Shown here: piece by piece, positions 1-64,000 of the stretch
Layout of the letters: the number at the start of each line of letters is the position of its first letter
Numbering within the stretch: the first letter of the stretch is position 1
From: a virus
Lineage: Duplodnaviria; Caudoviricetes
Direction: 5' to 3' (one strand)
Virus record (IMG/VR): IMGVR_UViG_3300046492_000458
Coordinates: 1,645-65,644 of that record
Length of the DNA: 64,000 nt
Position numbers and translations under genes: made by a program
Notes under the pieces: model-generated
What the model saw: the letters and a program-made list of their open reading frames with translations, nothing else
What the model was told of the DNA's origin: nothing
Databases searched by the model: none

Positions 1-603
1 ACGGCCGCCGAGATTGTCCCCGGCACCGTGGTGGCGTGGAACTACAAGCCGCTGCTCATCGTCCGCACCGAGGAAATCAACCTCGCCAACTGGAAGACCA
101 GCTTCGTCCAGGCCTGGCAGGCAGCCGGTGAGCCTGACCATGAGACGTGGAACGGTCGCCCGCTGTACATCCATAACCGGACCGACCGCACCAAGGACCC
201 GCTGAAGGTGGGGACCGCCCCGGCGTCCTGGAAGTACCTGGTTCTCCCCAAGCACTACGCGGTGTGCAGCCACTGCGGCGACCTGCCGCCCTGCCGCGAA
301 GTGTTCATGGACCGCGTGATGGCCATCGAGGGTAAGCGGATTGACTTCGAGATGCGGCTGGTCCACGGCGCCTGCCACGGCTGCGGCCAGGCCGTAACGC
401 CCCGGGAGCACAGCATGTTGTTCCCGGGAGACAACCTGATTCGTCCCGACCTCGGGTCCAACACCGCCGTGTTCCACACGCGGCACAGCTGCCTGCCGCT
501 CGCCCTGGCCTACCAGGAGCGGTGGCTGGCCGCCGATGACTCCCGTACCCCGCGCCTCGGGGACGGTGCTCGACAACCACGAAAGAGAGACCAGATGACG
601 TAG
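1..603 (+). CDS. Hypothetical Cys-rich protein, probably 5'-truncated by the window edge
   Basis: Frame open from base 1; CSHC and CHGC motifs; GC3-rich codons. Confidence 0.7.
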   Translation, partial: TAAEIVPGTVVAWNYKPLLIVRTEEINLANWKTSFVQAWQAAGEPDHETWNGRPLYIHNRTDRTKDPLKVGTAPASWKYLVLPKHYAVCSHCGDLPPCREVFMDRVMAIEGKRIDFEMRLVHGACHGCGQAVTPREHSMLFPGDNLIRPDLGSNTAVFHTRHSCLPLALAYQERWLAADDSRTPRLGDGARQPRKRDQMT

Positions 604-962
604 CGCTTTCTGGGCGGGAGATTCCTCGACCGCCTGGCCGCGTCCCGGACTGGTGCGCCAAACACCTCCGGGCCTCTGCGGCCCTCGTACCACGGATCAG
701 CACGCCAATGCCGATCTAAGGCCCGCCGGGCGCCAACCCGAGCGAGCGGACTAACAGGTTCTCCACGAACCACTTCACCGCCACCGAGGGCTTTTGCGTT
801 CCCGCAAGGCCATCAACGAAGGCAGGTACATAGTGCAGCACCGCACCCCTTCTTGTCAGCTTGGCAACTCCACCGTGGGCGATTCGCGAGGAATCTCCCC
901 CCGGTCGGGTGGCACCCCGTGCACCGAATCCACCCCGGACACGCACGCCCCTACTGTCGAAA

Positions 963-978
963 TCGAACGCGCGTACGA
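963..978. promoter_or_regulatory. Candidate LexA SOS box
   Basis: TCGAAC-GCGC-GTACGA fits the actinobacterial TCGAAC-N4-GNNCGA pattern; flanked by -10-like TACTGT (952-957) and TACAGT (980-985). Confidence 0.55.
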
Positions 979-1018
979 CTACAGTGCAGGTCAGACCGGT
1001 CGTGGCGCGCGCCTGCTG

Positions 1019-2314
1019 GTGACCGCAGCTAGCCAGTGGCTGCACGCCACGACCGGCCGCATCGCCACATGCGCCCACTCCTGGATGCAAGCCGTCCACT
1101 GGGTCGCCGGGAGCGGCCTCTACACGCCCTCCCGCAGCCACGGCCCGCGGTGGGGTGCAACGACCCTCGCCATCGCGCAGGAGATCGCCGCGCTGAAGGA
1201 GTGCCGGCCCGGGATCGACTACCTGATGCGGAAGCTGAAGGCGTCGGAGCGCACCATCCAGTACCACCTGTCGATGCTCCGCGAGGCCGGGCTGCTCGTG
1301 TACCGGGTGAAGGGCACCCGGCTCTCCTCGCAGCCGAACCAGGCGTCCGTGTTCGAGCGGGTCATCCCCCTCGAGTTCGATGAGGCGCTCGGGATCCGCA
1401 CCGTCGGTGCAGGGGTGCAACGGCGCCCGGTCGGGGCCGCCCCGGAGCACCGGAGCCTGCTCGGGAAGCTCGCGAAGAAGGCCGCCCGGAAGACCCGCCG
1501 CCGCCCCCGTCGGACCCCTGTTTCGGGTCGGGCGCGTTGCACCCCAATGGAGGGTGGTACCTCAGCGTCTTCTTCTGCGGCTAACACTTACTCCCCCCCT
1601 GAGAGCAAGCTCGCAAGCGGGGAAGCGAAGTCCCCCACCCAGAAGAAGTCCAACCGCGGGCCGAAGAAGCTGAACAAGACCGGCCGCCGCTACCAGCTCG
1701 CCCGCGAACTCATCCAGCTCGTGCCGTGGCTCAAGGACGCATCCATCCCCCGGATCGCCTGGATCATCCGCCACGCCGCTGATGCCGGGTGGACGGCCCT
1801 CGAGGTCCAGGCCATCGCAGAGCAGGAACGCCCGATCCTCGCCGCCCAGGTGCGCCGCCCGTCCGGGCTGCTCGCCGACCGACTCGGCAACCTCCACCTG
1901 CTGTACACCACCCCCGAGCGCCGCAAGACCGCCGTACTGGCGTGGCAGGAGTCCCGCGTGCAGGAGCAGGCCCGGCACACCGGCTACGACGAAGTCCACG
2001 GCGGCGACCGGCGCCCGGCCAGCGTGAGCGTGCAGGATCTCGTCCGGGAAGCGTTCCGCCGCAACCAGGAGATCGCCGCGGGCCCGGTCCCCGCCGGGGA
2101 GTGCTGGGACATCACTGAGGACACCCGCACCGAACTCGAGGACCTGGACCGCGAACTGATCAAGGCGGTCCGCGCCGAAGCATCCGCCGACCTGTCGCTG
2201 ATCACCAGTGCCCTCGCCAACGGCATGACCGAGCGGGACGCCCGCCGCCTGTACACCAACTGGCTCGTCGACCAGGCCCTCGCCGCCGACCGCCGACTCA
2301 CCCCCGCCTTCTGA
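1019..2314 (+). CDS. wHTH replication initiator-like protein (start uncertain; ORF open from 794)
   Basis: HTH segment PGIDYLMRKLKASERTIQYHLSMLREAGLL; basic linker; adjacent to dciA and par genes. Confidence 0.6.
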   Translation: MTAASQWLHATTGRIATCAHSWMQAVHWVAGSGLYTPSRSHGPRWGATTLAIAQEIAALKECRPGIDYLMRKLKASERTIQYHLSMLREAGLLVYRVKGTRLSSQPNQASVFERVIPLEFDEALGIRTVGAGVQRRPVGAAPEHRSLLGKLAKKAARKTRRRPRRTPVSGRARCTPMEGGTSASSSAANTYSPPESKLASGEAKSPTQKKSNRGPKKLNKTGRRYQLARELIQLVPWLKDASIPRIAWIIRHAADAGWTALEVQAIAEQERPILAAQVRRPSGLLADRLGNLHLLYTTPERRKTAVLAWQESRVQEQARHTGYDEVHGGDRRPASVSVQDLVREAFRRNQEIAAGPVPAGECWDITEDTRTELEDLDRELIKAVRAEASADLSLITSALANGMTERDARRLYTNWLVDQALAADRRLTPAF

Positions 2315-2325
2315 CAGGAGTCCCG

Positions 2326-2562
2326 ATGGCACCCGCCGACGAACTTCGTGCCGCAGCCCAGACCCTCCGCGATGTCGCCCCTGAGATCACCGGTCGCCTG
2401 GCTGGACTCGCCGACCCGGTCGCCGAATGGCTGGAGCACGAAGCGGAGATCGATCGCACCGCCCACCTCTACACCGAGCGCGAACCGTGCGCCTGGTGCG
2501 GAAGCCCGGCCAACCATCACGCCCTCACCGTGGCCCGCGCCCTCTTGGGAGGCCAGTCGTGA
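2326..2562 (+). CDS. Hypothetical protein
   Basis: AGGAG RBS; CAWC motif; GTGA overlap with the next gene. Confidence 0.75.
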   Translation: MAPADELRAAAQTLRDVAPEITGRLAGLADPVAEWLEHEAEIDRTAHLYTEREPCAWCGSPANHHALTVARALLGGQS

Positions 2563-3350
2563 CCGACACTCCGCAGTTGTCCGGCCGGGACCTCGCCCGG
2601 CAGGCCCTCGCCGCCTACAAGAGCACCGCCCGAACCGCACCCACCAACACCCCGAGCCGACCCAAGACGCGGCGCACCGCCCGTACCGGCTCCGGCCGCG
2701 ACCCCATCAGCCTGGCCTCCGCCATCGCTGGTCTCGGTGCCGACATCCACCTCGAAGCGGGCGTCGCCGGCGGCAGCGTCATCGACCAGTGGCCCACCCT
2801 GTGCCCGCAGTACGACGGCTTGGTGCAGCCCATCCACTACGACGAGAACACCGGCCGCCTGGACCTCCGCCCGGGCAGCCACTCCTACGCCGCGCAACTC
2901 CGCCTCCTCGGCGGCCAGCTCGCCAAGCAGATCAACGACAAGATGGGCCGCCCGGTCGTCCGGACGATCCGCGTGCTGCCGGTCGGGAACGTCGCCACGG
3001 CAGAACAGCAGGCCGCGGCACCGGAGTCAGCCGCCCCCGAGGCGCCCGTGCGGACCCGGGAGACCGCATCGGCCGGCTACCGGCGCACCCTCGAAGCACA
3101 CCAGGCGGCCCAGGCCGACGGCGAGCCCACCAACCCGTACGTCGTCGACGCCATCGAGCGCCAAGACCGGATGCTGGCCGACCCCCACAACCGGGAACCG
3201 GAGACCGCGTTCACCGATGCCGTCGCCGAGCTCGAGCGGCTCACCGCCCCGACCGTGGATCGCGCCGAGATGATCCGCCGGGCCGCGATCGCCCGCAAGC
3301 GCGGCGGCAGCGATGCGGCACCGGTACGCCGCGCCTTCGACGTCGCATGA
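2559..3350 (+). CDS. dciA: DciA (DUF721) family protein
   Basis: GRDLARQALAA N-terminus, GRDP..L, W..LCP and YAAQLRLL..QL..QIN motifs typical of actinobacterial DciA. Confidence 0.75.
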   Translation: MTDTPQLSGRDLARQALAAYKSTARTAPTNTPSRPKTRRTARTGSGRDPISLASAIAGLGADIHLEAGVAGGSVIDQWPTLCPQYDGLVQPIHYDENTGRLDLRPGSHSYAAQLRLLGGQLAKQINDKMGRPVVRTIRVLPVGNVATAEQQAAAPESAAPEAPVRTRETASAGYRRTLEAHQAAQADGEPTNPYVVDAIERQDRMLADPHNREPETAFTDAVAELERLTAPTVDRAEMIRRAAIARKRGGSDAAPVRRAFDVA

Positions 3351-3793
3351 ACACCGCTACCGCGCACCTTGCGCTCATCCTGCTGACCAGCTCGAGGAAG
3401 TGGCCCGATCCGCAGTTTCTCGAGGACACGCTCCTCGACGTGTGGCACGACGCCCTCCAAGACGGCTACGACGGCATCGAGCTGATGCACGGCACCGCCG
3501 AAGGCGGAGACACGATCGGCGACGCATGGGCCATCCGCCATGAAGTTCCCCGTCGTCGCCGGCCCGCCGACTGGAACGGCCCCTGCGCGCCCACCTGCCC
3601 GCCGGGACACCGGCGCATCAACCGCCGCGGCCTCGAGTACTGCCCCCTCGCCGGACACCGCCGCAACCAGGGGATGGTCGACGAGGGCCCCCTTCTGTGT
3701 GTGGCCGCCTCGTACCAGAACTCCAGCGGCACAGCGGACTGCATGCGCCGGGCGAAGAAGGCCGGGATACCCGTCCTTCGGATCACCGGCTGA
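3347..3793 (+). CDS. SLOG/DUF2493 (YspA-like) family protein
   Basis: LLTSSRKW, LMHGTAEGGD, AGHRRNQGMVD and GTADCMRRAKKAGIPV motifs. Confidence 0.8.
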   Translation: MNTATAHLALILLTSSRKWPDPQFLEDTLLDVWHDALQDGYDGIELMHGTAEGGDTIGDAWAIRHEVPRRRRPADWNGPCAPTCPPGHRRINRRGLEYCPLAGHRRNQGMVDEGPLLCVAASYQNSSGTADCMRRAKKAGIPVLRITG

Positions 3794-3861
3794 GCGGAGG
3801 GAACACCCGGCAAGATCTGCGGGAGCCTGTTCGCGATCACCCCGCACGAACGGAGCCGCCC

Positions 3862-4008
3862 ATGCTGGACACCCTGCCGCACCCTGCGCTCGAGGACACC
3901 GACGCGCCCGCCGAGTTCACCCCCGAGTGGCACCGGCAGCAGGACCGCGAGGAACGGGCCTGGCTGGACGACTTCGCCCGCGCCCAACACCTCGTCACCG
4001 CCGCCTGA
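3862..4008 (+). CDS. Small hypothetical protein
   Basis: GGAG RBS, ATG start, GC3 bias. Confidence 0.6.
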   Translation: MLDTLPHPALEDTDAPAEFTPEWHRQQDREERAWLDDFARAQHLVTAA

Positions 4009-4016
4009 GGAGCCCG

Positions 4017-4169
4017 ATGCCGCAGACCGCCACCCCGCCCCACGTTTCCGCCTCGCCTCGGCAGGTCGGGCCAGCGCCCGCGTGGGAGCGGCACAAGCTG
4101 TTCCAGGAGCCCGCCTACACGACGGTCCTCGAGGAGCCCGCGGAGGACGAAGAAGACGGGGAGTGGTGA
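4017..4169 (+). CDS. Small hypothetical protein
   Basis: GAGGAG RBS, ATG at 4017. Confidence 0.55.
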   Translation: MPQTATPPHVSASPRQVGPAPAWERHKLFQEPAYTTVLEEPAEDEEDGEW

Positions 4170-4233
4170 CCACGTGGTCACCACCTTTGGGTCAGACAGA
4201 CGACAAGGTGGTGACCACGTGGTCACCACCTTG
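4163..4233. repeat. Two perfect palindromes, candidate partition centromere (parS-like)
   Basis: GTGGTGACCACGTGGTCACCAC at 4163-4184 and CAAGGTGGTGACCACGTGGTCACCACCTTG at 4204-4233, directly downstream of the par operon. Confidence 0.7.
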
Positions 4234-4256
4234 AGACGTCGACACCATCGCGCCCG

Positions 4257-5180
4257 CTAGGCCTGCTCCTCCAGGTTCCCGGCCAGCTCTTCCAGCAGTT
4301 CACGCACCGCGCTCTCGAGTTCCTCCGCCTCCCGACGCGCCCGGGCGAGGTCGGTCTCCGCCAGGGCGCGGATCCGTTCCACCGCCTTCAGTGACTCGCT
4401 CGGCGTGAGCACCTTCGGCCCCGTCTTCTTCTCCGCCTCCTGGGTGAGCTCCTTCGGCGGGCCGTAGCCGAGGAAGTTTGCGGCATCCCGCAGCGTCTTG
4501 TCGATGACGTTGCCGTGCCGGGCCGCCTCCAGCCACGTCTCCCGCACCGCCTCGGTGCCGTGCGTCTCGAGGATCGGCACCAGAATCCGCAGGGGGCGTT
4601 CCTTCAGCTCCTGGGTGGTGATGTCCTCGAGTGCCTGCGCCACCGGCATCACTCGGATGATGTTGTTGGCCTGGTGCTTCTTGATGCCGAAGCGGGCCTC
4701 GGCGAGCTCCCCGAACGTGTCGTGTCCGGCGACCTTGTGCAGCTCCTCCACCTTCATCGCCCGCAGCCGGAGCCCGAGCCCGATCAGTTTCTGCTGTTCG
4801 GCCCGTTCGTGGTTGGCGCGGGCCGCGTACTGCACGGCGAGGATGCCCCGCGCATAGAACTCCAGCCGGGTGGCCGGGTCGTCGCTGTCCGGCTCGGTGA
4901 AGTCCGGCATCGGCAGGTACCCGGTCGCCGCGGTCCTGACGGCCGGCACAGATTCCGTTCCCGCCGATTCCGTCTCCGCGGGCTCCGCTACGGCCAGAAC
5001 GGCGGCCGGGGGTGCGGCAGGTGCCGGGACCTGCGCCACCACAGCCGCGGGCGCGGCATGCTGCTCGCGTAGCTTGCGCTGGCTGTCCTCCCACTGCCGC
5101 AGCTGGTCCTCGCGGGACTGGTCACCGCTTCCGCCGGAGCCGACGACCGGGATGACGGGGGCGACCTTCTTCGAGCTCAC
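4257..5180 (-). CDS. Putative centromere-binding partner of ParA (HTH-containing, not a classical ParB)
   Basis: Coupled to parA by a 4-bp overlap; HTH-like FGELAEARFGIKKHQANNIIR; coiled C-terminus. Confidence 0.65.
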   Translation of the reverse strand: MSSKKVAPVIPVVGSGGSGDQSREDQLRQWEDSQRKLREQHAAPAAVVAQVPAPAAPPAAVLAVAEPAETESAGTESVPAVRTAATGYLPMPDFTEPDSDDPATRLEFYARGILAVQYAARANHERAEQQKLIGLGLRLRAMKVEELHKVAGHDTFGELAEARFGIKKHQANNIIRVMPVAQALEDITTQELKERPLRILVPILETHGTEAVRETWLEAARHGNVIDKTLRDAANFLGYGPPKELTQEAEKKTGPKVLTPSESLKAVERIRALAETDLARARREAEELESAVRELLEELAGNLEEQA

Positions 5181-6322
5181 GCCGCCAACTCCTTGGCCAG
5201 GGCGCGCATGACCTGCGCCTGACCGGAGTCAGGGGCGTGCTCGAGCAGCGGGATCTGGTAGTCGGATGCCTCGCGGCCCTCGATGGCGTCCTTCAGGGTG
5301 GCCAGCACACCGGGTGTGGTGAGCTCGCTCCACCCGTCGTAGAAGGCGCGGGTGACAACGCCCTTGCGGGAGTCGTAGGCGTTCACGACGAACCCGAGCT
5401 GGTCGACGACCGCTCCGGTCATCCGGCTGTGGGTGTCGATCTGCTCGTTCAGCATCTCGTAGGCGTCGAACGAGGAACGGTCCGACCAGACGGGCATCAG
5501 GATTCCGGAGTGGTCGATCAGCTCGCCCGGGCGACGCTGGACGTAGTTGATGGCGAGGTCTATCGCCAGCCCCAGGTTCGGAGGGCCGTCCAGGACGATG
5601 ACGTCGTAGGAGTCCTCGACGGGGGCGAGCGCGCGGGCCAGGCAGGTGTCGCGGCCGACCTGGAGGAGCGCCAGCTTGGCGTCCATCAGGAAGGCGTCCT
5701 TGCTCGCGGGCAGAACGTGGAGACGGCCGCCGAACCGTTCGTGGGGGAGCGCGACGAGGGAGCGGGCCAGGTGCTTGTCGGCCTCGCCGAGCATGTGCGT
5801 GAGGAGACTGTCGGACCCGGTGGGAAGGCCAGGGATCTGCAGGCGGCTGGTGAGGTGCCCTTGGGGGTCGTAGTCGACGAGGAGAACGCGCAGGCCGGCC
5901 TCCGCCATGGCCTGGGCGAGTCCGGAGGCCACGAACGTCTTGCCGACACCACCCTTCTGGTTGCCCACCAGGATCCGCTTCACGGGCTGGGCGACGAGGC
6001 GCTCGTCGGGGGATGGGTGGGCCTTCAGCCACAGGGTGATGGCCTGGGCCATGCCCTGGACCTTCGTCAGACTGCGGGAATCGCACTCGCTTGCGAACCG
6101 GTGCGGGCCCCCAGCGGGAAGGAACACGCCCCACGACTTCGATCCCCTGGTCTCGATGTCCGGGGAGCCCGGGGTGTCGTACCAGAGACTGAGGGCGGAG
6201 GCGACGGCGTCCTGCATGTTCAGCCCGTGCTCGGCTGCCCTGATGCGCAGGTCACGGCGTAGCTCAGGAGTCAGGTTAACGAGCAACTTTTCGCGCGCTT
6301 CTTCGGCGCCTGGGTGGGTCAT
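5177..6322 (-). CDS. parA: ParA family ATPase with N-terminal RHH-like extension
   Basis: Deviant Walker A NQKGGVGKT, VLLVDYDPQG, YDVIVLDGPP. Confidence 0.92.
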   Translation of the reverse strand: MTHPGAEEAREKLLVNLTPELRRDLRIRAAEHGLNMQDAVASALSLWYDTPGSPDIETRGSKSWGVFLPAGGPHRFASECDSRSLTKVQGMAQAITLWLKAHPSPDERLVAQPVKRILVGNQKGGVGKTFVASGLAQAMAEAGLRVLLVDYDPQGHLTSRLQIPGLPTGSDSLLTHMLGEADKHLARSLVALPHERFGGRLHVLPASKDAFLMDAKLALLQVGRDTCLARALAPVEDSYDVIVLDGPPNLGLAIDLAINYVQRRPGELIDHSGILMPVWSDRSSFDAYEMLNEQIDTHSRMTGAVVDQLGFVVNAYDSRKGVVTRAFYDGWSELTTPGVLATLKDAIEGREASDYQIPLLEHAPDSGQAQVMRALAKELAA

Positions 6323-7047
6323 GGCGAGCAAATTACCAGGCGATCATGTTTTGTGAGGCGCACGTGGCGCGGCCCGACCGCCTGCGCCACCCGAACGGGC
6401 CTGCCAGGCAAGGGAGATGGCTCGGGAACACTTTGCCCGCGAGGTAAAGAGCGGGGCCTCGTCATGCGCCGACCAGATTCGGTCGAATACGTGCCGGATG
6501 ACGGGGTTTATCTGTCACCCACCTGAGTGATCCCTGTGCAAGCCCCTTCCCGGAGTGCATATATGCGCCTTGGGTGGGGGGTGCTGCCGGTCCCCACGGC
6601 CGGCGGCTGCACGGCCGGGGACAGCCCCTTGTGGATCGCAGCCCTCCGGGGGCGGCCCGGCCGCGCTGGGCACCCGGCCCGTACAGAAACCGGGGGAACG
6701 CATCTACCTGCGTGGGGAGTTCCCGGATTAGACTGCCGTCAACGAACGGGCATGCCCGGGAGGAACCGATCGGCCCCTCGAAGTGCCTGACCATTTGGCG
6801 CCCGCAGGGGCTGTTCCCGTATCTGGATGTAGCCTCTCCGTCACCCTCTGGCCAAAACCGTATCGAATGCATGTCAGTAGGTGGTCAATACCCGGCAGTG
6901 TCTTACCGACCGCCTGGTATCGATGCCACAGTGACAAGTCCGAGCGTCTGGACTGGCAGCCGGACGTGCGGGGGGCCCGGGCGGAGCCGACACCGACCGG
7001 GCGTACGAGGACCCTTCCCACTTCTGCCGGAGGAGCGGAGACGCCCC

Positions 7048-7416
7048 ATGTCCGCAGCAGAGCCCCTTGACCCCGGGCCGGACGGTGGCCACGGCCCCGG
7101 TACCGTCATTTCGTTTCGTCAGGGCCCTTCCAAGCGCCGACGCAGGCGCAGGGAGGACACCGTGCCGAACCCCAGGGAACCAAGCGACCCGTCAGCGTCC
7201 CCGCACCAGAATCTCGCCAACAGTGTCGAGGCGCGCTTCCTGAAGTGCGAGCGCACTCTCACCGACCCGGATACCGCAGAGGCCTACCAGATCACGCTGG
7301 ACCTGGTGAGCACCATGCTTGCGGGCGCCCACGTGAACGGGGTCGTGGACGATGAGCAGCGCCGGGAACTCCACGCCATGATTGACGGGATGAAGGCGGC
7401 GCCCGGCCTCCTGTGA
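7048..7416 (+). CDS. Hypothetical protein
   Basis: GGAGGAG/GGAG RBS before ATG 7048; GC3 bias. Confidence 0.6.
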   Translation: MSAAEPLDPGPDGGHGPGTVISFRQGPSKRRRRRREDTVPNPREPSDPSASPHQNLANSVEARFLKCERTLTDPDTAEAYQITLDLVSTMLAGAHVNGVVDDEQRRELHAMIDGMKAAPGLL

Positions 7417-7647
7417 AATTGTCTGAATATGCCGGGGGTTGTTTCATCTTCACAAGATGACCACCCCTCAACACTGATGCAACCAGCAATGGTTCTTTCT
7501 AACGGAACGTTCACGTCCCCTCACTCACATGCCATAGTGGGGCGTCCGGAAACAGCCCGGAATCACGCTTTCCGGCCACCGGCGCGCGCCCCGACATATG
7601 TACGGACGTCCCGCGCCCCGGGGGCCGCCCGAGGGGACGGGGACACC

Positions 7648-8184
7648 ATGGGCCGCGACACAGAAGACGCCGCATCTCGGCTCCACCTGCTGGCCACCCA
7701 CTACCGCGAACATCCCCAGACCGGCCCCTCCGAACGCCGCTCCCCCAGCGTCACCCCCGGCGCCCCCCTCAACCTCGGCATCGTCGACTACATGTCCCGC
7801 TGCGTCGACGAAGTCGTCCAGCATGCCCGTGACGAGGCCGCCGGCGACATCGGACCGCTCCCGGCCCGCGTCCGCGACGTCTACGCCTGGTGGGAGGAAC
7901 AGACCGAGGACGCCCCCGCTGAAGTCCGCCAGCGCCGCGACATCGTGATCTACCGTCAGAGCCTCGAGCACGCCATCGCGCTCGGCGACCACGACGTCGT
8001 CTGCGCGCACCCCTGCCCCCGCTGCACGACATGGGGCCTGCAATGGCAGCCCTATACGCGGCGGGCCATGTGCCTGAACATCGACTGCCGTGGACGCGAC
8101 GGAATGTCGTCGGCATGGACCCTGGCCCGCCTGGCTACTCAGTACGTGACGCAGAAAGAAATCTTGAAAATCCGCGCAACCTGA
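7648..8184 (+). CDS. Hypothetical phage protein with C-terminal Zn ribbon
   Basis: CPRC...CLNIDC; GGGGA RBS. Confidence 0.75.
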   Translation: MGRDTEDAASRLHLLATHYREHPQTGPSERRSPSVTPGAPLNLGIVDYMSRCVDEVVQHARDEAAGDIGPLPARVRDVYAWWEEQTEDAPAEVRQRRDIVIYRQSLEHAIALGDHDVVCAHPCPRCTTWGLQWQPYTRRAMCLNIDCRGRDGMSSAWTLARLATQYVTQKEILKIRAT

Positions 8185-8305
8185 CTGCCAGTCCGCCTGT
8201 CTACAGAACAACAACCGCACACAAAGCACACGAACGGATTCCTCGAATCCGCCCGTCATCGGCCGCCGGAGCTGCGAACTGTGGCCGTCGATCATGGGAG
8301 GCCGC

Positions 8306-8536
8306 ATGGCCATCACGTCCGCTGTCCCGAACATCGCCGGCATCCCCGATCCGGTAACTCTCGATGAGGCTGTCGCGCTGTTCCAGCGAACCGGCCATCC
8401 GGCCCCGAAGAGCACCCTGGAGAACTGGATCCGCCAGGAGGGCATCAAGAAGGTCCGCCGCGGCAAGACCAACTACTTCTCGTACACGGCCCTGTTGAAG
8501 ATCCACGCCGTGAAGATCAGAGCCCGCGACGCCTGA
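8306..8536 (+). CDS. Small HTH DNA-binding protein (excisionase/MerR-like)
   Basis: VTLDEAVALF...STLENWIRQEGI; GGGAGG RBS. Confidence 0.7.
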   Translation: MAITSAVPNIAGIPDPVTLDEAVALFQRTGHPAPKSTLENWIRQEGIKKVRRGKTNYFSYTALLKIHAVKIRARDA

Positions 8537-8555
8537 ACGCCCCGTCCCGCCAGTG

Positions 8556-8594
8556 AAGCCCTTGCCCCCAGACCTGTGGGGCAGGGGCTTTTCT
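8556..8594 (+). terminator. Intrinsic terminator
   Basis: AAGCCCTTGCCCCCA...TGGGGCAGGGGCTT hairpin followed by TTCT. Confidence 0.75.
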
Positions 8595-8607
8595 CATCCC
8601 CTCGCAC

Positions 8608-8644
8608 TCTTGTATTGCGTACGTAATAGAAGATGGGTTACGGT
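8608..8644 (+). promoter_or_regulatory. Conserved operator/promoter, copy 1
   Basis: TCTTGTATTGCGTACGTAATAGAAGATG; -35 TTGCGT, 18 bp, -10 TACGGT. Confidence 0.8.
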
Positions 8645-8712
8645 GGTCACACAGCCCAGGACCCGCCCCAACAGGCAGTCCTCGCACCCTTCCTGACCTC
8701 CCGGAGCCCGCC

Positions 8713-9046
8713 ATGGCCGTGATGACGCACGCCCGAAAGGCGCCCACCAGCGTCGACTACCGCGACCTCACCGACGCCCAGCAGGCCCGCCTCGACCACG
8801 TCCTCGAACTCGCCGACAGCACCAGCGACGCAGGCGAATACAACGCCCTGATGCTCGGCGTCGCCGCCCTCGCCGGCATCCACATCGCCTACGGCGGGCG
8901 AAGTCCTCCGCTGCTCCTGCACTTGCGTCTGCCCGGTCGTCTTCGACAACGCCGACCCGGACGCCCGAACCATCGAAGAGTCCTGCGGCTTCAACCTGCC
9001 GATCCGACAGTGCCCCACCTGCGCCGACCGGCACCCCGCCGCCTGA
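8713..9046 (+). pseudogene. Zn-finger protein interrupted by a +1 frameshift near 8896 (mutation or sequencing error)
   Basis: Removing one G from GGCGGGCGAA joins the N-terminal part to GEVLRCSCTCVCPVVF...CPTCADRHPAA, which stops at 9046 just before the next RBS. Confidence 0.6.
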
Positions 9047-9062
9047 AAGGGAGGAGATCCCG

Positions 9063-9230
9063 ATGAACGAGCCGACAAAGATCGACATGTCCGCCCCCAA
9101 CGGCGAGGCAATCCGAGTGACATCCGAGAGCGGTGGCCACCTGGAGCTACACGACTCCACCCGGCCCGACGTCGCCCCGATCGTCCTGGACGACTTCCTG
9201 ATGGCCGTTATGCGCGGCGAAGTCGCCTGA
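9063..9230 (+). CDS. Small hypothetical protein (55 aa)
   Basis: GGGAGGAG RBS; MNEPTKIDMSAPNGEAIR... Confidence 0.65.
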   Translation: MNEPTKIDMSAPNGEAIRVTSESGGHLELHDSTRPDVAPIVLDDFLMAVMRGEVA

Positions 9231-9303
9231 CACCCGCCAACTCCCCGGCCGCGCACGACCACGCTCTGCGCGCGCCGGGTGAACACCACCAGGGGAGACC
9301 CGC

Positions 9304-9924
9304 ATGCTCAGCACCGGCCGCATCCTCCGCAAGATGGCCACCGTCATCAACACCGACGGCCTCCACACCGGAGAACAGTTCGGCCACCGCGGCGTCATCG
9401 ACCAGTTCGACATCTGCGCCCTCGCGTACATCGTCGCCGAGGACAAGCCCGCCCCCGACGTCTTCTTCACCGACCAGGCCGCCTCCATGGAGCTCCTGGA
9501 GCGCAGCGAGCCCGCCATGCAAGCCCTGCGCGTTCTCTCCGCCTCCATCGCCGACTACGAAGTCCCCGACACCGCAGGCCAGCCCGACGTCATCGAGCAC
9601 GTCTTCAACTGGACCGCCGCCCCCGGCATCGGCCAGAAGACCCCGCCCACCACAGCCGAGATCGTCGGCCGCCTCATCCGCGCCTCCGAGACGCAGAAGC
9701 CCGACACCTACTGCACCGGCGACCGCTGCGCCGACTGCACCCCCGATGAGGAGTGCTGCGAAGCCACCTGCGGCTGCTGCCCCCGCGTCGACGAGCACGA
9801 CCACTGTCGGCTCGCCCCCGGCAGCGAAGAGGACTCCAAGTACTGCGACCAGCACGGCGAGGGCTGGCTGTTCGACCGCTCGCCCGAGGCGGAGCGCAAG
9901 TACGAGCTGCTGCGCCGCGCCTGA
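9304..9924 (+). CDS. DUF6197-like protein with Cys-rich C-terminus
   Basis: ILRKMATVI..DGL, DICALAYIVA and W-containing motif; many Cys at the C-terminus. Confidence 0.6.
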   Translation: MLSTGRILRKMATVINTDGLHTGEQFGHRGVIDQFDICALAYIVAEDKPAPDVFFTDQAASMELLERSEPAMQALRVLSASIADYEVPDTAGQPDVIEHVFNWTAAPGIGQKTPPTTAEIVGRLIRASETQKPDTYCTGDRCADCTPDEECCEATCGCCPRVDEHDHCRLAPGSEEDSKYCDQHGEGWLFDRSPEAERKYELLRRA

Positions 9925-9959
9925 CCACCATTCCGCTGACACCGAAACGGACTCCCGCC

Positions 9960-10265
9960 ATGACGACCATGACCTTCGCCCCGGCCGACAACGCCTTCGC
10001 CCGCGACCCGTTCTACGCCCTCGGAGTCGCCGACGCCTACGACGAATACCAGGCCGGCGAGACCATCGACACCCTCAAGCGGCGCGCCAACGAGCTTCTG
10101 GACGCCGAGTACCCGAAGACCCAGAACATCCAGCCCGCCGAGCTGTACCGCCTCGGCTACGCCACCAGCATCGCCGGGATCCTCAACGGACACATCGCCA
10201 CCGTCAACGCCCAGGCCGACGTGTCCCAGAAGTGGTGGGCGCGCAAGAACGGGCGCAAGGCATGA
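9960..10265 (+). CDS. Hypothetical phage protein
   Basis: ATG 9960; GC3 bias; overlaps the next gene. Confidence 0.7.
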   Translation: MTTMTFAPADNAFARDPFYALGVADAYDEYQAGETIDTLKRRANELLDAEYPKTQNIQPAELYRLGYATSIAGILNGHIATVNAQADVSQKWWARKNGRKA

Positions 10266-10411
10266 GGGCCCGGGTAGCTCAGATCGCGTTCACCCTCACC
10301 CTGATCGCCGCCGCAGTCCTCGCCGCCCCCGGCCGCGCCCACCCCACCGCCCCGGCCACCGTCCGGCCCGCCTGGACGACATCCGCGCCCGCGGCGGTGA
10401 AGGCGCGGTGA
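10262..10411 (+). CDS. Small secreted or membrane protein
   Basis: ATGA overlap; hydrophobic IAFTLTLIAAAVLAA. Confidence 0.55.
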   Translation: MRARVAQIAFTLTLIAAAVLAAPGRAHPTAPATVRPAWTTSAPAAVKAR

Positions 10412-10536
10412 CCTGGCCGGACGGCATCGCCGCCGCCGTCCTCACCGCAATCGCACTCCTCATCACCCGCCACCAGCACAAGCCCCGGAGCACCACAGCC
10501 CCACCCAAGAACCCGCAGGACGGAGAACAGCAATGA
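10408..10536 (+). CDS. Small membrane protein
   Basis: GTGA and ATGA overlaps at both ends; hydrophobic segment. Confidence 0.5.
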   Translation: MTWPDGIAAAVLTAIALLITRHQHKPRSTTAPPKNPQDGEQQ

Positions 10537-11168
10537 CCACCAGAACACGCGCTGCGCAGGCCACCACCCCCGCACCGGCCCCGAAGCCCACCGCCAAGAA
10601 GACGGCCGCGAAGCGCACCAGCACCCGGCCGGCCCGCAAGACAGCTCCGAAGCCCGCCAACCGGCCCGTGTCCCTCGCCAAGCGCCCGCGTGTCTCCCTG
10701 GTCAAGCCGCCTGCCCCGCTCCTCGTCCGCAAGTCCGAGTTCATCACCGAACTGCAGATCGCCGCCTACTACGCCGCCCGTACGCACAACCTGCCCGCCG
10801 GCCTCATCCGCGACTGGCAGGAACGCCCCGACGGCACCGTCACCCGCTCCTTCCCCTCCGGAGCCCTCCTCGCCTACACCCCCGACGGCAACTCCGCCGC
10901 CCCCTTCCACACCTTCACCCCCTGCGCCCAAGGCGCCCACCACTGCGAACCCATCCACACCCCCAACGGCCTCCGCGCCGCCGTCGCCCACGCCGTCCAC
11001 TGCCACACCCGCCACTACACGCCCAAAGCGCTGGCGCTCGTCGACGGCATCCAGGCAGCGAAGAAGACCACCGCGGACACCGAGCCGCTCTCCGTCACCA
11101 CCATCGCCGCCGGCCTCGCCGCCCGCGCCGCCGACACCGAGACCCCGAAGGGACACCCCGAGCCGTGA
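10533..11168 (+). CDS. Hypothetical protein with basic N-terminus and His/Cys motifs
   Basis: K/R/P/A-rich N-terminus; coupled operon. Confidence 0.7.
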   Translation: MTTRTRAAQATTPAPAPKPTAKKTAAKRTSTRPARKTAPKPANRPVSLAKRPRVSLVKPPAPLLVRKSEFITELQIAAYYAARTHNLPAGLIRDWQERPDGTVTRSFPSGALLAYTPDGNSAAPFHTFTPCAQGAHHCEPIHTPNGLRAAVAHAVHCHTRHYTPKALALVDGIQAAKKTTADTEPLSVTTIAAGLAARAADTETPKGHPEP

Positions 11169-11584
11169 CCGAGACGACGCCCGGCTTCGCGGCCGCCCTC
11201 GCCGCAGCCGAACACCACGCCACCATGCAGGCCCTCCGAGATCCCGCCTACATCGCCCAACTCGTCGCCCAGCTCGAGCAGGCCGTGGAGTTCCACATCC
11301 CCTGCCCTGGCCATCCCTACGGGCACCACGCCGACCTCCGCGTCAAACGCCGCCTCGACGGCCGCGCAGACGGATGGGCCGTCCTCAACGACAACCCCGG
11401 CAACGAACACGCCTGGACCGGCACCCAATGGATCTACCGCGGCGAACTCTCCCGCGAGCAGATCTACCGCTACGACCGCCAGACCGCCCTCGACGAAGCC
11501 ACGCGCATCGCACCGCTCGAGATCGCCGCATTCCTCAAGCACGTCGGCCGCCTCCGCGCCGAACACCAGGAAGGAACCGCCTGA
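11165..11584 (+). CDS. Hypothetical phage protein
   Basis: Translational coupling on both sides. Confidence 0.7.
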   Translation: MTETTPGFAAALAAAEHHATMQALRDPAYIAQLVAQLEQAVEFHIPCPGHPYGHHADLRVKRRLDGRADGWAVLNDNPGNEHAWTGTQWIYRGELSREQIYRYDRQTALDEATRIAPLEIAAFLKHVGRLRAEHQEGTA

Positions 11585-12696
11585 TGGCCACCGACACCAG
11601 CATCGAATGGGCTGACAAGACATGGTCACCGATCATCGGCTGCGACCGGGTAAGCCCCGGATGCGACTCGTGCTACGCGATCAGCACCGCCCGGATCCGC
11701 GAGGGCAACCCGCACCCGCGAATCGCTGCGGCGTTCGCCGGCACCACCCAGCGCACCGAAGCGGGCGTCGACTGGAGTGGTCGGATCAACCTCCTCGCCG
11801 ACCGCCTCACCGAGCCGTTGCGATGGAAGACGTCCCGGAAGGTGTTCGTCAACTCTCTCTCCGACCTCTTCCACAAGAACGTCCCCGACGACTTCATCGC
11901 CAAGGTGTTCGCCATCATGGCGCTCACCCCCCAGCACTCCTACCAGCTGCTGACCAAGCGGCACGCACGGATGCGGTCCGTCCTGAACGACCACTGCACG
12001 TGCGGAAACGGCCACGTCCCCGGCGTCCACTTCCGATCCGCCATGGCCTGGGCCGTCTCGAAGGCCAACCCCGAGCGCATCCCCGGCGTACCCGACGACG
12101 CCGAACAGCGCGTCTACAACGCCCCGTGGCCCCTGCCGAACCTCCACCTCGGCGTGTCCGTCGAAAACCAGCACTGGGCCAACATTCGCATCCCCGCCCT
12201 CCTCGACACCCCGGCCGCCGTCCGCTGGATCTCCGCCGAACCCCTCCTCGGCCCGATCCGCCTCAGCGCCTCCTGGATCCCCATCCCCGCCGACTACCGG
12301 CCTGTGGAACTCGCCGACATCCTCGGCATCGGGCAGCCGGAACGTCTGAACTGGGTTGTTGCAGGCGGGGAGTCCGGTCCGAAAGCCCGCCCGGCACACC
12401 CCGACTGGTTCCGCTCCCTCCGCGACGAATGCGCCGCCGCAGACGTCCCCTTCCTGTTCAAGCAGCACGGCAACTGGATTTCCCGGGACGACCTCGACGC
12501 CGACGCGAGGGCCTCCGCCTGGAACGAGAAGCGCGTCCTCTACGTCCACCCCGCCGATGGCCGCACCCAGACCCACGGCCAGTGGGGCATCAACGACCAC
12601 CTCGAGGGATGGGCCTGCGTCCAGCGCGTCGGCAAGAAGAACGCCGGCCGTGTCCTGGACGGTCGTACCCACGACGCGTTCCCCACGGTCCCGTGA
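11584..12696 (+). CDS. Phage Gp37/Gp68 (DUF5131) family protein
   Basis: TSIEWADKTWSPIIGCDRVSPGCDSCYA, VFVNSLSDLFH, WVVAGGESGP, FLFKQHG. Confidence 0.92.
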   Translation: MATDTSIEWADKTWSPIIGCDRVSPGCDSCYAISTARIREGNPHPRIAAAFAGTTQRTEAGVDWSGRINLLADRLTEPLRWKTSRKVFVNSLSDLFHKNVPDDFIAKVFAIMALTPQHSYQLLTKRHARMRSVLNDHCTCGNGHVPGVHFRSAMAWAVSKANPERIPGVPDDAEQRVYNAPWPLPNLHLGVSVENQHWANIRIPALLDTPAAVRWISAEPLLGPIRLSASWIPIPADYRPVELADILGIGQPERLNWVVAGGESGPKARPAHPDWFRSLRDECAAADVPFLFKQHGNWISRDDLDADARASAWNEKRVLYVHPADGRTQTHGQWGINDHLEGWACVQRVGKKNAGRVLDGRTHDAFPTVP

Positions 12697-12914
12697 ACGG
12701 CTTCCTCGCGGGCTGCTACCTCAAGACCGTCTTCCCCAGCCGCCGCACCGGACGCCGCAGAGCCCGGCAGATACGCGGCGAAGGCGGCCCCCGCCTCAAC
12801 GACTACCGCTGCCGCTACTGCCTCGGCGTCCACATCGGACACAGCCACGGCGAAGCCACACACCTCCGCACCGGCCGCCACGGCCCCTTCCCCGTCCAGG
12901 AGTACGCCCAATGA
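12693..12914 (+). CDS. Small Zn-binding protein
   Basis: C..K..F, YRCRYC..HIGH; 4-bp overlaps. Confidence 0.65.
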   Translation: MNGFLAGCYLKTVFPSRRTGRRRARQIRGEGGPRLNDYRCRYCLGVHIGHSHGEATHLRTGRHGPFPVQEYAQ

Positions 12915-13459
12915 CGCTCACCGATACCGCCCCCGCCATAGACCGGCAACTCTGCCTCACCATCGTCGTCCACGGCGACCCGGCCCCCCAGGGATCAAAG
13001 CGCTACGCCGGTCACCGCCGAAACGCCCGCTCCGGACGCGTCAGCGCCGTCCTCCTCGAACAGTCCACACGGGTCAGGCCCTGGCGGGAACGCGTGCACG
13101 CTGCCGCCCTGGCCGCCATACGGGAGTACCCGACCTGGAAGCCCCTCGACGGACCCCTCTCCGCAGACATGATCTTCGCCGTACGGACCAAACCGCAGTC
13201 CAAGCCCGTCTGGTGGCTCAAGGCCCTGCCCTGGTCCAAATACCTCTGGTGGCGCCCCGCATCATCCCCCGACCTCTCCAAGCTCCTCCGCTCCACCGAA
13301 GACGCCCTCACCACCGCCCGCGCCTGGAAGGACGACGCTCGAGTCGTCGAATACGGCCAACTCGCCAAGTACTACGCCGGCGACCCCAGCCACCCCGACG
13401 TCCTCACCGAACCTGGCGCGATCATCCGCCTCTACACCCTTCCCGGAGCCAACCGATGA
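12911..13459 (+). CDS. RusA-like Holliday junction resolvase
   Basis: VHGDPAPQGSK, PDLSKLLRSTEDALT, WKDDARVV. Confidence 0.85.
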   Translation: MTLTDTAPAIDRQLCLTIVVHGDPAPQGSKRYAGHRRNARSGRVSAVLLEQSTRVRPWRERVHAAALAAIREYPTWKPLDGPLSADMIFAVRTKPQSKPVWWLKALPWSKYLWWRPASSPDLSKLLRSTEDALTTARAWKDDARVVEYGQLAKYYAGDPSHPDVLTEPGAIIRLYTLPGANR

Positions 13460-13917
13460 CCGCCACCGCGACCGAAACGCGCCTCCCTATGAGTCCTGCC
13501 GCGCCCGACACCGATTGGCGGACGGGCGCCGCCTGCCGGTACGTCGACCCCGACCTGCACTTCCCGACGGCCCACACGCCCGGCTGGCTGGAGCAAATCG
13601 ATGATGCCAAGCAGGTCTGCGCTGGGTGCCCGGTAAGGAAGGCCTGCCTCGAGTGGGCGTTGAAGACCGGGCAGTCGGCCGGAGTGTGGGGCGGTCTGTC
13701 GGAACGTGAGCGCAAGGGCCTGCGCCAGCCGAGGGCAACATCCCTGGACAAGTGCCTGAGCCAGCGGGCATGGATTGAGAAGCAGCTCGACGCGGGGGTC
13801 ACTCAGAAGTCGATCGCAGGCCAATTGGGCGTCGACAAGACGGCGGTATCGAAGGCAATCAGGCAGTTCAACGCAGAGCGGGAGCAGGCTGCTGCCGCAC
13901 AGGGGGTGACGGTGTGA
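13456..13917 (+). CDS. whiB: WhiB family regulator fused to a C-terminal HTH
   Basis: WRTGAAC, CAGCPVRKAC, GVWGGLSERER; then VTQKSIAGQLGVDKTAVSKAI. Confidence 0.9.
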   Translation: MTATATETRLPMSPAAPDTDWRTGAACRYVDPDLHFPTAHTPGWLEQIDDAKQVCAGCPVRKACLEWALKTGQSAGVWGGLSERERKGLRQPRATSLDKCLSQRAWIEKQLDAGVTQKSIAGQLGVDKTAVSKAIRQFNAEREQAAAAQGVTV

Positions 13918-14879
13918 CGAGGCGTCCCCCGAACAGCCGGGTACAGCACGGCAACGGGTCGTGCGCGGACTACGGATGCAAGCGGACCGAGTGCTTGGAA
14001 GCCCGCCGCAACCGCAGGAAGCGAAACAAGTTTCTTCTGGCCACGGGCCGTCCTGGCGATGTGGCCTCTGACCGGTCCGCTGCTCGCCTTCAGGCGTTTC
14101 GGCACGCCGGGTTGCTGGACAAGGAGGTCATGGCGCTGGTGGGCATTGCGCGTACCACGTACTACCGGGCCTTGCGTGGCGAGCCCATTACGCGGGACTC
14201 GGAGCGAAAGATCATGTCGGTTCCTGTGCCGTCCCCCACCGGGATCATCACTACGACGGCGATCGTGGACCGGGTTGGAACCCGCCGGCGGATTCAGGCT
14301 CTGATCTGGCTGGGCTGGCCGCAAGAAGTGCTGGAGGCGCGTCTGGGTGTCCATCCTGGCTGGATTGACCGGACCTTCCGACGTTCTGGGGTGCGGCTGA
14401 CTGTGGCAGCCCGAGTGGGCCAGTTGTACAACGACCTGTGGTCGGTCCGTCCGGAGAATCAGGGCGTAGACGCGGAGCGCGCAGAAGAGACCCGCCAGTA
14501 TGCGCGGAGTCTTTCCTGGAACGGCCCGCTGGCGTGGGACGACGAGACGATCGACGACCCGAAAGCGCAGCCGCTCACGGACGTGGTGGAGCCGGTCGCG
14601 ACCGAGGGCGGGAACGTCGCGGACCGGTGGCTGCACGGCGAGTCCGTCATCCTCCGCTCAGAAGACCGTAAGCAGGTCTTGCAGCACCTGTTCGAGTGGA
14701 CCAACGACACCCCGGAAGAGATCGCCGCCCAGCTGGAGATGACGGTCGACGCGGTGTGGCAGACGTGGTCCCGCATCAAGAAGAAGGCCCGCCAGGAGGG
14801 CCGTACCGAGCCGTGGCGGCGCGTGTACGTGCCGCGTGAACGAGACCTGAGGCAGAACCAGATGGAGGAAGCAGCATGA
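13914..14879 (+). CDS. Phage multi-HTH protein
   Basis: HG....GC.R.EC, GTRRRIQALI..GW, PLAWDDETIDDP motifs; HTH at the C-terminus. Confidence 0.7.
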   Translation: MTRRPPNSRVQHGNGSCADYGCKRTECLEARRNRRKRNKFLLATGRPGDVASDRSAARLQAFRHAGLLDKEVMALVGIARTTYYRALRGEPITRDSERKIMSVPVPSPTGIITTTAIVDRVGTRRRIQALIWLGWPQEVLEARLGVHPGWIDRTFRRSGVRLTVAARVGQLYNDLWSVRPENQGVDAERAEETRQYARSLSWNGPLAWDDETIDDPKAQPLTDVVEPVATEGGNVADRWLHGESVILRSEDRKQVLQHLFEWTNDTPEEIAAQLEMTVDAVWQTWSRIKKKARQEGRTEPWRRVYVPRERDLRQNQMEEAA

Positions 14880-15382
14880 GCACCACGATGACCTTGACCG
14901 GCCGGTTGACCGCGTCGCCTGAGCTTCGTTTCAGCGCGCAGGGAATGGCTGTAGCGGCGTTCACCATCGTTACGTCGCGGCGGGTGAAGGACCCGGCCTC
15001 TGGCGAGTGGTCCGACGCGGATACTACGTACTGGGACTGCAAGGCCTTCAAGCAGCTCGCGGAAAACATCTGTGAGTCCCTGGACAAGGGAATGGAGGTG
15101 GTCGCGGTGGGCCGGGCCGTGCAGGAGTCGTGGGAGGACAAGCAGTCCGGCCAGAAGCGTTCGAAGATTGCGGTCCGTATCGATGCGATCGGTCCGTCGC
15201 TTCGATCCGCCACGGCGAAGGTGACGAAGGCTTCGGGGAACTCGGGGCAGGGCCAGGGCCGGCAGGAGTTCCAGCAGGCCCGTCAGCAGCAGTCGGCGGG
15301 GTCGGGTGATCCGTGGGGTGCGGCGGCGCAGTCGGCGGGTCAGGCCGCGGGGTCGTGGGCTGGGGACGAGCCTCCTTTCTGA
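14876..15382 (+). CDS. ssb: Single-stranded DNA-binding protein
   Basis: GRLTASPELRF OB-fold N-terminus; DEPPF C-terminal tail. Confidence 0.95.
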   Translation: MSTTMTLTGRLTASPELRFSAQGMAVAAFTIVTSRRVKDPASGEWSDADTTYWDCKAFKQLAENICESLDKGMEVVAVGRAVQESWEDKQSGQKRSKIAVRIDAIGPSLRSATAKVTKASGNSGQGQGRQEFQQARQQQSAGSGDPWGAAAQSAGQAAGSWAGDEPPF

Positions 15383-15401
15383 CCTGGTGAGGGCGTACGC
15401 A

Positions 15402-15433
15402 GAGGGGTCTGGCCTTCGGGTTGGGCCCCTTTC
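15402..15433 (+). terminator. Intrinsic terminator after ssb
   Basis: GAGGGGTCTGGCC-TTCG-GGTTGGGCCCCTTT hairpin. Confidence 0.7.
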
Positions 15434-15449
15434 GTGTGTGATCCTCCCG

Positions 15450-15488
15450 CATCTTGTATTGCGTACGTAATAGAAGATGCCCTAGAGT
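15450..15488 (+). promoter_or_regulatory. Conserved operator/promoter, copy 2
   Basis: CATCTTGTATTGCGTACGTAATAGAAGATG; -35 TTGCGT, 18 bp, -10 TAGAGT. Confidence 0.82.
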
Positions 15489-15527
15489 GGACACACCGCA
15501 CCAACCACCACCGTCCCTGGGGGACAC

Positions 15528-16064
15528 GTGAACCTGCGCCTTGTTGACCCGAACGGCCACACCGTCCCGGACTCCCTCCGCGAGAACGTGACCGCACAAG
15601 ACGAAGAGAAGGTCAGCCAGGAACTCCTCACCGTCGCCGCCGCCAAGCACGCTGAAGAGTGGGCTGACTTCGGCTACAGGGTCCGTTATTACCGCATCGT
15701 TGCCGACCGACCCCACACCAAGCCCGTCCCCCCGACCGCCGACTTCCACGTAGCCGTGTCCCGCTTCATAGCGCTGCTCGAGTCCCGTCCTGGCCAGCGT
15801 GTCCCCGCCAGCAAGGGCCGGCGGCTGGCTTGGGAGGCCGTATACGGCGATCTGTGGACCCCGGATCGAGTCGGCGAGGTGCCCCCTGAGGGCCGACCCG
15901 CGCTTCGGGCCGTCGTGTCGCGAATCAATCGGCAGGCGTTTCCCGGCGGGGCGCGGGCTGCATCCGTAACTGCCGCCCACGTCAGGTCTCTCTGGCCGGA
16001 CAGCTCGGCCTACATGACCCGGCAGGGCGAGCCCGACGACCCCAGCGACCACTACGACCAGTAG
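15528..16064 (+). CDS. Hypothetical protein
   Basis: GGGGGA RBS; first gene after promoter copy 2. Confidence 0.65.
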   Translation: MNLRLVDPNGHTVPDSLRENVTAQDEEKVSQELLTVAAAKHAEEWADFGYRVRYYRIVADRPHTKPVPPTADFHVAVSRFIALLESRPGQRVPASKGRRLAWEAVYGDLWTPDRVGEVPPEGRPALRAVVSRINRQAFPGGARAASVTAAHVRSLWPDSSAYMTRQGEPDDPSDHYDQ

Positions 16065-16215
16065 AGCCACCAGCGGCCTCCCTCCCCCCTCGGGAGGCCC
16101 TCCCCGGCCTCCGCCCCCTCGGAGGCCACCCCCCCCCAGGGTCCTGCCCCGCCCCCCCCGGAACCTCGGGGCAGGACCCCACACCCCCCGGCCGACGCCT
16201 CACGGAGGACCGAAC

Positions 16216-16503
16216 ATGCAGAACGCCACCGTCATCACCCTCCCTGCCCGCATCGTCCGAGCCCTCCGCCAGTCGCTTCCCGCAACAACCGCCGGGCCGG
16301 AGATCGAGCTGGCCCTGCAGAACGCCCAGATGGACGCGGACACCGGCACCCACACGGTAGCCATCCCGTCCGGCCTGGTCTTGACGGTGCGCGGCCTGCT
16401 CCACGACACCGAGCAGCAGATGAGCAAGGAGGAGCCGGGGCACCGCATGCGGGTGTACCGGCGCCTGTTCGACAAGGCGGCGCAGCGCCTGCTGGCCGCG
16501 TAG
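16216..16503 (+). CDS. Hypothetical protein
   Basis: GGAGGA RBS. Confidence 0.75.
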   Translation: MQNATVITLPARIVRALRQSLPATTAGPEIELALQNAQMDADTGTHTVAIPSGLVLTVRGLLHDTEQQMSKEEPGHRMRVYRRLFDKAAQRLLAA

Positions 16504-16523
16504 GCGAAGTGAAGGAGCCCGAC

Positions 16524-16670
16524 ATGGACAACGAACAGGACTGGACCGAGACCGCTACCGCTGAGGAGTTGGCGGACAGCCAGGCGCAGATGGACGCGCT
16601 GCGGCAGGCGCTCAGTCTTCCCCTGCCGGGGGCCCCCAACGTTCCGGCCGTAGGCCCTGGAACCAACTGA
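16524..16670 (+). CDS. Small hypothetical protein
   Basis: AAGGAG RBS; MDNEQDWTETATAEEL... Confidence 0.55.
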   Translation: MDNEQDWTETATAEELADSQAQMDALRQALSLPLPGAPNVPAVGPGTN

Positions 16671-16776
16671 CCGACAGTCCCACCCCCCACCACGATCGGG
16701 CCGCCCACCCAGACATCGCAGCCCGCGGTGGGCGGCCCTCACCCTTATGCGGACCCGAACTGCCGGAAGGCGCACA

Positions 16777-17190
16777 GTGAAGATCACCCTGGACCTGCCC
16801 GAGTCGGTGAAGTCCTTCGACGCGCCGTACGGCTGCCTCTGGTGTGGAACCGCGCAGGACTGTCACGGCCGTCGCTGGGCGCCTGCTCTCAGTGACACGC
16901 ACACCTGGGAGAAGCCGGACCAGGCAACCATCCTGGGCCGGATGCTGCGGCGTCGCAGTGCCCGCCTGACCGCGGAGCCTGCGAAGTACCACGCCGCCAC
17001 CGCGTGGGCTGCGGACCACACCGGTGAGAGCGCGGACCCGTACTGCGCGGACTGCAAGACCGACGTCTGCCACCCGTGGCTGCGCATCCAGGCCCGTCTG
17101 GACGAGCAGCGTTGGGGGATGCCGCGCCGCATCCGACGCGGGCGTACGGCTGTCGGGTTCGGCTGGGGAGATGGCGAGTCGCCGTGGTGA
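16777..17190 (+). CDS. Hypothetical Zn-binding protein
   Basis: GCLWCG...HG.RW; CADC...C. Confidence 0.7.
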   Translation: MKITLDLPESVKSFDAPYGCLWCGTAQDCHGRRWAPALSDTHTWEKPDQATILGRMLRRRSARLTAEPAKYHAATAWAADHTGESADPYCADCKTDVCHPWLRIQARLDEQRWGMPRRIRRGRTAVGFGWGDGESPW

Positions 17191-17272
17191 CCGCGTTCCT
17201 GCTTCACGCCTCGCACCCTCCACTTTCCCAGACCTCGCGGATGAACCCGCCCCTACGTCCGAAGGGCACCCC

Positions 17273-17599
17273 ATGAACACCCTCGCCGCCCTGCCCGCCC
17301 CATTCACAGCCAGGGTCACCAACCACCTCGCCCGCCTGGGCTGGGCAGCCACTGCCACCCCCGACTACATCGAGGTCCGCATCCCCATCGAGGCCACCGG
17401 CCAGCAGGCTGCCGCGAAGCGCGGTGACCGCCTGTACGTGTGGCCGGCACCGGACGGTATGCGGTGGGAGATCCGGCCGCCTGGTGCCGTGCCAGGCCGC
17501 GGCGAGGTGCTGGCATTGCAGGGCCCGCACCACGTGTACCTGGTCGCGGAGGTCGACCACCTGCTGAAGCCCCTCCATGAAGGGGAGTGCAAGCGGTGA
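17273..17599 (+). CDS. Hypothetical protein
   Basis: GAAGGG RBS, ATG 17273. Confidence 0.65.
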   Translation: MNTLAALPAPFTARVTNHLARLGWAATATPDYIEVRIPIEATGQQAAAKRGDRLYVWPAPDGMRWEIRPPGAVPGRGEVLALQGPHHVYLVAEVDHLLKPLHEGECKR

Positions 17600-17970
17600 T
17601 CGTTCAGAACGTATCCGCGCCCACCACGCCTACCGACGCGGAGATCGCCGACGCCTGCGATAGGGCCCGCGCCCACATCGTCAGGTTCGGGTTCTACAAG
17701 CACTACCTGTTCAACACCCGGCAATTCAGGGACGGCACCCCGCCGGACCGGTGCGCGGTGGACCTGGACGGTGCGATCAACGTGGCCATGCACGGCACCC
17801 CCCTGCACCTCGGACGCGACCCGTTCACCCGGGCCGTAGTGGTGGCAGTCCTCGCGCGTACCAATGCGCCTTCCCTGGCCACCTGGTGCGACTACAAGGG
17901 CAACGGCACAGCCAAGGCGATCGCCCTGCTCCGTGACACCGCGGGCCGGCTGCGCAGGCGGACGCCGTGA
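17596..17970 (+). CDS. DUF6197-like protein
   Basis: RARAHIVRFGF, DLDGAINVA, LATWCD...AIALLR. Confidence 0.65.
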   Translation: MIVQNVSAPTTPTDAEIADACDRARAHIVRFGFYKHYLFNTRQFRDGTPPDRCAVDLDGAINVAMHGTPLHLGRDPFTRAVVVAVLARTNAPSLATWCDYKGNGTAKAIALLRDTAGRLRRRTP

Positions 17971-18058
17971 CCGCGTTCCTGCTCTACCCACTGGCGGTCT
18001 GGCAGCTCACACCCCGAACCCTCCACCACCTCTACCGATGCGCGCGAAAGGCCGCCAC

Positions 18059-18814
18059 GTGAAGCCCTACTGGAAAGACACCGACACCGGGATAGCCCTG
18101 TACCTGGGCGACATGCGGGAAGTCCTGCCCGAGCTCGGAGTGCAGGCCGACTTGATCGTGGCCGATCCACCGTATGCGGAAACCAGCCTCGCCTGGGACC
18201 GGTGGCCCACCGGTTGGCCGGCCCTCGCGGCTGCCGCCGCATCGTCGATGTGGTGCTTCGGCTCGATGCGCATGTTCCTCGACCGCGGACCGGAGTTCGC
18301 CGACTGGAAGCTCAGCCAGGACGTCGTGTGGGAGAAGCACAACGGCAGCGGATTCGCCACCGACCGCTTTCGCCGCGTCCACGAGATCGCCACCCACTGG
18401 TACCGCGGCAACTGGGCCAGCATCCACCGCGACGTCCCACGACTGCCGTCCACCTACAACAGCAAGGGCCGCACCGTCAGCGCCCGCGCTGCCCGGCCCC
18501 CGCACACCGGGGACATCGGCGGCGCCACCTACAGCGACGACGGACTCCGCCTCGCACGGTCGGTGCTGTACGCGAAGTCGATGCAGCGGGCTGCGATCCA
18601 TCCGACGGAGAAGCCGGTAACCGGGCTTCTGGAGCACCTCATCGCCTACGCCTGCCCCGAAGGCGGCCTGGTCATCGACCCGTTCGCCGGAAGCGGCAGC
18701 ACCTTGGACGCCGCCCGCCAGGCCGGACGCCGGGCGATCGGCATCGAAGCCCACGAACCCTACGCGGAAGCCGCGGTGCGCCGTCTATCGGCGTTGACGC
18801 TGCCCGCCGCGTGA
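18059..18814 (+). CDS. Orphan DNA methyltransferase (N6-A/N4-C, beta class)
   Basis: DPPY catalytic motif, HPTEKP, VIDPFAGSGST SAM-binding motif. Confidence 0.93.
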   Translation: MKPYWKDTDTGIALYLGDMREVLPELGVQADLIVADPPYAETSLAWDRWPTGWPALAAAAASSMWCFGSMRMFLDRGPEFADWKLSQDVVWEKHNGSGFATDRFRRVHEIATHWYRGNWASIHRDVPRLPSTYNSKGRTVSARAARPPHTGDIGGATYSDDGLRLARSVLYAKSMQRAAIHPTEKPVTGLLEHLIAYACPEGGLVIDPFAGSGSTLDAARQAGRRAIGIEAHEPYAEAAVRRLSALTLPAA

Positions 18815-18864
18815 TCCCGCACCATCCACCACCTCTACCGCTCCCTCACCCGCAGGAAGGCCTC

Positions 18865-19311
18865 ATGACCGATCCCGAGACTGTCGCCACCGAGAAGGAC
18901 CACGCCGTGAAGGCCTGGTACCTGTTCACCAACCACCGCAACTTCAGGGCCCGCGTGCCCGACTGGCGTGAGACGAAGGCTCCGGACGGCTCACCGCGGC
19001 TGGTTGCTGAGGTGGTCGGCCCGGGTGCCGCGCATGCTCTGCGCCTGTTCGCGTCTGAGTACCCGCTTGTTCTGGGCGGCGTCGGCGATCAGCGGCCGGG
19101 GTTCGACTACAGCACGCCGGGCCGTGTGACGTGCGTGTGGCGGCGCCACGGCGTGTGGATCGAGCTGTGGCATCCCGACATCGTGACGGCGGTCCTCGAG
19201 CCCGCGCGTACCCCGTCCCGGCCGCCCGTACGGCGCATGTTCACGCGGCCCTCCGGCCGGCTCCCGTTCACCCGACGCTCTAAGACCCCGAAGGAGACCA
19301 CCACGCCATGA
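18865..19311 (+). CDS. Hypothetical protein
   Basis: AGGAAGG RBS. Confidence 0.7.
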   Translation: MTDPETVATEKDHAVKAWYLFTNHRNFRARVPDWRETKAPDGSPRLVAEVVGPGAAHALRLFASEYPLVLGGVGDQRPGFDYSTPGRVTCVWRRHGVWIELWHPDIVTAVLEPARTPSRPPVRRMFTRPSGRLPFTRRSKTPKETTTP

Positions 19312-19829
19312 CGACCGCCCTTGAGGATCACAAGCCCGAGCCATGGTTCTGGGAAGCAGGCGCCACGGAGTGCCCCCACGGGGCCGAGCCGAGGTACGAG
19401 TTCTTCGGCGACGCCTGGGATGCCTGGCGGGAACGACACCCGTCCAGCGACAGCGGACCGATCTGCCTCGATGCACCAGCAGGCGAGGCGTGCGGCGCCT
19501 GCTCCGAGGAGTGCGGCGAGATGGTGCCGTGGGCCTCCTGCCGTGCCAGGAAGCGTTCCCTGCGCGACGGAGAGTCGAGGCAAGCTCCTCTCACTCACAC
19601 CCCGGTCACCGTTACTGGAGGCGACCTGGAGTGCCTGGAGAAGGAGTGCGACGACTTCGTCGACGAAGACGGCAACGAGATCCCCGGCAAGGAGACCTGC
19701 TCGCACCTGAGCGAGATGGAGATCTGCGAGGCCTGTACCGGGCCGTGGGGAAAGGGCGAGTTCCCGCCTGTCGTCGCTTGGACGGACTGCGCTAAGCGTC
19801 TCGCCAGGGCGGGGGCGCATTCCGCATGA
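19308..19829 (+). CDS. Cys-rich hypothetical protein
   Basis: Several CxxC pairs; ATGA overlaps. Confidence 0.7.
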   Translation: MTTALEDHKPEPWFWEAGATECPHGAEPRYEFFGDAWDAWRERHPSSDSGPICLDAPAGEACGACSEECGEMVPWASCRARKRSLRDGESRQAPLTHTPVTVTGGDLECLEKECDDFVDEDGNEIPGKETCSHLSEMEICEACTGPWGKGEFPPVVAWTDCAKRLARAGAHSA

Positions 19830-20371
19830 CGAGCACCCTCGAGGACCTGGCCGTCATCGGCCGCCGTGTCGAGTTCGCGTACTACCGCAGCCTGCACGAC
19901 GACTCCGAAACCCTGTACCTGCCGGGCATCATCACCGCCATCACCGACGACCCGGCCAGCCTGCGGGTCCGCCTGGACGGGCAGCGCTCCAACCTGCCCC
20001 TCCGCCCCGACTACGAGGGCCTGCGCTACCTCGAGCAGGTCGTGCCCGTCCCCGACCTTCCGATGGGACGCTTCATCCCCACCGTCGACGACCTGGAAGG
20101 TGTATGGGAAGGCGTCCCGCTCTGTTCCATCGGTGAGGACGGTGACCTGATCGTCCTCACCGGCGACCGAGCGAAGGCCATCGCCGCGGCCCGCACCTAC
20201 CTGGACGAGATGGGCGGCGTGGACCTCGACTACGTCGACTTCGACGACATCCGCGCGCACTGGGCGGTCTTCGAGTGGCAGCCCGAGGGCGCCGAGTGCC
20301 CGTGGCTCGTCGACTGGGACGCCGCCGAGGGCGACGACCAGGCCATCCGCATCCACTACCTGCCCGCCTGA
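19826..20371 (+). CDS. Hypothetical protein
   Basis: Coupled ORF, GC3 bias. Confidence 0.75.
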   Translation: MTSTLEDLAVIGRRVEFAYYRSLHDDSETLYLPGIITAITDDPASLRVRLDGQRSNLPLRPDYEGLRYLEQVVPVPDLPMGRFIPTVDDLEGVWEGVPLCSIGEDGDLIVLTGDRAKAIAAARTYLDEMGGVDLDYVDFDDIRAHWAVFEWQPEGAECPWLVDWDAAEGDDQAIRIHYLPA

Positions 20372-20385
20372 GGAGGCAACCCCGC

Positions 20386-20901
20386 ATGACCGCCACACCC
20401 GAGACCGAGACCGACATTGAGATCCCGCAGACTCCCGAGCAGCTCCTCACCGACCTCGGCGAGCTCCACACCCGCACTCTCGTCTCCCCGCTTCCCAAGC
20501 ATCCGGCCGCCATGGGCTGGCAGGCCATCGCCGGATCCATGACTGCCGGCTTCGCGCGAGCCCTGCACGCCCTGAACGAGGTCGACCCGGGCAAGGCTGC
20601 GGAGATCACCGTCTGGTTCCAGGGCCCGTTCGAGGACGGACCGGACCCGGAAGAGCACACGGACTGGCTCGAGCGGAACGTCGCGAAGGACCTGGACGAG
20701 ATGGAGCAGTGGGTGAAGGACGGCCGCCGTCTGGCGGAGTCGTCCAAGGCCTCCACCGAGGCCCGCGAGGCACCGGACGTCCAGGCCGCAGCGCGCTGGC
20801 GTGCTGTGGAGCCGCTCATCACCGAGGCGCACGAGAAGGACACCGCCTTCATCGACACCGTCGACCTGGCTGCCGCGGCAGGCCTGGGCGGTGGCGAGTG
20901 A
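20386..20901 (+). CDS. Hypothetical protein
   Basis: GAGGAGG RBS. Confidence 0.75.
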   Translation: MTATPETETDIEIPQTPEQLLTDLGELHTRTLVSPLPKHPAAMGWQAIAGSMTAGFARALHALNEVDPGKAAEITVWFQGPFEDGPDPEEHTDWLERNVAKDLDEMEQWVKDGRRLAESSKASTEAREAPDVQAAARWRAVEPLITEAHEKDTAFIDTVDLAAAAGLGGGE

Positions 20902-21239
20902 CCACAACACCCAAGTTGAAGCCCCTCGCACCGCTCGCCCGCACGATCGCCGACATCGTCCGCGACACCCCGATCCGGCTCGGCAGTCCTGACGGGGCGG
21001 CCGACCTGGTAGCCCAGCTGACGGTCAACGTGGCCGCCTACGCCGGTGCGCAGACCCTGCCGCTCATCGACGCTCTGCGCACCGTGTACAGCTCCATGGA
21101 GGCTTCCCGGCCTGACGAGTGGGCGATGGAGTGGCTCGGTGACGTGTGGTCGACGCTGCCACTGGATGTGCGGGCCGTTGCTGGTGACGAGGACGCTGCT
21201 GCCGAACTCGCCGCCCTGGCCTTGGAGCCGGTTCGATGA
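20898..21239 (+). CDS. Hypothetical protein
   Basis: GTGA overlap. Confidence 0.7.
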   Translation: MTTTPKLKPLAPLARTIADIVRDTPIRLGSPDGAADLVAQLTVNVAAYAGAQTLPLIDALRTVYSSMEASRPDEWAMEWLGDVWSTLPLDVRAVAGDEDAAAELAALALEPVR

Positions 21240-21682
21240 CCGCCCCGGTGCAGGTGGGCCCGTCGCCTCAGGGTGGCGGGCCCGTCCCGTCCAAGCAGAA
21301 GAACCTGCCGACCCTCGAGCAGCTCCTCATCCTGGTTGCTCGTGCTGAACGCAAGGGCGGTCTGGACTACATCGAGGGACGCCGGCTGCGTGACGGCATC
21401 CTGCAGTTCGCCGAGAGTCGGTCGGATGAGACGGACGAGGCGGAGCTGCGCAGGAAGTACTTGAACGCGCGCCAGCGGGCGTGGAAGTGGAAGCGGCGGG
21501 CTACCACGCAAGGTGTGGGGCCTGTCGGGCCGGCCGACCTTCAGCATGCCCAGCCGGTTGACGTTCGCGCCGAGGACTCCGTGCGTCGGGTGACAGAGCT
21601 GGCCACACGGTGGATGCACATTCCGGCGAAGCGCCAGGCAGGCCTTTCCGTGCTGGCCGCTCTGTCGGAACGGCAGCCGTAG
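21236..21682 (+). CDS. Hypothetical protein
   Basis: ATGA overlap. Confidence 0.7.
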   Translation: MTAPVQVGPSPQGGGPVPSKQKNLPTLEQLLILVARAERKGGLDYIEGRRLRDGILQFAESRSDETDEAELRRKYLNARQRAWKWKRRATTQGVGPVGPADLQHAQPVDVRAEDSVRRVTELATRWMHIPAKRQAGLSVLAALSERQP

Positions 21683-21780
21683 CCCGACTCAGTCAACGCA
21701 GCGTGACGAAATTCCGTTGAAAGTCTCCTCCGCCCCCAGGCGGGCAACTACCCACCGTCACACCAACCCTGGGAGGGCTG

Positions 21781-22008
21781 ATGCCTCCATGCCTTCGCAT
21801 CCTGTTCGATCAGATCGGTCTCATCGTCGCCCTCGCCGGGGCGTTCGCCGGCGTGTGGATAGCCGTCACCGGTACGTACCGGCCGCCGATGTGGGTGAAC
21901 CCGGTCGCCGCGGCCGGGGTGATGGGCCTGGCCACCGTGCTGGAGGCCATAGCCCGCTCCCGCCGTCCCCGGGTTGTCCCGGCCCGGCATCGGAGGACCG
22001 TCCGATGA
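21781..22008 (+). CDS. Small membrane protein (2 TM)
   Basis: GGGAGG RBS; two hydrophobic stretches. Confidence 0.65.
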   Translation: MPPCLRILFDQIGLIVALAGAFAGVWIAVTGTYRPPMWVNPVAAAGVMGLATVLEAIARSRRPRVVPARHRRTVR

Positions 22009-22202
22009 TTCGTATCCCGTGCCCGGTCTGCCACCGCGAGGTCGGCCTGTCCGCCCGCGGCCTGCTTTACCGGCACGGCGACTGCCCGAAGTCCGGGAGG
22101 CCGATCGGCCGTATCTGGCCCACCCGGCACCACGGGCGTCGTGTCCGCACGATCCCCGGCCCGGACACCTGGAACCCCTCATCCCTTGAAGGAGCAGCAT
22201 GA
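22005..22202 (+). CDS. Small Zn-finger protein
   Basis: CPVC...H..C; GGAGGA RBS. Confidence 0.65.
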   Translation: MIRIPCPVCHREVGLSARGLLYRHGDCPKSGRPIGRIWPTRHHGRRVRTIPGPDTWNPSSLEGAA

Positions 22203-23008
22203 CCGACCAACCAGCGACCGAAGCGACCGAGCTGGACAAGGCGCGCCGCTACCTCCGTCCGGTGGCGGCCACGATCATCTCTGACGATCCGGATGGTGTG
22301 CACCTGGCCGTTTACTCGTGGCTGCCGATGTTCGACGAGTGGGCCACCGGTCCCGGCCTGTGTGGGGAGTCGATGCGCCAGGGGGCCCTGCCGGAGGGCA
22401 CGGAGGTGACATGCCCGCGGTGTCTGGAGTGGCAGCCGAAGTATGAGCGGATGCTGGCGCCTGGCTATCGGCCGGAGGAAGACGACGCGGACGTCCTGCG
22501 GCAGCGCCTTGAGGAGTCCCAAGAGGAGACGAGGAAACTCAGGGAGCGTCTCCGACTGACCACCGATGAGAAAATCGCGGATCTGGCCCGTCCGACCATC
22601 GACCTTCTCTATACGGAGATCGACCGCCTGAAGGCGGAGGTGGCGGCGGCCCGCAAGTTCGCGGGGGAGATGCGGGACTTCTGCTCCCCGCATGGTGTGT
22701 CTGTCGGCTACGCGGACCGGCTGCTCGAGGCCATGGACCGGGCGAAGGCGGCGGACCCCGGCCCGCCAGGAACCGTCCGCGGGGCTGTTCCGGCCGAGTA
22801 TGTACGGCTGAAGGGCCAACTCGAGGCCGATCTGCGCAAGATGACCGCCTGCGCTGCGCAGCCCCCGAAGCCGGGCGCGGAGGAGGGCCGGGTCGCGCAG
22901 GGAGGCATCGCTGCGGGCATCCGGACCTCCCTGGCGTGGGCCATCCACTGCTTCGAGGGCTCTGCGGCGCGGGAAGCGTTCCTGAAGAGGCTGGAGGGCG
23001 ACCGGTGA
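22199..23008 (+). CDS. Hypothetical protein with Zn motif and coiled coil
   Basis: H...GLCG...VTCPRC; AAGGAG RBS. Confidence 0.75.
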   Translation: MTDQPATEATELDKARRYLRPVAATIISDDPDGVHLAVYSWLPMFDEWATGPGLCGESMRQGALPEGTEVTCPRCLEWQPKYERMLAPGYRPEEDDADVLRQRLEESQEETRKLRERLRLTTDEKIADLARPTIDLLYTEIDRLKAEVAAARKFAGEMRDFCSPHGVSVGYADRLLEAMDRAKAADPGPPGTVRGAVPAEYVRLKGQLEADLRKMTACAAQPPKPGAEEGRVAQGGIAAGIRTSLAWAIHCFEGSAAREAFLKRLEGDR

Positions 23009-23655
23009 GCGCCCCGCAGAACTCGGCGGCCGCGAAGGCTAAGGCGATCCGTGAGCATGCCCGGCGGGGCGTGTGGCGGCGTGTCACCGCGTGGGCGGGC
23101 CTGAACCCGGCCGCGGCCCGCGCGGACGCCAAGGCGGCCCTGTGGGCGCACGGAGCCCAGGGCGAGGCCGCCACCGAAGCCCTCCTCGCACCCCTCGTAC
23201 AGGCGGGCTGGACGATCCGGCACGACCTCCGATTAGCCGGGGCCCGGTGGAACGTGGACACGGTCCTCGTCTCCCCGTGCGGGACGGCAGTGGTGGTGCT
23301 GGACACGAAGGCATGGCGCCGGAACTGGCCCACCAGGCTGGTCCGCGGCCGGGTGTACTGCGGAGACGAGGACCGGCACGGCCAGGTGGAGAAGGTCGCC
23401 GGATACGCGGAGCGGATATCCCGGGCGCTCGGCCTGCCGGGGGTGAAGGTGCTTCCACTACTGGTGGTGCACGGCTCCCCGGTGGCCGGCGGGCACCTGG
23501 ACGTCCGGATGCCCGGGATGACGGACCCGGTGTACGTGCTTGGCCCGGACTGGCTGGTCCCGACGCTGGCGGCCGCTCCGAAGGCCCGGGATCCTCGGCG
23601 TGCGGCCGCGGTGGCCGCGAGGGTGGACGCGGTACTTCACCCGTACAGGGAATGA
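23005..23655 (+). CDS. NERD (nuclease-related) domain protein
   Basis: GAQGEAAT, WTIRHDL, NVDTVLVSP, VLDTKAW. Confidence 0.85.
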   Translation: MSAPQNSAAAKAKAIREHARRGVWRRVTAWAGLNPAAARADAKAALWAHGAQGEAATEALLAPLVQAGWTIRHDLRLAGARWNVDTVLVSPCGTAVVVLDTKAWRRNWPTRLVRGRVYCGDEDRHGQVEKVAGYAERISRALGLPGVKVLPLLVVHGSPVAGGHLDVRMPGMTDPVYVLGPDWLVPTLAAAPKARDPRRAAAVAARVDAVLHPYRE

Positions 23656-23700
23656 GGCGTACGGTGCTGGTGCACCACATTGGGGGGCGCCCATACGAAG

Positions 23701-23740
23701 GCGGCCCGTCGTTCTCCGGAGCGGCGGGCCGTCTTTTTTT
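23701..23740 (+). terminator. Intrinsic terminator
   Basis: GCGGCCCGTCGTT...AGCGGCGGGCCGT hairpin plus T7. Confidence 0.8.
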
Positions 23741-23745
23741 GTGCC

Positions 23746-23766
23746 TACACTCGAACACATGCACGA
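23746..23766 (+). promoter_or_regulatory. -10 box with a LexA SOS box overlapping a leaderless start
   Basis: TACACT (23746-23751); TCGAAC-ACAT-GCACGA (23751-23766) covers ATG 23759. Confidence 0.7.
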
Positions 23767-24100
23767 TGATCTGCCGCCTGACCTGCCGCGACTCGAAGCG
23801 ATCGAGACGTACCTGGCGCTCACTCTCGCGCGGGTGCGGGAGAAGAAGGCGGACCTGCAGCGCCGGGAGCAGGAGCGGCAGCGCGGTGCGGAGGCGCGGC
23901 CGCCGACACCGGACTGGCTGATCGAGCAGGCGCTGAGCCGGGACACGCCGCCCGTGTACGTGCACGTGGGCGGCTGCCACATGACGGGGAAGCGCTCGAA
24001 AGGCGTGAGGCGGGAAGCGGCGTTGCGAGCCCTGGTGGAGGGTGTGCCCGCGTGTTCGCATTGCCGTCCGGACTCGGAGCTCGGCTACCTCGAGGGATGA
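23759..24100 (+). CDS. DUF6233-like domain protein
   Basis: VHVGGC...AALRALVEGVPACSHCRPDSELG C-terminal motif. Confidence 0.8.
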   Translation: MHDDLPPDLPRLEAIETYLALTLARVREKKADLQRREQERQRGAEARPPTPDWLIEQALSRDTPPVYVHVGGCHMTGKRSKGVRREAALRALVEGVPACSHCRPDSELGYLEG

Positions 24101-24104
24101 CGTG

Positions 24105-24142
24105 CCACAGCCTCTCATCCATCGACGGATGAGAGGCTGTGG
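24105..24142. terminator. Bidirectional hairpin between convergent genes
   Basis: Perfect 16-bp stem CCACAGCCTCTCATCC/GGATGAGAGGCTGTGG. Confidence 0.7.
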
Positions 24143-24178
24143 TCCGCATCTCTTGGAACTGCGGACCGTTTCGTGCGT

Positions 24179-24658
24179 TCAGAGGCCGGCGACGATCAGG
24201 CGGCGGAGCATCTCTGCGCGGCTGACCCCTTCCTGCGCGGCGCGGTCGTCGACCTTCTTGATGTCGTCGGGGTCAAGGCGGGTCTCAACCTTGGGCCCCA
24301 CCGTGGGCCTGCCTCCAAGGCTCGGACCGGATTCGTCGGGGGCGTCAGGGAAGTGCTCGGCCAGCACGGACTCCGCTTCGTCGCCTCCGCTCTTGATGAC
24401 CCAGTCGCGGGCCTCGTCGTCGGTGAGGAAACTCCAGCGGTCGGGCCCGTTGAACTCGCGCCTGGCGTCACAGTGTTCAACCCAGCGTCCGCCCTTGGTG
24501 CGGTACAGGTCGGAGCGGGTGGTCTGGAGGCCGGACACCTTGCCGCGGTGGTTGCTGCCGTCCCAGTAGCTGTCCTCTTCCAGGATGTGGGTGGCGGCGT
24601 CCAGATCGAAGTAGCCCAGTCGGATGCCGTCGGCGTCGTGGATGGTGATGCGGTTCAT
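24179..24658 (-). CDS. Protein with C-terminal CopG/RHH domain
   Basis: GGRPTVG.KVETRL...KVDDRAAQEGVSRAEMLRRLI; N-terminal LYRTKGGRWV. Confidence 0.8.
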   Translation of the reverse strand: MNRITIHDADGIRLGYFDLDAATHILEEDSYWDGSNHRGKVSGLQTTRSDLYRTKGGRWVEHCDARREFNGPDRWSFLTDDEARDWVIKSGGDEAESVLAEHFPDAPDESGPSLGGRPTVGPKVETRLDPDDIKKVDDRAAQEGVSRAEMLRRLIVAGL

Positions 24659-25506
24659 CAGTAGTCGCCCTTCAGTGAGGTGATGTAGGTGGAAGCCTCG
24701 GCCTTGGACAGTTCTTCGATTCCAGCGCGGTCGGTGGGGCCCTGGAAGAATCCGCCGCCCTCGCCGGTGCGGGCCCGCACGGTCAGGAGCTGGAGGATGT
24801 AGTCGACCTGTCGGGCGGTGGCCAGCTCGCCCTTGGTGCGGCGGGCCTCGGCGAGCTGCTCTTCGCGGGCCTCGCGGACGGTCGCTTCGGCGGCGGCGAT
24901 GGCGTCCTTCTCCGCCTTCTCCGCGATGCGCTGTTCGGCGCCCGCGGCATGCTGATTCGCCCACTGGATGAGGATGTCCACGACGGTGGTGCCGGCGGGG
25001 GTGTTCTTGCCTTCGGCGGTCCAGTCGGCTTCGATCCGCATCCGCAGGTCGCTCGGGTCGCCTTTGGTGGATCCGGTGACGACCCAGTAGGTGGTGCGGT
25101 CTATGCGGCCGGCGCGGGGCAGGGCCTTTTCGATGCGGAAGCCGTCGGGGGTGTTCTCGTAGAACTTGGCGTAGAACTTGGCGAGGTCCTCGGTGAAGAA
25201 GGGCTCGCCGTGGATGCGCAGGTCCTTGCCGGGACCGTATCCGGCAGGGGTTCCGTCGGTGCGGACGATGGAGTACGTGGTGCGGGCTTTGCCGTACTGG
25301 ATGGTGCTTCCTTCTTCGACGCGGTACTTCGGCTCGTCGGTCATGCGGGCCTTCCTCTGGCCGATGGCAATGCGGGCGGCGAGGGAGGCGATGTCGATGA
25401 TCCAGCGGCCGGCCTGCTTGACGGCGGCGACGGCTCCGACGCGGCACCAGGTGCGGATGGTGGCGACGGTGACGTTGGCCTGGGTGGCTGCGGCGGTGGT
25501 GTTCAT
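24658..25506 (-). CDS. Protein with N-terminal HTH (MerR/HTH_17-like)
   Basis: MNTTAAATQANVTVATIRTWCRVGAV...GRWII; GGGAGGGG RBS. Confidence 0.8.
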   Translation of the reverse strand: MNTTAAATQANVTVATIRTWCRVGAVAAVKQAGRWIIDIASLAARIAIGQRKARMTDEPKYRVEEGSTIQYGKARTTYSIVRTDGTPAGYGPGKDLRIHGEPFFTEDLAKFYAKFYENTPDGFRIEKALPRAGRIDRTTYWVVTGSTKGDPSDLRMRIEADWTAEGKNTPAGTTVVDILIQWANQHAAGAEQRIAEKAEKDAIAAAEATVREAREEQLAEARRTKGELATARQVDYILQLLTVRARTGEGGGFFQGPTDRAGIEELSKAEASTYITSLKGDY

Positions 25507-25536
25507 CAGGTTCCCCTCCCTGCAAGCGGATGTTTC

Positions 25537-25578
25537 CGCATGCGTTAACTATGACAGACGGTTAACGCATGCGTCAAC
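25537..25578 (-). promoter_or_regulatory. Promoter overlapped by a 13-bp inverted-repeat operator
   Basis: CGCATGCGTTAAC-N11-GTTAACGCATGCG; on the minus strand TTGACG-N18-CATAGT. Confidence 0.75.
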
Positions 25579-25590
25579 CGTTTTGAGGGG

Positions 25591-25624
25591 AAACAAAGAG
25601 CCCCGACCCAGAAGGGCCGGGGCT
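25591..25624 (-). terminator. Intrinsic terminator of the CRISPR-like RNA
   Basis: Minus-strand RNA AGCCCCGGCCC-UUCU-GGGUCGGGGCU then CUUUGUUU; the G-U pair forms only in this orientation. Confidence 0.75.
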
Positions 25625-25690
25625 AACCCCGCATCGGCGGGGACAACTCGAAGTACTGAACTGGAACACCCCCGCAGCAGCGGGGAGCAA
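25619..25690 (-). CRISPR. Cas-less mini-array: two degenerate type I-E-like 29-nt repeats with a 14-nt spacer
   Basis: TTGCTCCCCGCTGCTGCGGGGGTGTTCCA (25690-25662), GTTCAGTACTTCGA, GTTGTCCCCGCCGATGCGGGGTTAGCCCC (25647-25619); both have the 5+6+4+6+8 geometry of I-E repeats. Confidence 0.72.
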
Positions 25691-25718
25691 GGCCGGTGTG
25701 TCGCGCACCAGACCGCCC

Positions 25719-25741
25719 ACTATGGCATGCGGCACTGACAA
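25719..25741 (-). promoter_or_regulatory. RecA-NDp/PafBC-type DNA-damage promoter motif
   Basis: TTGTCAGTG-CCGCATGC-CATAGT matches TTGTCRGTG-N8-TANNNT with a C at the first -10 position. Confidence 0.6.
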
Positions 25742-25934
25742 CGCCCTCGGACATGCCTGTGGCCCGGTCTCCCCAGAGACGCGGGCCACAGGGTTCCCCG
25801 GGCGGCAATGCGGATTGCGGCCGGGAGGTGTCGGCTGGTGCCGCCACGGGGGACGTACACGGCACCAGCGCCACGGCGAGTCTCCCACGCCACGTCAGGC
25901 GGACGGGCCGGTTCAGGCAGGGATCCGCGTGCCT

Positions 25935-26159
25935 CTATCCCCAGGTGGTGTCGAGGGGCGTGATGGTCGGCAGGTCGACGGGAAGGGTGACGGGAAGGTC
26001 GACAGGCTCGCTGCCCCACGTGGTGTCGTCCGCGGTGTCGGAGGCGCCCCAGGTGGTGTCTATGCGGGGGGCGGCGACGGTGTGGGTGATGACGGCGCCG
26101 GTCGCTGCGGCGGTGGCGAGGGTGAGGCCGGCGACGATGCAGCGGATGCGCTTGCTCAC
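25935..26159 (-). CDS. Secreted propeptide (74 aa) with three DTTWG motifs
   Basis: AGAAGGGA RBS plus GTG; basic then hydrophobic signal peptide; RIDTTWG, DDTTWG and C-terminal PLDTTWG*. Confidence 0.8.
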   Translation of the reverse strand: MSKRIRCIVAGLTLATAAATGAVITHTVAAPRIDTTWGASDTADDTTWGSEPVDLPVTLPVDLPTITPLDTTWG

Positions 26160-26440
26160 GGGCGGGTCCCTTCTTGGGTTGTCCGGGGAACGATAACGGG
26201 GCGCCGTCCCGGTTTCCTCGTGCTCCATGTCCGCTGCGAATCCCGTTGCGTGTGGCGCGCTTTCTGGCAGTAGGCGCGTGTGGTGCGTGGGGAGGACGTG
26301 GAGTACGAGCGCCGGGGGACGCCCCGCAACTAAACTGCCGTAGAGTCTTTTCATCCTCAACCTTTGTGTGCTGCGTATCTACGCATTGCGTGTAAGCGCA
26401 GTGCAGGGCCGTATTTTTGACGGGGGATCAAGCTTTGGCC

Positions 26441-27532
26441 ATGCATTTCGGATCGAGTGATCAGGGATTCCTGTCTGCTGATGATGTTCAGGTGTTTGGC
26501 CTGATCGCGGACGGTGGAGGGGTGCCGGAGGGGTGTGCGGATTCCGTTGCCCGGTTGGCCGACCTGGGGTTTGTGAAGATCGATTCCGGGGGTGGGGACA
26601 GACCAGTCGCCCTGAATCCCGAGGACATAAAGCAGCGCACCCTCGAGGCATTGCTCACCGAGGCCGCCGAACGGGTCGCCAAAATGCGCACCTTGCACCT
26701 GATGTCGGAACAGCTGACCAAGGAGTTCGACCGCGGCCGCTCCCTGGCCGGCGGCGGCAGCGAGTACATCGACGACGCCGCAGTAGTGAACACCCGACTC
26801 GATGACCTGCTCAACTCCGCCCGCACGGAAATCCTCGCCGCCCAGCCCGGCGGACCCCGAACCAAGGAACAGCTGGAACGGTCAGTGGACCGCGACCGGG
26901 CCGCCCTCAACCGGGGGGTGTCCCTGTGCACCCTGTACCGGGACAGCGTCCGTCAGTCCTCCGCCATGGCCTCCCATATCGGGATGATGACCGGTCACGG
27001 GGCCGAGTACCGCACGCTGGTCGCCCCGTACGAGCGGGCCATCGTCATCGACCGCCGGCACGCGTTCGTGTCGGACTACGTGGTGGAGGGCTCACCCGCG
27101 CACGCGGCCTGGCATGTGACAGACCCTGCGGCGATCGGCTTCATCGTGGGCGCGTTCATGAACGCCTGGCAGCTCGCCCAGCTGTGGCGGGGAGAACCCA
27201 GGACGGAAGTCGCGGTCGAGTGGGACGGTGATACGCGCGGCGGGCACCCGGACGTCGACACCGTGTCAGGCCCGAGTGCCGGCTTGCGGACGACACCGTT
27301 GGAGCGGGTGATCCTGCGGGACATGGTCGACGGAATCCAGCAGAGCAGGACGGCGGCCCGGCTGGGCATCAGCCTTCGAACCCTGACGGATCACGTGTCG
27401 GTGTTGAAGACAAAGTTCGGTGCGGTGTCGCCGGCGCAGCTGGGCTGCAAGTTCGCCTTGGCGCCCGACTACCACTTCGATGACAGCGCCCCATTGGCCG
27501 ACGTACCCAAGACCGGCCAGCCGACGGCCTGA
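26441..27532 (+). CDS. Transcriptional regulator: TrmB-like sensor domain plus C-terminal LuxR-type HTH
   Basis: EILAAQPGG, ERAIVIDRRHAFV; ERVILRDMVDG.....AARLGISLRTL..HVS.L..KFG..S..QLG. Confidence 0.85.
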   Translation: MHFGSSDQGFLSADDVQVFGLIADGGGVPEGCADSVARLADLGFVKIDSGGGDRPVALNPEDIKQRTLEALLTEAAERVAKMRTLHLMSEQLTKEFDRGRSLAGGGSEYIDDAAVVNTRLDDLLNSARTEILAAQPGGPRTKEQLERSVDRDRAALNRGVSLCTLYRDSVRQSSAMASHIGMMTGHGAEYRTLVAPYERAIVIDRRHAFVSDYVVEGSPAHAAWHVTDPAAIGFIVGAFMNAWQLAQLWRGEPRTEVAVEWDGDTRGGHPDVDTVSGPSAGLRTTPLERVILRDMVDGIQQSRTAARLGISLRTLTDHVSVLKTKFGAVSPAQLGCKFALAPDYHFDDSAPLADVPKTGQPTA

Positions 27533-27536
27533 ACGG

Positions 27537-28055
27537 TCAGGACGGCCGTTTCCTGGTCGCGTTGGACGGCTGCACGCCCTTCAGCACGGCCAGCTCCCGC
27601 TGAACCTCGGTGAGCCTGGCGAGGTATTCGGCGGCCTGCGCTTGCCAGTCCGGCGCAGCGCCCGCTCGCACCCGCCCGGTCATGAAACGGTCCCAGCCCT
27701 CCAGGGCGTGCTCGAGGTCCCGGATGCGGCCGCGGAGGCCTTCCCGGTCCCGGTCCTTCCGCAGCTCGGCCACCTCGGCCTCGAGGCGCCGCACGTCCGC
27801 CGCGGTCCGGGCCTTCTGCCGCTCCCGTCCCTTGTCGTAGCCGCGGCCGAACGCCGCCCGCCGTTCCTCCCGCGGGCACTCCGCAATCCACGACATCAGG
27901 GCCTGGGCGGCATCCCGGTGCTCTTGTGCGCGCTCGGGGTCTTCCTGCTCGAGCTCGGCGATGCCGCGGTAGTCGTACTCGCGGGACAGCCGGTCGGCCA
28001 GGAGCGCCTCCCGGTCCGGTTCCGGCCCATCATCGGCGGGCTGTTGCGCGGTCAC
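27537..28055 (-). CDS. Coiled-coil hypothetical protein
   Basis: GGAGG RBS; heptad pattern. Confidence 0.7.
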   Translation of the reverse strand: MTAQQPADDGPEPDREALLADRLSREYDYRGIAELEQEDPERAQEHRDAAQALMSWIAECPREERRAAFGRGYDKGRERQKARTAADVRRLEAEVAELRKDRDREGLRGRIRDLEHALEGWDRFMTGRVRAGAAPDWQAQAAEYLARLTEVQRELAVLKGVQPSNATRKRPS

Positions 28056-28879
28056 GTTTCCTCCAGGCTGAGGCTGCTGATGGCACGCAGGCGGCCGCGG
28101 CGGACCGGCTGTGCGTTGTCCAGGGCCGGCCAGTCGTCAGCTGCCAAACCGTAGCTCGGGGGCTCCCAGCGGGGCCGGTAGTGCCGGTACACCTTCTCCC
28201 AGTCCGCGTTGAAGTAGCACGGCAACAGACCGCCGGTGTTGGGGATCGGCTCGGGGGCCTGCTCGTTCTGCTCCCGGACCTGCTCGGTGACGCGGTCGGC
28301 GTGGTCCTTGTGCCGCTTGCAGAACCAATGCGCAGTCACCCATCCGGTCCGCGGGTCCTTCTCCAGGACGCGGTGATGCGATGCGGCGCCGCATACGCCG
28401 TCTTCAGTCCGCCAGTCCCTGGGGGGCGTGTAGTTCGACAGCGACTCTTCTTTCAGAGCTGCCAGTTCTGGTGGCAGCGTGTACGGACGGATGGGGACGG
28501 GTGCGTCAGGGTCTGGTACGTACGGTACGGCCGGGTGTGGCCGATAGGGGCGCAGTCGCGGCGCCTCGCACGCCGGGACCGTGACGTGAGTGCAGCGTTC
28601 CTGCGCTTGGTCGGGGAGTTCGTAGCGGGGCGCGTCGTTGGCCACCAGCCGGTCGTAGCGGGCCTTGCGGTAGCCCTCCGTCCCCAGCTTCCGCCGGGCC
28701 ACTTTCAGCGCGCTGACGCCGTGCTCACGCTTGGCGAGGTCCACCGCGTACGCGACGGCCAGGAGGAGCTCGCGGGCTTCATGACCCACGCGCTCGTCTT
28801 CGTAGATCGCCGCCACGAGTTCGGGGAACGATCGCTTCGGTCGTTGTTCTGCGGCCGGGGCGGGTACGGAGTGCAGCAC
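28052..28879 (-). CDS. Hypothetical protein with Cys/His motifs
   Basis: CEAP...VCG...WFCKRH; PIPNTGGLLP. Confidence 0.75.
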   Translation of the reverse strand: MLHSVPAPAAEQRPKRSFPELVAAIYEDERVGHEARELLLAVAYAVDLAKREHGVSALKVARRKLGTEGYRKARYDRLVANDAPRYELPDQAQERCTHVTVPACEAPRLRPYRPHPAVPYVPDPDAPVPIRPYTLPPELAALKEESLSNYTPPRDWRTEDGVCGAASHHRVLEKDPRTGWVTAHWFCKRHKDHADRVTEQVREQNEQAPEPIPNTGGLLPCYFNADWEKVYRHYRPRWEPPSYGLAADDWPALDNAQPVRRGRLRAISSLSLEET

Positions 28880-28880
28880 G

Positions 28881-29243
28881 TCAGGCCCCCTTCTTGCTGC
28901 GGCCGCTGTACCAAGGCAGGGCCAGGCCGTCGTTCTCCGCTCGAGGAACGAGGTGGACGTGAAGGTGAAACACGCTCTGCGTCGCTTCCCGGCCGCGCGA
29001 GGTGATCAGGTTCATGGGCTGATCGGTCTCGGCTGCGAGTTCGGATGCCCGGTAGGTGGTGGTGGCGGACACAACCGGGTCGTCGGCGAAGTCGGTGACG
29101 TGCTCCCGCGGGATGACGAGGACGTGGCCGGGGACGACAGGGCCGCGCGGCACGATGGCGATGACGTCGTCCCACTCGCGGATGAACGTGGCGGGCGCAC
29201 GGCCTGCGGAGATCTCGCAGAACGGGCAGGGCTGCTCAGGCAC
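28881..29243 (-). CDS. HIT family nucleotide hydrolase
   Basis: CPFCEI, PVVPGHVLVIPREH, QSVFHLHVHLVPR histidine triad. Confidence 0.92.
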   Translation of the reverse strand: MPEQPCPFCEISAGRAPATFIREWDDVIAIVPRGPVVPGHVLVIPREHVTDFADDPVVSATTTYRASELAAETDQPMNLITSRGREATQSVFHLHVHLVPRAENDGLALPWYSGRSKKGA

Positions 29244-29245
29244 GG

Positions 29246-30178
29246 TCAGTCCTCCTTCGGCTTGTTGGCGTCTTCGATCTGCTTGGCGACCTTGATGGCG
29301 TTGGCGATCCACCAGCGGTGGTGGTTGGCCTGGATGGTCTGGTCGGTGGGGATGTCGTGCTGCTTTGCGAGGTCCCACAGGCCTTGGTCGCCGGCGCAGT
29401 CGATGTCGTTGTGGACGTGGCCGGGGGTGTCGTCTTCGCAGTTCGCGCCGACGAGGATCGCGTAGAGGAGGGCGTCGACCTTGTCGGCGGTCCAGTCGCG
29501 GGAGTCGAGGGTGATACGGGTACGGAGGGCTTCGAGGGCGGTCTTCGCGCCGAGGAGGGCGGGGACGGCGGTCGTGTAGGCGAGGAAGCAGGACCGGGCG
29601 AAGTCTCGGAGGTCCTCGTGGTCGGCTTCGGCGTCCCACAGCCGGTCGTACAGCTCGGCGAGCGTGGCCTCGGTGTGCTCGGTGAGGGGGATCCGGTGCT
29701 CGGGGTCGGTGATCGGCGGGGCGGCTGGCAGCTTGCCGTCCACGGTGAGGAGGTGCTGCTCCCACAGGGCGCGCAGGACGCCGTGCCAGGTCTGCGGGGC
29801 TGGCGTCCACCCGCAGGCGCAGTCGACGCTCCAACGGTCGCTGGGCAGCTTCAGACGGCGGGGAAAGTGGTCGGTGACCAGCTGCTTGTGGTCGGGGCAG
29901 ATGTGGCCGCCGGCGGGAAAGACGCTGCCGGAGCCGAGTGTGGACCAGCCCTTCCCGGACCATTCGGGCCGCGGCGGGGTCTCACCGGTCATGGTGGAGA
30001 CCGCGTCGTACTGGCGCATGCAGCCGGGCACCAGGCAGGTTCGGAGGGATGGCTGGTTCAGGATCGCTTCGCTGATGGCGTCGTCGACGGCTTGTTCGGG
30101 GCTGGTTCCGCGGTTCGCTGCGTCGGCCGCGCCAATCAGGTCCAGGAGCAGGTCCCGGGCCTCGGTCTTCCCACTCAC
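29246..30178 (-). CDS. Hypothetical Cys-rich protein
   Basis: AAGGA RBS; CLVPGC, CPDH, CACGW. Confidence 0.72.
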   Translation of the reverse strand: MSGKTEARDLLLDLIGAADAANRGTSPEQAVDDAISEAILNQPSLRTCLVPGCMRQYDAVSTMTGETPPRPEWSGKGWSTLGSGSVFPAGGHICPDHKQLVTDHFPRRLKLPSDRWSVDCACGWTPAPQTWHGVLRALWEQHLLTVDGKLPAAPPITDPEHRIPLTEHTEATLAELYDRLWDAEADHEDLRDFARSCFLAYTTAVPALLGAKTALEALRTRITLDSRDWTADKVDALLYAILVGANCEDDTPGHVHNDIDCAGDQGLWDLAKQHDIPTDQTIQANHHRWWIANAIKVAKQIEDANKPKED

Positions 30179-30753
30179 GGGGTGGTCCTTTCGGGGCAGG
30201 TGGGGTGCTGGCGTTGCGCGTCGCCGATGGCGACCGGGTAGTCGTAGCCGCCGAGGAGCGGGCGGGAGCTCTCTCCGCGGGCCGGGCAGGACCGGCACTG
30301 CCAGTACTCGCCGTTCCGGTCACGCTGCAGGTCGAACTTGTCGTAGAACGGGAGCAACTCGGCGGCACGGCGGGTGTAGATGGTGGTGCGCTGCTTGTAG
30401 TCCTTGTAGGTGGCGCAGTCCGGGGCTGGGCCGTCGATGTGCTCGTTCCAGGCCGGCAGGTAGTCGGGGTGCGTTCGGTAGAGGCGGGCGAGGCCGCGCA
30501 TGGTCTGGCAGGGGACTCCGCTTCCGGAGACCGTGCAGGTGATGCACCGGCCTGCGGAGTCTCCGCGGGAGTCGATCCAGATGTTGTGGTCGGCGGCGAT
30601 GAGGTAGAGGGAGTCGATGCGGTTGAGCTCGGCGGCCTGGCTGTCGCCGGGCGGCATCTGTTCGGCGGCGGTCTGGGATTCGGCGAGGCGGGCGTACACG
30701 AAGTCCTCGCAGTGGAACTCCCACCGCCAGGCGGGATCGTCCGGGCCGGTCAC
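30175..30753 (-). CDS. Hypothetical protein (DUF6221-like N-terminus)
   Basis: FVYARLAE...PCQTMRGLARLYRTHPDYLPAW. Confidence 0.65.
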   Translation of the reverse strand: MTGPDDPAWRWEFHCEDFVYARLAESQTAAEQMPPGDSQAAELNRIDSLYLIAADHNIWIDSRGDSAGRCITCTVSGSGVPCQTMRGLARLYRTHPDYLPAWNEHIDGPAPDCATYKDYKQRTTIYTRRAAELLPFYDKFDLQRDRNGEYWQCRSCPARGESSRPLLGGYDYPVAIGDAQRQHPTCPERTTP

Positions 30754-30856
30754 GGTCGGGTCCTCTCGGGTGGGGTGCGGGTGCCGGGGTGGATCCAGTC
30801 GACGGTCGCGAGGTATGTGAGCCCCCACACCACTCCGGCGATACACACGGCGGGGA

Positions 30857-31072
30857 TTACGGGGTGGTCGTCCCCTCTGCCGTGGCGGTAGAGCAGGTGC
30901 AGGGCTGTTCCTCGAGGTCTTCGCAGACCATGCAGAGTTGTTCGTCCTGGTCGACTTCGGGAGTGTTGGACACGTCTTCGCCGCAGAGCGCGAGGTCAGG
31001 GTTGCAGCAGTACACGTGGGTCAGGTCCAGGCTGGTACTGGGTGTGGTGGGTGCGGGTGCGGTGTCGAGCAC
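30857..31072 (-). CDS. Small Zn-binding protein
   Basis: HVYCC...ALCG...CMVC; AGGAG RBS. Confidence 0.7.
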   Translation of the reverse strand: MLDTAPAPTTPSTSLDLTHVYCCNPDLALCGEDVSNTPEVDQDEQLCMVCEDLEEQPCTCSTATAEGTTTP

Positions 31073-31090
31073 TGGGCGCTCCTGTCGTCG

Positions 31091-31318
31091 CTATAGAGAC
31101 CAGAGGGTCGGCTGATATTCGAAAAGGGCCAGGGCGTCTTGCCCGGGGAGGGCGTCTGGAGCGTGGGGCACGGGTGCGGGTCGGCGGGATCGGCGTGAGG
31201 TGGGCCCGGTCAGGCGGCGGGCGCAGACCGGGCCGATGTCGCCGCTGCTGCGGGGCAACGGGCGGTGGCATTCCCGGCACCGCTTGACGTCGCTCATCCG
31301 GTCGTCCGTCCCATTCAC
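31091..31318 (-). CDS. Small Zn-finger protein (DUF6011-like)
   Basis: CRECHRPL...IGPVCARR. Confidence 0.65.
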   Translation of the reverse strand: MNGTDDRMSDVKRCRECHRPLPRSSGDIGPVCARRLTGPTSRRSRRPAPVPHAPDALPGQDALALFEYQPTLWSL

Positions 31319-31848
31319 GCCTCCTTGGCGGTTGGAGCGGTCGGGAAGATGTCCGGGTGCGCGGCCTTCCAGTCGAGCCAGTGCTGCATGGGCCCGTCGC
31401 CGATGGTGTGACTGCGATCCATGACCTGTTCCAGCGTGAGCGGCGCGGGGGCGCCTCGGTCGGGGTGGTTCGGCCCCATGGGTACGTAGGTAGGCCCGTA
31501 GATCCAGGAGCAGCGGCGAAAGCCCCAGTCGTCGTTGGCGTACTTGATGAACACTGTCGTGTTGCAGCCAGAGTCGACGTCGAGCGGGCGTTCCAGCAGC
31601 TTGCCCTTGTACCAGTCGTTGAAGAAGTAGTTCTTGTACTCCTCGATGAAGCTGGCGATCATCGCGGCTTCGGCGTCGGTGGGGCGTTCCTTGCTGCCCC
31701 AGCTGTAGCGGCTGGTGTCGACGTCGATGTAGGCGGCGATGTACTTCCAGCCCGGATTGAAGCTGTCGACGACTGGGATCCGTAGCGCGGTAAGGGGATC
31801 GTCCTGCTTGGCGTCGGTGCCGAACGGCCACGCGGTGGTGTCGGTCAC
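31315..31848 (-). CDS. Hypothetical protein
   Basis: AGGAAGGA RBS; GC3 bias. Confidence 0.72.
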   Translation of the reverse strand: MTDTTAWPFGTDAKQDDPLTALRIPVVDSFNPGWKYIAAYIDVDTSRYSWGSKERPTDAEAAMIASFIEEYKNYFFNDWYKGKLLERPLDVDSGCNTTVFIKYANDDWGFRRCSWIYGPTYVPMGPNHPDRGAPAPLTLEQVMDRSHTIGDGPMQHWLDWKAAHPDIFPTAPTAKEA

Positions 31849-32030
31849 GCGGACTTCCTTCCTGCTCGTTCCTCGCGGATGCGGCGTCGGATCGGCAGTT
31901 CGAACGCCCACAGTTCGTCTGCTGTCATGCCGGTGTCCCTGAGCTGCCAGCGTGTGTCAGTGAGGGCGATTCCCCGCCGTATGCGGCCTTCGAGTTGGCG
32001 CAGCAGCTTCTTCCGGGCGGCGGTGGCCAC
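31845..32030 (-). CDS. Small basic hypothetical protein
   Basis: AAGGAGG RBS; GTG at 32030. Confidence 0.6.
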   Translation of the reverse strand: MATAARKKLLRQLEGRIRRGIALTDTRWQLRDTGMTADELWAFELPIRRRIREERAGRKSA

Positions 32031-32032
32031 GG

Positions 32033-32776
32033 TCAGGCCTCCTTGCCGGGCTGGGACACGGCGGCGCCGAGGCACTGGCACGGGGGCCGCACGATGCCTG
32101 CCTCCGACGTCATGACCACGCCACAGCGGCGCCCTCGCCCCATGCAGGCGCGATGCCCGCACTGGCTGCACCCGCCCTGCGTCTCGGGCTGCTGCGCCTC
32201 GCCGGCCATGCGGCTCGGGCTGGTCCCGCAGTCCCGCTCGCACAGTTCGTGGTCGCCCTCGGCGTGGGCCATCAGCCGCTCGTGCGTGTCGCACGGCTCA
32301 CCGCCCGGCTCGCAGCCTCCGGCGCTGCACGGGGTGGCCACGTACTCGGCCTCGTCTGCCTTGCGGAGGAACGTCTCCATCAGGGCGAAGGCCCCGCCAG
32401 CGTGGTCGTTGAGGGCGCGTGCCGTGTACGCGGCGCCCGCCTCGTCGCACTCGTCGGCGGCCTCGCGCAGGAGAACGGCCCGTACGGAACGCGGGTGGTG
32501 CTCGATGGCGAGCTTGCCCATCCAGTCTGGCCATTCGTCGGTGTCCCCGATGCGGTATTCCTGGTCAACGGGCGCGTCGGTGAGTTCGCCGTCCTCGCAG
32601 ACCCAGGAGCCGTACAGGTGGGCGTGGATGCCGTCTTGCCGGTAGGTGAAGATGACGAGGCCGGGCCGGATACTGCCGCTGTCCCATTTGTACTTCACGT
32701 CGGGCTTGCCGGTGAGGAGCAGTTCGACGGACTGGGAGGCGACGGTCACGGTGGCCTCGGTGGGCTGGTCGGTCAT
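32033..32776 (-). CDS. Mosaic Cys-rich hypothetical protein
   Basis: GGAG RBS; RAVLLREAAD linker; several CxxC. Confidence 0.7.
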   Translation of the reverse strand: MTDQPTEATVTVASQSVELLLTGKPDVKYKWDSGSIRPGLVIFTYRQDGIHAHLYGSWVCEDGELTDAPVDQEYRIGDTDEWPDWMGKLAIEHHPRSVRAVLLREAADECDEAGAAYTARALNDHAGGAFALMETFLRKADEAEYVATPCSAGGCEPGGEPCDTHERLMAHAEGDHELCERDCGTSPSRMAGEAQQPETQGGCSQCGHRACMGRGRRCGVVMTSEAGIVRPPCQCLGAAVSQPGKEA

Positions 32777-32872
32777 GAGACGGCTCCAGGGGCGGGGAGG
32801 CGGGTCCAGGTCCAGCCTGGCGTGGATCGGGCACGGCATTGCCCCGGCCTGAGTGGCCGGGGCAGGGGGCGG

Positions 32873-33166
32873 TCAGGTGTTCAATTCGCGGCGTGTGGTG
32901 ACCGAGTACGGCTCGAGGGTGAGAACGTCGCAGCCGCCGGTGAGGAGGATGGAGCCGTCCTCTGCCGGGGTGACGTGGCGGATCCCGAACGACTGGTCGA
33001 TCTTCTGGGCTTCGGTGACGAAGTCGCCGTGCGCGAGGTCGCGGTCCAGGTAGACGCCGACGATGCGGGCGCCTTCGCAGGCCTCGCCGATGGAGAGGAT
33101 CCATACGGTCGGGCCGGCCGGTGCCGTGTGCTGGGCTGCCGTGGCGGCGAGTTCGATGTCGGCCAT
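32873..33166 (-). CDS. Hypothetical protein
   Basis: AGGGGGA RBS; first gene after promoter copy 3. Confidence 0.7.
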   Translation of the reverse strand: MADIELAATAAQHTAPAGPTVWILSIGEACEGARIVGVYLDRDLAHGDFVTEAQKIDQSFGIRHVTPAEDGSILLTGGCDVLTLEPYSVTTRRELNT

Positions 33167-33197
33167 CGGGTTCCCCCTGGGGTGTGGTGTGGGGGCC

Positions 33198-33233
33198 AGT
33201 CTAGCCATCTTCTATTACGTACGCAATACAAGA
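33198..33233 (-). promoter_or_regulatory. Conserved operator/promoter, copy 3
   Basis: Minus strand TCTTGTATTGCGTACGTAATAGAAGATG; TTGCGT-N17-TAGACT. Confidence 0.82.
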
Positions 33234-33458
33234 GATGGGGAAGGTGGCCCACGACTCGGCAGGGCCCGCCATCTACCGCCCGCACGCCTCCCGCGGGATC
33301 CTCAAGGAACCCGACAACGCGAACCGAGGGACGGTGGACGCCGTGAACTGCACGAAGTGCGGAGGCGCCGGACAGCAAGGCCCTGACGGCTCGTGGCTGT
33401 GCCCTCTGTGCGGCCCCATCTCCGGTACCGCGCCCGCCCCGACGGTAGGGTGCCGCCC

Positions 33459-33659
33459 ATGACAGCCACCCCACCCCCGCGCACGCCGGCTGCGGAGTTC
33501 CTGAGCGGGCAGGAGATCACCACGACGGACTGCCGCGGCTGCGGTACGCAGATCTCCGGCGTTAATGGGCGCTATTCCTGCATGTGCGGCTGGGTGAACC
33601 ACTGGTCAGAGGGCCACACCGAGCTGCCGACCGCCGCGGACGACGACAACGCGGCATGA
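33459..33659 (+). CDS. Small Zn-ribbon protein
   Basis: CRGC...YSCMCGWVNHW. Confidence 0.6.
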   Translation: MTATPPPRTPAAEFLSGQEITTTDCRGCGTQISGVNGRYSCMCGWVNHWSEGHTELPTAADDDNAA

Positions 33660-33704
33660 AGACGCCCCCGGACCATCGCCCGGGGGCTGCGGTGAGACTC
33701 CCGC

Positions 33705-33935
33705 TCAGGACCCTGGGCGGAGCGTGTACTCGGGGCAACGTGTCGGATCCCCCCACGACTGGGTGTGCGGCTGATCAGATCCGCACCACGGGCACGGCAG
33801 CACCGGGCTGAATGCCGCGCCTTCAATGCCGCAGTGCCCGGCATCACCGAACTGCTCCGAGTGGAAGATCGTGACGGCCTGCCGGCCGCAGGTGCACAGC
33901 TCGCCGGGTTCGGCGGGGCGCTGCTGGTCAGGCAT
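33705..33935 (-). CDS. Small Cys-rich protein
   Basis: GGAG RBS; CTCGR, CPWC. Confidence 0.65.
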   Translation of the reverse strand: MPDQQRPAEPGELCTCGRQAVTIFHSEQFGDAGHCGIEGAAFSPVLPCPWCGSDQPHTQSWGDPTRCPEYTLRPGS

Positions 33936-34001
33936 GGATGCTCCAGGACGTTGTCGGCGTGCCGCCCAGTCTTGCATCGGCAACCGACAGCCCGGGCTGG
34001 A

Positions 34002-35300
34002 TCAGGCGACCTCGGCTTCACGGCCGCTATCCGCCGCCATCTCCCGCAGCCGTTCCACGACCGCCCGGCAATCCGAGACCGCCCGATGGTCTCCGCCGTA
34101 CAGGGGCTGCCACGCGTAGTTCCCCCAGTAGTCGGACCAGTCCCCGTACCAGTCCGAGTAGGGGATCATCGCGTCCTCGAACCGAACGCTGTTCAGCCAG
34201 GATGCCGCGGAGGCTTCCGGGTCGGTGTGGCCGGCCTGCCGGTAGTGCACGGTCAGCTCGTGTCGGAGTCGGGCGGTGTCGTACGGCGAGTTGTAGATCA
34301 GGCAGCGGCGGCCGGCCAGCGCAGCAGTGAGACGCACAAGGATCTCCGCGAACGAGGGAGCATCGGCAACCTCCTCGTCGGTGATCCCGTGAATGTCAGT
34401 CGCGTCTGAGGGAATCGGCTGCCCCGGGTTGACGAGCGTGTCCAGCAGAACGTCGCCAGCCACGGTGATGACCGCGATGTCGACGATCCGCGCATCGTCC
34501 TCGAGTCCCGTGGTCTCCGTGTCGAGCAGCACCACCGTCGGGTCGTCCAGCGCGGCCGCGGCCCACTCGGACAGCTCCCGCACCTGCCGCACCCGGGCCG
34601 CCTCGGCGTCCCGTTCCGCCTGGATACGCCGCTGCTCCCGCTCGGCGCGCTCGCGTTCGTCCCGCTCCTTGCACGGCGGGCACCACCGCGGCGACCATCC
34701 CCACGACCGGAGAGCCTGCGCGGCATCCTCATCCCACCCGGCGGCGATCTCTTCGTCCGTCGCGGTCACTGTCGTGCAGTCCCGGCCGGGGCACGTCCGG
34801 CGCCACACGGCCAGGCGTTCCCCCTCGGCCTGCTTACGCAGCGCGTAGTGGATCCGGCAGTGCTCGCACGCCCACCAGCCGTGCACATCCTTCGGAAGCG
34901 CCGCTCCGGCCTGACGGCGGCACCGGTGGCAGGTACGGGCCTGCCGGTCCTGCGCCTCCTTCTGCGCCCGGCTACGGCAGTCCTCACACCGCTGGTACAC
35001 CACGTAGCCGCGGACCTCGCGGCACTCCGGGCAGGTACGGCGTGCGGTCATCGCCTGCTGCTGCTTCCCCGACAGCGGCCGCATCTTCGCCGCGCCGGCC
35101 GGGTCGTACAGCGGGAACTCTCCCCAACCGTGACCCCGCCGGTACACCCGCAGAAGTGCGACCGGCTCCTGGCCGTCGGCGGGCTTGAGACGCTGCTCCT
35201 TCAGCTGCGTCATGGTCCGCAGGTGCTTCAACGCCTCCGGGACCTCCTTCCGTTCGTAGACGGGCAGAGACTCCGGCTTGGCAGACGTGGACGCGGTCAC
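34002..35300 (-). CDS. DEDDh 3'-5' exonuclease with N-terminal Zn-binding region
   Basis: LLDTETTGL, IHGITD, YNSPYD, HRAVSDC; ARRTCPEC and further CxxC pairs; GGAGG RBS. Confidence 0.88.
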   Translation of the reverse strand: MTASTSAKPESLPVYERKEVPEALKHLRTMTQLKEQRLKPADGQEPVALLRVYRRGHGWGEFPLYDPAGAAKMRPLSGKQQQAMTARRTCPECREVRGYVVYQRCEDCRSRAQKEAQDRQARTCHRCRRQAGAALPKDVHGWWACEHCRIHYALRKQAEGERLAVWRRTCPGRDCTTVTATDEEIAAGWDEDAAQALRSWGWSPRWCPPCKERDERERAEREQRRIQAERDAEAARVRQVRELSEWAAAALDDPTVVLLDTETTGLEDDARIVDIAVITVAGDVLLDTLVNPGQPIPSDATDIHGITDEEVADAPSFAEILVRLTAALAGRRCLIYNSPYDTARLRHELTVHYRQAGHTDPEASAASWLNSVRFEDAMIPYSDWYGDWSDYWGNYAWQPLYGGDHRAVSDCRAVVERLREMAADSGREAEVA

Positions 35301-35334
35301 GGGCACCTCCAGGCAGGTCGACGGTCGTAGAGAT

Positions 35335-35357
35335 AGCACAGCGCACGCCACTGACAA
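35335..35357 (-). promoter_or_regulatory. Second RecA-NDp/PafBC-like motif, upstream of the exonuclease
   Basis: TTGTCAGTG-GCGTGCGC-TGTGCT (weak -10). Confidence 0.45.
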
Positions 35358-35483
35358 TGCCGGGCGAACAGGGCGCCATGTGGTGCTGCTGGTGGGCGCT
35401 GAGGCGTTGAGCTGGCCTTGAGCGCCCGTGCGCCCCCGCAGACACCCTCCCGACGGTGTCGGGTACGTCGCACGGTCGAACGC

Positions 35484-35714
35484 ATGGGGGCTACAGGGGA
35501 GTTTGAGTGTGTGGGCCGCGGCGACGGCAGCAGCTGCCCGCACGGGGCGGTGCTGACCGTGGATGCCGGGATCGAGTACCGGTGTGACGACTGTCGGCAG
35601 TACTGGGACCTGGACGCTACGGAACCGGGACGTCGGATGGTGGAGGACGATTCGCTGACCCGGCCGATGGGGGATCCGGGGGAGGCCGGCCACGGGAGCG
35701 GCACCGCGGCGTAG
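35484..35714 (+). CDS. Small Cys-rich protein
   Basis: CVG...CPHG...CDDC. Confidence 0.5.
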   Translation: MGATGEFECVGRGDGSSCPHGAVLTVDAGIEYRCDDCRQYWDLDATEPGRRMVEDDSLTRPMGDPGEAGHGSGTAA

Positions 35715-35766
35715 ACGTCAGAACCCCGAAAGTCCGGCCACCAGAGGTGGCGATGGCCGGGCCAGA

Positions 35767-37359
35767 TCAGGCGATGTCGCCGAACAGGGCAACGCTGTAC
35801 GGCTCGCTGAGACGCTGAACGCACAGCTGCGCGTAGGGCTCGTGCTGCTCGATGCCGATTGCCGTCATGTCCTCGCGGAGGGCCGCGGCCAGCGTGGTCC
35901 CGGAGCCGGCGAACGGATCCAGGACAGTCCCTCCGGGCGGGGTGACGAGCCGTACCAGCCACTGCATCAGCGCGAGCGGCTTGACTGTGGTGTGCGCGGT
36001 GCCGTCGGCGAGGCGGGGGCGCTCGGACGCGCGGGCCTTGGCCTCGTACCGGAAGATCGGAAAGTACCTAGAGGCCCCGCCCTCGTCCTGGTGTTTGACG
36101 TATGGCACGCGGCCCTTGCACTCGCCGTAGGTGTCGGTGAAGCGAGTACCTGGTTCGTTACCTGAAAGGTTCCCGCCTGTCCGACGAATGCCGCTCTGCG
36201 CGTCCATCTCCGCGACAGGGCACCCGGACTGGCAGTGCCCGCCGTCGATGCAGTCGGGACCGTGGCCGAGAAGGACATTGGTCGGCCAACGGCCCGTGTC
36301 GGTCTCGCCTGCGGCCCGGGAGCCTTGCAGCCCGTCCCCGTAGACCTCGTTGCCACTGCGCCGGTTGGAGACCCTACGGGGGCGAGCGCCGGACTCGACG
36401 CGGCAGCCGTCGATGTTGATCGCCCCGGTGCCGTGTTCCAGTACGTTCGCGACGGTCGTGTCGAAACCGGTGGACTTGCGGGCCAGGATGATCGGCTCGT
36501 GCGCCGGGCGAAGCTGGGTGTTCCAGCCGTGCCACTTTCGGGCCGCGTCGGTAGCGGGGGCCGTCAGGTCGTAAGCGCCGGCGCTGACGGGGGCGAGTTG
36601 CACGTCGGACTCGCCACGCACCCGGAAACCCTGGCCGATCACCTCCCGCCGGGCCCACGCCTCACCGATCTCACCCTTGCGGCCATTCAACTCGGCCACG
36701 AGCGGGCGGATCTCGGCATCGTCGAAGCCGAGCAGATCGCGCAGGCGGTCCCACTGCTCAGGTGTCGGCACGATTGCGGCCTTACCTGCGAGCGTCGTCC
36801 AGTGGCTAGCCATGCCGTTGAAGCCGAAGGTGTCGTCGATCTGTCGGTGAGAGAGCCCGGCGGCATTGCGGGCGGCGGCCAGGAAGGCGGTCACCTGCAG
36901 GACTTGCGCCCGATCGTCGCGCCGCTTGTCGATGGCCTTGCCAATGTTCTGCCCCTTCGGCATCCCGGACCCGTAAATCCAGTGCAGGGAGTCACGGATC
37001 TCGAAGCCGGCGAGGCGAATCGCCATACCCATCAGGTCGGCAGTGCGCGGCGCCGCGAACGCCACAAGGTGGCCGCCAGGCTTGAGGACGCGCCAGCATT
37101 CATCCCACGCGGCGGGCGGCGGCACGAACCGGTCCCACGAGCGGCCCATGAAGCCAGCACCCTCGGGGACGTAGGCGCGGTCACCGGACAGCCAGGCGGC
37201 GAGGGCTTCGGCTATGACCCGCGGGTGGTGGTCGGCGAGCCCGTACGGCGGGTCGCAGACCACGGCGTCGACCGAGTTGTCGGCGAGGGTGGGGAGGATG
37301 TCGAGGCTGTCGCCGAGGTGGAGGGTGACGCCGTCGGCGCTGTAGTAGGGGTCGGGCAT
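35767..37359 (-). CDS. Orphan DNA methyltransferase (beta class) with inserted HTH-like domain
   Basis: DPPYGL, HEPIILARK, GRWPTN, HTTVKP, VLDPFAGSGTT. Confidence 0.92.
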   Translation of the reverse strand: MPDPYYSADGVTLHLGDSLDILPTLADNSVDAVVCDPPYGLADHHPRVIAEALAAWLSGDRAYVPEGAGFMGRSWDRFVPPPAAWDECWRVLKPGGHLVAFAAPRTADLMGMAIRLAGFEIRDSLHWIYGSGMPKGQNIGKAIDKRRDDRAQVLQVTAFLAAARNAAGLSHRQIDDTFGFNGMASHWTTLAGKAAIVPTPEQWDRLRDLLGFDDAEIRPLVAELNGRKGEIGEAWARREVIGQGFRVRGESDVQLAPVSAGAYDLTAPATDAARKWHGWNTQLRPAHEPIILARKSTGFDTTVANVLEHGTGAINIDGCRVESGARPRRVSNRRSGNEVYGDGLQGSRAAGETDTGRWPTNVLLGHGPDCIDGGHCQSGCPVAEMDAQSGIRRTGGNLSGNEPGTRFTDTYGECKGRVPYVKHQDEGGASRYFPIFRYEAKARASERPRLADGTAHTTVKPLALMQWLVRLVTPPGGTVLDPFAGSGTTLAAALREDMTAIGIEQHEPYAQLCVQRLSEPYSVALFGDIA

Positions 37360-37474
37360 CCGGGGCTCCCGCAGGTTGGTGGGTGGGCGCACCTTCACGG
37401 TGCCGTGGAATCTGTCGCGCGTTCCCCCCGCTTACGAGGGAGGGCCCACCCGGGGGGTGACGGGTGGGCCCTGG

Positions 37475-37636
37475 CTAGAGGCGGATGGCGAGTAGGGGGC
37501 TTGCCAGTGCGGTGAGGGCGCCGGCGTCTTCGGATTGTCCTCCCATGGTGCGGATGAGGAAGTAGAGGGCGGTGAGGGCGAGGGCTTGCAGGTAGGGGGT
37601 CGGGTTCTGGTCGATGTGGGGGCGGTCGTCGGTCAC
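37475..37636 (-). CDS. Small membrane protein
   Basis: GGAG RBS; hydrophobic stretches. Confidence 0.5.
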   Translation of the reverse strand: MTDDRPHIDQNPTPYLQALALTALYFLIRTMGGQSEDAGALTALASPLLAIRL

Positions 37637-37771
37637 TTCGGGGCTCCAGGAGGGCGTGGTGGGGGCTTGTCGGGGATGCTGTGGCACGCCCGTCCTGGAG
37701 TTTGGGGAGGGTCCGGGGCCGGCCGATCCTGGCCTGCTAGCTGTGTTCAGCCGGTCCCGGGTACGTGTAAG

Positions 37772-37810
37772 ACACTAGCCCATCTTCTATTACGTACGCA
37801 ATACAAGATG
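37772..37810 (-). promoter_or_regulatory. Conserved operator/promoter, copy 4
   Basis: Minus strand CATCTTGTATTGCGTACGTAATAGAAGATG; TTGCGT-N18-TAGTGT. Confidence 0.82.
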
Positions 37811-37824
37811 GGGTGTGGTGCCCA

Positions 37825-38964
37825 TCACGCCCGAACTTCGCGGCGCTCCCGGCTCCGCTGGCACTGGGGGCACATCTCTTCGCCCTCCTTCAAAGGGCGC
37901 CCGCACAACCCGTCGTTGCCCTGGCACTCACCCAGGCGGACCCGCGGAACGATCGTCTCGGGATCCCAGGCCGCTGGAGTCGGCGTCGGCGTGTCCTTTG
38001 GCGCCCAGTCAGCCTTGAACTGCCCGACATGCGGCACAGGACCGGACAGAGCATCCCGCAACCTGCGGGCAACGATCGCGCCCACCGTCGTACGGATCGG
38101 ATCGGGTAGCGGCCGCCCTGCGATGACCTGCCGGACCTGCTCCCGTGTCCAGCCCTGCATCAACATGCCGGCCACAGCCAGCCCTTGATCCTGGAGCGTC
38201 TTTCCCGTCAGGAGGAACTCCGGCTGCTGGGCACCGATCGCCTGAAGCAGATCGACGCCTGGATTCCTTCCGATCTGATGGGGGACCGCTGAACCGTCCG
38301 TCCCTCCGTCCTTCCCGCTGCCAGCATCTGCCGCGGAAGGAAGGACGGGTTCTAGGTCCGGTTCATAAGGACTGGTTCGGGGGTCTTCAAGTCCCCCCGT
38401 TTGGGACTGAGAGTCCCCCCGTGGAGGACTGACAGTCCCCCCGCGGCCCCGCATGGGCCCCACGTCACGAGTGGACTGAGAGTCCCCCCGTTCCTCGGGC
38501 GGCTCGGCGGCGACGGCTTCGACCTCTTCAACCTGCGCCGTGGAGCGCTTCCTGCCCTTGTCGCTGCGGGTCTTCTTGGCTGGCGGAGGTGCGATCGGGG
38601 GACGGTTCTCGGGGGTCAGAGGCGTCTTGCCCCTTTCCCTCCGCTCCTTGTTGATCCGCTCGATGTTCGGGAACCAGTCGTACGGGATCAGCAGGTCCCA
38701 CACGGGCGGCCGGCGGTCGGCACGGATGTACTCAGCCGCCTTCGGATCCCCAGGGCCGATCAACTTGCGTGCAGCGAGACCGGTCAGCGTGCGCTGGACG
38801 GTCTTTGGGTCCACAGTCGTCCGCTTCGCCACCGTTGAGCGGGCAGGGAAGGCGGCACAGCCATCCGAATCGGCCTTCTCGGCCAACATGACCAGGATGG
38901 CGAACTCGTTGACGTTGGCGATCGGCGCGTCGCTCGTAGCCCAGAGGACAGCTTCGAAACTCAT
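37825..38964 (-). CDS. Phage replication initiator (N-terminal wHTH, HTH_36-like)
   Basis: MSFEAVLWA...ILVMLAEKAD.DG..AFPARSTVAKRT....TVQRTL..L; contains internal iterons. Confidence 0.8.
   Translation of the reverse strand: MSFEAVLWATSDAPIANVNEFAILVMLAEKADSDGCAAFPARSTVAKRTTVDPKTVQRTLTGLAARKLIGPGDPKAAEYIRADRRPPVWDLLIPYDWFPNIERINKERRERGKTPLTPENRPPIAPPPAKKTRSDKGRKRSTAQVEEVEAVAAEPPEERGDSQSTRDVGPMRGRGGTVSPPRGDSQSQTGGLEDPRTSPYEPDLEPVLPSAADAGSGKDGGTDGSAVPHQIGRNPGVDLLQAIGAQQPEFLLTGKTLQDQGLAVAGMLMQGWTREQVRQVIAGRPLPDPIRTTVGAIVARRLRDALSGPVPHVGQFKADWAPKDTPTPTPAAWDPETIVPRVRLGECQGNDGLCGRPLKEGEEMCPQCQRSRERREVRA
38382..38490. repeat. Iteron-like direct repeats, candidate phage ori
   Basis: GGACTGA(G/C)AGTCCCCCCG at 38404, 38426 and 38473, plus partial AGTCCCCCCG at 38390. 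Confidence 0.75.
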
Positions 38965-39201
38965 CAGAAGCCTCCAGCCGTGCGAGTGATCACGCTGAGG
39001 GTACTTGCGGGCGATGTGCCAACTGCGGGTAGTCTCGACACCGAGATGCCTACTCTCACGTGGTTGCTCTCACTGACCCAGCGGGCTGCGATCCGCTGGT
39101 CGAACTTGGACGGCCGGTATGAGGCGCTGCGACCTCTAGCCGGCCGTTCGTGTATCCGGGGCGATGAGGCTGCGATCTCAAAGCCCGGGTGACCGGTGTT
39201 G

Positions 39202-39462
39202 CTACTTGCGGCCGCGTCCGCCGCGGCGAGGGCCGTCCTTGAACATCTCGATGAAGACGCCGGTCTCCATCGTTCGCGTCTTCCCGGCCATCACGTACGG
39301 CATCTGGCCTGGCCCGTCGCCGAATCTCCACCAGTCGGGGTTCGCGCGGGCGAGGTATCTGAGTCCGTCGGGGGTGATGCTGTCGACCAGTTTCAGTTCC
39401 ACAAGCAGCGCGGCGCCGGTTGTGAACGTGACGAACGGGGGCAGGTCGTCTTTCATCGGCAT
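39202..39462 (-). CDS. Small DNA-binding protein (HTH-like)
   Basis: VTFTTGAALL...ITPDGLRYLAR...RGGRGRK tail. Confidence 0.6.
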   Translation of the reverse strand: MPMKDDLPPFVTFTTGAALLVELKLVDSITPDGLRYLARANPDWWRFGDGPGQMPYVMAGKTRTMETGVFIEMFKDGPRRGGRGRK

Positions 39463-39659
39463 ACACCGGTGACGGAAACTTCGGTCGAACGCGAGAATGT
39501 CGATAGCATCGACACGTGCAGGTCCTTCCTCCAAGTGGGGCGATCTGTGCTGCCGGGTCGTATTCGCAGTACGCCGGCGCGGGAACGGTCGGCCGGGTTA
39601 ACCCGGTTCGGCCGTTTCTGCTGCTCAGGGCGGGTCAGTCATCTGCTTCCACTCCTCAG

Positions 39660-40388
39660 TTACTCGTCGTCCGCTTGCCATAGGCCGACGGAATAGATGT
39701 CCTCCCAGTACTCCAACGGCCCATCCTCGTCGTGGAACACGTTCACCAGGACGAGAACAGGTACGGGAACGTCCTCAGGTACTCGGACTTCCAGAAGGTC
39801 CAGCTCGTTCTGGGAGGCGAATCGAGCGGTTCGCCGCTCCGGCGACTTGGTGACCGTGCGCCCGGTCCGCTCCGTGTAGATCTCCTGCCAGAACCGGCCC
39901 ATCGGCTCGGTGCTCAGCAGCTCCGGGACAGCGCTCAGCGCCCGGACATGGATGCAGGACAAGGCTGCGATCGTAGGAGTGTTGTCCCGCACGAATACCC
40001 GGGTGCGCAGCACGATCTCGTCGTGCAGATCGATCTCGAGCGCGTCCGCGACTGCCGCGTCTGCTGACCGGAGAGCTGCGGTGTGCTTGATGGACTTCTC
40101 CTTGTAGCCGTACGGGTCACCCGTGCGGCCAATCCTCTTCAGGCGTGCGGCGGCCGTCGTGGCGACGCGGGGGCGTTCGGCCACCACCGTGCCGACGCCG
40201 GGCTTGGCCACGGTCAAGCGTTCTGCCTTCAGGAGTTGGAACGCCCGGTTCGCCGTGGCGATCGCGACATCGAACTCCTCGCAGACCCTGTTCATGGACG
40301 GCATCTTGTCGCCAGGGGTGAGCGTGCCGTCCGCGATGAGCCGTCGGTAGTGGGTGGCGATCTCGGCATATCCAGCCTTGCCGCTCAT
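39660..40388 (-). CDS. GntR/UTRA regulator, Kor (KorSA/TraR)-like
   Basis: YAEIATHYRRLI..G.L.PGDKMPS...TANRAF..L...PGVGTVV; UTRA-type C-terminus. Confidence 0.88.
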   Translation of the reverse strand: MSGKAGYAEIATHYRRLIADGTLTPGDKMPSMNRVCEEFDVAIATANRAFQLLKAERLTVAKPGVGTVVAERPRVATTAAARLKRIGRTGDPYGYKEKSIKHTAALRSADAAVADALEIDLHDEIVLRTRVFVRDNTPTIAALSCIHVRALSAVPELLSTEPMGRFWQEIYTERTGRTVTKSPERRTARFASQNELDLLEVRVPEDVPVPVLVLVNVFHDEDGPLEYWEDIYSVGLWQADDE

Positions 40389-40422
40389 GTGCCCGCCCCT
40401 TTCTTCATCGTCGTCTTGGTGT

Positions 40423-40441
40423 GAGCACTATAGTAGTGCTC
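40423..40441. promoter_or_regulatory. Palindromic operator candidate for the GntR regulator
   Basis: GAGCACTA-TAG-TAGTGCTC about 35 bp upstream of the start. Confidence 0.6.
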
Positions 40442-40508
40442 TACTAGCCCTGACGGGTAACGCACCGAGGAGTCCCAGGGGGGATGGCATGGCGATTCCG
40501 AACGTGGA

Positions 40509-40733
40509 TCATCCACTCGCATCCCCGTCCTGCTGCTTCTCCTCCAAGTCCGTACGCCGGCCCGGCTGGAGGACCCGCGTGTCGAAGTACTCGTCGACCG
40601 CATCGGTCGGGTACTTCAGGCGCGTCGTACCCGGCTCGATCACGGGCGTCGGGAACTTCGGGTCGGAGCGGGCGATGCGGTGGACGCGCTGGCGGCTCAG
40701 CCCGCGATGCTCCGCAATCTCCGGAATGGTCAT
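40509..40733 (-). CDS. AlpA-like HTH regulator
   Basis: MTIPEIAEHRGLSRQRVHRIARSDPKFPTPV; AAGGAGG RBS. Confidence 0.8.
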   Translation of the reverse strand: MTIPEIAEHRGLSRQRVHRIARSDPKFPTPVIEPGTTRLKYPTDAVDEYFDTRVLQPGRRTDLEEKQQDGDASG

Positions 40734-40793
40734 CAACTGCGGGACCTCCTTGTCTCTCTCGTCGCTCAATGAATCTCCCTCAGTATGGACGAA

Positions 40794-40827
40794 CCCTGTT
40801 GACAATGTCCACCAGGTGGAGGACTCT
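40794..40827 (+). promoter_or_regulatory. Probable promoter of the transfer/spread operon with dyad symmetry
   Basis: TTGACA at 40799-40804; TCCACCAGGTGGA palindrome in the spacer; -10 uncertain. Confidence 0.5.
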
Positions 40828-40956
40828 AGTACCAGCAAAACAACACGACCCCGGGCCAGCTCATCGCCAGACCGGGGCCGTGCGTCCCGGACGGTGTTCC
40901 CGCACCGAAAGGGACTTGGAACCGTCCTACCTGCGCTATCAGGAGGCCAGATCCGC

Positions 40957-41178
40957 ATGCAGGATCTCACGGCAAGCATTCCCATGGCACCGCACCCCGG
41001 TGACTTCGTCCACCAGGCGGCGCCGACCATCCTCGAGACGTTCCCCGCTGGTTCCCCGTACGGCAGCTGGCCGGCTGATGCGTTCGCCGCCGCCCGCCGC
41101 AACGAGGGCATCAACGCCGAGGTCGTCATGAACCTCGCCACCGACTCCTTCCTCGTCGTCGTGAAGGCCGGTGCGTGA
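40957..41178 (+). CDS. Small hypothetical protein
   Basis: AGGAGG RBS. Confidence 0.7.
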   Translation: MQDLTASIPMAPHPGDFVHQAAPTILETFPAGSPYGSWPADAFAAARRNEGINAEVVMNLATDSFLVVVKAGA

Positions 41179-41585
41179 TGGCTGACCGTGACTACACGAA
41201 CGAAGAGATGCGGCTGCTGGAGATGTACCACCAGCTCATCGCCCTCAGCGACGACAAGGACGTGGCGGGCAGGTTCATCCTCCTCGGCACCAACGGGGCG
41301 ATCGTCGCGCACGGTTCCCTCGCCGCCCGCGACATCGAGGCCGCCACTCTCGCGCTCGCCGCGCTCAACGAGGCGAAGGCCGCCACGGAGGAGTCCACCG
41401 GACACGCCGTGTACGCCTCCCTCCCGAAGGTGCCGATCGACCAGGACCTCGAGAACGAGCTTGAGGAGTACTGCATCAGCCTCGACACCGACCACCTGTT
41501 CGGCTTGGCCGCGCAGGACCAGGCCGCCGCGGTCGCCGAGTTCGACCAGATCACCAGCGATGTCGAAGGCGACGGGACCCTGTGA
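41178..41585 (+). CDS. Hypothetical protein
   Basis: Coupled ORF, GC3 bias. Confidence 0.72.
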   Translation: MADRDYTNEEMRLLEMYHQLIALSDDKDVAGRFILLGTNGAIVAHGSLAARDIEAATLALAALNEAKAATEESTGHAVYASLPKVPIDQDLENELEEYCISLDTDHLFGLAAQDQAAAVAEFDQITSDVEGDGTL

Positions 41586-42001
41586 TGGCCGCGCACCCGG
41601 GCACGCACGTGCACCCCGCGGACAACGCGGTCCCGCCCCTGAACGACGACCTCGCCGGCCTCCTCGACGACCTGGTCGGTTTCCACCGCGGGCTGGACCT
41701 CATCGCCGACGGCGTACGGCTCCTGGCGCTGGACCGGCTGACGATCCCCCAGACGCAGACCGTCGTCACCATGCTCGCCGGTTCCACCGACCCGGCCGGC
41801 ACGCAGATCGACGTGGCCGCCCTTATCGCCGCCCTCGTCGCCCGGCTCCTCAACGCCGACGAGAACCCGGCCCTCCGCACCCTCCCCGCCGACACCCAGG
41901 ACCAGGCCCGCACCGCGGGCGCCGACTTTGCCGACCACGACGCCTACATCACCCCCCGCTCTGACATCGCCAAGACCGTCTACGACCTCAACCCGATCTG
42001 A
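41585..42001 (+). CDS. Hypothetical protein
   Basis: Coupled ORF, GC3 bias. Confidence 0.72.
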   Translation: MAAHPGTHVHPADNAVPPLNDDLAGLLDDLVGFHRGLDLIADGVRLLALDRLTIPQTQTVVTMLAGSTDPAGTQIDVAALIAALVARLLNADENPALRTLPADTQDQARTAGADFADHDAYITPRSDIAKTVYDLNPI

Positions 42002-42094
42002 CCGCGCCCGGTGCCGGGTCAGCCACCACGGTGGCCCGGTGCCGAGTACGGCCAGCACCATCCCGTCCCGCACCACCGGAAGGAGCACCACCCC

Positions 42095-42220
42095 ATGAAG
42101 AAGCAGCTCATCCGCCTGTGGCACCTGGTCGCGAACTCCGGCCAGTGCAACGTCTGCTCCGGCTGGTTCGACAACTGGCCCGGCGGCACCTGCGCCGCCT
42201 GCATCAACAACGGCTACTGA
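42095..42220 (+). CDS. Small Zn-finger peptide
   Basis: GGAAGGAG RBS; CNVC...CAAC. Confidence 0.65.
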   Translation: MKKQLIRLWHLVANSGQCNVCSGWFDNWPGGTCAACINNGY

Positions 42221-42263
42221 CCCACCCCGACCACCCGCCTGCACCACCCGGAAGGAGCCCGCC

Positions 42264-42419
42264 ATGGCCGCCACCACCGACCAGACGACCACCACCACCG
42301 ACGAGCCGCTGAACGGCCCCAAGTTCCGTGCCACCCACGGTGCAGAGGAGTGGAGCCCCGCCGAGATCGACGCCCAGCAGATCCTCGCCGAACTCGCCGC
42401 CTACGCCCCCGCCGCCTGA
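42264..42419 (+). CDS. Small hypothetical protein
   Basis: GGAAGGAG RBS, ATG 42264. Confidence 0.6.
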   Translation: MAATTDQTTTTTDEPLNGPKFRATHGAEEWSPAEIDAQQILAELAAYAPAA

Positions 42420-42443
42420 CCACCGGAAGGACACCCGTACCCC

Positions 42444-42653
42444 ATGGCCAACGACCACGTCCGCAACGCGACCCTCGCCCTCATCCCCCGCGACGGCTTC
42501 AACCGGCCCAGCGCCGGCCAGCTCCACGAGGCCGAAGTCCACGCCGCTCTCGCCAAGGCCGTCGAGCTGGGCCGGATCGCCGACGCGCTCGAGTCCCTCG
42601 CCGCCACCACCGCACTCGCGGACCTCGAGCCCGCCATCCACCACAGCCACTGA
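42444..42653 (+). CDS. Small hypothetical protein
   Basis: GGAAGGA RBS. Confidence 0.68.
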   Translation: MANDHVRNATLALIPRDGFNRPSAGQLHEAEVHAALAKAVELGRIADALESLAATTALADLEPAIHHSH

Positions 42654-42696
42654 CCCCAGCCCATCCGCCCGAACCCACCGGAAGGACATCGATCCC

Positions 42697-43005
42697 GTGC
42701 TCGCCACCCTCTTCGCCCGCCGCCCCCAGCAGGACACCCCGACCCCCGAGACCCCCGCCACGGACACCGGCGCCGCAGAGACCAACCAGAACCAGCAGCC
42801 GGACCGTCCCGAGAACCTGCAGATCAGGTTCCAGACGGTCGGCGGATCCTACGTCGACGTCACCGGAACCGAGTACCTCCAGGACAACCGGTGGCAGTGC
42901 CACGGCTGCAAAGCCACCTCGGAATTCCCCCAGCATGACTGGCTCAGCTTCATGCGCAGCAAGGCGAACAAGCACGCCAACGAGTGCCGCGCCATCCACC
43001 TCTGA
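42697..43005 (+). CDS. Small Zn-binding protein
   Basis: RFQTVGG..VDV...WQCHGC...ANKHANECRA. Confidence 0.7.
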   Translation: MLATLFARRPQQDTPTPETPATDTGAAETNQNQQPDRPENLQIRFQTVGGSYVDVTGTEYLQDNRWQCHGCKATSEFPQHDWLSFMRSKANKHANECRAIHL

Positions 43006-43036
43006 CGATCCCACTCCAGGAAGGACACCGATCCCG

Positions 43037-44680
43037 ATGACCGCCACCCCGGCCCCCGGCACCGAGCCGACCCGCCCCGCCGTGGACGGCACCCTCGCGC
43101 CCACCGCGCCGGGGCAGCCCCCCATCACGCAGCCCCTCACCCGCACCCAGAAGACCCTCACCGGCGTCGTCGTCGGCGCCGTCCTCATCATCGCCACCCT
43201 CGGCTTCATCGGCTCCTACAGCGCCGTCACCCACCTCGCCATCCGCAAGGGCTTCGGCGAGTTCGCCCACGCCTTCCCCATCGCCGTCGACGCCGGCATC
43301 ATCGCCTTCCTCGCCCTCGACCTCCTCCTCACCTGGCGCCGCATCGGCTTCCCCCTCCTCCGCTACACCGCATGGGGCCTCACCGCCGCCACCATCGCCT
43401 TCAACGCCGTCGCCGCCTGGCCCGACCCCGTCGGCGTCTCCATGCACGGCGTCATCCCCGTCCTCTTCGTCATCGCCGTCGAAGCCGCCCGGCACGCCAT
43501 CGGCCGCATCGCCGACATCACCGCCGACAAGCACCTCGAAGGCCCCAACGCCTCCCGCTGGCTCCTCAACCCGGCCGGCACGTTCATCCTGTGGCGCCGC
43601 CAACGCCTGTGGAAGATCCGCCTGTGGGACACCGTCCTCGAGCTCGAGCGGGAGCGCCGCATTTATATCGGGCAGCTCCGCGGCACCTACGGCCGCGGAT
43701 GGCGCCGCAAGGCCACCGCCGACCAGCTGCTCATCCTCCAGCTGTCCAAGGACGGCATGAGCGTCACCGAGGCCCTCGCGCTCCCCGCCAAGGAGGCGGA
43801 GAAGCAGCGCGCCGAGGAGGACCGCATCAAGCGGAACCGGGAGCGCGCCGAAGCCGACCGCCGCCGCCAGGCCGAGAACGAGCGCCGCGAGCAGAAGGAA
43901 GCCGACGAAGAGCAGGCCCGCCGCATCGAGGAGGAGCGCCTCGAACTCGAGCGCAAAGCCATCCAGGTCCAGCAGGAGAAGGACGAGGCCAACCGGCAGA
44001 AGCTGCTCGCCGACGCCCAGACCCGCGCCGACCTCGCCGAGATCCAGCGGCAGCAGCAGGAGAACGAGGCCGAAGCCGACCGCCGCCGCCAGGCCGCCCA
44101 GGACGAAGACGACCGACGCCGGCGCAACGAGCAACTCGAGCACACCCGCCTCATCACGGCCGAGCAGGAGAAGGCTGCCCGAGCCGCTCAGGTTCGCCGC
44201 GAGAACGAAGAGCGCGCCCGGAAGGAAGCCGAGAAGAAGCTGGACGCCAGCACCCGCGCCGTCGAGATGCTCCGCCGCGCGGACAGTGCCAGTGCCAAGC
44301 AGGCGGCTGCCAGCCGCACTACCAGCCCTGCCAGTGCCAGCGCCGCACCTGCCACCCCGGCTGCCAACACCACGACTGCCAGTGCCAGCCCGGCACCTGC
44401 CAACGCCCCCCACCCTGCCAGTGCCAACAGCCCGGCTACCAACGCCAGTCCTGCCAGTGCCAGCGCTGCTACCACCTCTGCCAGCACTACCAACCCGATT
44501 GCCACCGACCACGTCGTCGCCACCTACCAGCTGCTGCAGGAGAAGGACGGCAAGGCCCCGTCCGACGCCAGGCTCGGCGAAGCCCTCGGCGTCTCCCGCT
44601 CCCGTGCCCAGCAGCTCCGCACCCAGGCCATCAACGACGGCCACCCCGAGCTGGCAAAGCCCCTCCGGATCGCCTCATGA
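43037..44680 (+). CDS. DUF2637 Spd-like membrane protein with coiled coil and C-terminal HTH
   Basis: GFIGSYSAV, FPIAVDAGI, four TM helices, long E/R/Q coiled coil, SDARLGEALGVSRSRAQQL. Confidence 0.85.
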   Translation: MTATPAPGTEPTRPAVDGTLAPTAPGQPPITQPLTRTQKTLTGVVVGAVLIIATLGFIGSYSAVTHLAIRKGFGEFAHAFPIAVDAGIIAFLALDLLLTWRRIGFPLLRYTAWGLTAATIAFNAVAAWPDPVGVSMHGVIPVLFVIAVEAARHAIGRIADITADKHLEGPNASRWLLNPAGTFILWRRQRLWKIRLWDTVLELERERRIYIGQLRGTYGRGWRRKATADQLLILQLSKDGMSVTEALALPAKEAEKQRAEEDRIKRNRERAEADRRRQAENERREQKEADEEQARRIEEERLELERKAIQVQQEKDEANRQKLLADAQTRADLAEIQRQQQENEAEADRRRQAAQDEDDRRRRNEQLEHTRLITAEQEKAARAAQVRRENEERARKEAEKKLDASTRAVEMLRRADSASAKQAAASRTTSPASASAAPATPAANTTTASASPAPANAPHPASANSPATNASPASASAATTSASTTNPIATDHVVATYQLLQEKDGKAPSDARLGEALGVSRSRAQQLRTQAINDGHPELAKPLRIAS

Positions 44681-44946
44681 CTAGCACTGGCAACTGGCAG
44701 CCCACTGCCAATCGACCCGACCGACACCTGCCAGCACTGGCAGAGGAAGACGCGATGGCAACCACCGACTGGCACACCCCTAGCACCCAGGAGCCCCGGC
44801 TGGCAGACCCGGCCGGGGTGCCAACCCGCGTCCGCCCCACCCCTGCTGGCAGCCGGCCACTGGCAACTCCGGTCCTGCCAGTGGCACCCGACTGGCCGTC
44901 CCGCTGGCACCTCCTCGTCCCCCGCGGCGTACGCAACCTGGCAGAA
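44285..44946. repeat. Dense cluster of TGCCA(G/A)/(C)TGGCA motifs
   Basis: More than 20 copies counted by eye, e.g. CTGCCAGTGCCA four times in 44328-44462; mostly inverted copies after 44650. Confidence 0.75.
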
Positions 44947-45282
44947 GCGTGGGGGCTGTGGCAGAACCCGACCCCGCTCATCCCCTCCGACCACCTCACC
45001 CAGACGTTGGCCGTCCTCGAGCGCTATGGCTGGGCCCGCTCCCTCGACTTCAGCCCCACCGGCCGGATGTGCATCCGCGGCGGTCAGACCCTCCTCGAGC
45101 ACACCGGACACGTCACCCCCGCCAACCGGGCCCGCGCCGTCGACTACATGCAGCAAACCCTCCGCGAACACGGCGTCCACGAACCGTTCTTCGCCTGGAA
45201 CGACCACACCGGCCGCACATTCCCGCAGGTCAAGCACCTCATCACCGCATCCGCCCACGCCGCACGAAAGAACGGAGAATAA
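44755..45282 (+). CDS. DUF6197-like protein (start may be 44677)
   Basis: LAVLERYGW....GRMCIRGG...FAWND..GRTF.QV..LI. Confidence 0.7.
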   Translation: MATTDWHTPSTQEPRLADPAGVPTRVRPTPAGSRPLATPVLPVAPDWPSRWHLLVPRGVRNLAEAWGLWQNPTPLIPSDHLTQTLAVLERYGWARSLDFSPTGRMCIRGGQTLLEHTGHVTPANRARAVDYMQQTLREHGVHEPFFAWNDHTGRTFPQVKHLITASAHAARKNGE

Positions 45283-45285
45283 GCC

Positions 45286-45864
45286 GTGACTCCCGAGGAA
45301 TTCGACCAGGAATTCGGCCCCGAATTCACCCCGCAGCCCACCATCGATCCCACCCCATACGGCTTTTCCCCGCACGCCGTAAAGCCCGTGAAGACCGGTC
45401 TCACGCCGCGCGGAAAGGTTGCCCTCGCTATCAGCGCGGCCGCGATCGCCACGGGCGGCATCGTTGGTTACCAGGTGTATTCGGCAGACCAGGCCCAGAG
45501 TGAAGCCAAGGCGCAGGAAATCGCCTACAAGAAAGACCTTCTCGAGCTGGAAAAGCTGAAGGTGCAGAGCCAGGTCAACAAGACCCAGGACAGTGCTACC
45601 AGCGTCCGGCAGAAGCAGGTCGATGCCTGCGTCGCGAACAGCAAGGACCTCGTCGGCAAGTCCCTGAACAGCAGCTACCGGGACATCGTGGAGGCCTGTC
45701 AGGCCCAGTACACGGGCAGCGGCAGCGACGCCGACATGCAGACCGCGGCGTCCTCACATGCCACCTCGGGCGGCGTCAACAGCGGGGTCTTCCTCGTGGG
45801 AGGCGTCTTCGTCGTCGGCCTCGTCGTCCTCGTCAGGAAGGGCACCAGGAGCAACGCAGCGTAG
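45286..45864 (+). CDS. Membrane protein of the transfer region (2 TM)
   Basis: N- and C-terminal hydrophobic helices, coiled centre, Cys pair. Confidence 0.75.
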   Translation: MTPEEFDQEFGPEFTPQPTIDPTPYGFSPHAVKPVKTGLTPRGKVALAISAAAIATGGIVGYQVYSADQAQSEAKAQEIAYKKDLLELEKLKVQSQVNKTQDSATSVRQKQVDACVANSKDLVGKSLNSSYRDIVEACQAQYTGSGSDADMQTAASSHATSGGVNSGVFLVGGVFVVGLVVLVRKGTRSNAA

Positions 45865-45982
45865 TTACTCCCGCCGACCCTTCCGACGGAAAACAGCAAG
45901 ATCCCCCCACGCCAGAACCTCATGATCGGTCTTCCTTCTGGCGGGGGGCGTCCGGGAGGAACTACCCACAGTAAGGATTGAG

Positions 45983-47749
45983 ATGGCAAGCGACACCGCG
46001 CCGGCAGCCGTCCCCGACCCGATCGGCCAGCCCGCGACCGACACCTCAACCGGCCCGGCCACCGGGCCGGTTACCGGCCTGCTCGCCCCCATCGAACCCG
46101 CCCGGCCCACCTCTGCGGCCTTCAACCTGGACCCGTCCGCCGTCGCCCCCGACGCCGCCGGAAGCGTCGATCAGGCCCCCGCCAGCGCCTCCAGCTCCAC
46201 CTACCAGAACGACACCGACATCACGGGCGCCAAGGACGGAAAGAACAGCAGCAACAAGCAGCAGACCGGAGTGATGCGCGCATTTGCACTGGCTGCTATC
46301 GAGCGGTGGAAGAAAGGCGCCGACGCACGCAACAAACGCCTCGACATTCAGAAGGCGAAAGCAAGTGCACACCAGACGAAGGAATCCCGCACCGTCAACC
46401 GGTCCGAAAAGTTTGCGGGCGGGTCCACGAATTCCGGCACGGCGTCCGGTAAGTCGCTGGATTCCAAGACGCACAAGGGTGCGGGCGGCTCCGGAAACGG
46501 CGGATCGAAGAACGGTTCGCAGAAGAACGGCGGGTCGAAGAACAGCAGCTCAGGCAACGGTTCGGGGGGCGGTTCCCGGTCTGGCGGACGTTCCGGCAGT
46601 GGTGGCGCGTCGGGATCGGGAGGGTCCGCCGGTGGCCGCGGCTCGAGCGGAGCGTCCGGCCGCGGCGCCGCTGGGAACAGCAACAGCGGAACCTCCCCCA
46701 AGACTTCGAAGACCGACTTCAAAGGCCACAGCGGGTCCTCCCAGAACGGCACCGACAGCAAGAAGAACGGCCGCAAGGACGCGGCTGGCACCAAGACGGA
46801 CACGGCGACCTGCGGCGACTCCTCCGGGATCAGCCTGACCAAGGACAAGAAGAGCAAGAACCGCGACAACAAGTCCGACGCCCGGAAGAACGGTCGTACC
46901 GACACCACGGACGCCAAGGGCAGCAGCAAGGACACCACGTCCGGCAGGACCAGCAACGGCAAGGGCGCGGACGCGGTCGGGTCTTCCGCCAAGCCGTCCA
47001 ACGCCGGCGACACCAAGACCGGCAAGACCCGAAAGAGCAGCAAGGACAGCAACCCGGCCGCCAGCGGCACGCCGATCAACACCCAGCCGTCCCGCGAAGC
47101 CGGATACCGCGACGGATCCCGCACCGCCAAGGCCACCGCCCACGTCAAGGCCTACCGCGACGGCTTCAAAGACGGCCACCACGACACCAGCAAAGCCGCC
47201 GAACGAGAGAAGCAGCGTCTCGACGAGGCGCACGAGGCACGCAAGCAGCAGCGAGCAAAGGACCAGCCCGTGACCGCCTCCAGCGCCGACCACCAGCCCC
47301 AAGGCCCCCAGCCCATCGACGTCAAAGAGGTCACCGACACCCACGTCACCCTCGACAGCGGGAAGACCTACACCCGCGGCGAGGTCCGCAACCTCAAGCA
47401 GTACGAACGCCGCATGGCCGTGAAGGCCACCAACATGGGCAAGGCCGCCGAAGGCACCCGCCAGCTCGAGGCCCACGCCGAACAGCAAGCCGACAAGGCC
47501 TTCAAGTTCCTCGAGATGGCCAAGACCGTCGAAGGCGGCGACCGGTTCGTCGGCATCCTCACCCGCCTCCACGAGGCCGCCACCATCCAGATCCGCGAAG
47601 CCCAGGAACTCCACAAGCGAGTCGTCCGCGCAGCTGAGAACACCCGCGTCGTCCTCGTCAACGTCGAGATCCGTTACGGCGGGATCTACAAGGCCGTCTG
47701 CGAAAGCCCCCTGACCAAGCCCGCCGAACTCAACTGGTACAGGAAGTAG
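45983..47749 (+). CDS. Transfer-region protein with G/S/K low-complexity centre and helical C-terminus
   Basis: AAGGA RBS; 588-aa ORF in operon with traB. Confidence 0.75.
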   Translation: MASDTAPAAVPDPIGQPATDTSTGPATGPVTGLLAPIEPARPTSAAFNLDPSAVAPDAAGSVDQAPASASSSTYQNDTDITGAKDGKNSSNKQQTGVMRAFALAAIERWKKGADARNKRLDIQKAKASAHQTKESRTVNRSEKFAGGSTNSGTASGKSLDSKTHKGAGGSGNGGSKNGSQKNGGSKNSSSGNGSGGGSRSGGRSGSGGASGSGGSAGGRGSSGASGRGAAGNSNSGTSPKTSKTDFKGHSGSSQNGTDSKKNGRKDAAGTKTDTATCGDSSGISLTKDKKSKNRDNKSDARKNGRTDTTDAKGSSKDTTSGRTSNGKGADAVGSSAKPSNAGDTKTGKTRKSSKDSNPAASGTPINTQPSREAGYRDGSRTAKATAHVKAYRDGFKDGHHDTSKAAEREKQRLDEAHEARKQQRAKDQPVTASSADHQPQGPQPIDVKEVTDTHVTLDSGKTYTRGEVRNLKQYERRMAVKATNMGKAAEGTRQLEAHAEQQADKAFKFLEMAKTVEGGDRFVGILTRLHEAATIQIREAQELHKRVVRAAENTRVVLVNVEIRYGGIYKAVCESPLTKPAELNWYRK

Positions 47750-47754
47750 CCCCC

Positions 47755-48135
47755 ATGGCAGACACCCGCTACGAACAGTTCCTCCGGCTCGTCACCGACT
47801 TCGGCAACGAGATCATGGCCGACGCCGAAGCCCTCCGCGGCTGGTCCCAGTTCATCGACGGCGAATCCCGCGACACCGCCCACGTCGCCGACATGATCTC
47901 CGCGAAGCGCGTCGACAAGGACACCGTCGGCGAAACCCAGGAACTCGCGAAGATCATGCTCGGGGTGTCCGAGCAGGCCATCCAATACGCCTCCGCCGGG
48001 GACACCACCACCCGCCTCGCCCGAGCCAGCCACGACGAAGCCGTCAACAGCCACCAGGCCATCAGCGAGCAGGTCAACGCCTCACCCGCAGTCGGCATCC
48101 ACGACGTCGACAACGACTGGCTCACCCAGGAATAG
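47755..48135 (+). CDS. Small helical transfer-region protein
   Basis: AGGA RBS; directly upstream of traB. Confidence 0.75.
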   Translation: MADTRYEQFLRLVTDFGNEIMADAEALRGWSQFIDGESRDTAHVADMISAKRVDKDTVGETQELAKIMLGVSEQAIQYASAGDTTTRLARASHDEAVNSHQAISEQVNASPAVGIHDVDNDWLTQE

Positions 48136-48184
48136 CCCCGCTACGCCCGCCCCCGAACCCGCCGCACCCTCGAAGGAATCCCCG

Positions 48185-50476
48185 ATGAGCATCAACGCGA
48201 ACACCACCAGCCAGCCCGCCGCCAGCACCACAGAACGCCGTATCGCCAGCATCACCAGCGCCGCCCCCATCGTCATCGGCATGGGCTCCCCCTTCCTCGA
48301 CGGCAGCGCCGCCTTCCTCACCACACTCGCCTACGGCAGCGTTGCCGCCCTCACCACCGCCAACTACATGAACCGGCTCCCACCCGGCCTGCAGAACCAT
48401 CTCCCGGCCGCCGACATCCTCCGCGCCCACCGCACCCCCCTGGCCATCTCCACCCTCACCAGCGGCATGGCACTCGCCCTCGGCGTCCTCCAGGGCCCCG
48501 ATGGCGCCGACGCCCTCCTGGCCGGCTTCCTGACCCCGCTCAGCGTGCCAGGCATCGTCTCCCTCGGCTGGTGGGCCGCCGTCGGCTTCGTCCCCCTCAA
48601 ACTCCGCAAGGTCCTCGGCCGCGTCCGCATCCCCAAGCAGCCTGCTCCCGCGGCCGATGCACCCAGCCCCACACCCGAACCCCTCACCCCCGCAGAGCAG
48701 ATCGCCTACCGCTGGCACCAGATCGTCTCCAACCGGGAAACCGGCACCCACAGGGGCCAGAACATCGAGATCCGCACCCTGTCCACGATGCGCTGGCAAG
48801 GCACCATCACCGCCCCCGCAGGCCAGTCCGTCACCGTCACCGCCGACACCGTCTCCAGCGCCTACCAGTCCACCCCCTACCAGGTCCGCGCCGCCTGGAT
48901 CCGCTTCGAGGACGGCGCCCACTCCGGCGAACGCCACATCACCGTCAACCTGGTCCCGCCCCTCGAACTCGACACCAACACCCTCCAAGGCGCCTGGCGC
49001 AAGTGGGCCGCACGCTCCGGCGGCGTCATGGCCGGCACCCACCTCGAAGACGTCCAGACCGACCCCAACACCGGCGGCGAAGTCGCCCACGTCACCGCAG
49101 GAGAGAACCTCGACAAGCTGCCCGTCCCCGACCGGGCCGCCCTCGCCGGCGCCCTCCGTACCAACACCCTCCTCTGCTCCTACGCCCCCGTCCCCGGAGA
49201 CCCCCGCCGCGGCATCATCCGCCTGATGAAGCACAACCCCCTCAAGAAGGGCGTCCCGTTCCCCGGCACCCACGTCCTGAAGATCTCCAAGGGCGGCTAC
49301 GTCCAGATCGGCCAGCACGTCTCCGGATTCCCCGCCCGCATCCAGTTCGTCGACCCCAAACTGGGCGCCAAGCACCTCTTCATCGCCGGGGTCACCGGAT
49401 CCGGCAAGGGCGGCCTCATCCAGATCGTCGCCCTCGCCGACCACGTCAACGGCCACGCCATCATCTACGCCGACCCCAAGGGCTCCTCCAACCCAGACGT
49501 CGAAGAGATGGCCTGCTACCCCGGCCTCGGCGAAGACGGCTGCATGGGAGCCCTGCGCGTCGCCTACGCCCTGCTGCAGTGGCGGATCGAAGAGTCCGCG
49601 CGGCTGAAGATGAAGAACTTCATCGCCACGCCCGAACGCCCCTGGGTCCGCGTCATCCTCGACGAAGCCCACGTCCCACTGTCCGAACTGGTCCAGTACC
49701 GCAAGGAAGCCCGGATCATCGTCGAAGCCCTGGCGGCCAAGGCCCGCTCGCTCGGCATCATCCTGACCGTCGTCAACCAGGCCGTGAACGCCGACAAGCT
49801 CGGCGGCTCCACCGCCTTGCGAACCAACGTCATCCAGGGCGGCTCCCTCGTCATGCTCCGCACCGACTCCGACCAGAGCAACCTCGTCACCACCGGCTTC
49901 GAAGGCGTCGACCCCGGCCAGATCCCCGCCGCCTGGGACGTCGACCGCCCGCTCATCTACGACGAGAGCATCGCCCTCCAGGACCCCGAATCCACCTTCG
50001 GCCTCGGCTACACCCTCGGCCCCGGCGGAGCCGCCGAAATGATGCGCGACTTCATCCTCGAGTCCGCCGCCCCCTACATCGACGAGACCGCCATCGCCTA
50101 CCCCGCCGACTGGCCCGACTGGGACAACCGGCACGAGATCGCCCAGACGTCCATCCTCGGCGACGACGAAGACGAGGGCATCGTCATGGAAAGCAGCACC
50201 GGCGGCAGCGCCACCCTGGCCGGCCCGCCGAAGGAACCCACCGCCGACGAGAAGATCCTCGCCGTCCTCCAGGACGCCGCCGACCCGATGGGCGAAGAGG
50301 TCATCTACACGCACAAGGACGACATCGAGAAGCTCGCCGCGCTCACCACCTCCACCCTTGAGAACCGGCTTTCACGGCTGGTCAAGGAGGGGCGAATCCA
50401 CCGCATGCCCGGCAGCGGCCAGGCCGTCCGCGGTAAGTACGGCCTCGGCCCCACCCCGAACGACGCCGCCGCCTGA
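48185..50476 (+). CDS. traB: TraB-like FtsK/SpoIIIE conjugative DNA translocase
   Basis: N-terminal TM helices; Walker A GVTGSGKG; Walker B VILDEAH; C-terminal wHTH (STLENRLSRLVKEGRI...RGKY). Confidence 0.82.
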   Translation: MSINANTTSQPAASTTERRIASITSAAPIVIGMGSPFLDGSAAFLTTLAYGSVAALTTANYMNRLPPGLQNHLPAADILRAHRTPLAISTLTSGMALALGVLQGPDGADALLAGFLTPLSVPGIVSLGWWAAVGFVPLKLRKVLGRVRIPKQPAPAADAPSPTPEPLTPAEQIAYRWHQIVSNRETGTHRGQNIEIRTLSTMRWQGTITAPAGQSVTVTADTVSSAYQSTPYQVRAAWIRFEDGAHSGERHITVNLVPPLELDTNTLQGAWRKWAARSGGVMAGTHLEDVQTDPNTGGEVAHVTAGENLDKLPVPDRAALAGALRTNTLLCSYAPVPGDPRRGIIRLMKHNPLKKGVPFPGTHVLKISKGGYVQIGQHVSGFPARIQFVDPKLGAKHLFIAGVTGSGKGGLIQIVALADHVNGHAIIYADPKGSSNPDVEEMACYPGLGEDGCMGALRVAYALLQWRIEESARLKMKNFIATPERPWVRVILDEAHVPLSELVQYRKEARIIVEALAAKARSLGIILTVVNQAVNADKLGGSTALRTNVIQGGSLVMLRTDSDQSNLVTTGFEGVDPGQIPAAWDVDRPLIYDESIALQDPESTFGLGYTLGPGGAAEMMRDFILESAAPYIDETAIAYPADWPDWDNRHEIAQTSILGDDEDEGIVMESSTGGSATLAGPPKEPTADEKILAVLQDAADPMGEEVIYTHKDDIEKLAALTTSTLENRLSRLVKEGRIHRMPGSGQAVRGKYGLGPTPNDAAA

Positions 50477-50800
50477 CCGGCCCGGGGGGAAGCGCCTCAG
50501 ACAAACCCCCGCCCGTACGCCACCATCAGAACTGCACGGCCCGGAGCTCCGGAAGCGTCCCCCCGCCCCAAGCACCGCAAGCCGCGCAACACCCAGCTCG
50601 GACCAGCCCACCCCAGGCCCCCGAGCACAACGGCCCCGCCAGTCATCCCCAGACCGGCGGGGCCGACCCATACCCGCACACGGGACCGCCCGGGGGGAAG
50701 GCAGCTCAGACAAACCCCCCAACCTGCGACAGCATCAACACCAAGCCGAAGTGCTCCGGCCGCGTCCGCCCCAAGCACCCAGGCACACCACGGCCCCGCC
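50475..50800 (+). repeat. Imperfect tandem duplication downstream of traB, period about 209 bp
   Basis: GACCG(G)CCCGGGGGGAAG..CTCAGACAAACCCCC at 50475 and 50684; GCTCCGG, CCCCAAGCACC and ACGGCCCCGCC recur in the same order. Confidence 0.65.
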
Positions 50801-50851
50801 CGCCCAACTTCCCCGGGCAGCGGGGCCGGCCCGCAGACGAGGGAGCCGAAC

Positions 50852-51559
50852 GTGCACGACCAGCCCACCGCGCTCGAGGAATACGACTGGCCGACCTGCA
50901 GCACTCCCCAATGCGGGCGGCAACTCTGGATCACCGAAACCGGACGCCAGGCCTGCCGCCCCTGCGAAGACGCCACCAGCCGCCGCATCACCGAACTCCC
51001 CGCCCTGTTCCGGCAGCTCAACACCACAGCCGCCCTCATGCGCGGCGCCAGCCGGATAGGCGGCGGCAACTCCGGCAGCAAAACCCCGCCCATCCCGCCC
51101 CGGCTCGAAGTTCTCGCCCTCGTCGGCCCCGGCGGCGTCGCAGCCCGACTCCGGGACATCGAGGACTCGTGGCGCAACGCGCTCGACTGGCCCATCGCTC
51201 CGTGGCGCGGCAGCCCGGCGCAGGCCGTCCCCGCCCACGCCAAGTTCCTTGCCGACAACCTGCTGTGGGCATGCGGGTCCTACGAATCCGTCGGCCAGGA
51301 CATCGACGACCTCCGTAAACTCCACGGCGAATGCACCGCCATCGTCAACAACGAACGCCGACCCGGACGCGTCGCCATCGGCCTATGCCCCACCCGCACC
51401 AACGACACCCTCTGCGGACAGCCACTCACCGCCACAGCCGCCTCCCACCGCGTCCGATGCGGCACCTGCGGAAGCCGCTGGGAAACCCTCGGAGAGTGGC
51501 GCCAGCTTCGCACCGCACAAGAGCAAGTGCTCGCTGAAACGGCAGGAGTCGCGGCGTGA
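50852..51559 (+). CDS. Phage Zn-finger protein (possible late regulator)
   Basis: C....C...CRPC N-terminus; GLCP....CGQPL...VRCGTCGSRW. Confidence 0.75.
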   Translation: MHDQPTALEEYDWPTCSTPQCGRQLWITETGRQACRPCEDATSRRITELPALFRQLNTTAALMRGASRIGGGNSGSKTPPIPPRLEVLALVGPGGVAARLRDIEDSWRNALDWPIAPWRGSPAQAVPAHAKFLADNLLWACGSYESVGQDIDDLRKLHGECTAIVNNERRPGRVAIGLCPTRTNDTLCGQPLTATAASHRVRCGTCGSRWETLGEWRQLRTAQEQVLAETAGVAA

Positions 51560-51756
51560 CCGGCCGCTCCCTCCCGGTGCTGCAGCCCACACTCCGCATG
51601 TGGCAGATCCTCCGCCACTGCTACCGCGGCGAAGACCCCGTCGCCGTCCTCGGACGCGGCCTCGACATGCTCGCCCAAGCCGACGGCCACCTCCACCCCG
51701 GCGGCAGCATCAAAACCGGGATCGGCGGCAGGCCCACAGTCAGAAGGCAGCCGTGA
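51556..51756 (+). CDS. Small hypothetical protein
   Basis: AGGAG RBS; GTGA overlaps. Confidence 0.6.
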   Translation: MTGRSLPVLQPTLRMWQILRHCYRGEDPVAVLGRGLDMLAQADGHLHPGGSIKTGIGGRPTVRRQP

Positions 51757-52118
51757 GCGAGATCGCCGACTTCCTGCGGGCCCGGTACACGGAAGATGGC
51801 GCAGCGATCCGCGCCAACTGGAATGCCAGCGGCATCACTTCGCAGCGGTATCAGGGCACCCCTATCGACCCGACGCGGCTCCTTGCCGACCTCGACGCCA
51901 AGCTCGCCCTCATCGACGACCTGCTCGCCGAGGGCCATCAGACGGTCGATGACGAGTGGTACACCTGCCCCGCCGTCGTCGACCAGCAACTGGGTTTCGA
52001 GTCGGGACGTGGCGGCCCCTGTGGCTGCGGACGTGACAGGCGCGTCAACCGGCGACTCGCCATCCTTGCCCTGCCCTACGCCGGATACCCCGACTACCGG
52101 AACGAGTGGGCGCCGTGA
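51753..52118 (+). CDS. DUF6221 family protein
   Basis: IADFLRARY.ED, DPTRLLADLDAK, LALPYAGYPDYRNEWAP. Confidence 0.8.
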   Translation: MSEIADFLRARYTEDGAAIRANWNASGITSQRYQGTPIDPTRLLADLDAKLALIDDLLAEGHQTVDDEWYTCPAVVDQQLGFESGRGGPCGCGRDRRVNRRLAILALPYAGYPDYRNEWAP

Positions 52119-52253
52119 ACGAGCAGCCCAAAGCCGCCGCCGATCACCGATGAACACAGCGGCCGAGAGGTGCCCAGGAGAGACGGGCTTGACAGATCGC
52201 CCATCTGTAAGTCACATTCTTGATCGTGGCACACGAGTCACAACACGCTCCTT

Positions 52254-52290
52254 AAGCCCCCGCCGTGAACACACCGGTCGGGGGCTTTCT
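52254..52290 (+). terminator. Terminator/attenuator hairpin
   Basis: AAGCCCCCG...CGGGGGCTTTCT. Confidence 0.6.
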
Positions 52291-52309
52291 CGTACCACGA
52301 GGAGGTGAC

Positions 52310-52591
52310 GTGGTCGCCTACCCCAACCCAGACGGCATAGAAATCCACTTCGCCCAACTCGAAGGCAGCCGCGACCTCGGCGACCTCTGGGAAGCCGCCC
52401 GCACCGCAGGCGTAAAACCCGGCACCATCCGCGTCTGGATGACCAGAGGAAAGATCGAACCCGTCCTCGACGGCCCAGCCGGCCAGTACTTCCACCTCCC
52501 CACCATCCGGCAAGCAGCAGCAGGCGGCGCCAAACACCGCCCCGCCGACCCCGCCGCAAACAGCCGCGGACCCCACGCCCGCGCCGCCTGA
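52310..52591 (+). CDS. MerR-like HTH protein
   Basis: EAARTAGVKPGTIRVWMTRGKI; GAGGAGG RBS. Confidence 0.75.
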   Translation: MVAYPNPDGIEIHFAQLEGSRDLGDLWEAARTAGVKPGTIRVWMTRGKIEPVLDGPAGQYFHLPTIRQAAAGGAKHRPADPAANSRGPHARAA

Positions 52592-52765
52592 TCTCCCTGC
52601 GGTGGGCGCCGCAGGGACGGGCCTCGAAGCGCACCGCGCTCGGCCCACGTCCGCCCGGCCCTTGGGAAGGGGACCGGGCGGACACAAACCCCGAACGTCC
52701 CGCCGCCCAATCGGACCCCCGCCGAGGGCGGCGGGACTCGCCAACACCCCCACACCAGGAGAACC

Positions 52766-53005
52766 GTGCGCCGCCCCCTCATCACCGCCCTGTTCGTCGC
52801 CGCGTTCCTCGTCGGACCCGTCGCCTGCACCCACGACAACCCCAGCCCCGCACCCAGCACCACGACGGCAACACCGAGCAAGCCGCCGAGCACGGCGCCA
52901 TCCACGACACTCCAGCCGACCCCGCCCGTGTCGCCTTCGCCCACGCCCACGCCGACCACTGCACCGAGCGCGCCGAACCCCACACCCAGCGCCACCACGC
53001 CATAG
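52766..53005 (+). CDS. Small Pro/Thr-rich lipoprotein
   Basis: Signal peptide ending PVAC lipobox; AGGAG RBS. Confidence 0.7.
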   Translation: MRRPLITALFVAAFLVGPVACTHDNPSPAPSTTTATPSKPPSTAPSTTLQPTPPVSPSPTPTPTTAPSAPNPTPSATTP

Positions 53006-53018
53006 ACCTGGGGGTGCC

Positions 53019-53843
53019 ATGCGCCGCATCCTCACAACCGCCGCACTCGCCGCCGGCCTCCTGCTCGCCAGCCTCACCGCACCCACCGCGGCCGGCAGCA
53101 CCCCGACCTGGCACCTACGCTTCACCGACGGATTCAACACCCCCGTCGCCAAGGGCCGTTTCACGGACTGCAATCACGCCGTGGACACCCCGAAGGCGTA
53201 CTGCGGCGGCCTCACCGGCACCGTCCGCGCCAGCTGGTGGGCGTACCCCGCGGGCTGGCCCGACACCGCCACCCAACGCCACTATCCGGTCGGCGGCTAC
53301 TACGACCCCGCCACCACCCTGTGGATCTCCGGTGGACAGCTCCACATCCGCATGTGGCGCGGCGCCTCCGGCCCCGTCCACTCCGCGACCGTCGTCCCCA
53401 AGGCCCTGATGGGCCAGCGGTACGGCCGGTACGAGGAACGATGGCGCGTCTCCAAGGCCGCGACCGGCTACAAGAGCGCGCACCTGCTCTGGCCCGTGAC
53501 GGACAGCGCCTGCCCCAACTGCGAAATCGACTTCCCCGAAGGTAACTGGACGGGCAGCGTCAACGGCTACGCCCACCACCTCAACAGCATCGGCGGCGAC
53601 CAGGACGCCTACGACGCCCGCGCAAAGTGGACCGACTGGCACACCACGGTGATCACCTGGCAGCCCGGCAGCGTCACCCTGGCCATCGACGGGCGCACGG
53701 CCGGCCACAGCACCACGGCCGTCCCCAACACCGCCATGAGCTGGGACATCCAGAACGAGACCGCCCTCGAAGGGCCAGCCCCGGCACCGAACACCAGCGC
53801 CCAGATGGACATCGAGTACGTTAAGGGCTGGTCGTGGAGCTGA
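53019..53843 (+). CDS. Secreted GH16-family glycoside hydrolase-like protein
   Basis: Signal peptide; FTDGFN, YGRYEER, catalytic EIDFPE, WHT. Confidence 0.82.
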   Translation: MRRILTTAALAAGLLLASLTAPTAAGSTPTWHLRFTDGFNTPVAKGRFTDCNHAVDTPKAYCGGLTGTVRASWWAYPAGWPDTATQRHYPVGGYYDPATTLWISGGQLHIRMWRGASGPVHSATVVPKALMGQRYGRYEERWRVSKAATGYKSAHLLWPVTDSACPNCEIDFPEGNWTGSVNGYAHHLNSIGGDQDAYDARAKWTDWHTTVITWQPGSVTLAIDGRTAGHSTTAVPNTAMSWDIQNETALEGPAPAPNTSAQMDIEYVKGWSWS

Positions 53844-53856
53844 CGTCGGAGGAAGC

Positions 53857-54042
53857 ATGACTACGCGCTATGTGCTGCTGCTGTGGCACCTGGACCGCTC
53901 CGGCATCCAGCAGGCTTTCGGGCCCTACGACAGCGAGGCTGAAGCCGAACGCGCTCGCGACGGACTCAAGACGTGGCCCGCACTCAACGCCGCCACAAAC
54001 GCCGACTGCTGGACCATTCAGCCCTGCACGGCAACAGCTTGA
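53857..54042 (+). CDS. Small hypothetical protein
   Basis: GGAGGA RBS; FGPYDSEAEAE. Confidence 0.62.
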   Translation: MTTRYVLLLWHLDRSGIQQAFGPYDSEAEAERARDGLKTWPALNAATNADCWTIQPCTATA

Positions 54043-54045
54043 CCG

Positions 54046-54549
54046 TCAGCCCAGCGACGCGGCGAACTTCCCCGCCTTCGCTTCAGCCGACGACACGGTG
54101 ACCTTCCCCCGGTGCGAGATCTCCACCTGGTAGAACTTCGAGCCCTCCGGGACACCCGGCACCTTCACGGCGAACACGCACGGAGCCGTCGAATCCTCGC
54201 TGGCGTATCGGCCAGCACCCAACGCGCCCGTACCGAGAACCTTCCCCTCAGCGTCGTACACCGTTACCCCGGCGCCCTGACGGATGTCGCCATAACCGTC
54301 CGACCCGCCGCACGCCTTGTGGTCGAAATCCAGCGCCGTCGGATCGGTCAACGTCATCGACCCCCGCAGCGTGAACGTCTTCGGCGCGCTCGATCCGCCG
54401 TCGGACAGGCCCCACACCAAACCCACGGCGCCCGCCCCAACGACAAGACCGGCAAGCCCGGTCACCAGCGGACGCGGCCAACGCCTCCCTGCAGCAGGCG
54501 GATTCTCGGGCAACGGCGGCACGGCAGGCGCATCGGTCAGCTCAGACAT
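54046..54549 (-). CDS. Membrane-anchored extracytoplasmic protein (moron-like)
   Basis: One TM helix; CGG.DGY.DI, C.F, FYQVEISHRG. Confidence 0.75.
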   Translation of the reverse strand: MSELTDAPAVPPLPENPPAAGRRWPRPLVTGLAGLVVGAGAVGLVWGLSDGGSSAPKTFTLRGSMTLTDPTALDFDHKACGGSDGYGDIRQGAGVTVYDAEGKVLGTGALGAGRYASEDSTAPCVFAVKVPGVPEGSKFYQVEISHRGKVTVSSAEAKAGKFAASLG

Positions 54550-54626
54550 GCCGCGAATGATGACAGCCCACACACAAGGCGTACACGCCAACGACCAGAT
54601 CGTGACCAGCGCGGAAGGAGTTGACG

Positions 54627-55073
54627 GTGCCGTCCATCGTCCAGAACATCGCCCTCGGCAAGGTCGCCTACTACGCGTCCCTCCCCGCCGCCAACGACGC
54701 CCTCATCGCCGTGCCCATCGAAACCGCAGGCATCGTCTCCGATGCAACCATGCGGGACTACCACGACCTGCAGACCCTCCTCGCCGGCGCGAGCAACGAG
54801 CAGACGACCATGGGCCGCAAGACTTTGTCGGGCGTGACCGTGACCGTCGACGACACCAACGACCGCGTGGCTGTCGACTCCGCAGACATCGTCTGGACAG
54901 GTGCAACGGGCAACCCGATCAGCGCGATCGTCATCTGCTACGTGCCCGACAACACCGCACCGAACGACGCGACAACGATCCCGCTGACGAAACACGATTT
55001 CGCTTTGACCCCCGACGGCAGCGATATCGCAGCAACTGTTGCGGACTTCTACCGCGCCAACAGCGCCGCCTGA
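54627..55073 (+). CDS. Putative virion structural protein
   Basis: GGAAGGAG RBS; beta-rich, T/A/D-rich; TPDGSDI motif. Confidence 0.6.
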   Translation: MPSIVQNIALGKVAYYASLPAANDALIAVPIETAGIVSDATMRDYHDLQTLLAGASNEQTTMGRKTLSGVTVTVDDTNDRVAVDSADIVWTGATGNPISAIVICYVPDNTAPNDATTIPLTKHDFALTPDGSDIAATVADFYRANSAA

Positions 55074-55099
55074 CCCCGGCCGCCCGGGAGGGATGAACC

Positions 55100-55948
55100 A
55101 TGGCGCTCATCTCCACCCTCGTCGACGACTTCAACGACGGCATCGTCGACCCCGCGAAATGGCCCAACAGCTTCGGCACATACTCGGAGGTCGGCGGCCG
55201 CGCCCGCGTCTCCTGCGACACCGGCTTCAACGCCTACAGCTCAGCCCTCGCGTACACGCTCGCCGGATCCTCGATCTACCTGCGCGGCTACCCGCCCGCG
55301 GCAGGAGGCGCCACCACCGAAGCGTGGGCGCAGATCCTCATCAAGTCGAGCACAGGCGGCACGGACCTCGGCTTCGAGCTGAGAGCGTTGACCGGCGAAC
55401 TCGTCATGTTCTCCCGCACCGGATTCTTCGACGCCGCAGCCGTGAACATCCCCTACTCGCCAACCGCTCACGCGTGGCTCCGAGTACGGGAAACAGGCGG
55501 CACGGTCTCCTGGGACACCAGCCCCGATGCCGCGACCTGGACCACCCGGCGCACCCTCGCCAGTCCGGCATGGGTCGCCGACGCCAATCTTGAGTTCCAG
55601 CTCATCGCCCACCGCGACAGCGGCACCGCCGACTTCGCCGAGTTCGACAACGTCAACATCACCGGAACCCGCGTCGCCCTCGGTACGGCCGGCGAGACGG
55701 ACACCGCGCGGACGCTCGGCGCCCGGAAGACGAAGCTCCCGCCCCTCGCGACCGGCATCGAGACGGCCGTCGCACTGGGCCGACGCAAGACCCACACCCT
55801 CACGCCAGCAGCCGAGATCGCGACGGCCGTAACCCTGGGTTCCCGCGTGGGTGACGACGACATCGACGTCACCATCGGCCAGCCCTACAGCCCATGGACC
55901 GCAGGCCAACCGACAGGCGCGTCGTGGTCCGTGGGCGAACCGCATTGA
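55100..55948 (+). CDS. Putative virion-associated beta-sandwich (lectin-like) protein
   Basis: DDFNDG N-terminus, WLRVRE.G, EFDNVN; repeated A.E..TA..LG tail. Confidence 0.6.
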   Translation: MALISTLVDDFNDGIVDPAKWPNSFGTYSEVGGRARVSCDTGFNAYSSALAYTLAGSSIYLRGYPPAAGGATTEAWAQILIKSSTGGTDLGFELRALTGELVMFSRTGFFDAAAVNIPYSPTAHAWLRVRETGGTVSWDTSPDAATWTTRRTLASPAWVADANLEFQLIAHRDSGTADFAEFDNVNITGTRVALGTAGETDTARTLGARKTKLPPLATGIETAVALGRRKTHTLTPAAEIATAVTLGSRVGDDDIDVTIGQPYSPWTAGQPTGASWSVGEPH

Positions 55949-55960
55949 GAGGTGGTGGAC

Positions 55961-56260
55961 ATGCAACTGCCCGCCACCACCACCGAATACGTCCGCATCC
56001 CCGTCACCCCACCTGCCGGAGTCAACATCACCGGCACCCCACCGAAGCTCGCGTTCCTGCCCACCTCGAACCGCGGCAACCCGACGGTCACCGACTGGCA
56101 GACCGGGACGTGGGCCAACGGCACCGAGGCGCGGCTCCTCGTCGGACCCGACAGTGGCGCGCTCACCCTGGCCGCAGGCGACTACCGCGTCTACGTGTCC
56201 TTCGACCCACCCGGCTCCGAGAACATCGTCCGCCTGTCCGGCTACCTCGGCATCACGTAG
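55961..56260 (+). CDS. Putative structural Ig-like protein
   Basis: LLVGP...L..GDY.VYV; GAGAGG RBS. Confidence 0.6.
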   Translation: MQLPATTTEYVRIPVTPPAGVNITGTPPKLAFLPTSNRGNPTVTDWQTGTWANGTEARLLVGPDSGALTLAAGDYRVYVSFDPPGSENIVRLSGYLGIT

Positions 56261-56272
56261 AGGGAGGATCGC

Positions 56273-56509
56273 GTGAGGAAGCGCAAGCCGCCGCACCGGC
56301 AGCCACGCGGGCCACGCGCCACACTCCCCACCGCGCGACCGCAGACACCAGGCCCGCCATGCGGACCCAACCTGCACCCCGAGATCAGCAGCGACCCGTG
56401 GTGGACCCACAACCACAACCTGTGCGGATGCTGGCACCAACACGACGAATGCCCCTGCGATCTCGTCGCCCACGTACCCGCCCACCTCGCAGCAGGCTGC
56501 ACCTGCTGA
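56273..56509 (+). CDS. Small Cys/His-rich protein
   Basis: GGGAGGA RBS. Confidence 0.5.
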   Translation: MRKRKPPHRQPRGPRATLPTARPQTPGPPCGPNLHPEISSDPWWTHNHNLCGCWHQHDECPCDLVAHVPAHLAAGCTC

Positions 56510-56528
56510 CCGCAGCGAGGAGGCCGCC

Positions 56529-56915
56529 ATGCCACGACGAACCGGCTGGCGCGTCTGCTCAACACCGCGATGCCCCGAGTTCACGGACAAGGGCGGCAAG
56601 TGTGACGGCTGCCGATCCGAGGCAGAGCAGCGACGTGGCACGGCACGGCAACGCGGATACGGCAAGCAACACGAGCAGCGCTTCAGACCCGGCGTGCTGG
56701 CCCGCGATCCACTGTGCGTCTGTGCCGAGGAGAGCCACGGTCACGGCTCACCCTGCGGCCAACGATCCGTACACGCCGACCACTGGCCACTCAGCCGACG
56801 CGAGCTCACAGCCCAAGGCCTGGACCCCGACGACCCGAAGCACGGACGCGGACTGTGCCAGAGCTGTCATGCCAAGGAGACCGCCGTTGCCCAGCCGGGA
56901 GGATGGAACCAGTGA
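56529..56915 (+). CDS. HNH-type packaging-associated endonuclease
   Basis: RGYG...RDPLC...ADH.P...GLCQSCHAKET; upstream of the terminase genes. Confidence 0.85.
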   Translation: MPRRTGWRVCSTPRCPEFTDKGGKCDGCRSEAEQRRGTARQRGYGKQHEQRFRPGVLARDPLCVCAEESHGHGSPCGQRSVHADHWPLSRRELTAQGLDPDDPKHGRGLCQSCHAKETAVAQPGGWNQ

Positions 56916-57301
56916 CCGCGCTCGGCATCCTCCTCGCTCACCTGGTCGGCGACTACCTGACCCAGTCCCACTGGATGGCAACCGAGAAGACCAAGCGCTG
57001 GTGGCCAGCATGGGCGCACGCCATCACCTACGGCCTGCCGTTCATCCTCATCACGAGGTCAGTGCCGGCTCTCGTTGTGATCGTCGCGACTCATGCAGTC
57101 ATCGATCACTACCGGCTTGCTCGGCACATCGTCTGGGCCAAGAACTTCCTCGCCCCAAAGGCCTACTGGCACCCATGGTCAGAGTGCTCGGCGACGGGCT
57201 ACCACCAGGACCAGCCGGCCTGGCTCGCCGTCTGGCTGATGATCATTGCCGACAACACCATGCACCTGGTGATCAACGCGGCGTCGGTGCGGTGGCTGTG
57301 A
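56912..57301 (+). CDS. DUF3307 membrane protein
   Basis: AHLVGDYLTQS.WMA, HAITY, THAVIDH, DNTMH. Confidence 0.85.
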   Translation: MTALGILLAHLVGDYLTQSHWMATEKTKRWWPAWAHAITYGLPFILITRSVPALVVIVATHAVIDHYRLARHIVWAKNFLAPKAYWHPWSECSATGYHQDQPAWLAVWLMIIADNTMHLVINAASVRWL

Positions 57302-57329
57302 TGGTCACTCCCGGTGACGGAGGCTTGAT

Positions 57330-57415
57330 CATCCCCACCCGGGGGACGGTCCAAGGTGATTCACTCTGGACCGCCGGGGAGGGACACAAGGTGTGCGTCA
57401 AATTCAAAACTTTCA
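57330..57415. other. Candidate cos/packaging site region
   Basis: Non-coding segment between HNH and terS: CCCCACCCGGGGG, GGTCCA...TGGACC dyad, ACCGCCGGGGAG, then AT-rich CAAATTCAAAACTTTC. Confidence 0.4.
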
Positions 57416-57506
57416 GAGATCAACTTCGCCTTGATCGTTAGTCACGTACCGTGACAGTCCGGAGCAAGATCGGGAACAGTGGGCGGCCCGCGATCGTTGA
57501 ATTGAC

Positions 57507-58199
57507 GTGAGCAACTCCCGTCTCTGCCGCGGCTGTCAGCAGCCGTTCCCTATCGGTGCGCGCGAGCGCAACCCGCGTGTTTGGTGCAGCGACTCGTGCC
57601 GCCGGTGGGCGGGTCTTCATCCGGGCGAAGTACGATCCACGCAGCGAACCTGCATGGGGTGTAAGGCCGACATCTCCCATCGGCCGATGCAAGCCAAGTG
57701 GTGCTCGAAGCGCTGCTTCGAGACCGTCAAGGGGACGCGGCGAAGTACGCCACTGCTGGGCGCCATCTGCGCTCTCGCGGAGTGCGGAGCCCCTTTCCAG
57801 CCGAAGCAGGAAGGGCAGCGCTGCTGCTCGGAGAAGCACGGCAAGCTCCAATACAACCGCGAGTCGCGCGCCGACGGACGTCAGAAGTCCTCGGTGTGGA
57901 ACGACAAGCGCCGCGACAACTACCACCGCCGCCGGGCCTTGAAGAAGGCCACGGCAACTGGCGAACCGGTGCTGTTCGCGGAGATAGCGGAGCGGGACCG
58001 CTGGCGTTGCTCCCTCTGTAAGAAGGTCGTGAATCCGGCGGTGAAGTGGCCGGACCCGAAGAGCCCGAGCCTGGATCACGTGGTGCCGCTCTCGAAGGGC
58101 GGCGCGCACGATCCCTCGAATGTCGCCTTGGCGCACCTGGGGTGCAACACGGCGAAGAACAACCGTGGCGGCGGCGAGCAACTGATGCTGATCGGCTAA
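57507..58199 (+). CDS. HNH endonuclease with three N-terminal Zn-finger repeats (homing-like)
   Basis: CxxC...WCS.xC repeats; RDRWRCSLC, SLDHVVPLSKGG.H...NVALAHLGCNTAK. Confidence 0.9.
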   Translation: MSNSRLCRGCQQPFPIGARERNPRVWCSDSCRRWAGLHPGEVRSTQRTCMGCKADISHRPMQAKWCSKRCFETVKGTRRSTPLLGAICALAECGAPFQPKQEGQRCCSEKHGKLQYNRESRADGRQKSSVWNDKRRDNYHRRRALKKATATGEPVLFAEIAERDRWRCSLCKKVVNPAVKWPDPKSPSLDHVVPLSKGGAHDPSNVALAHLGCNTAKNNRGGGEQLMLIG

Positions 58200-58353
58200 G
58201 CACCGTGCGGGAGGATATGGCAGCCTCCCTGCGTTTCGCCTGCAGTACGACACCGGAGCCCCCGCATCGTCGGGGGTTCCGCCATGTCTGGACCGGCTGT
58301 GCGCAAGGCCAGCCGGGTGTGATCGCCGCAATGGCGTGATCAAGGAGTTCGAC

Positions 58354-58533
58354 ATGCAGTGGTTTCTGCTGGGTACGGCGCTGTGGCTTGTGCTGGGCGC
58401 CCTTTCCTCGGTGACCTCGGTCGGTAAGGAGAGGAAGCCGATCTCTGGAGGTACGGCCGCCGTAGGAGTGCTGATCCATGGGGCGTTGGCCGCCGGGCTG
58501 ATCGTCGCTGCAGTGGGGTGGTCGCATGCCTAG
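58354..58533 (+). CDS. Small 2-TM membrane protein
   Basis: AAGGAG RBS; two hydrophobic helices. Confidence 0.65.
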   Translation: MQWFLLGTALWLVLGALSSVTSVGKERKPISGGTAAVGVLIHGALAAGLIVAAVGWSHA

Positions 58534-58999
58534 CGGCGGTGCGCGTGCACGCTCCGGTCCTGCCCCTGACCCGACTGCGCTGCGGCGTGACCGGGATGCC
58601 GGCGAGTGGACGATCCTGCCTGCGGAGGGCCGACAGGGCGCAACGCCCGAGTGGCCGCTGACCGAGCAGACGATCCGTGAAGCCGACCTGTGGGGCGCCT
58701 TGTGGCGGAAGCCACAGGCGATCATGTGGGAGCGGTATGGCCAGGAGTTCGAGGTGGCGCTGTACGTGCGCCGCTTCTCCGAGGCCGAGTTGATGGACTC
58801 CCGGGTGAATCTGTCGACGCTAATCCGGCAGATGGCGGACTCGCTGGGTCTGACGACGCCGGGGATGCGGGCGAACCGGTGGCGGATCGCGGTCGATGAG
58901 GTCGCGGAGCGCCGTGAGGGGGCCGGGAAGCAGCAGCCGGCCACGCGGCGCGCGGCTCGGGATCGTTTCAAGGTCGTGCCCGGTGACGGGGGCGAGTGA
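58526..58999 (+). CDS. terS: Terminase small subunit
   Basis: SGGARARSGPAPDP, W..LW..PQA..W, LGLT..GM...RW; directly upstream of terL. Confidence 0.82.
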   Translation: MPSGGARARSGPAPDPTALRRDRDAGEWTILPAEGRQGATPEWPLTEQTIREADLWGALWRKPQAIMWERYGQEFEVALYVRRFSEAELMDSRVNLSTLIRQMADSLGLTTPGMRANRWRIAVDEVAERREGAGKQQPATRRAARDRFKVVPGDGGE

Positions 59000-60620
59000 G
59001 CAGGTCGTCCAGTGGCCCACGCTCGGCTTTCTGATCGCGGACTGGGTTGAGGCGCACTGCGTCATCCCGGACGGGTTCTCTGCTGGTGAGCCGTATGTTC
59101 TGACGGACGAGATGCTGTGGTTCTTCCTGAACCACTACCGGGTGAAGCCCGGGGCGACGCGCGAGCGCTCGATGTTGTCGCCAGCGTCGGCGTTCCATTT
59201 CCGGCGTAGCCAGCTGGTCCGTCCGCAGAAGTGGGGCAAGGGACCGTTGACTGCCGCGCAGGTCTGCGTGGAGGGTGTCGGGCCTGCCGTGTTCGCCGGT
59301 TGGGCGGCTGGCGGCGAGGTCTACGACTGCCGGGTTCACGGCTGCGGCTGTGGCTGGGTGTTCGAGTACGAGCCGGGCGATCCGATGGGTATGCCGTGGC
59401 CGACGCCGCTGATTCAGATCACGGCGTTCTCGGAGGAGCAGACCGACAACATTTACGGCGCCCTCAGGCCGATGATCGACAAGGGTCCGTTGTCGGAGCT
59501 GATTCCGAAGACGGGCGAGGAGTTCATCCGCCTTCCGGGTGGCGGCCGCGTCGACACGGTGACGTCGTCGGCCCAGTCTCGCCTCGGCCAGCGCGTGACG
59601 TTCGTGCCTCAGGACGAGACTGGCATCTGGACGACTGAGAACAAGATGCAGAAGGTTGCCGATACGCAGCGGCGTGGCCTGGCGGGTATGGGTGGCCGGT
59701 CGACGGAGACGACGAACGGCTGGGACCCGTCGGAGAACAGCGTGGCGCAGCGGTCGTTCGAGGCGAAGGTCCAGGACATCTTCCGGGACTTTCGCAAGGC
59801 GCCGGCCGATCTGAACTACGCCAAGAAGACGGACCGTCGGAAGATCCATAAGGCGGTGTACGGCGACTCCTGGTGGGTCGACCTCGACGCGATCGAGGCC
59901 GAGGCCGCGGAGTTGCTGGAGCGTGACCAGGCGCAGGCGGAGCGGTTCTTCGGGAACCGGATCACGGCCGGTACCGGTACATGGCTGGCCCGGGATCGTT
60001 GGGATCTGCGGGCGGTACCCCGTGAAGTCCCGGACGGTACGCCTGTTGTCCTCGGCTTCGACGGCTCGGACATCGACGACTGGACCGGCATCCGCGCCGA
60101 GACGCTGGACGGCTATCAGTTCACACCGGTGTACAGCTCGCTGGAACTGCCGACTATCTGGGATCCAGCCGAGTGGGGCGGTCAGACGCCGCGGCTTGAG
60201 GTAGATGCGGCGGTGGATGAACTGATGCGTCGCTATCGGGTGGTGCGCATGTACTGCGATCCGCCGTACTGGCCAACCGAGGTCGATACCTGGGCGGAGC
60301 GGTACGGCGAGAAGCGCGTGGTCCGCTGGTACACGCACCGGGATGTTCAGACGCATGCGGCCTGCGAGCGCCTGTTGACGGACGTGACAAAGGCCGACAG
60401 CGGATTCACGCACGACGGTTGCGAAGACACATCGGCGCACGTGGGGCACGCGCGGAGGGCGGCCCGCACCGCTGGCCGCTACGTGCTCCGGAAGGCCGCG
60501 CCCCATCAAAAGATCGACATGGCGATGGTGTCCATCCTCGCCCACGAGGCGGCGGGCGACGCAATCGCAGCTGGCCAGGCCCGGCCGAAGGTTTCCCGGA
60601 AGACGACTGTGATGCGCTGA
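58983..60620 (+). CDS. terL: Terminase large subunit
   Basis: RPQKWGKGP Walker A, QDETG Walker B, LGFDGS..DD nuclease, KIDMAM. Confidence 0.93.
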   Translation: MTGASEQVVQWPTLGFLIADWVEAHCVIPDGFSAGEPYVLTDEMLWFFLNHYRVKPGATRERSMLSPASAFHFRRSQLVRPQKWGKGPLTAAQVCVEGVGPAVFAGWAAGGEVYDCRVHGCGCGWVFEYEPGDPMGMPWPTPLIQITAFSEEQTDNIYGALRPMIDKGPLSELIPKTGEEFIRLPGGGRVDTVTSSAQSRLGQRVTFVPQDETGIWTTENKMQKVADTQRRGLAGMGGRSTETTNGWDPSENSVAQRSFEAKVQDIFRDFRKAPADLNYAKKTDRRKIHKAVYGDSWWVDLDAIEAEAAELLERDQAQAERFFGNRITAGTGTWLARDRWDLRAVPREVPDGTPVVLGFDGSDIDDWTGIRAETLDGYQFTPVYSSLELPTIWDPAEWGGQTPRLEVDAAVDELMRRYRVVRMYCDPPYWPTEVDTWAERYGEKRVVRWYTHRDVQTHAACERLLTDVTKADSGFTHDGCEDTSAHVGHARRAARTAGRYVLRKAAPHQKIDMAMVSILAHEAAGDAIAAGQARPKVSRKTTVMR

Positions 60621-60638
60621 CGATGACGGGGGTGACCT

Positions 60639-62024
60639 GTGGCCCTCGACCTCGAGCCGGATGCCTGGCTGAAGCGGCTGATTGCGGCGCACGACAACGA
60701 CCTGCCGCAGCTGCGGTTGATGGACAGCTACTACGAGGGCACGCAGCCTCTGTCGTATCTGGCGCCGGAGATCCAGTCGGAGCTGTCGGACCGGATGCGG
60801 CAGCTGGTCATCAACTGGCCGCAGCTGGTCGTCGATGCGCTGGATGAGCGGCTGGACGTCGAGGGTTTCCGGTACGCGGACTCGGAGACGACGGCCGAGG
60901 ATCTGTGGTCGGTGTGGCAGGCCTCCGACATGGACGAGGGCAGTCAGCAGGCCCACGTTGACGCGCTGGCGCTGAAGCGCTCCTATGTGATCATCGGTGC
61001 GAACGAGACCGACGAGTCGACGCCGATCATCACGGCCGAGTCCGCGCTGGAAGTCTTCGCCGAGCGGGATCCGCGGACGCGTCAGGTGATGGCGGCGATC
61101 AAGCGGTGGGATGAGCCCGCGGCGGCCGGGTCCGCTCCGGTGAAGTGGGCGACGCTGTATCTACCGAAGAAGCGGTGCACGTTCGAGCAGCAGAAGGGCG
61201 TCTGGGTCGAAGTCGACCGGGACGAGCACAACGTGGGCCAGGTGCTGGTGGTACCGCTGGCGAACCGGCCGCGGCTTCGGCATCTGGACGGCACGTCTGA
61301 GCTGCGTTCGGTGATTCCGATCTCGGACGCGGCATGCAAGATCGCCTCGGACATGATGGTGTCTGCGGAGTATCACGCGATGCCGCGCCGGTGGGCGACG
61401 GGCATGTCCCGGGATGATTTCGCCGACGAGAACGGGCAGCCGCTCGGCGCAATGTCGTCACTGGCGGGCCGTCTGTGGGTGAACGAGGGCGAGAGCGTCA
61501 AGTTCGGCCAGTTCCCCGAGGCGCAGCTCTCGAACTTCCACGAGACGATCAACGTTCTTGCCCGGCTGGTGGCCGCCCTGACAGGCCTGCCTCCCGCGTT
61601 CCTCGGCCTGGCCACCGACCAGCCGCCGTCGGCGGATGCGATCCGTGCGTCGGAGGCCCGCCTGGTGAAGCGTGCGGAACGCAGGCAGCGGGCGTTCGGT
61701 GAGGCGTGGGAGAGGGTGATGAGGCTCGTTCTGCTCGTGCGGGACGGCGACTTGGACCCGCGGACCCGCAAGCTGGAGACGGTCTGGCGGGACCCGGCGA
61801 CGCCGACCTACGCCCAGAAGGCGGACGCGGTCGTCAAGCTGCACACCAGCGGCATTCTGCCGACGGAGCAGGCCTGGGAGGACCTCGGCTACTCGGCGGT
61901 GCAGCGGGACCGGATGCGGGGCATGCAGGATGAAGCCCTGACCCGTATGACCGCGATGGATCTACAGCAGCTGTCTACGGCCCAGCCGGAGCCGCAGCCC
62001 TTCGAGGCCCCTCCGGGAGGCTGA
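60639..62024 (+). CDS. Phage portal protein (SPP1 gp6-like)
   Basis: YYEG.Q, NWPQLVVD, G.SEL, P.R..TG, SADAIRA, W.DP. Confidence 0.93.
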   Translation: MALDLEPDAWLKRLIAAHDNDLPQLRLMDSYYEGTQPLSYLAPEIQSELSDRMRQLVINWPQLVVDALDERLDVEGFRYADSETTAEDLWSVWQASDMDEGSQQAHVDALALKRSYVIIGANETDESTPIITAESALEVFAERDPRTRQVMAAIKRWDEPAAAGSAPVKWATLYLPKKRCTFEQQKGVWVEVDRDEHNVGQVLVVPLANRPRLRHLDGTSELRSVIPISDAACKIASDMMVSAEYHAMPRRWATGMSRDDFADENGQPLGAMSSLAGRLWVNEGESVKFGQFPEAQLSNFHETINVLARLVAALTGLPPAFLGLATDQPPSADAIRASEARLVKRAERRQRAFGEAWERVMRLVLLVRDGDLDPRTRKLETVWRDPATPTYAQKADAVVKLHTSGILPTEQAWEDLGYSAVQRDRMRGMQDEALTRMTAMDLQQLSTAQPEPQPFEAPPGG

Positions 62025-62025
62025 C

Positions 62026-63063
62026 GTGGCCGTTGTGACGCAGGCGCACCAGGAGGTCGCCGACGCCTACGGGCGGGCCCAGCAGCGGGCTGTCATTCAG
62101 ACGACGGTCACGCTCGAGCGGCTGTGGAAGGAACTCGCGGCCACGGACCTTTCGCGGTCCTGGTTGGGAGGCTTGGGTGCGGCGATGGTCCGGGCTGTTT
62201 CCGTCGGCCAGCTGGTCGCGGCATCGACGGGTCAGCCGTACATCGAGGCGATGGTCCGGATGGACGGGCTGTCGAGCGACTACCTGGAGCAGGCGGCGCG
62301 TGTGGATGCCCGGTCGTTTTCGGGTGTCGCTGCGGACGGCCGGACGCTGGACTCGCTGCTGTACCTGCCGGTGATCCGCACGAAGACCCTGATCGGCAAT
62401 GGCTTGACGCTCCAGGAGGCCATGCTCGCCGGGCAGGCCCAGCTACTACGCATGGCCGCCTCGGAGGTCGCCGATGCGGGCCGCGGCGCGGCCGGTGTGG
62501 CGATGGTCGCGAACCGCACGGTGACTGGCTACGTCCGGATGGTCCGCTCGGGGGCGTGCGCACGCTGCGCGATTCTCGCGGGCCGCTGGTACCGCTGGAA
62601 CGCCGACTTCCAACGCCATAAGCGCTGCCAGTGTTATGGCACGCCCGCGACAGAGGCCCGCCCGGGTCGCCGCACGAACCCGATGTCGTTCTTCAACGGC
62701 CTGTCCCGCGCTGAGCAGGATCGCCGGTTCACGATCGGCGGCGCTGAGGCGATCCGGAACGGCGCGGACATCTACAAGGTCGTCAATGCGAGCCGCAGCG
62801 TACAAACGCTGGACGCCTACGGGCAGAAGGTCGTAGCCACGCTTGAGGGCACGACGCGCCGTGGGGAGTTCTTCCAGCAGATGCGTCGCGAGGCGGAGCA
62901 GAGGACCGGGCAGCGGTTCGCCCGTACCGGCGCCGACGTCGAGCAGGGCCTGCCCCGGTTCCACCTCCGGACGCCACGGCTGACCCCCGGCGAGATTCTG
63001 CGGCTGTCCGAGGACCGCGACGAGCTGATCAGGATGCTCAAGCGCTTCGGTTATCTCAACTAG
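62026..63063 (+). CDS. MuF-like minor capsid/maturation protein
   Basis: ACARCAILAG...FQRHKRCQC; position after portal. Confidence 0.82.
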   Translation: MAVVTQAHQEVADAYGRAQQRAVIQTTVTLERLWKELAATDLSRSWLGGLGAAMVRAVSVGQLVAASTGQPYIEAMVRMDGLSSDYLEQAARVDARSFSGVAADGRTLDSLLYLPVIRTKTLIGNGLTLQEAMLAGQAQLLRMAASEVADAGRGAAGVAMVANRTVTGYVRMVRSGACARCAILAGRWYRWNADFQRHKRCQCYGTPATEARPGRRTNPMSFFNGLSRAEQDRRFTIGGAEAIRNGADIYKVVNASRSVQTLDAYGQKVVATLEGTTRRGEFFQQMRREAEQRTGQRFARTGADVEQGLPRFHLRTPRLTPGEILRLSEDRDELIRMLKRFGYLN

Positions 63064-63154
63064 CCGATTCCGGGCAAGGGCCAACCACTGAACTATCACC
63101 GAGGGGTCCCGCAATGGGGCCCCTTTCGCATGTCCACAAGAAGGGGCGGACGCA

Positions 63155-63895
63155 ATGTCCACCGAGATCGAGATCACGAAGGTCCCGGCAACCGGGATCG
63201 CCTGGTTCAACCTGTCCCGACACGACGACCCCGAGCCGTCCGACCCGGAGCCTGCTCCGGAACCGGCGGACGACCCCGCAGACCCTGAGCCCGAGCCGGA
63301 TCCTGCAGACGATCCGGCGGACCCCGAGCCCGAGCCGGAGCCCGAGGGCGCCGACAAGCTCGGCGACGCGGGCAAGAAAGCCCTCGACCGCATGAAGGCC
63401 GAGAAGGCGGAAGCCCGGAAGGCCGCGGCCGCGGAGAAGAAGCGCGCTGACGACCTCGCCCGCCAGGTCGAGGAGTTCAAGGACCGAGACCGGACCGAGT
63501 CGGAGAAGCTCGCGGCGAAGGCCGAACGGGCTGCCCAGCGGGAGGCCAAGGCGACCGCCCGCGCGGTGGCGGCCGAGGTCCGCGCCGCGGCCGGAGAGTT
63601 CGCCGACCCGACTGACGCGGTGGACGTGCTGATGCGTGACCCCAGCCAGTACGTCGACGCGGACGGCGAGATCGACATGGACGCCATCGGGACGGCCCTG
63701 TCGGATCTGCTGGAGCGCAAGCCGCACTGGGCCAGGCCCGAGCCGGCTGCTCCCGCCCCCGAGAAGAAGCCGCAGCCCAAGCCGGACCCCGGTCAGGGCT
63801 CGCGTGGTGCTCCCGCGCCGGTGAACTACCTCGAGGCCTCGAAGGACGAGGTCGCCCAGGAGCTCGCCAAGTACGGCTACAGGCAGCGCGTGTGA
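63155..63895 (+). CDS. Capsid scaffolding protein
   Basis: D/P/E repeat N-terminus, LGDAGKKAL, coiled coil, KPHWA, PDPGQG.R. Confidence 0.85.
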   Translation: MSTEIEITKVPATGIAWFNLSRHDDPEPSDPEPAPEPADDPADPEPEPDPADDPADPEPEPEPEGADKLGDAGKKALDRMKAEKAEARKAAAAEKKRADDLARQVEEFKDRDRTESEKLAAKAERAAQREAKATARAVAAEVRAAAGEFADPTDAVDVLMRDPSQYVDADGEIDMDAIGTALSDLLERKPHWARPEPAAPAPEKKPQPKPDPGQGSRGAPAPVNYLEASKDEVAQELAKYGYRQRV

Positions 63896-64000
63896 TCACG
63901 GTCCGGGCCCGGTTGGGCGGCGGACGCACCTCGATTGAGGTGTCCGGTCACGACGAGCCTGCTGCTGGGGGTCGCGTCTGCGCCGCCGTGTCGGCCATCA
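63892..64000 (+). CDS. prp: Prp (DUF464) cysteine protease, 3'-truncated by the window edge
   Basis: IEVSGH...RVCAAVSAI His/Cys catalytic motif. Confidence 0.8.
   Translation, partial: MITVRARLGGGRTSIEVSGHDEPAAGGRVCAAVSAI

What the first reader, a model, noticed from the sequence alone, without database searches (positions are those of the whole stretch)
25591..25741. Cas-less CRISPR-like small RNA with a 14-nt spacer, a DNA-damage-type promoter and its own terminator
Seen on the minus strand, in order: TTGTCAGTG-N8-CATAGT, a short leader, repeat TTGCT-CCCCGC-TGCT-GCGGGG-GTGTTCCA, a 14-nt insert GTTCAGTACTTCGA, repeat GTTGT-CCCCGC-CGAT-GCGGGG-TTAGCCCC, then a hairpin with a U-rich tail. The repeats differ in loop and flanks but keep the stem and the 29-nt geometry. 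No cas gene is in the window. Established: type I-E repeats have this 5+6+4+6+8 layout; Cas6e leaves an 8-nt 5' handle; normal spacers are about 32 nt; each Cas7 covers 6 nt; phage RNA anti-CRISPRs (Racr) and short-spacer regulatory crRNAs exist in other type I subtypes. Inference: processing would give a 43-nt crRNA, and 32-14=18 is exactly three Cas7 fewer. The RNA may be a decoy that titrates host Cascade, or a guide for binding without cutting (e.g. repressing a cas promoter), made when DNA damage induces the phage.
Basis: partly seen in the sequence, partly recalled or inferred. Interest (0 to 1): 0.92.

Follow-up and report, generated by a model that had tools for sequence, protein, structure and literature searches.

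The report
Phage mini-CRISPR with 14-base guide
A Streptomyces-type phage carries a tiny, cas-less imitation of a type I-E CRISPR array with one very short, conserved guide, most likely an RNA that hijacks the host's CRISPR proteins; this trick was described recently, so it is a new example and its target is still unknown.

Summary
On the minus strand at 25740-25593 lie a PafBC-type promoter motif, a short structured leader, two type I-E-like repeats around a 14-nt insert, and an intrinsic terminator. It is not chance. I found 12 further units of the same build: 6 viral contigs, 2 Streptomyces genomes and 4 metagenome contigs. In all of them the repeat stems, the 8-nt handle and guide positions 1-5 and 7-11 are kept, while loops and flanks drift. 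Guide positions 6 and 12 vary freely, as expected for a Cascade-bound guide. The terminator shows compensatory changes. The promoter motif is kept in 8 of 12 related arrays.

The closest known kind is the viral crRNA-like anti-CRISPR RNAs (Cracr, bioRxiv 10.1101/2024.10.29.618823), with Racr decoys next. This scan has already filed several Streptomyces phage examples on other DNA.

The defining Cracr feature was not found. There was no host CreR twin in 401 Streptomyces genomes and no site in cas promoters of 32 I-E loci. A weak resemblance to a conserved CRISPR-leader box lacks an AAG PAM.

Verdict: a real new member of a known kind. The guide is unusually short, its target is unknown, and its promoter looks DNA-damage-inducible.

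The parts
25719..25740 (-). PafBC-type promoter motif: a GTC-containing -26 element, ten bases, then a -10 of the form A-N3-T
   Evidence: Sequence. Single match in the window. Fits the consensus quoted in PMC8635444. The same motif at the same distance is seen in 8 of 12 related arrays read.
25691..25718 (-). Short leader with a hairpin just 5' of repeat 1
   Evidence: Fold. Relatives carry a tetraloop hairpin at the same place, with one compensatory change.
25662..25690 (-). Repeat-like unit 1: 5-nt flank, 6-bp stem with 4-nt loop (25685-25670), 8-nt 3' handle (25669-25662) that would become the 5' handle of the small RNA
   Evidence: The same stem plus handle occurs in true 61-nt-period arrays. 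The first 7 handle bases are identical in 11 of 12 aligned units; L183 carries the common Streptomyces handle instead.
25648..25661 (-). 14-nt guide-like insert
   Evidence: Family alignment: positions 1, 3 and 7-10 are invariant; 2, 4, 5 and 11 vary by transitions only; 6 and 12 vary between G and C; 13-14 are free. An identical guide is in metagenome contig L184.
25619..25647 (-). Repeat-like unit 2: stem-loop at 25642-25627; its 3' handle is merged into the terminator stem
25589..25624 (-). Intrinsic terminator (11-pair stem, 4-nt loop, T-rich tail)
   Evidence: In the 7-sequence alignment, 8 of its 11 pairs are kept through changes on both sides.
25548..25577 (-). Separate sigma-70-like promoter of the downstream two-gene operon, overlapped by inverted repeats
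   Evidence: 9 of 12 hexamer matches, 18-nt spacer; sequence.
24179..25506 (-). Linked operon. The 282-aa protein (25506-24658) has an HTH-like N-terminus and no family. The 158-aa protein (24655-24179) has a C-terminal ribbon-helix-helix.
   Evidence: Pfam RHH_1 at 24.5 bits against a cut-off of 20.5. PHROG transcriptional repressor. Homologues lie directly downstream of the array in 7 of 16 related loci. Function unknown; whether it belongs to the same system is inferred from linkage only.

Best explanation
The unit is a phage-encoded type I-E crRNA-like regulatory RNA, in the class the literature calls viral crlRNA or Cracr.

Shown: a primary transcript of about 115-120 nt is delimited by a PafBC-type promoter motif and a covarying terminator.

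Inferred: the host's Cas6e cuts at the base of each repeat hairpin. This leaves a 43-nt RNA made of an 8-nt 5' handle, a 14-nt guide and a 21-nt 3' hairpin.

Inferred from E. coli work: this RNA nucleates a shortened Cascade with about three fewer Cas7 subunits. Such a complex can recognise an 11-14-bp site but cannot license Cas3.

The RNA would then act in two ways. It takes Cas proteins away from the host's own crRNAs. It also parks the captured complex on a conserved site, acting as a repressor and not as a nuclease.

The site itself is not identified. It is not in the cas3-operon promoters I examined.

The promoter suggests the RNA is made when DNA damage activates PafBC, that is, at prophage induction. 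This is inferred from the motif only.
For: 1. Architecture at the stated coordinates.

2. Repeat 1 equals genuine I-E repeats, including the 3' handle. True arrays with 61-nt spacing share it. Streptomyces I-E arrays in 20 cas loci have the same 5+6+4+6+8 layout and orientation. Cas7e is present in 127 of 301 sampled Streptomyces genomes.

3. Family: 13 units with 11 distinct guides. In a search that was blind to the guide, 46 viral loci matched. Only 6 of them, plus the window's own unit (read from the window in the script), had a real repeat 1 upstream, and all 7 carry this same guide family.

4. Pattern of constraint. Stems, handle and guide positions 1-5 and 7-11 are kept, while the loops are nearly all different. 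Positions 6 and 12 switch between G and C. These are the positions that I-E Cascade flips out of the hybrid (structural knowledge, recalled).

5. The terminator has 8 pairs with compensatory changes.

6. The promoter fits the PafBC consensus (passages of PMC8635444) and is kept in 8 of 12 related arrays.

7. In E. coli, 14-nt spacers are processed, assemble with fewer Cas7, and still recognise targets without interference (abstract of PMC5159557).

8. Viral crlRNAs, including I-E ones and hosts in Actinomycetota, are described in bioRxiv 10.1101/2024.10.29.618823 (abstract and sections read).
Against: No target was found.

- The guide seed has no in-register match in promoter regions of 20 canonical and 12 divergent Streptomyces I-E loci. 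There were 3 scattered hits and 0 hits respectively, none with an AAG PAM.
- No host CreR-like twin of the guide was found. Only 1 of 401 Streptomyces genomes matched, and that match is a prophage copy.
- The two lysogens that carry related units gave no Cas8e or Cas7e match.
- No transcript evidence. The one RNA run only covers a neighbouring gene of a relative.
- 5 of the 12 aligned units were found with patterns that fixed part of the guide. Only the 7 guide-blind units are unbiased for positions 1-11.
- Processing, loading and PafBC dependence are all inferred.
Confidence: 0.6

Rival explanations
1. Pure decoy (Racr-like). The RNA only soaks up Cas6e, Cas5e and Cas7, or builds dead-end subcomplexes. 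The 14-nt insert is just a linker of the right length.
For: - No target was found in any host locus examined.
- No host CreR twin was found.
- By the working rule of the Cracr preprint, viral repeat units without a CreR/CreA-like guide are 'likely Racrs' (section read).
- I-E Racrs have been shown to work (passages of PMC10651486).
Against: - A linker should drift like the loops. Here positions 1, 3 and 7-10 are invariant and 2, 4, 5 and 11 change only by transitions in 12 units, while the loops differ almost everywhere.
- Every real short-spacer unit with this handle carries this guide family.
- The unit has two repeats, not a solitary one.
Confidence: 0.2
2. Guide against the host's own CRISPR leader. 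The captured Cascade sits on a conserved box about 25-45 nt upstream of the first repeat. There it blocks pre-crRNA transcription or spacer integration.
For: 34 Streptomyces I-E leaders share conserved boxes.

- The best seed score of the 11 guides is at least 9 of 10 in 3 of 34 leaders, and at least 8 in 11 of 34. In 3000 random windows of the same loci the shares are 0.4% and 7.7%.
- Against composition-matched shuffles, the count at 9 or more is 3 versus a mean of 0.48, and 2 of 300 shuffled sets reach it.
- 6 of the 11 hits fall on the same box, at 32-40 nt.
Against: - At a score of 8 or more the excess is weak: 11 versus 6.36, with 16 of 300 shuffled sets reaching it. For the box alone it is 4 versus 1.49, with 15 of 300.
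- The leaders are related to one another, so the counts are not independent.
- Most leaders have the box with a different spacing.
- The bases at the PAM side of the best sites are T-rich, not the AAG used with Streptomyces I-E (passages of PMC11560957).
- In leaders of arrays whose repeats carry the same handle as repeat 1, the best score is 8 of 10 in 2 of 7 and never 9.
Confidence: 0.1
3. Weapon between mobile elements. The guide marks a conserved site in rival phages or plasmids. It would repress them or prime the host to take up spacers against them.
For: - In E. coli, 14-nt spacers cause primed adaptation without interference (abstract of PMC5159557).
- Related arrays also carry full-length spacers of about 33 nt (L006, L017, L027).
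- No self-target exists in 5 whole virus records of the family.
Against: - No target element was identified.
- A conserved 11-nt seed is too short to search in the collections with the tools at hand.
- A full-length spacer would serve this purpose better.
Confidence: 0.06
4. No CRISPR-related function: two G+C-rich hairpins plus a terminator at the end of an upstream transcript, or a decaying remnant of a captured array.
For: - Rfam finds no family above threshold.
- The loose stem pattern alone is not significantly enriched in the window.
- Hairpins followed by T-rich tracts matched my metagenome pattern by chance.
Against: - The handle and guide are conserved in 13 units from different elements, with their own promoter and terminator.
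- Repeat 1 is identical to functional array repeats.
- A remnant would not keep the guide while losing the loops.
Confidence: 0.04

Closest known systems
Cracr RNAs and Cracr arrays (viral crRNA-like anti-CRISPR regulators; Liu et al., bioRxiv 10.1101/2024.10.29.618823, version of 2026-07-28; abstract and sections 7-8 read)
   Same: - Encoded on a phage, outside any cas locus.
- Degenerate repeats of the host's type flank a shortened guide.
- Has its own transcription unit.
- Relatives carry multi-guide arrays.
- I-E systems and Actinomycetota hosts are covered in that work.
- Shorter guides give smaller effector complexes there too.
   Different: - The defining link to a host CreR/CreA guide and to a cas or creT promoter was tested here and not found.
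- The guide is 14 nt, against 24 nt in the tested Salmonella I-E example.
- The promoter is of the PafBC (DNA-damage) type.
- 'Streptomyces' does not occur in the main text. Their supplementary tables, which I could not open, may list this very contig.
Racr / solitary repeat units (Camara-Wilpert et al. 2023, PMC10651486; passages read)
   Same: - A phage small RNA that mimics CRISPR repeats.
- Own promoter.
- I-E examples proven.
- Often sits next to anti-CRISPR genes.
   Different: Racrs are single repeats without a meaningful spacer. This unit has two repeats and a conserved guide. By that paper's own finder, a partial second repeat within 100 bp is set apart as a mini-array.
Host CreR/CreA crlRNA modules of type I and V-A loci
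   Same: Two degenerate repeats around a short guide that binds without cleavage. I saw a host mini-array of this build upstream of the cas8-like gene in 9 divergent Streptomyces I-E loci.
   Different: Those lie inside cas loci and their guides are unrelated to this one. This unit is on a phage.
E. coli Cascade with artificially shortened spacers (Kuznedelov et al. 2016, PMC5159557; abstract read)
   Same: The same subtype and the same 14-nt spacer length. Fewer Cas7 subunits; recognition without interference.
   Different: That was an engineered construct; here the short guide is natural and conserved.

Membership tests
Type I-E CRISPR repeat | 29-nt unit: 5-nt flank, 6-bp G+C stem, 4-nt loop, 8-nt 3' handle, in the orientation of transcription | tested here: met
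   Same layout in arrays of 20 Streptomyces I-E loci.
Type I-E CRISPR repeat | The same repeat occurs in genuine arrays with about 61-nt period | tested here: met
   Met for repeat 1 (stem plus 7 handle bases): L008, L010, L012, L014. Repeat 2 was not tested in this way.
Type I-E CRISPR repeat | Cleaved by Cas6e at the 3' base of the stem | not testable with these tools
   Inference only.
Cracr (viral crlRNA) | On a virus or plasmid, outside a CRISPR-Cas locus | tested here: met
   The window lies in an IMG/VR virus record. No Cas6e or Cas7e match in the record.
Cracr (viral crlRNA) | The guide shares at least 9 PAM-proximal bases with the guide of a host CreR/CreA | tested here: not met
   A pattern of handle gap, guide and second repeat matched 1 of 401 Streptomyces genomes, and that match is a prophage copy. 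No seed match beside repeats in 32 cas loci. This is a sample only; other genera were not searched.
Cracr (viral crlRNA) | The guide matches a cas or creT promoter next to a PAM | tested here: not met
   20 canonical and 12 divergent I-E loci: 3 and 0 seed hits, none in a promoter and none with AAG.
Cracr (viral crlRNA) | Cas-dependent maturation and repression of the target | not testable with these tools
   Needs experiments.
Racr / solitary repeat unit | A single repeat with no second repeat within about 100 bp | tested here: not met
   Two repeats lie 43 nt apart. Definition taken from the SRUFinder passage.
Racr / solitary repeat unit | Co-location with anti-CRISPR genes | tested here: inconclusive
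   The adjacent operon (282-aa unknown protein, 158-aa protein with RHH) is linked to the array in 7 of 16 loci. It has no similarity to any solved or named protein.
PafBC-dependent promoter | GTC-containing -26 element, ten bases, then a -10 of the form A-N3-T | tested here: met
   Consensus taken from PMC8635444. Kept in 8 of 12 related arrays.
PafBC-dependent promoter | PafBC binding and induction by DNA damage | not testable with these tools
   No RNA data cover the unit.

The most novel reading that the evidence does not exclude
The conserved 11-nt seed does not copy a host cas regulator. Instead it steers a three-Cas7 mini-Cascade onto a conserved box in the host's CRISPR leader. One DNA-damage-induced phage RNA would then shut off production of all host crRNAs, or the uptake of new spacers, at the moment of prophage induction.
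Probability: 0.1. Interest if true: 0.75.

Novelty: new member of a known kind. Interest (0 to 1): 0.45.

Why it matters
The unit adds a well-delimited, conserved family to the newly described class of phage RNAs that turn CRISPR proteins against their owner. Three features make it worth a bench test:

- The guide has the shortest length at which I-E Cascade is known to recognise DNA.
- Its seed is conserved across at least 13 elements, yet it matches neither a host regulator RNA nor a cas promoter. A new kind of target may therefore be involved.
- The promoter suggests that anti-CRISPR RNA synthesis is coupled to the actinobacterial DNA-damage response.

A natural 43-nt guide that builds a minimal Cascade could also be useful for compact CRISPR interference tools in Streptomyces.

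Tried and rejected
Rfam: 6 matches, all far below the gathering scores. They are driven by the terminator.

cas-promoter target:
- The 8 guides known at that point, with up to 2 mismatches, gave 10 scattered hits in 20 I-E loci and no positional clustering.
- The degenerate seed gave 3 hits in those 20 loci and 0 in 12 divergent loci.
- The cas3 upstream regions were read by eye.

Host twin: only the prophage copy in 1 of 401 genomes.

Self-target: the seed occurs only inside the unit in 5 whole virus records, 2 of them complete. In the window there are 5 other sites with 3 mismatches, none convincing.

Other spacers of related arrays against the 20 loci: chance level. One hit in a conserved cas3 coding stretch (6 loci, 2 mismatches) is probably chance.

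An apparent likeness between the guide and the sequence after the lone repeat of divergent I-E loci vanished in the 9-locus alignment. That stretch is a variable hairpin.

Metagenome scan: 39 loci. 4 are true family members. The other 35 are ordinary spacers in ordinary arrays or terminators, about what chance predicts.

Covariance models: model R1 had the second stem set one column off. It was rebuilt as R2. The search with R2 was swamped by ordinary arrays (956 matches) and showed no host twin.

Sequencing runs: the DNA is held by rhizosphere metagenome runs, some of which may be its source. The one RNA run covers only 25360-25509 at reduced identity and gives no cover of the small RNA, which says nothing either way.

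The 282-aa and 158-aa proteins: no PDB relatives by sequence. The Atlas gave only HTH_17 leads below its own reliability line.

Two scripts printed far too much because of loose patterns. I used only the leader rows, which were repeated cleanly.

Full report
What is there.

The window lies in a 65.6-kb IMG/VR virus record with about 69% G+C, estimated 82% complete. The following elements sit on the minus strand:
- A promoter-like motif at 25740-25719.
- A 28-nt leader that can form a hairpin.
- A first repeat-like unit at 25690-25662.
- A 14-nt insert at 25661-25648.
- A second repeat-like unit at 25647-25619.
- A terminator whose 11-pair stem (25624-25599) begins inside the second unit's 3' handle and is followed by a T-rich tail.

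The exact six-pair stem with a four-base loop occurs only at these two places in the record. The reversed control pattern gives none. Downstream, a separate sigma-70-like promoter with inverted repeats (25577-25548) drives two genes. No Cas6e or Cas7e family match exists in the record.

It is a type I-E mimic.

A scan of viral contigs for the stem plus the first seven handle bases returned 19 loci. Four are true arrays with 61-nt spacing, so repeat 1 is a bona fide I-E repeat. Cas7e is present in 127 of 301 sampled genomes of the genus that holds a related prophage, which is Streptomyces by the record titles. The arrays of 20 fetched cas loci have the same layout and orientation, with several handle variants.

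It is a family.

The same scans and three further ones gave 12 more units of the same build:
- Six viral contigs: L003, L007, L009, L015, L020, L022.
- Two Streptomyces genomes: L027 and L029, both in prophage-like context.
- Four metagenome contigs: L184, L160, L165, L183.

One further scan asked only for the handle, 10-24 free bases and the start of a second stem, so it was blind to the guide. It returned 46 viral loci. Only 6 of them, plus the window's own unit (read from the window in the script), have a real first repeat, and all 7 carry the same guide family. The rest are chance hits in coding sequence.

In the 12-sequence core alignment the constraint is as follows:
- The stems are invariant.
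- The first seven handle bases are identical in 11 units. L183 has the common Streptomyces handle.
- Guide positions 1, 3 and 7-10 never change.
- Positions 2, 4, 5 and 11 change only by transitions.
- Positions 6 and 12 switch between G and C.
- Positions 13 and 14 are free.
- The two loops differ in nearly every sequence.

Five of the twelve units were found with patterns that fixed part of the guide. The seven guide-blind ones show the same picture. Every sixth base of the guide is flipped out in I-E Cascade (recalled structural knowledge). Free positions 6 and 12 inside an otherwise fixed 11-nt seed are what a Cascade-bound guide predicts.

The terminator is real. Eight of its eleven pairs are kept through changes on both sides.

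In relatives the unit is often the last member of a longer array with two to four short or full-length spacers under the same promoter and leader.

Promoter.

The published PafBC motif is a GTC-containing element at -26, ten bases, then a -10 of the form A-N3-T (passages of PMC8635444). The window fits it exactly. The same motif at the same distance is present in 8 of the 12 related arrays whose upstream region I read: the window, L184, L022, L027, L003, L007, L009 and L017. It is absent in L020, L029, L006 and L015. Alone in the window the match is not significant. A second, poorer copy stands at about 35357. Induction by DNA damage is an inference.

What is known.

Viral crRNA-like RNAs that load into host Cas proteins and make them repress cas or toxin promoters are described in a preprint. 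It covers 219 candidates, I-E arrays and hosts in Actinomycetota (bioRxiv 10.1101/2024.10.29.618823; abstract and sections 7-8 read). Its working definition needs at least nine PAM-proximal bases shared with a host CreR/CreA guide. Units without that are called likely Racrs.

Racr decoys are single repeats (PMC10651486, passages).

In E. coli, 14-nt spacers still give target recognition (priming) but not interference, and they assemble with fewer Cas7 (abstract of PMC5159557).

Notes of this scan show that similar cas-less I-E mini-arrays on Streptomyces phages were already followed up on other DNA and filed under Cracr. I used them as leads only.

Search for the target.

- In 20 canonical I-E loci, cas3 to cas7 form one operon. 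A reversed array lies upstream in many of them.
- The guides gave only scattered hits there and none in 12 loci of a divergent Cas7e class.
- No unit with this guide exists in 401 Streptomyces genomes apart from the prophage itself.
- No second site exists in five whole phage records of the family.
- The two lysogens gave no Cas8e or Cas7e match, although one has an array.
- The divergent loci do carry a host mini-array of the CreR type upstream of their cas8-like gene, conserved in nine genomes. Its guide is unrelated.

The one lead is the CRISPR leader.
- 34 leaders share conserved boxes, and the reverse complement of the guide resembles the middle box.
- Seed scores of 9 or more of 10 occur in 3 of 34 leaders, against 0.4% of random windows. 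In composition-matched shuffles the mean is 0.48, and 2 of 300 sets reach 3.
- At 8 or more the excess is weak (11 against 6.36; 16 of 300 sets).
- Six of the eleven hits fall on the same box.
- Against it: the leaders are related to one another, and most have another spacing.
- The PAM-side bases are T-rich, whereas Streptomyces I-E is used with AAG (passages of PMC11560957).
- In seven leaders of arrays that share the handle of repeat 1, the best score is 8 of 10.

I rate this idea at about one in ten.

Neighbours.

The 158-aa protein ends in a ribbon-helix-helix (Pfam 24.5 bits; a PHROG repressor family). The 282-aa protein has no family and only HTH_17 leads. Homologues of one or both lie directly downstream of the array in 7 of 16 related loci. 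This is the layout of an anti-CRISPR gene with its repressor, but nothing shows that function.

Expression.

DNA runs from rhizosphere metagenomes hold the stretch unchanged. The only RNA run covers a neighbouring gene of a relative, not the unit.

Conclusion.

The feature is real. It is under selection as a crRNA-like RNA and belongs with the viral crlRNA/Cracr class by architecture. It fails the one sequence test that defines a Cracr in the sample searched, and a conserved guide argues against a mere decoy.

I commit to a guide RNA that builds a shortened, non-cutting Cascade and competes with host crRNAs (0.6). Its site is unknown. Rivals are a pure decoy (0.2), a leader-directed guide (0.1), an inter-element weapon (0.06) and no CRISPR role (0.04).

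It is a new member of a known kind. Its points of interest are the minimal 14-nt guide, the PafBC-type promoter and the missing target.

Noticed in passing
window 24179-25577 (-); also L027, L017, L165, L183, L184: A two-gene operon sits directly downstream of the mini-array in 7 of 16 related loci. It encodes a 282-aa protein with an HTH-like start and a 158-aa protein with a C-terminal ribbon-helix-helix, and it has its own promoter overlapped by inverted repeats. The layout resembles an anti-CRISPR gene with its repressor; the function is unknown.
   Followed up: partly
L076, L082, L083, L085-L091, L097 (Streptomyces genomes G074, G268, G270, G373, G360, G144, G281, G244, G319): A divergent class of I-E loci (Cas7e scores near 190 bits) has a host mini-array about 100-250 nt upstream of the cas8-like gene. 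It consists of a degenerate repeat, a conserved guide of about 27 nt, a good repeat and then a variable hairpin. It looks like a CreR-type self-regulator.
   Followed up: partly
34 leaders in L051-L079 (listed): Streptomyces I-E CRISPR leaders share four conserved boxes within 70 nt of the first repeat. Arrays whose repeats carry the handle of repeat 1 have a different leader, with a direct repeat of a 6-nt word.
   Followed up: partly
G001 (Streptomyces sp. NPDC015220) and G002 (S. flaveolus JCM 4032): The two genomes that carry related prophage units gave no Cas8e or Cas7e match. G001 nevertheless has an I-E array of at least 10 repeats on contig 17, which may be orphaned.
   Followed up: no
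window about 35330-35357 (-): A second copy of the GTC-containing upstream element, with a poor -10 (G instead of A at its second base).
   Followed up: partly
L027 6050-6320; L009 6680-6960; L017; L006; L165; L183: Related arrays hold further recurrent short spacers (at least three families, about 20-25 nt) and some full-length ones. Their targets were not found in 20 cas loci.
   Followed up: partly
window 25691-25718 (-) and relatives: The leader hairpin just 5' of the first repeat is kept in the family with a four-base loop and one compensatory change. Part of it resembles the guide of the host mini-array of the divergent I-E loci, but in another register. Unexplained, possibly chance.
   Followed up: no
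window 23540-24100 (+): DUF6233 protein (76 bits) beside the operon; also a PHROG family of unknown function.
   Followed up: no

Follow-up and report, generated by a model that had tools for sequence, protein, structure and literature searches.

Signalling between cells of Actinomycetota typically relies on small molecules made by enzymes, and peptide signals released from encoded pro-peptides are regarded as a mark of Firmicutes (PMC10075063, introduction). The locus at 25935-27532 raises the question of whether a mobile element of this phylum carries a peptide signal of its own. Here, in a 64-kb stretch of a Streptomyces-type phage-plasmid (the window), a small gene encoding three copies of the pentapeptide DTTWG lies head-to-head with the gene of a putative transcriptional regulator (Table 1). 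Judged from the sequences, the pairing of such regulators with D-x-x-W units looks like an undescribed peptide-based cell-to-cell signalling system of phages, plasmids and chromosomes. No description of the pair was found in the literature searched, supplementary candidate tables such as those of PMC10075063 aside.

Table 1. Features of the peptide-regulator cassette (window coordinates; domain limits in residues).
Feature	Position	Strand	Description
Pre-pro-peptide gene	25935..26159	-	GTG start, 74 codons (74 aa); from translation
Ribosome-binding site	26167..26175	-	AAGAAGGGA, 7 nt 5' of the GTG; read from sequence
Conserved non-coding stretch	26176..26349	-	Between candidate operator and peptide ribosome-binding site; from 28-locus alignment
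Candidate operator	26372..26400	.	29 bp, two adjacent 14-bp palindromes, TGCG-N6-CGCA twice; contains the dyad 26381-26391
Regulator	26441..27532	+	363 aa; start possibly TTG 26435
Regulator domains			wHTH 13-57; long helix 60-103; TrmB/PLD-like alpha/beta 107-245; disordered linker 257-279; LuxR/FixJ-type HTH 286-345

A small gene with a repeated pentapeptide

An earlier note on this DNA had described a 74-aa reading frame with a good ribosome-binding site and three DTTWG copies, the last of them ending at the stop codon. This description was borne out by translation, which places the copies at residues 34-38, 45-49 and 70-74, the third abutting the stop codon, as well as by the conserved ribosome-binding site and by GC3. 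Spurious reading frames are common in high-GC DNA, with 58 of at least 40 aa in 6 kb here, and the gene is short and has no family match in Pfam, PHROGs or NCBIfam. It might be argued on these grounds that the frame is not a real gene, or that its repeats are a by-product of repeats at the DNA level. Such an explanation is hardly credible, however: GC3 reaches 0.91 in the peptide frame and only 0.61-0.62 in the two other frames, a purine-rich block occupies the position of the ribosome-binding site before the peptide start in 28 of 28 aligned relatives, and relatives of the precursor are listed as proteins by gene callers and annotators. The unit keeps its place at the stop codon where its sequence varies. 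In addition, the DTTWG units are kept in six protein relatives, and all differences among 27 DTTWG copies from 10 loci are synonymous, indicating selection on the amino-acid sequence. A longer version of the frame, extended upstream to TTG 26360 (141 aa), was rejected, as conservation of the start and its ribosome-binding site points to 26159 and the upstream spacings are not multiples of three.

The precursor begins with a signal-peptide-like segment (residues 1 to about 30), followed by a stretch rich in T, P, D and G that carries the units. Its N-terminus has basic residues (K3, R4, R6), about 20 hydrophobic or small residues and then VAA. The Sec-type signal peptide claimed earlier is suggested by these n, h and c regions, which were picked out on visual inspection and with a simple script rule; the pair of arginines in some relatives could be compatible with Tat export too.

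The regulator and the intergenic region

The start codon of the regulator may lie two codons upstream of the one annotated, at the TTG, which is perhaps the conserved start in the 38-locus intergenic alignment. An AlphaFold2 model of the protein (mean pLDDT 78.5) shows the architecture of the TrmB family, in which a wHTH and a coiled-coil helix precede a PLD-like effector domain, so that a domain of the ligand-binding type is predicted to sit between two DNA-binding domains. The best Foldseek matches of the model were TrmBL2 and TrmB (E 5e-12 to 1e-9, probability 1.00), followed by the PLD-family Nuc. TM-scores against TrmBL2 and TrmB are low (0.30-0.45) because the domains differ in orientation. 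The TrmB-like sensor domain proposed in the earlier note therefore stands as a fold, though not by Pfam sequence score, with Regulator_TrmB at 15.8 bits and the cut-off at 22.2. Its second suggestion, a LuxR-type HTH, gained support from a profile of 26 homologues searched against the PDB, in which residues 267-326 matched the HTH of NarL, RhlR and FixJ (E 4e-5 to 8e-3, NarL at 4e-5). PF00196 is present in many regulator homologues, and GerE in a single-sequence Pfam search of the regulator scored 20.5 bits, under the cut-off of 23.5. No TPR family was found in the regulator by Pfam at E up to 0.1, which together with the structural matches to TrmBL2, TrmB and the PLD family agrees with the non-TPR receptor fold that had been expected. 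Neither PHROGs nor NCBIfam assigned it to a family.

Among the regulators, mean identity is 33-35% in the wHTH and helix and 56% in the PLD-like domain, the most conserved part. Such a pattern, with a variable wHTH and helix beside a conserved PLD-like domain, could stem from diverging DNA specificity just as well as from diverging ligand specificity. A complex prediction of the regulator with precursor residues 31-74, run without controls, scored 0.00 and counts neither for nor against binding.

The start of the regulator gene lies 281 bp from the peptide start codon, in line with the head-to-head spacing of about 280 bp given before for this 363-aa regulator. An intergenic dyad had also been noticed. 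This dyad, ACGCATTGCGT, is indeed present at 26381-26391, its single occurrence in the window, but taken by itself it does not exceed chance: allowing one mismatch, the expectation is 0.95 matches and two were observed, a number reached by 28 of 100 shuffles. It is situated inside the double palindrome, whose end bases are invariant in five of five close loci, and the 38-locus alignment shows the TGCG-N6-CGCA pattern in the majority of its members. The regulator probably binds this candidate operator. No further operator copies beyond chance were found in the window, and since the only copy lies within the cassette itself, no target or output gene deciding on lysis or transfer was found there. 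Two 28-bp repeats, at 8608 and 33206, have TTGCGT in common with the operator and lack the palindrome.

The conserved non-coding stretch carries four sequence blocks at near-fixed spacing, with 30 invariant columns across the 28 loci. The block spacings cover all three classes modulo 3, which excludes a reading frame spanning the blocks. The stretch could act as leader RNA, as a promoter or as a set of additional binding sites. A predicted long-range helix in it comprises 19 pairs, almost all of them invariant, and lacks covariation (term -0.07), which speaks neither for nor against a structure. Rfam gave no family for the leader; two sub-threshold Rfam sRNA matches lie at 25593-25665, outside the module.

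The layout also admits another explanation, which is considered unlikely. The regulator may control the peptide gene and yet sense another ligand, such as a small molecule, making the secreted peptide an output and not a ligand. As such, the peptide might act extracellularly or on a different receptor, for instance a membrane sensor or a surface or cell-wall target, or in the exclusion of related elements. Divergent genes with a shared candidate operator indicate co-regulation at most. TrmB senses sugars, and sugar ligands are what its family is known for; the regulator is best conserved in its PLD-like domain, as would be expected for a common ligand. Besides, the hypervariability of the cassette could mirror the specificity between regulator and operator, as in phage immunity regions. 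The evidence on the other side comes from comparison of the cassettes.

Linkage and diversity of the units in related loci

Related loci were collected by scans with alignments of regulators, a single regulator sequence having found none in genomes or viral contigs. A script detected a signal-peptide ORF ending in D/E-x-x-W plus zero to two residues within 1.5 kb of the regulator in 55 of 80 non-redundant loci, a count that rose to 60 of 80 when GC3 was filtered less strictly. As a control, 56 candidate peptides were counted in 229.5 kb near the regulator and none in 211.7 kb farther off in the same loci. The search of homologues for adjacent DxxW reading frames, suggested in the earlier note as a check, thus turned out positive in 55 to 60 of the 80 loci, against no candidates in a similar amount of control DNA. 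No candidate peptide was present under either filter in 18 loci, among them a clade of five near-identical regulators (L014-L018), and two others (L009, L051) have only atypical ones.

The linkage is kept in three arrangements, with the peptide gene divergent upstream, convergent downstream, or co-directional about 1 kb downstream. The pair was found in three genomic settings: plasmids and viral contigs of about 90 kb (phage-plasmids), integrative phages, and Kitasatospora chromosomes. Its persistence across the arrangements argues against a peptide that is merely co-regulated output, as a shared operator is impossible in the convergent chromosomal loci. It is also at odds with the finding that a second receptor gene does not accompany the pair. 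No third gene is consistently linked, and the genes flanking the cassette in the window recur in at most 15 of the 80 loci. The cassette is mosaic with respect to its flanks. For instance, one locus (L073) has a flanking gene 81% identical and a regulator only 47% identical, while another (L004) has 54% for the flank and 80% for the regulator. The peptide unit goes with the regulator and not with the flanking gene, and beyond the peptide gene, on its downstream side, the relatives share no conserved DNA.

Repeated identical short cores with an invariant Trp could equally be expected of a multi-core RiPP-like precursor, for example one modified on Trp by enzymes that the host encodes elsewhere, and several RiPP classes do use precursors with multiple cores. 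This is judged improbable. No family of peptide-modification enzymes was detected among the neighbours in the window (Pfam, PHROGs) or linked in the 80 loci, which extends the earlier remark that no modifying enzyme is adjacent and weakens the RiPP alternative. The transcription factor is the sole constant partner of the peptide, and an element that moves between hosts cannot rely on an enzyme of one host. Furthermore, the N-terminus resembles a signal peptide and no leader is seen; as an export sequence, it would place any modification after export.

The units themselves are diverse between loci. Among the 55 precursors, 26 different terminal units occur, with D1 and W4 invariant or nearly so; the unit is DPGWG in Chymera and DTAWG on the 89.7-kb plasmid of S. 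ambofaciens ATCC 23877 (L079). Of these precursors, 37 have identical copies, 10 have copies that differ by one residue and 8 have a single copy, which makes 37 of 47 multi-copy precursors uniform. Diversity between cassettes combined with uniformity within a precursor is left unexplained if the regulator senses another ligand, unless the target of the peptide diversifies too. The final copy abuts the stop codon in nearly all precursors, even where the unit sequence changes, and the first copy directly follows an A-x-A signal-peptidase-type site in gp30 of phage Chymera and in three further loci (L049, L054, L059). The unit is therefore delimited to five residues. Its flanks are conserved as well, internal copies being followed by A/T/S-P-P/A and the final one preceded by V/I-T-P-L.

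In a regulator tree built from 75 of the 80 rows (L030, L055 and L063-L065 were omitted for odd or partial length), units and clades agree, a match to be expected anyway because the genes are adjacent. Few regulator columns track the third residue of the unit, in the T and W groups only; they are confounded by relatedness, and none is convincing. The covariation that the earlier note had asked for was thus not seen beyond simple co-inheritance of adjacent genes.

Relation to known systems and a possible mechanism

The best reading of the cassette is signalling by a gene-encoded peptide through a cytoplasmic receptor other than a TPR protein, in the manner of arbitrium or Rap-Phr, and the balance inclines somewhat in its favour. 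The known peptide receptors of the arbitrium and Rap-Phr kind are TPR proteins, and to our knowledge there is no precedent for peptide binding by a TrmB/PLD-like domain. Arbitrium, the AimR-AimP-AimX system of Bacillus phages, is carried by temperate phages and pairs a small secreted pro-peptide, whose active peptide is C-terminal, with an adjacent cytoplasmic DNA-binding receptor, the peptide varying between phages (in part after PMC13220667); the cassette would match it in these respects. The cassette also adjoins an integrase, in the cultured phage Chymera and in L083. In contrast to arbitrium, however, its putative receptor combines a TrmB/PLD-like domain with a LuxR-type HTH, it holds two to four copies of its unit, its genes are divergent and its host phylum is Actinomycetota. 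A counterpart of aimX was not found.

The Rap-Phr cassettes of Bacillus phages phi3T and phi105 encode pro-peptides with tandemly duplicated putative pheromones that are freed by extracellular proteolysis (PMC11343458). The 10 of 55 precursors with copies differing by one residue resemble the route to new specificities proposed there. Rap receptors, unlike the regulator described here, are TPR proteins and mostly protein inhibitors, and the units of the cassette are defined by an invariant D and W and have conserved flanks of their own. Within the wider RRNPP group (PMC10075063), a pro-peptide of 10-100 aa, exported by the Sec translocon, directly neighbours a receptor of 250-500 aa whose TPR repeats bind the peptide. 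The precursor (74 aa) and the regulator (363 aa) fall inside these ranges and are neighbours (281 bp apart here; 55 to 60 of 80 loci), but the TPR receptor of that group is missing.

From the TrmB family (TrmB, TrmBL2; PDB 3qph, 5bpi), the regulator keeps the order of wHTH, long helix and PLD-like alpha/beta domain, and it differs in a sequence below the Pfam cut-off and an extra C-terminal LuxR-type HTH after a disordered linker. In Bacillus subtilis, the pheromone ComX is likewise a short peptide from a C-terminus, depends on a tryptophan and varies between strains; it requires ComQ, a prenyltransferase encoded next to it, and acts through a membrane kinase. The cassette is alike in its short C-terminal Trp peptide with variants, whereas ComQ-like or kinase genes are not linked to it.

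If the preferred reading, peptide signalling through the adjacent regulator, is correct, the two genes would form a signalling cassette on a Streptomyces phage-plasmid, with the small gene yielding a pre-pro-peptide exported via its signal peptide. The disordered pro-peptide would be cut outside the cell into up to three copies of DTTWG, or of a slightly longer form. The peptide would build up with the density of element-bearing mycelium, be re-imported by the oligopeptide permease of the host and bind the TrmB/PLD-like domain of the regulator. Binding would alter occupancy of the intergenic double palindrome and so change, with whichever sign, transcription of the regulator itself and leftward transcription of the peptide gene, the conserved leader (165 nt) and whatever follows, perhaps as far as a candidate small RNA and an HTH-RHH operon at 24179-25741.

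On a broader and more tentative view, which falls somewhat short of an even chance, the cassettes would represent the first peptide-pheromone family of Actinomycetota, with a TrmB/PLD-like and LuxR HTH receptor new to peptides. Streptomyces phage-plasmids and temperate phages would gauge how many of their own kind are present and decide accordingly for quiet carriage, lysis or transfer, the at least 26 D-x-x-W units serving as private channels and the conserved non-coding leader perhaps as a regulated output RNA comparable to aimX in arbitrium. With a peptide-receptor cassette in Streptomycetaceae and their mobile elements, the 'communication' of phages and plasmids would reach the main antibiotic producers, a new peptide-binding receptor fold would be added, and naturally orthogonal triples of peptide, regulator and operator would become available to synthetic biology. 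The system is directly testable, as Chymera and its host S. venezuelae ATCC 10712 as well as several sequenced plasmid-bearing strains exist, and the predicted ligands are plain pentapeptides, with a calculated monoisotopic mass of about 578.23 Da for DTTWG. Among the sequencing runs listed, no RNA run contains the stretch, and 20 DNA runs from rhizosphere or soil, nine of them marked as possible sources, contain at least half of it.

Recurrence of the peptide gene beside regulator homologues

The pair comprises a gene for a small DTTWG-bearing precursor and a regulator gene, lying head to head with 281 bp between them. The peptide ORF described in the earlier note was recovered: its translation is VSKRIRCIVAGLTLATAAATGAVITHTVAAPRIDTTWGASDTADDTTWGSEPVDLPVTLPVDLPTITPLDTTWG, AAGAAGGGA is located 7 nt upstream of the GTG, and GC3 reaches 0.91 in the reading frame, compared with 0.61-0.62 in the other frames. 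The regulator family has 1129 representatives at E <=0.001 and 27 at E <=1e-30. Many close homologues lie on 85-100-kb contigs, 97 of the 101 matching plasmid records are from Streptomyces, and one cultured phage, Chymera, matches. Loci collected with the homologue alignment (63 genome and 19 viral), together with a single plasmid locus and that of Chymera, gave a set of 80 (numbered L0xx) once five same-contig duplicates were dropped and the window was added.

Candidate peptide ORFs were defined by a script rule: 30-130 aa, a basic-then-hydrophobic N-terminus, GC3 >=0.68, a distance of <=1.5 kb from the regulator and a [D/E]xxW motif with the W inside the last three residues. Such an ORF was found at 55 of the 80 loci, and at 60 when the GC3 filter was removed (gaining L037, L038, L041, L064 and L084). 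The same rule returned 56 candidates in 229.5 kb near the regulators of these loci versus 0 in 211.7 kb farther off, bearing out the suggestion that DxxW peptide genes accompany regulator homologues. Two loci are atypical: L009 (2449-2685, minus) has two internal DTTWG units, a different C-terminal part and no terminal unit, and is possibly a copy that is decaying or has undergone a frameshift; L051 has DSGWP twice followed by an 11-residue tail. Neither filter yielded a candidate in 18 of the 80 loci, among them L014-L018 and three partial matches. The L014-L018 regulators might act as orphan receptors or respond to a peptide whose gene lies elsewhere. In these five Streptomyces loci the regulators form a clade, near-identical to one another and about 39-40% identical to that of the window, with no candidate peptide gene <=3 kb away; in L017 a 290-aa ORF lies upstream of the regulator on the opposite strand.

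The 27 DTTWG copies from 10 loci differ at synonymous sites only (Thr ACC/ACG; Gly GGC/GGA/GGT), indicating selection on the peptide and not on the DNA word. Between loci the unit varies, including DTTWG, DTAWG, DTGWG, DTWWG, DTHWG, DSTWG, DSVWG and DSAWG, and further DVGWG, DPGWG, DTGWN, DTIWN, DWEWQ, DFQWN and DLIWT, with D1 and W4 invariant or nearly so and 26 terminal forms in 55 precursors. Of these 55 precursors, 37 carry copies that all match one another, 10 show a one-residue difference between copies, and 8 have a single copy. Since the final copy abuts the stop codon in nearly all precursors and the first directly follows an A-x-A site in Chymera gp30, L049, L054 and L059, the common unit spans five residues. 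Flanks are likewise conserved in the mobile clade, with A/T/S-P-P/A after internal copies and V/I-T-P-L before the last copy; they look like processing determinants.

Architecture of the regulator and the intergenic region

Coordinates of the pair and associated features (window positions; regulator domains as residues of the AlphaFold2 model)
Feature	Position	Strand	Remark
ParA-type ATPase gene	5177-6331	minus	
GC-rich hairpin	25593-25665	minus	11 pairs, T-rich tail
Peptide ORF	25935-26159	minus	74 codons, GTG start
Four conserved non-coding blocks	26176-26349	minus	between candidate operator and ribosome-binding site of peptide gene
Candidate operator TGCGTATCTACGCATTGCGTGTAAGCGCA	26372-26400		two 14-bp palindromes
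Regulator gene	26441-27532	plus	363 aa
Winged helix-turn-helix (wHTH)	residues 13-57		
Long helix	residues 60-103		44 residues
Alpha/beta domain	residues 107-245		
Disordered linker	residues 257-279		
Four-helix HTH	residues 286-345		
HIT-family gene	28881-29300	minus	Pfam E 3e-16
SPP1-type portal gene	60639-62024	plus	

The regulator gave weak Pfam matches, both under the cut-off, to GerE (20.5 bits) and Regulator_TrmB (15.8 bits). It was modeled with AlphaFold2 from 26 homologues (mean pLDDT 78.5, pTM 0.45). Foldseek against the PDB placed TrmBL2 and TrmB at the top (E 5e-12 to 1e-9); next came PLD-family nucleases, which match the alpha/beta domain. Sequence-profile matches were confined to NarL, RhlR and FixJ-type HTH at residues 267-326. 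The earlier description as a TrmB-like sensor with a LuxR-type HTH therefore stands, as does that of a receptor without TPR, the searches having returned TrmB/PLD-like and HTH parts. CTTTGGCC, with a GGGGGA block 7 nt ahead of 26435, is kept in most of the 38 loci of the alignment, and the ATG is missing from several of them; because of this conservation, the true start may be TTG 26435, two codons 5' of the ATG.

The dyad ACGCA-T-TGCGT (26381-26391) is present as noted earlier but is not significant by itself. It lies inside the candidate operator, whose TGCG-N6-CGCA pattern, occurring twice, recurs through the 38-locus alignment with inner bases varying by clade; no second site of this double-palindrome type was found elsewhere in the window. 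The four non-coding blocks are strongly conserved in 28 loci with regulators only 38-80% identical, at a nearly fixed spacing whose differences, of a few bases, are not multiples of three. They could represent an unusual promoter, additional sites for protein binding or a leader RNA. Folding predicts a long-range helix in this stretch; its paired positions are invariant, which argues neither for nor against an RNA structure. A consensus scan of the intergenic region found no sigma-70-like promoter. The hairpin region, which lies some 270 bp downstream of the peptide gene, has two sub-threshold Rfam sRNA matches.

Proposed mode of action and its rivals

On balance, we favor a peptide signal with a cytoplasmic receptor, similar to arbitrium or Rap-Phr in this proposed arrangement but different in receptor fold. 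The anatomy of the gene pair is observed, and every step of the mechanism is one we infer: the precursor would be exported, up to three pentapeptides would be released outside the cell, and the peptide, once taken up, would be bound by the PLD-like domain and change the occupancy of the double palindrome by the regulator. In the main rival reading, which appears less likely, the secreted peptide acts elsewhere and is simply under the control of the regulator. The most variable parts of the regulator are the wHTH and the helix, not the PLD-like domain, which fits either this rival or the signaling reading. That the peptide gene encodes a RiPP precursor is quite improbable, as a linked enzyme is absent: the pair's neighbor genes in the window include no enzyme family expected for peptide modification, in agreement with the earlier note, and no further gene accompanies the pair consistently, these neighbors recurring in 2-15 of the 80 loci.

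Of the five RRNPP features listed in PMC10075063, the pair shows three; Sec secretion of the precursor may or may not apply, and the defining TPR receptor is absent. The pair is thus RRNPP-like in its proposed way of working and not a member of the RRNPP family. Full-text literature search, which does not reach supplements, found no published description of the pair.

Genomic settings and probable exchange of the pair

The viral record is 65.6 kb long and 82% complete, and the G+C of the window is 68.6%. Its ParA-type ATPase and SPP1-type portal genes fit a phage also maintained as a plasmid. The HIT-family gene has DNA relatives in the 185-200-kb Streptomyces phages Frankenweenie, JustBecause and Kela.

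In L011, L021 and L071-L074, identity is 76-81% for the convergent gene at 27537-28055 but only 43-49% for the regulator; in L004 and L005 this gene is only 50-54% identical and the regulator 74-80%. Across the flanking genes (27537-28055 and 29246-30298, versus L004-L079), up to 89% identity occurs beside a regulator at 43%, and the reverse is also seen. By these sequence comparisons, cassette and flanks form a mosaic with decoupled histories, and the peptide unit tracks the regulator across the mosaic loci. Therefore, the regulator-peptide pair seems to be swapped as one unit among related elements. A tyrosine integrase adjoins the pair in Chymera and L083. In Kitasatospora, the pair is chromosomal, downstream of the dnaK-operon genes grpE-dnaJ-hspR; the peptide and regulator genes converge there, and a paralogue of the regulator is found close by. 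L037 (48-6824), and likewise L035, L049 and L033, directly follow grpE-dnaJ-hspR; the gene set there comprises the regulator, the convergent peptide gene, a gene with weak similarity to nucleoside 2-deoxyribosyltransferase, the paralogous second regulator and another gene of LuxR type.
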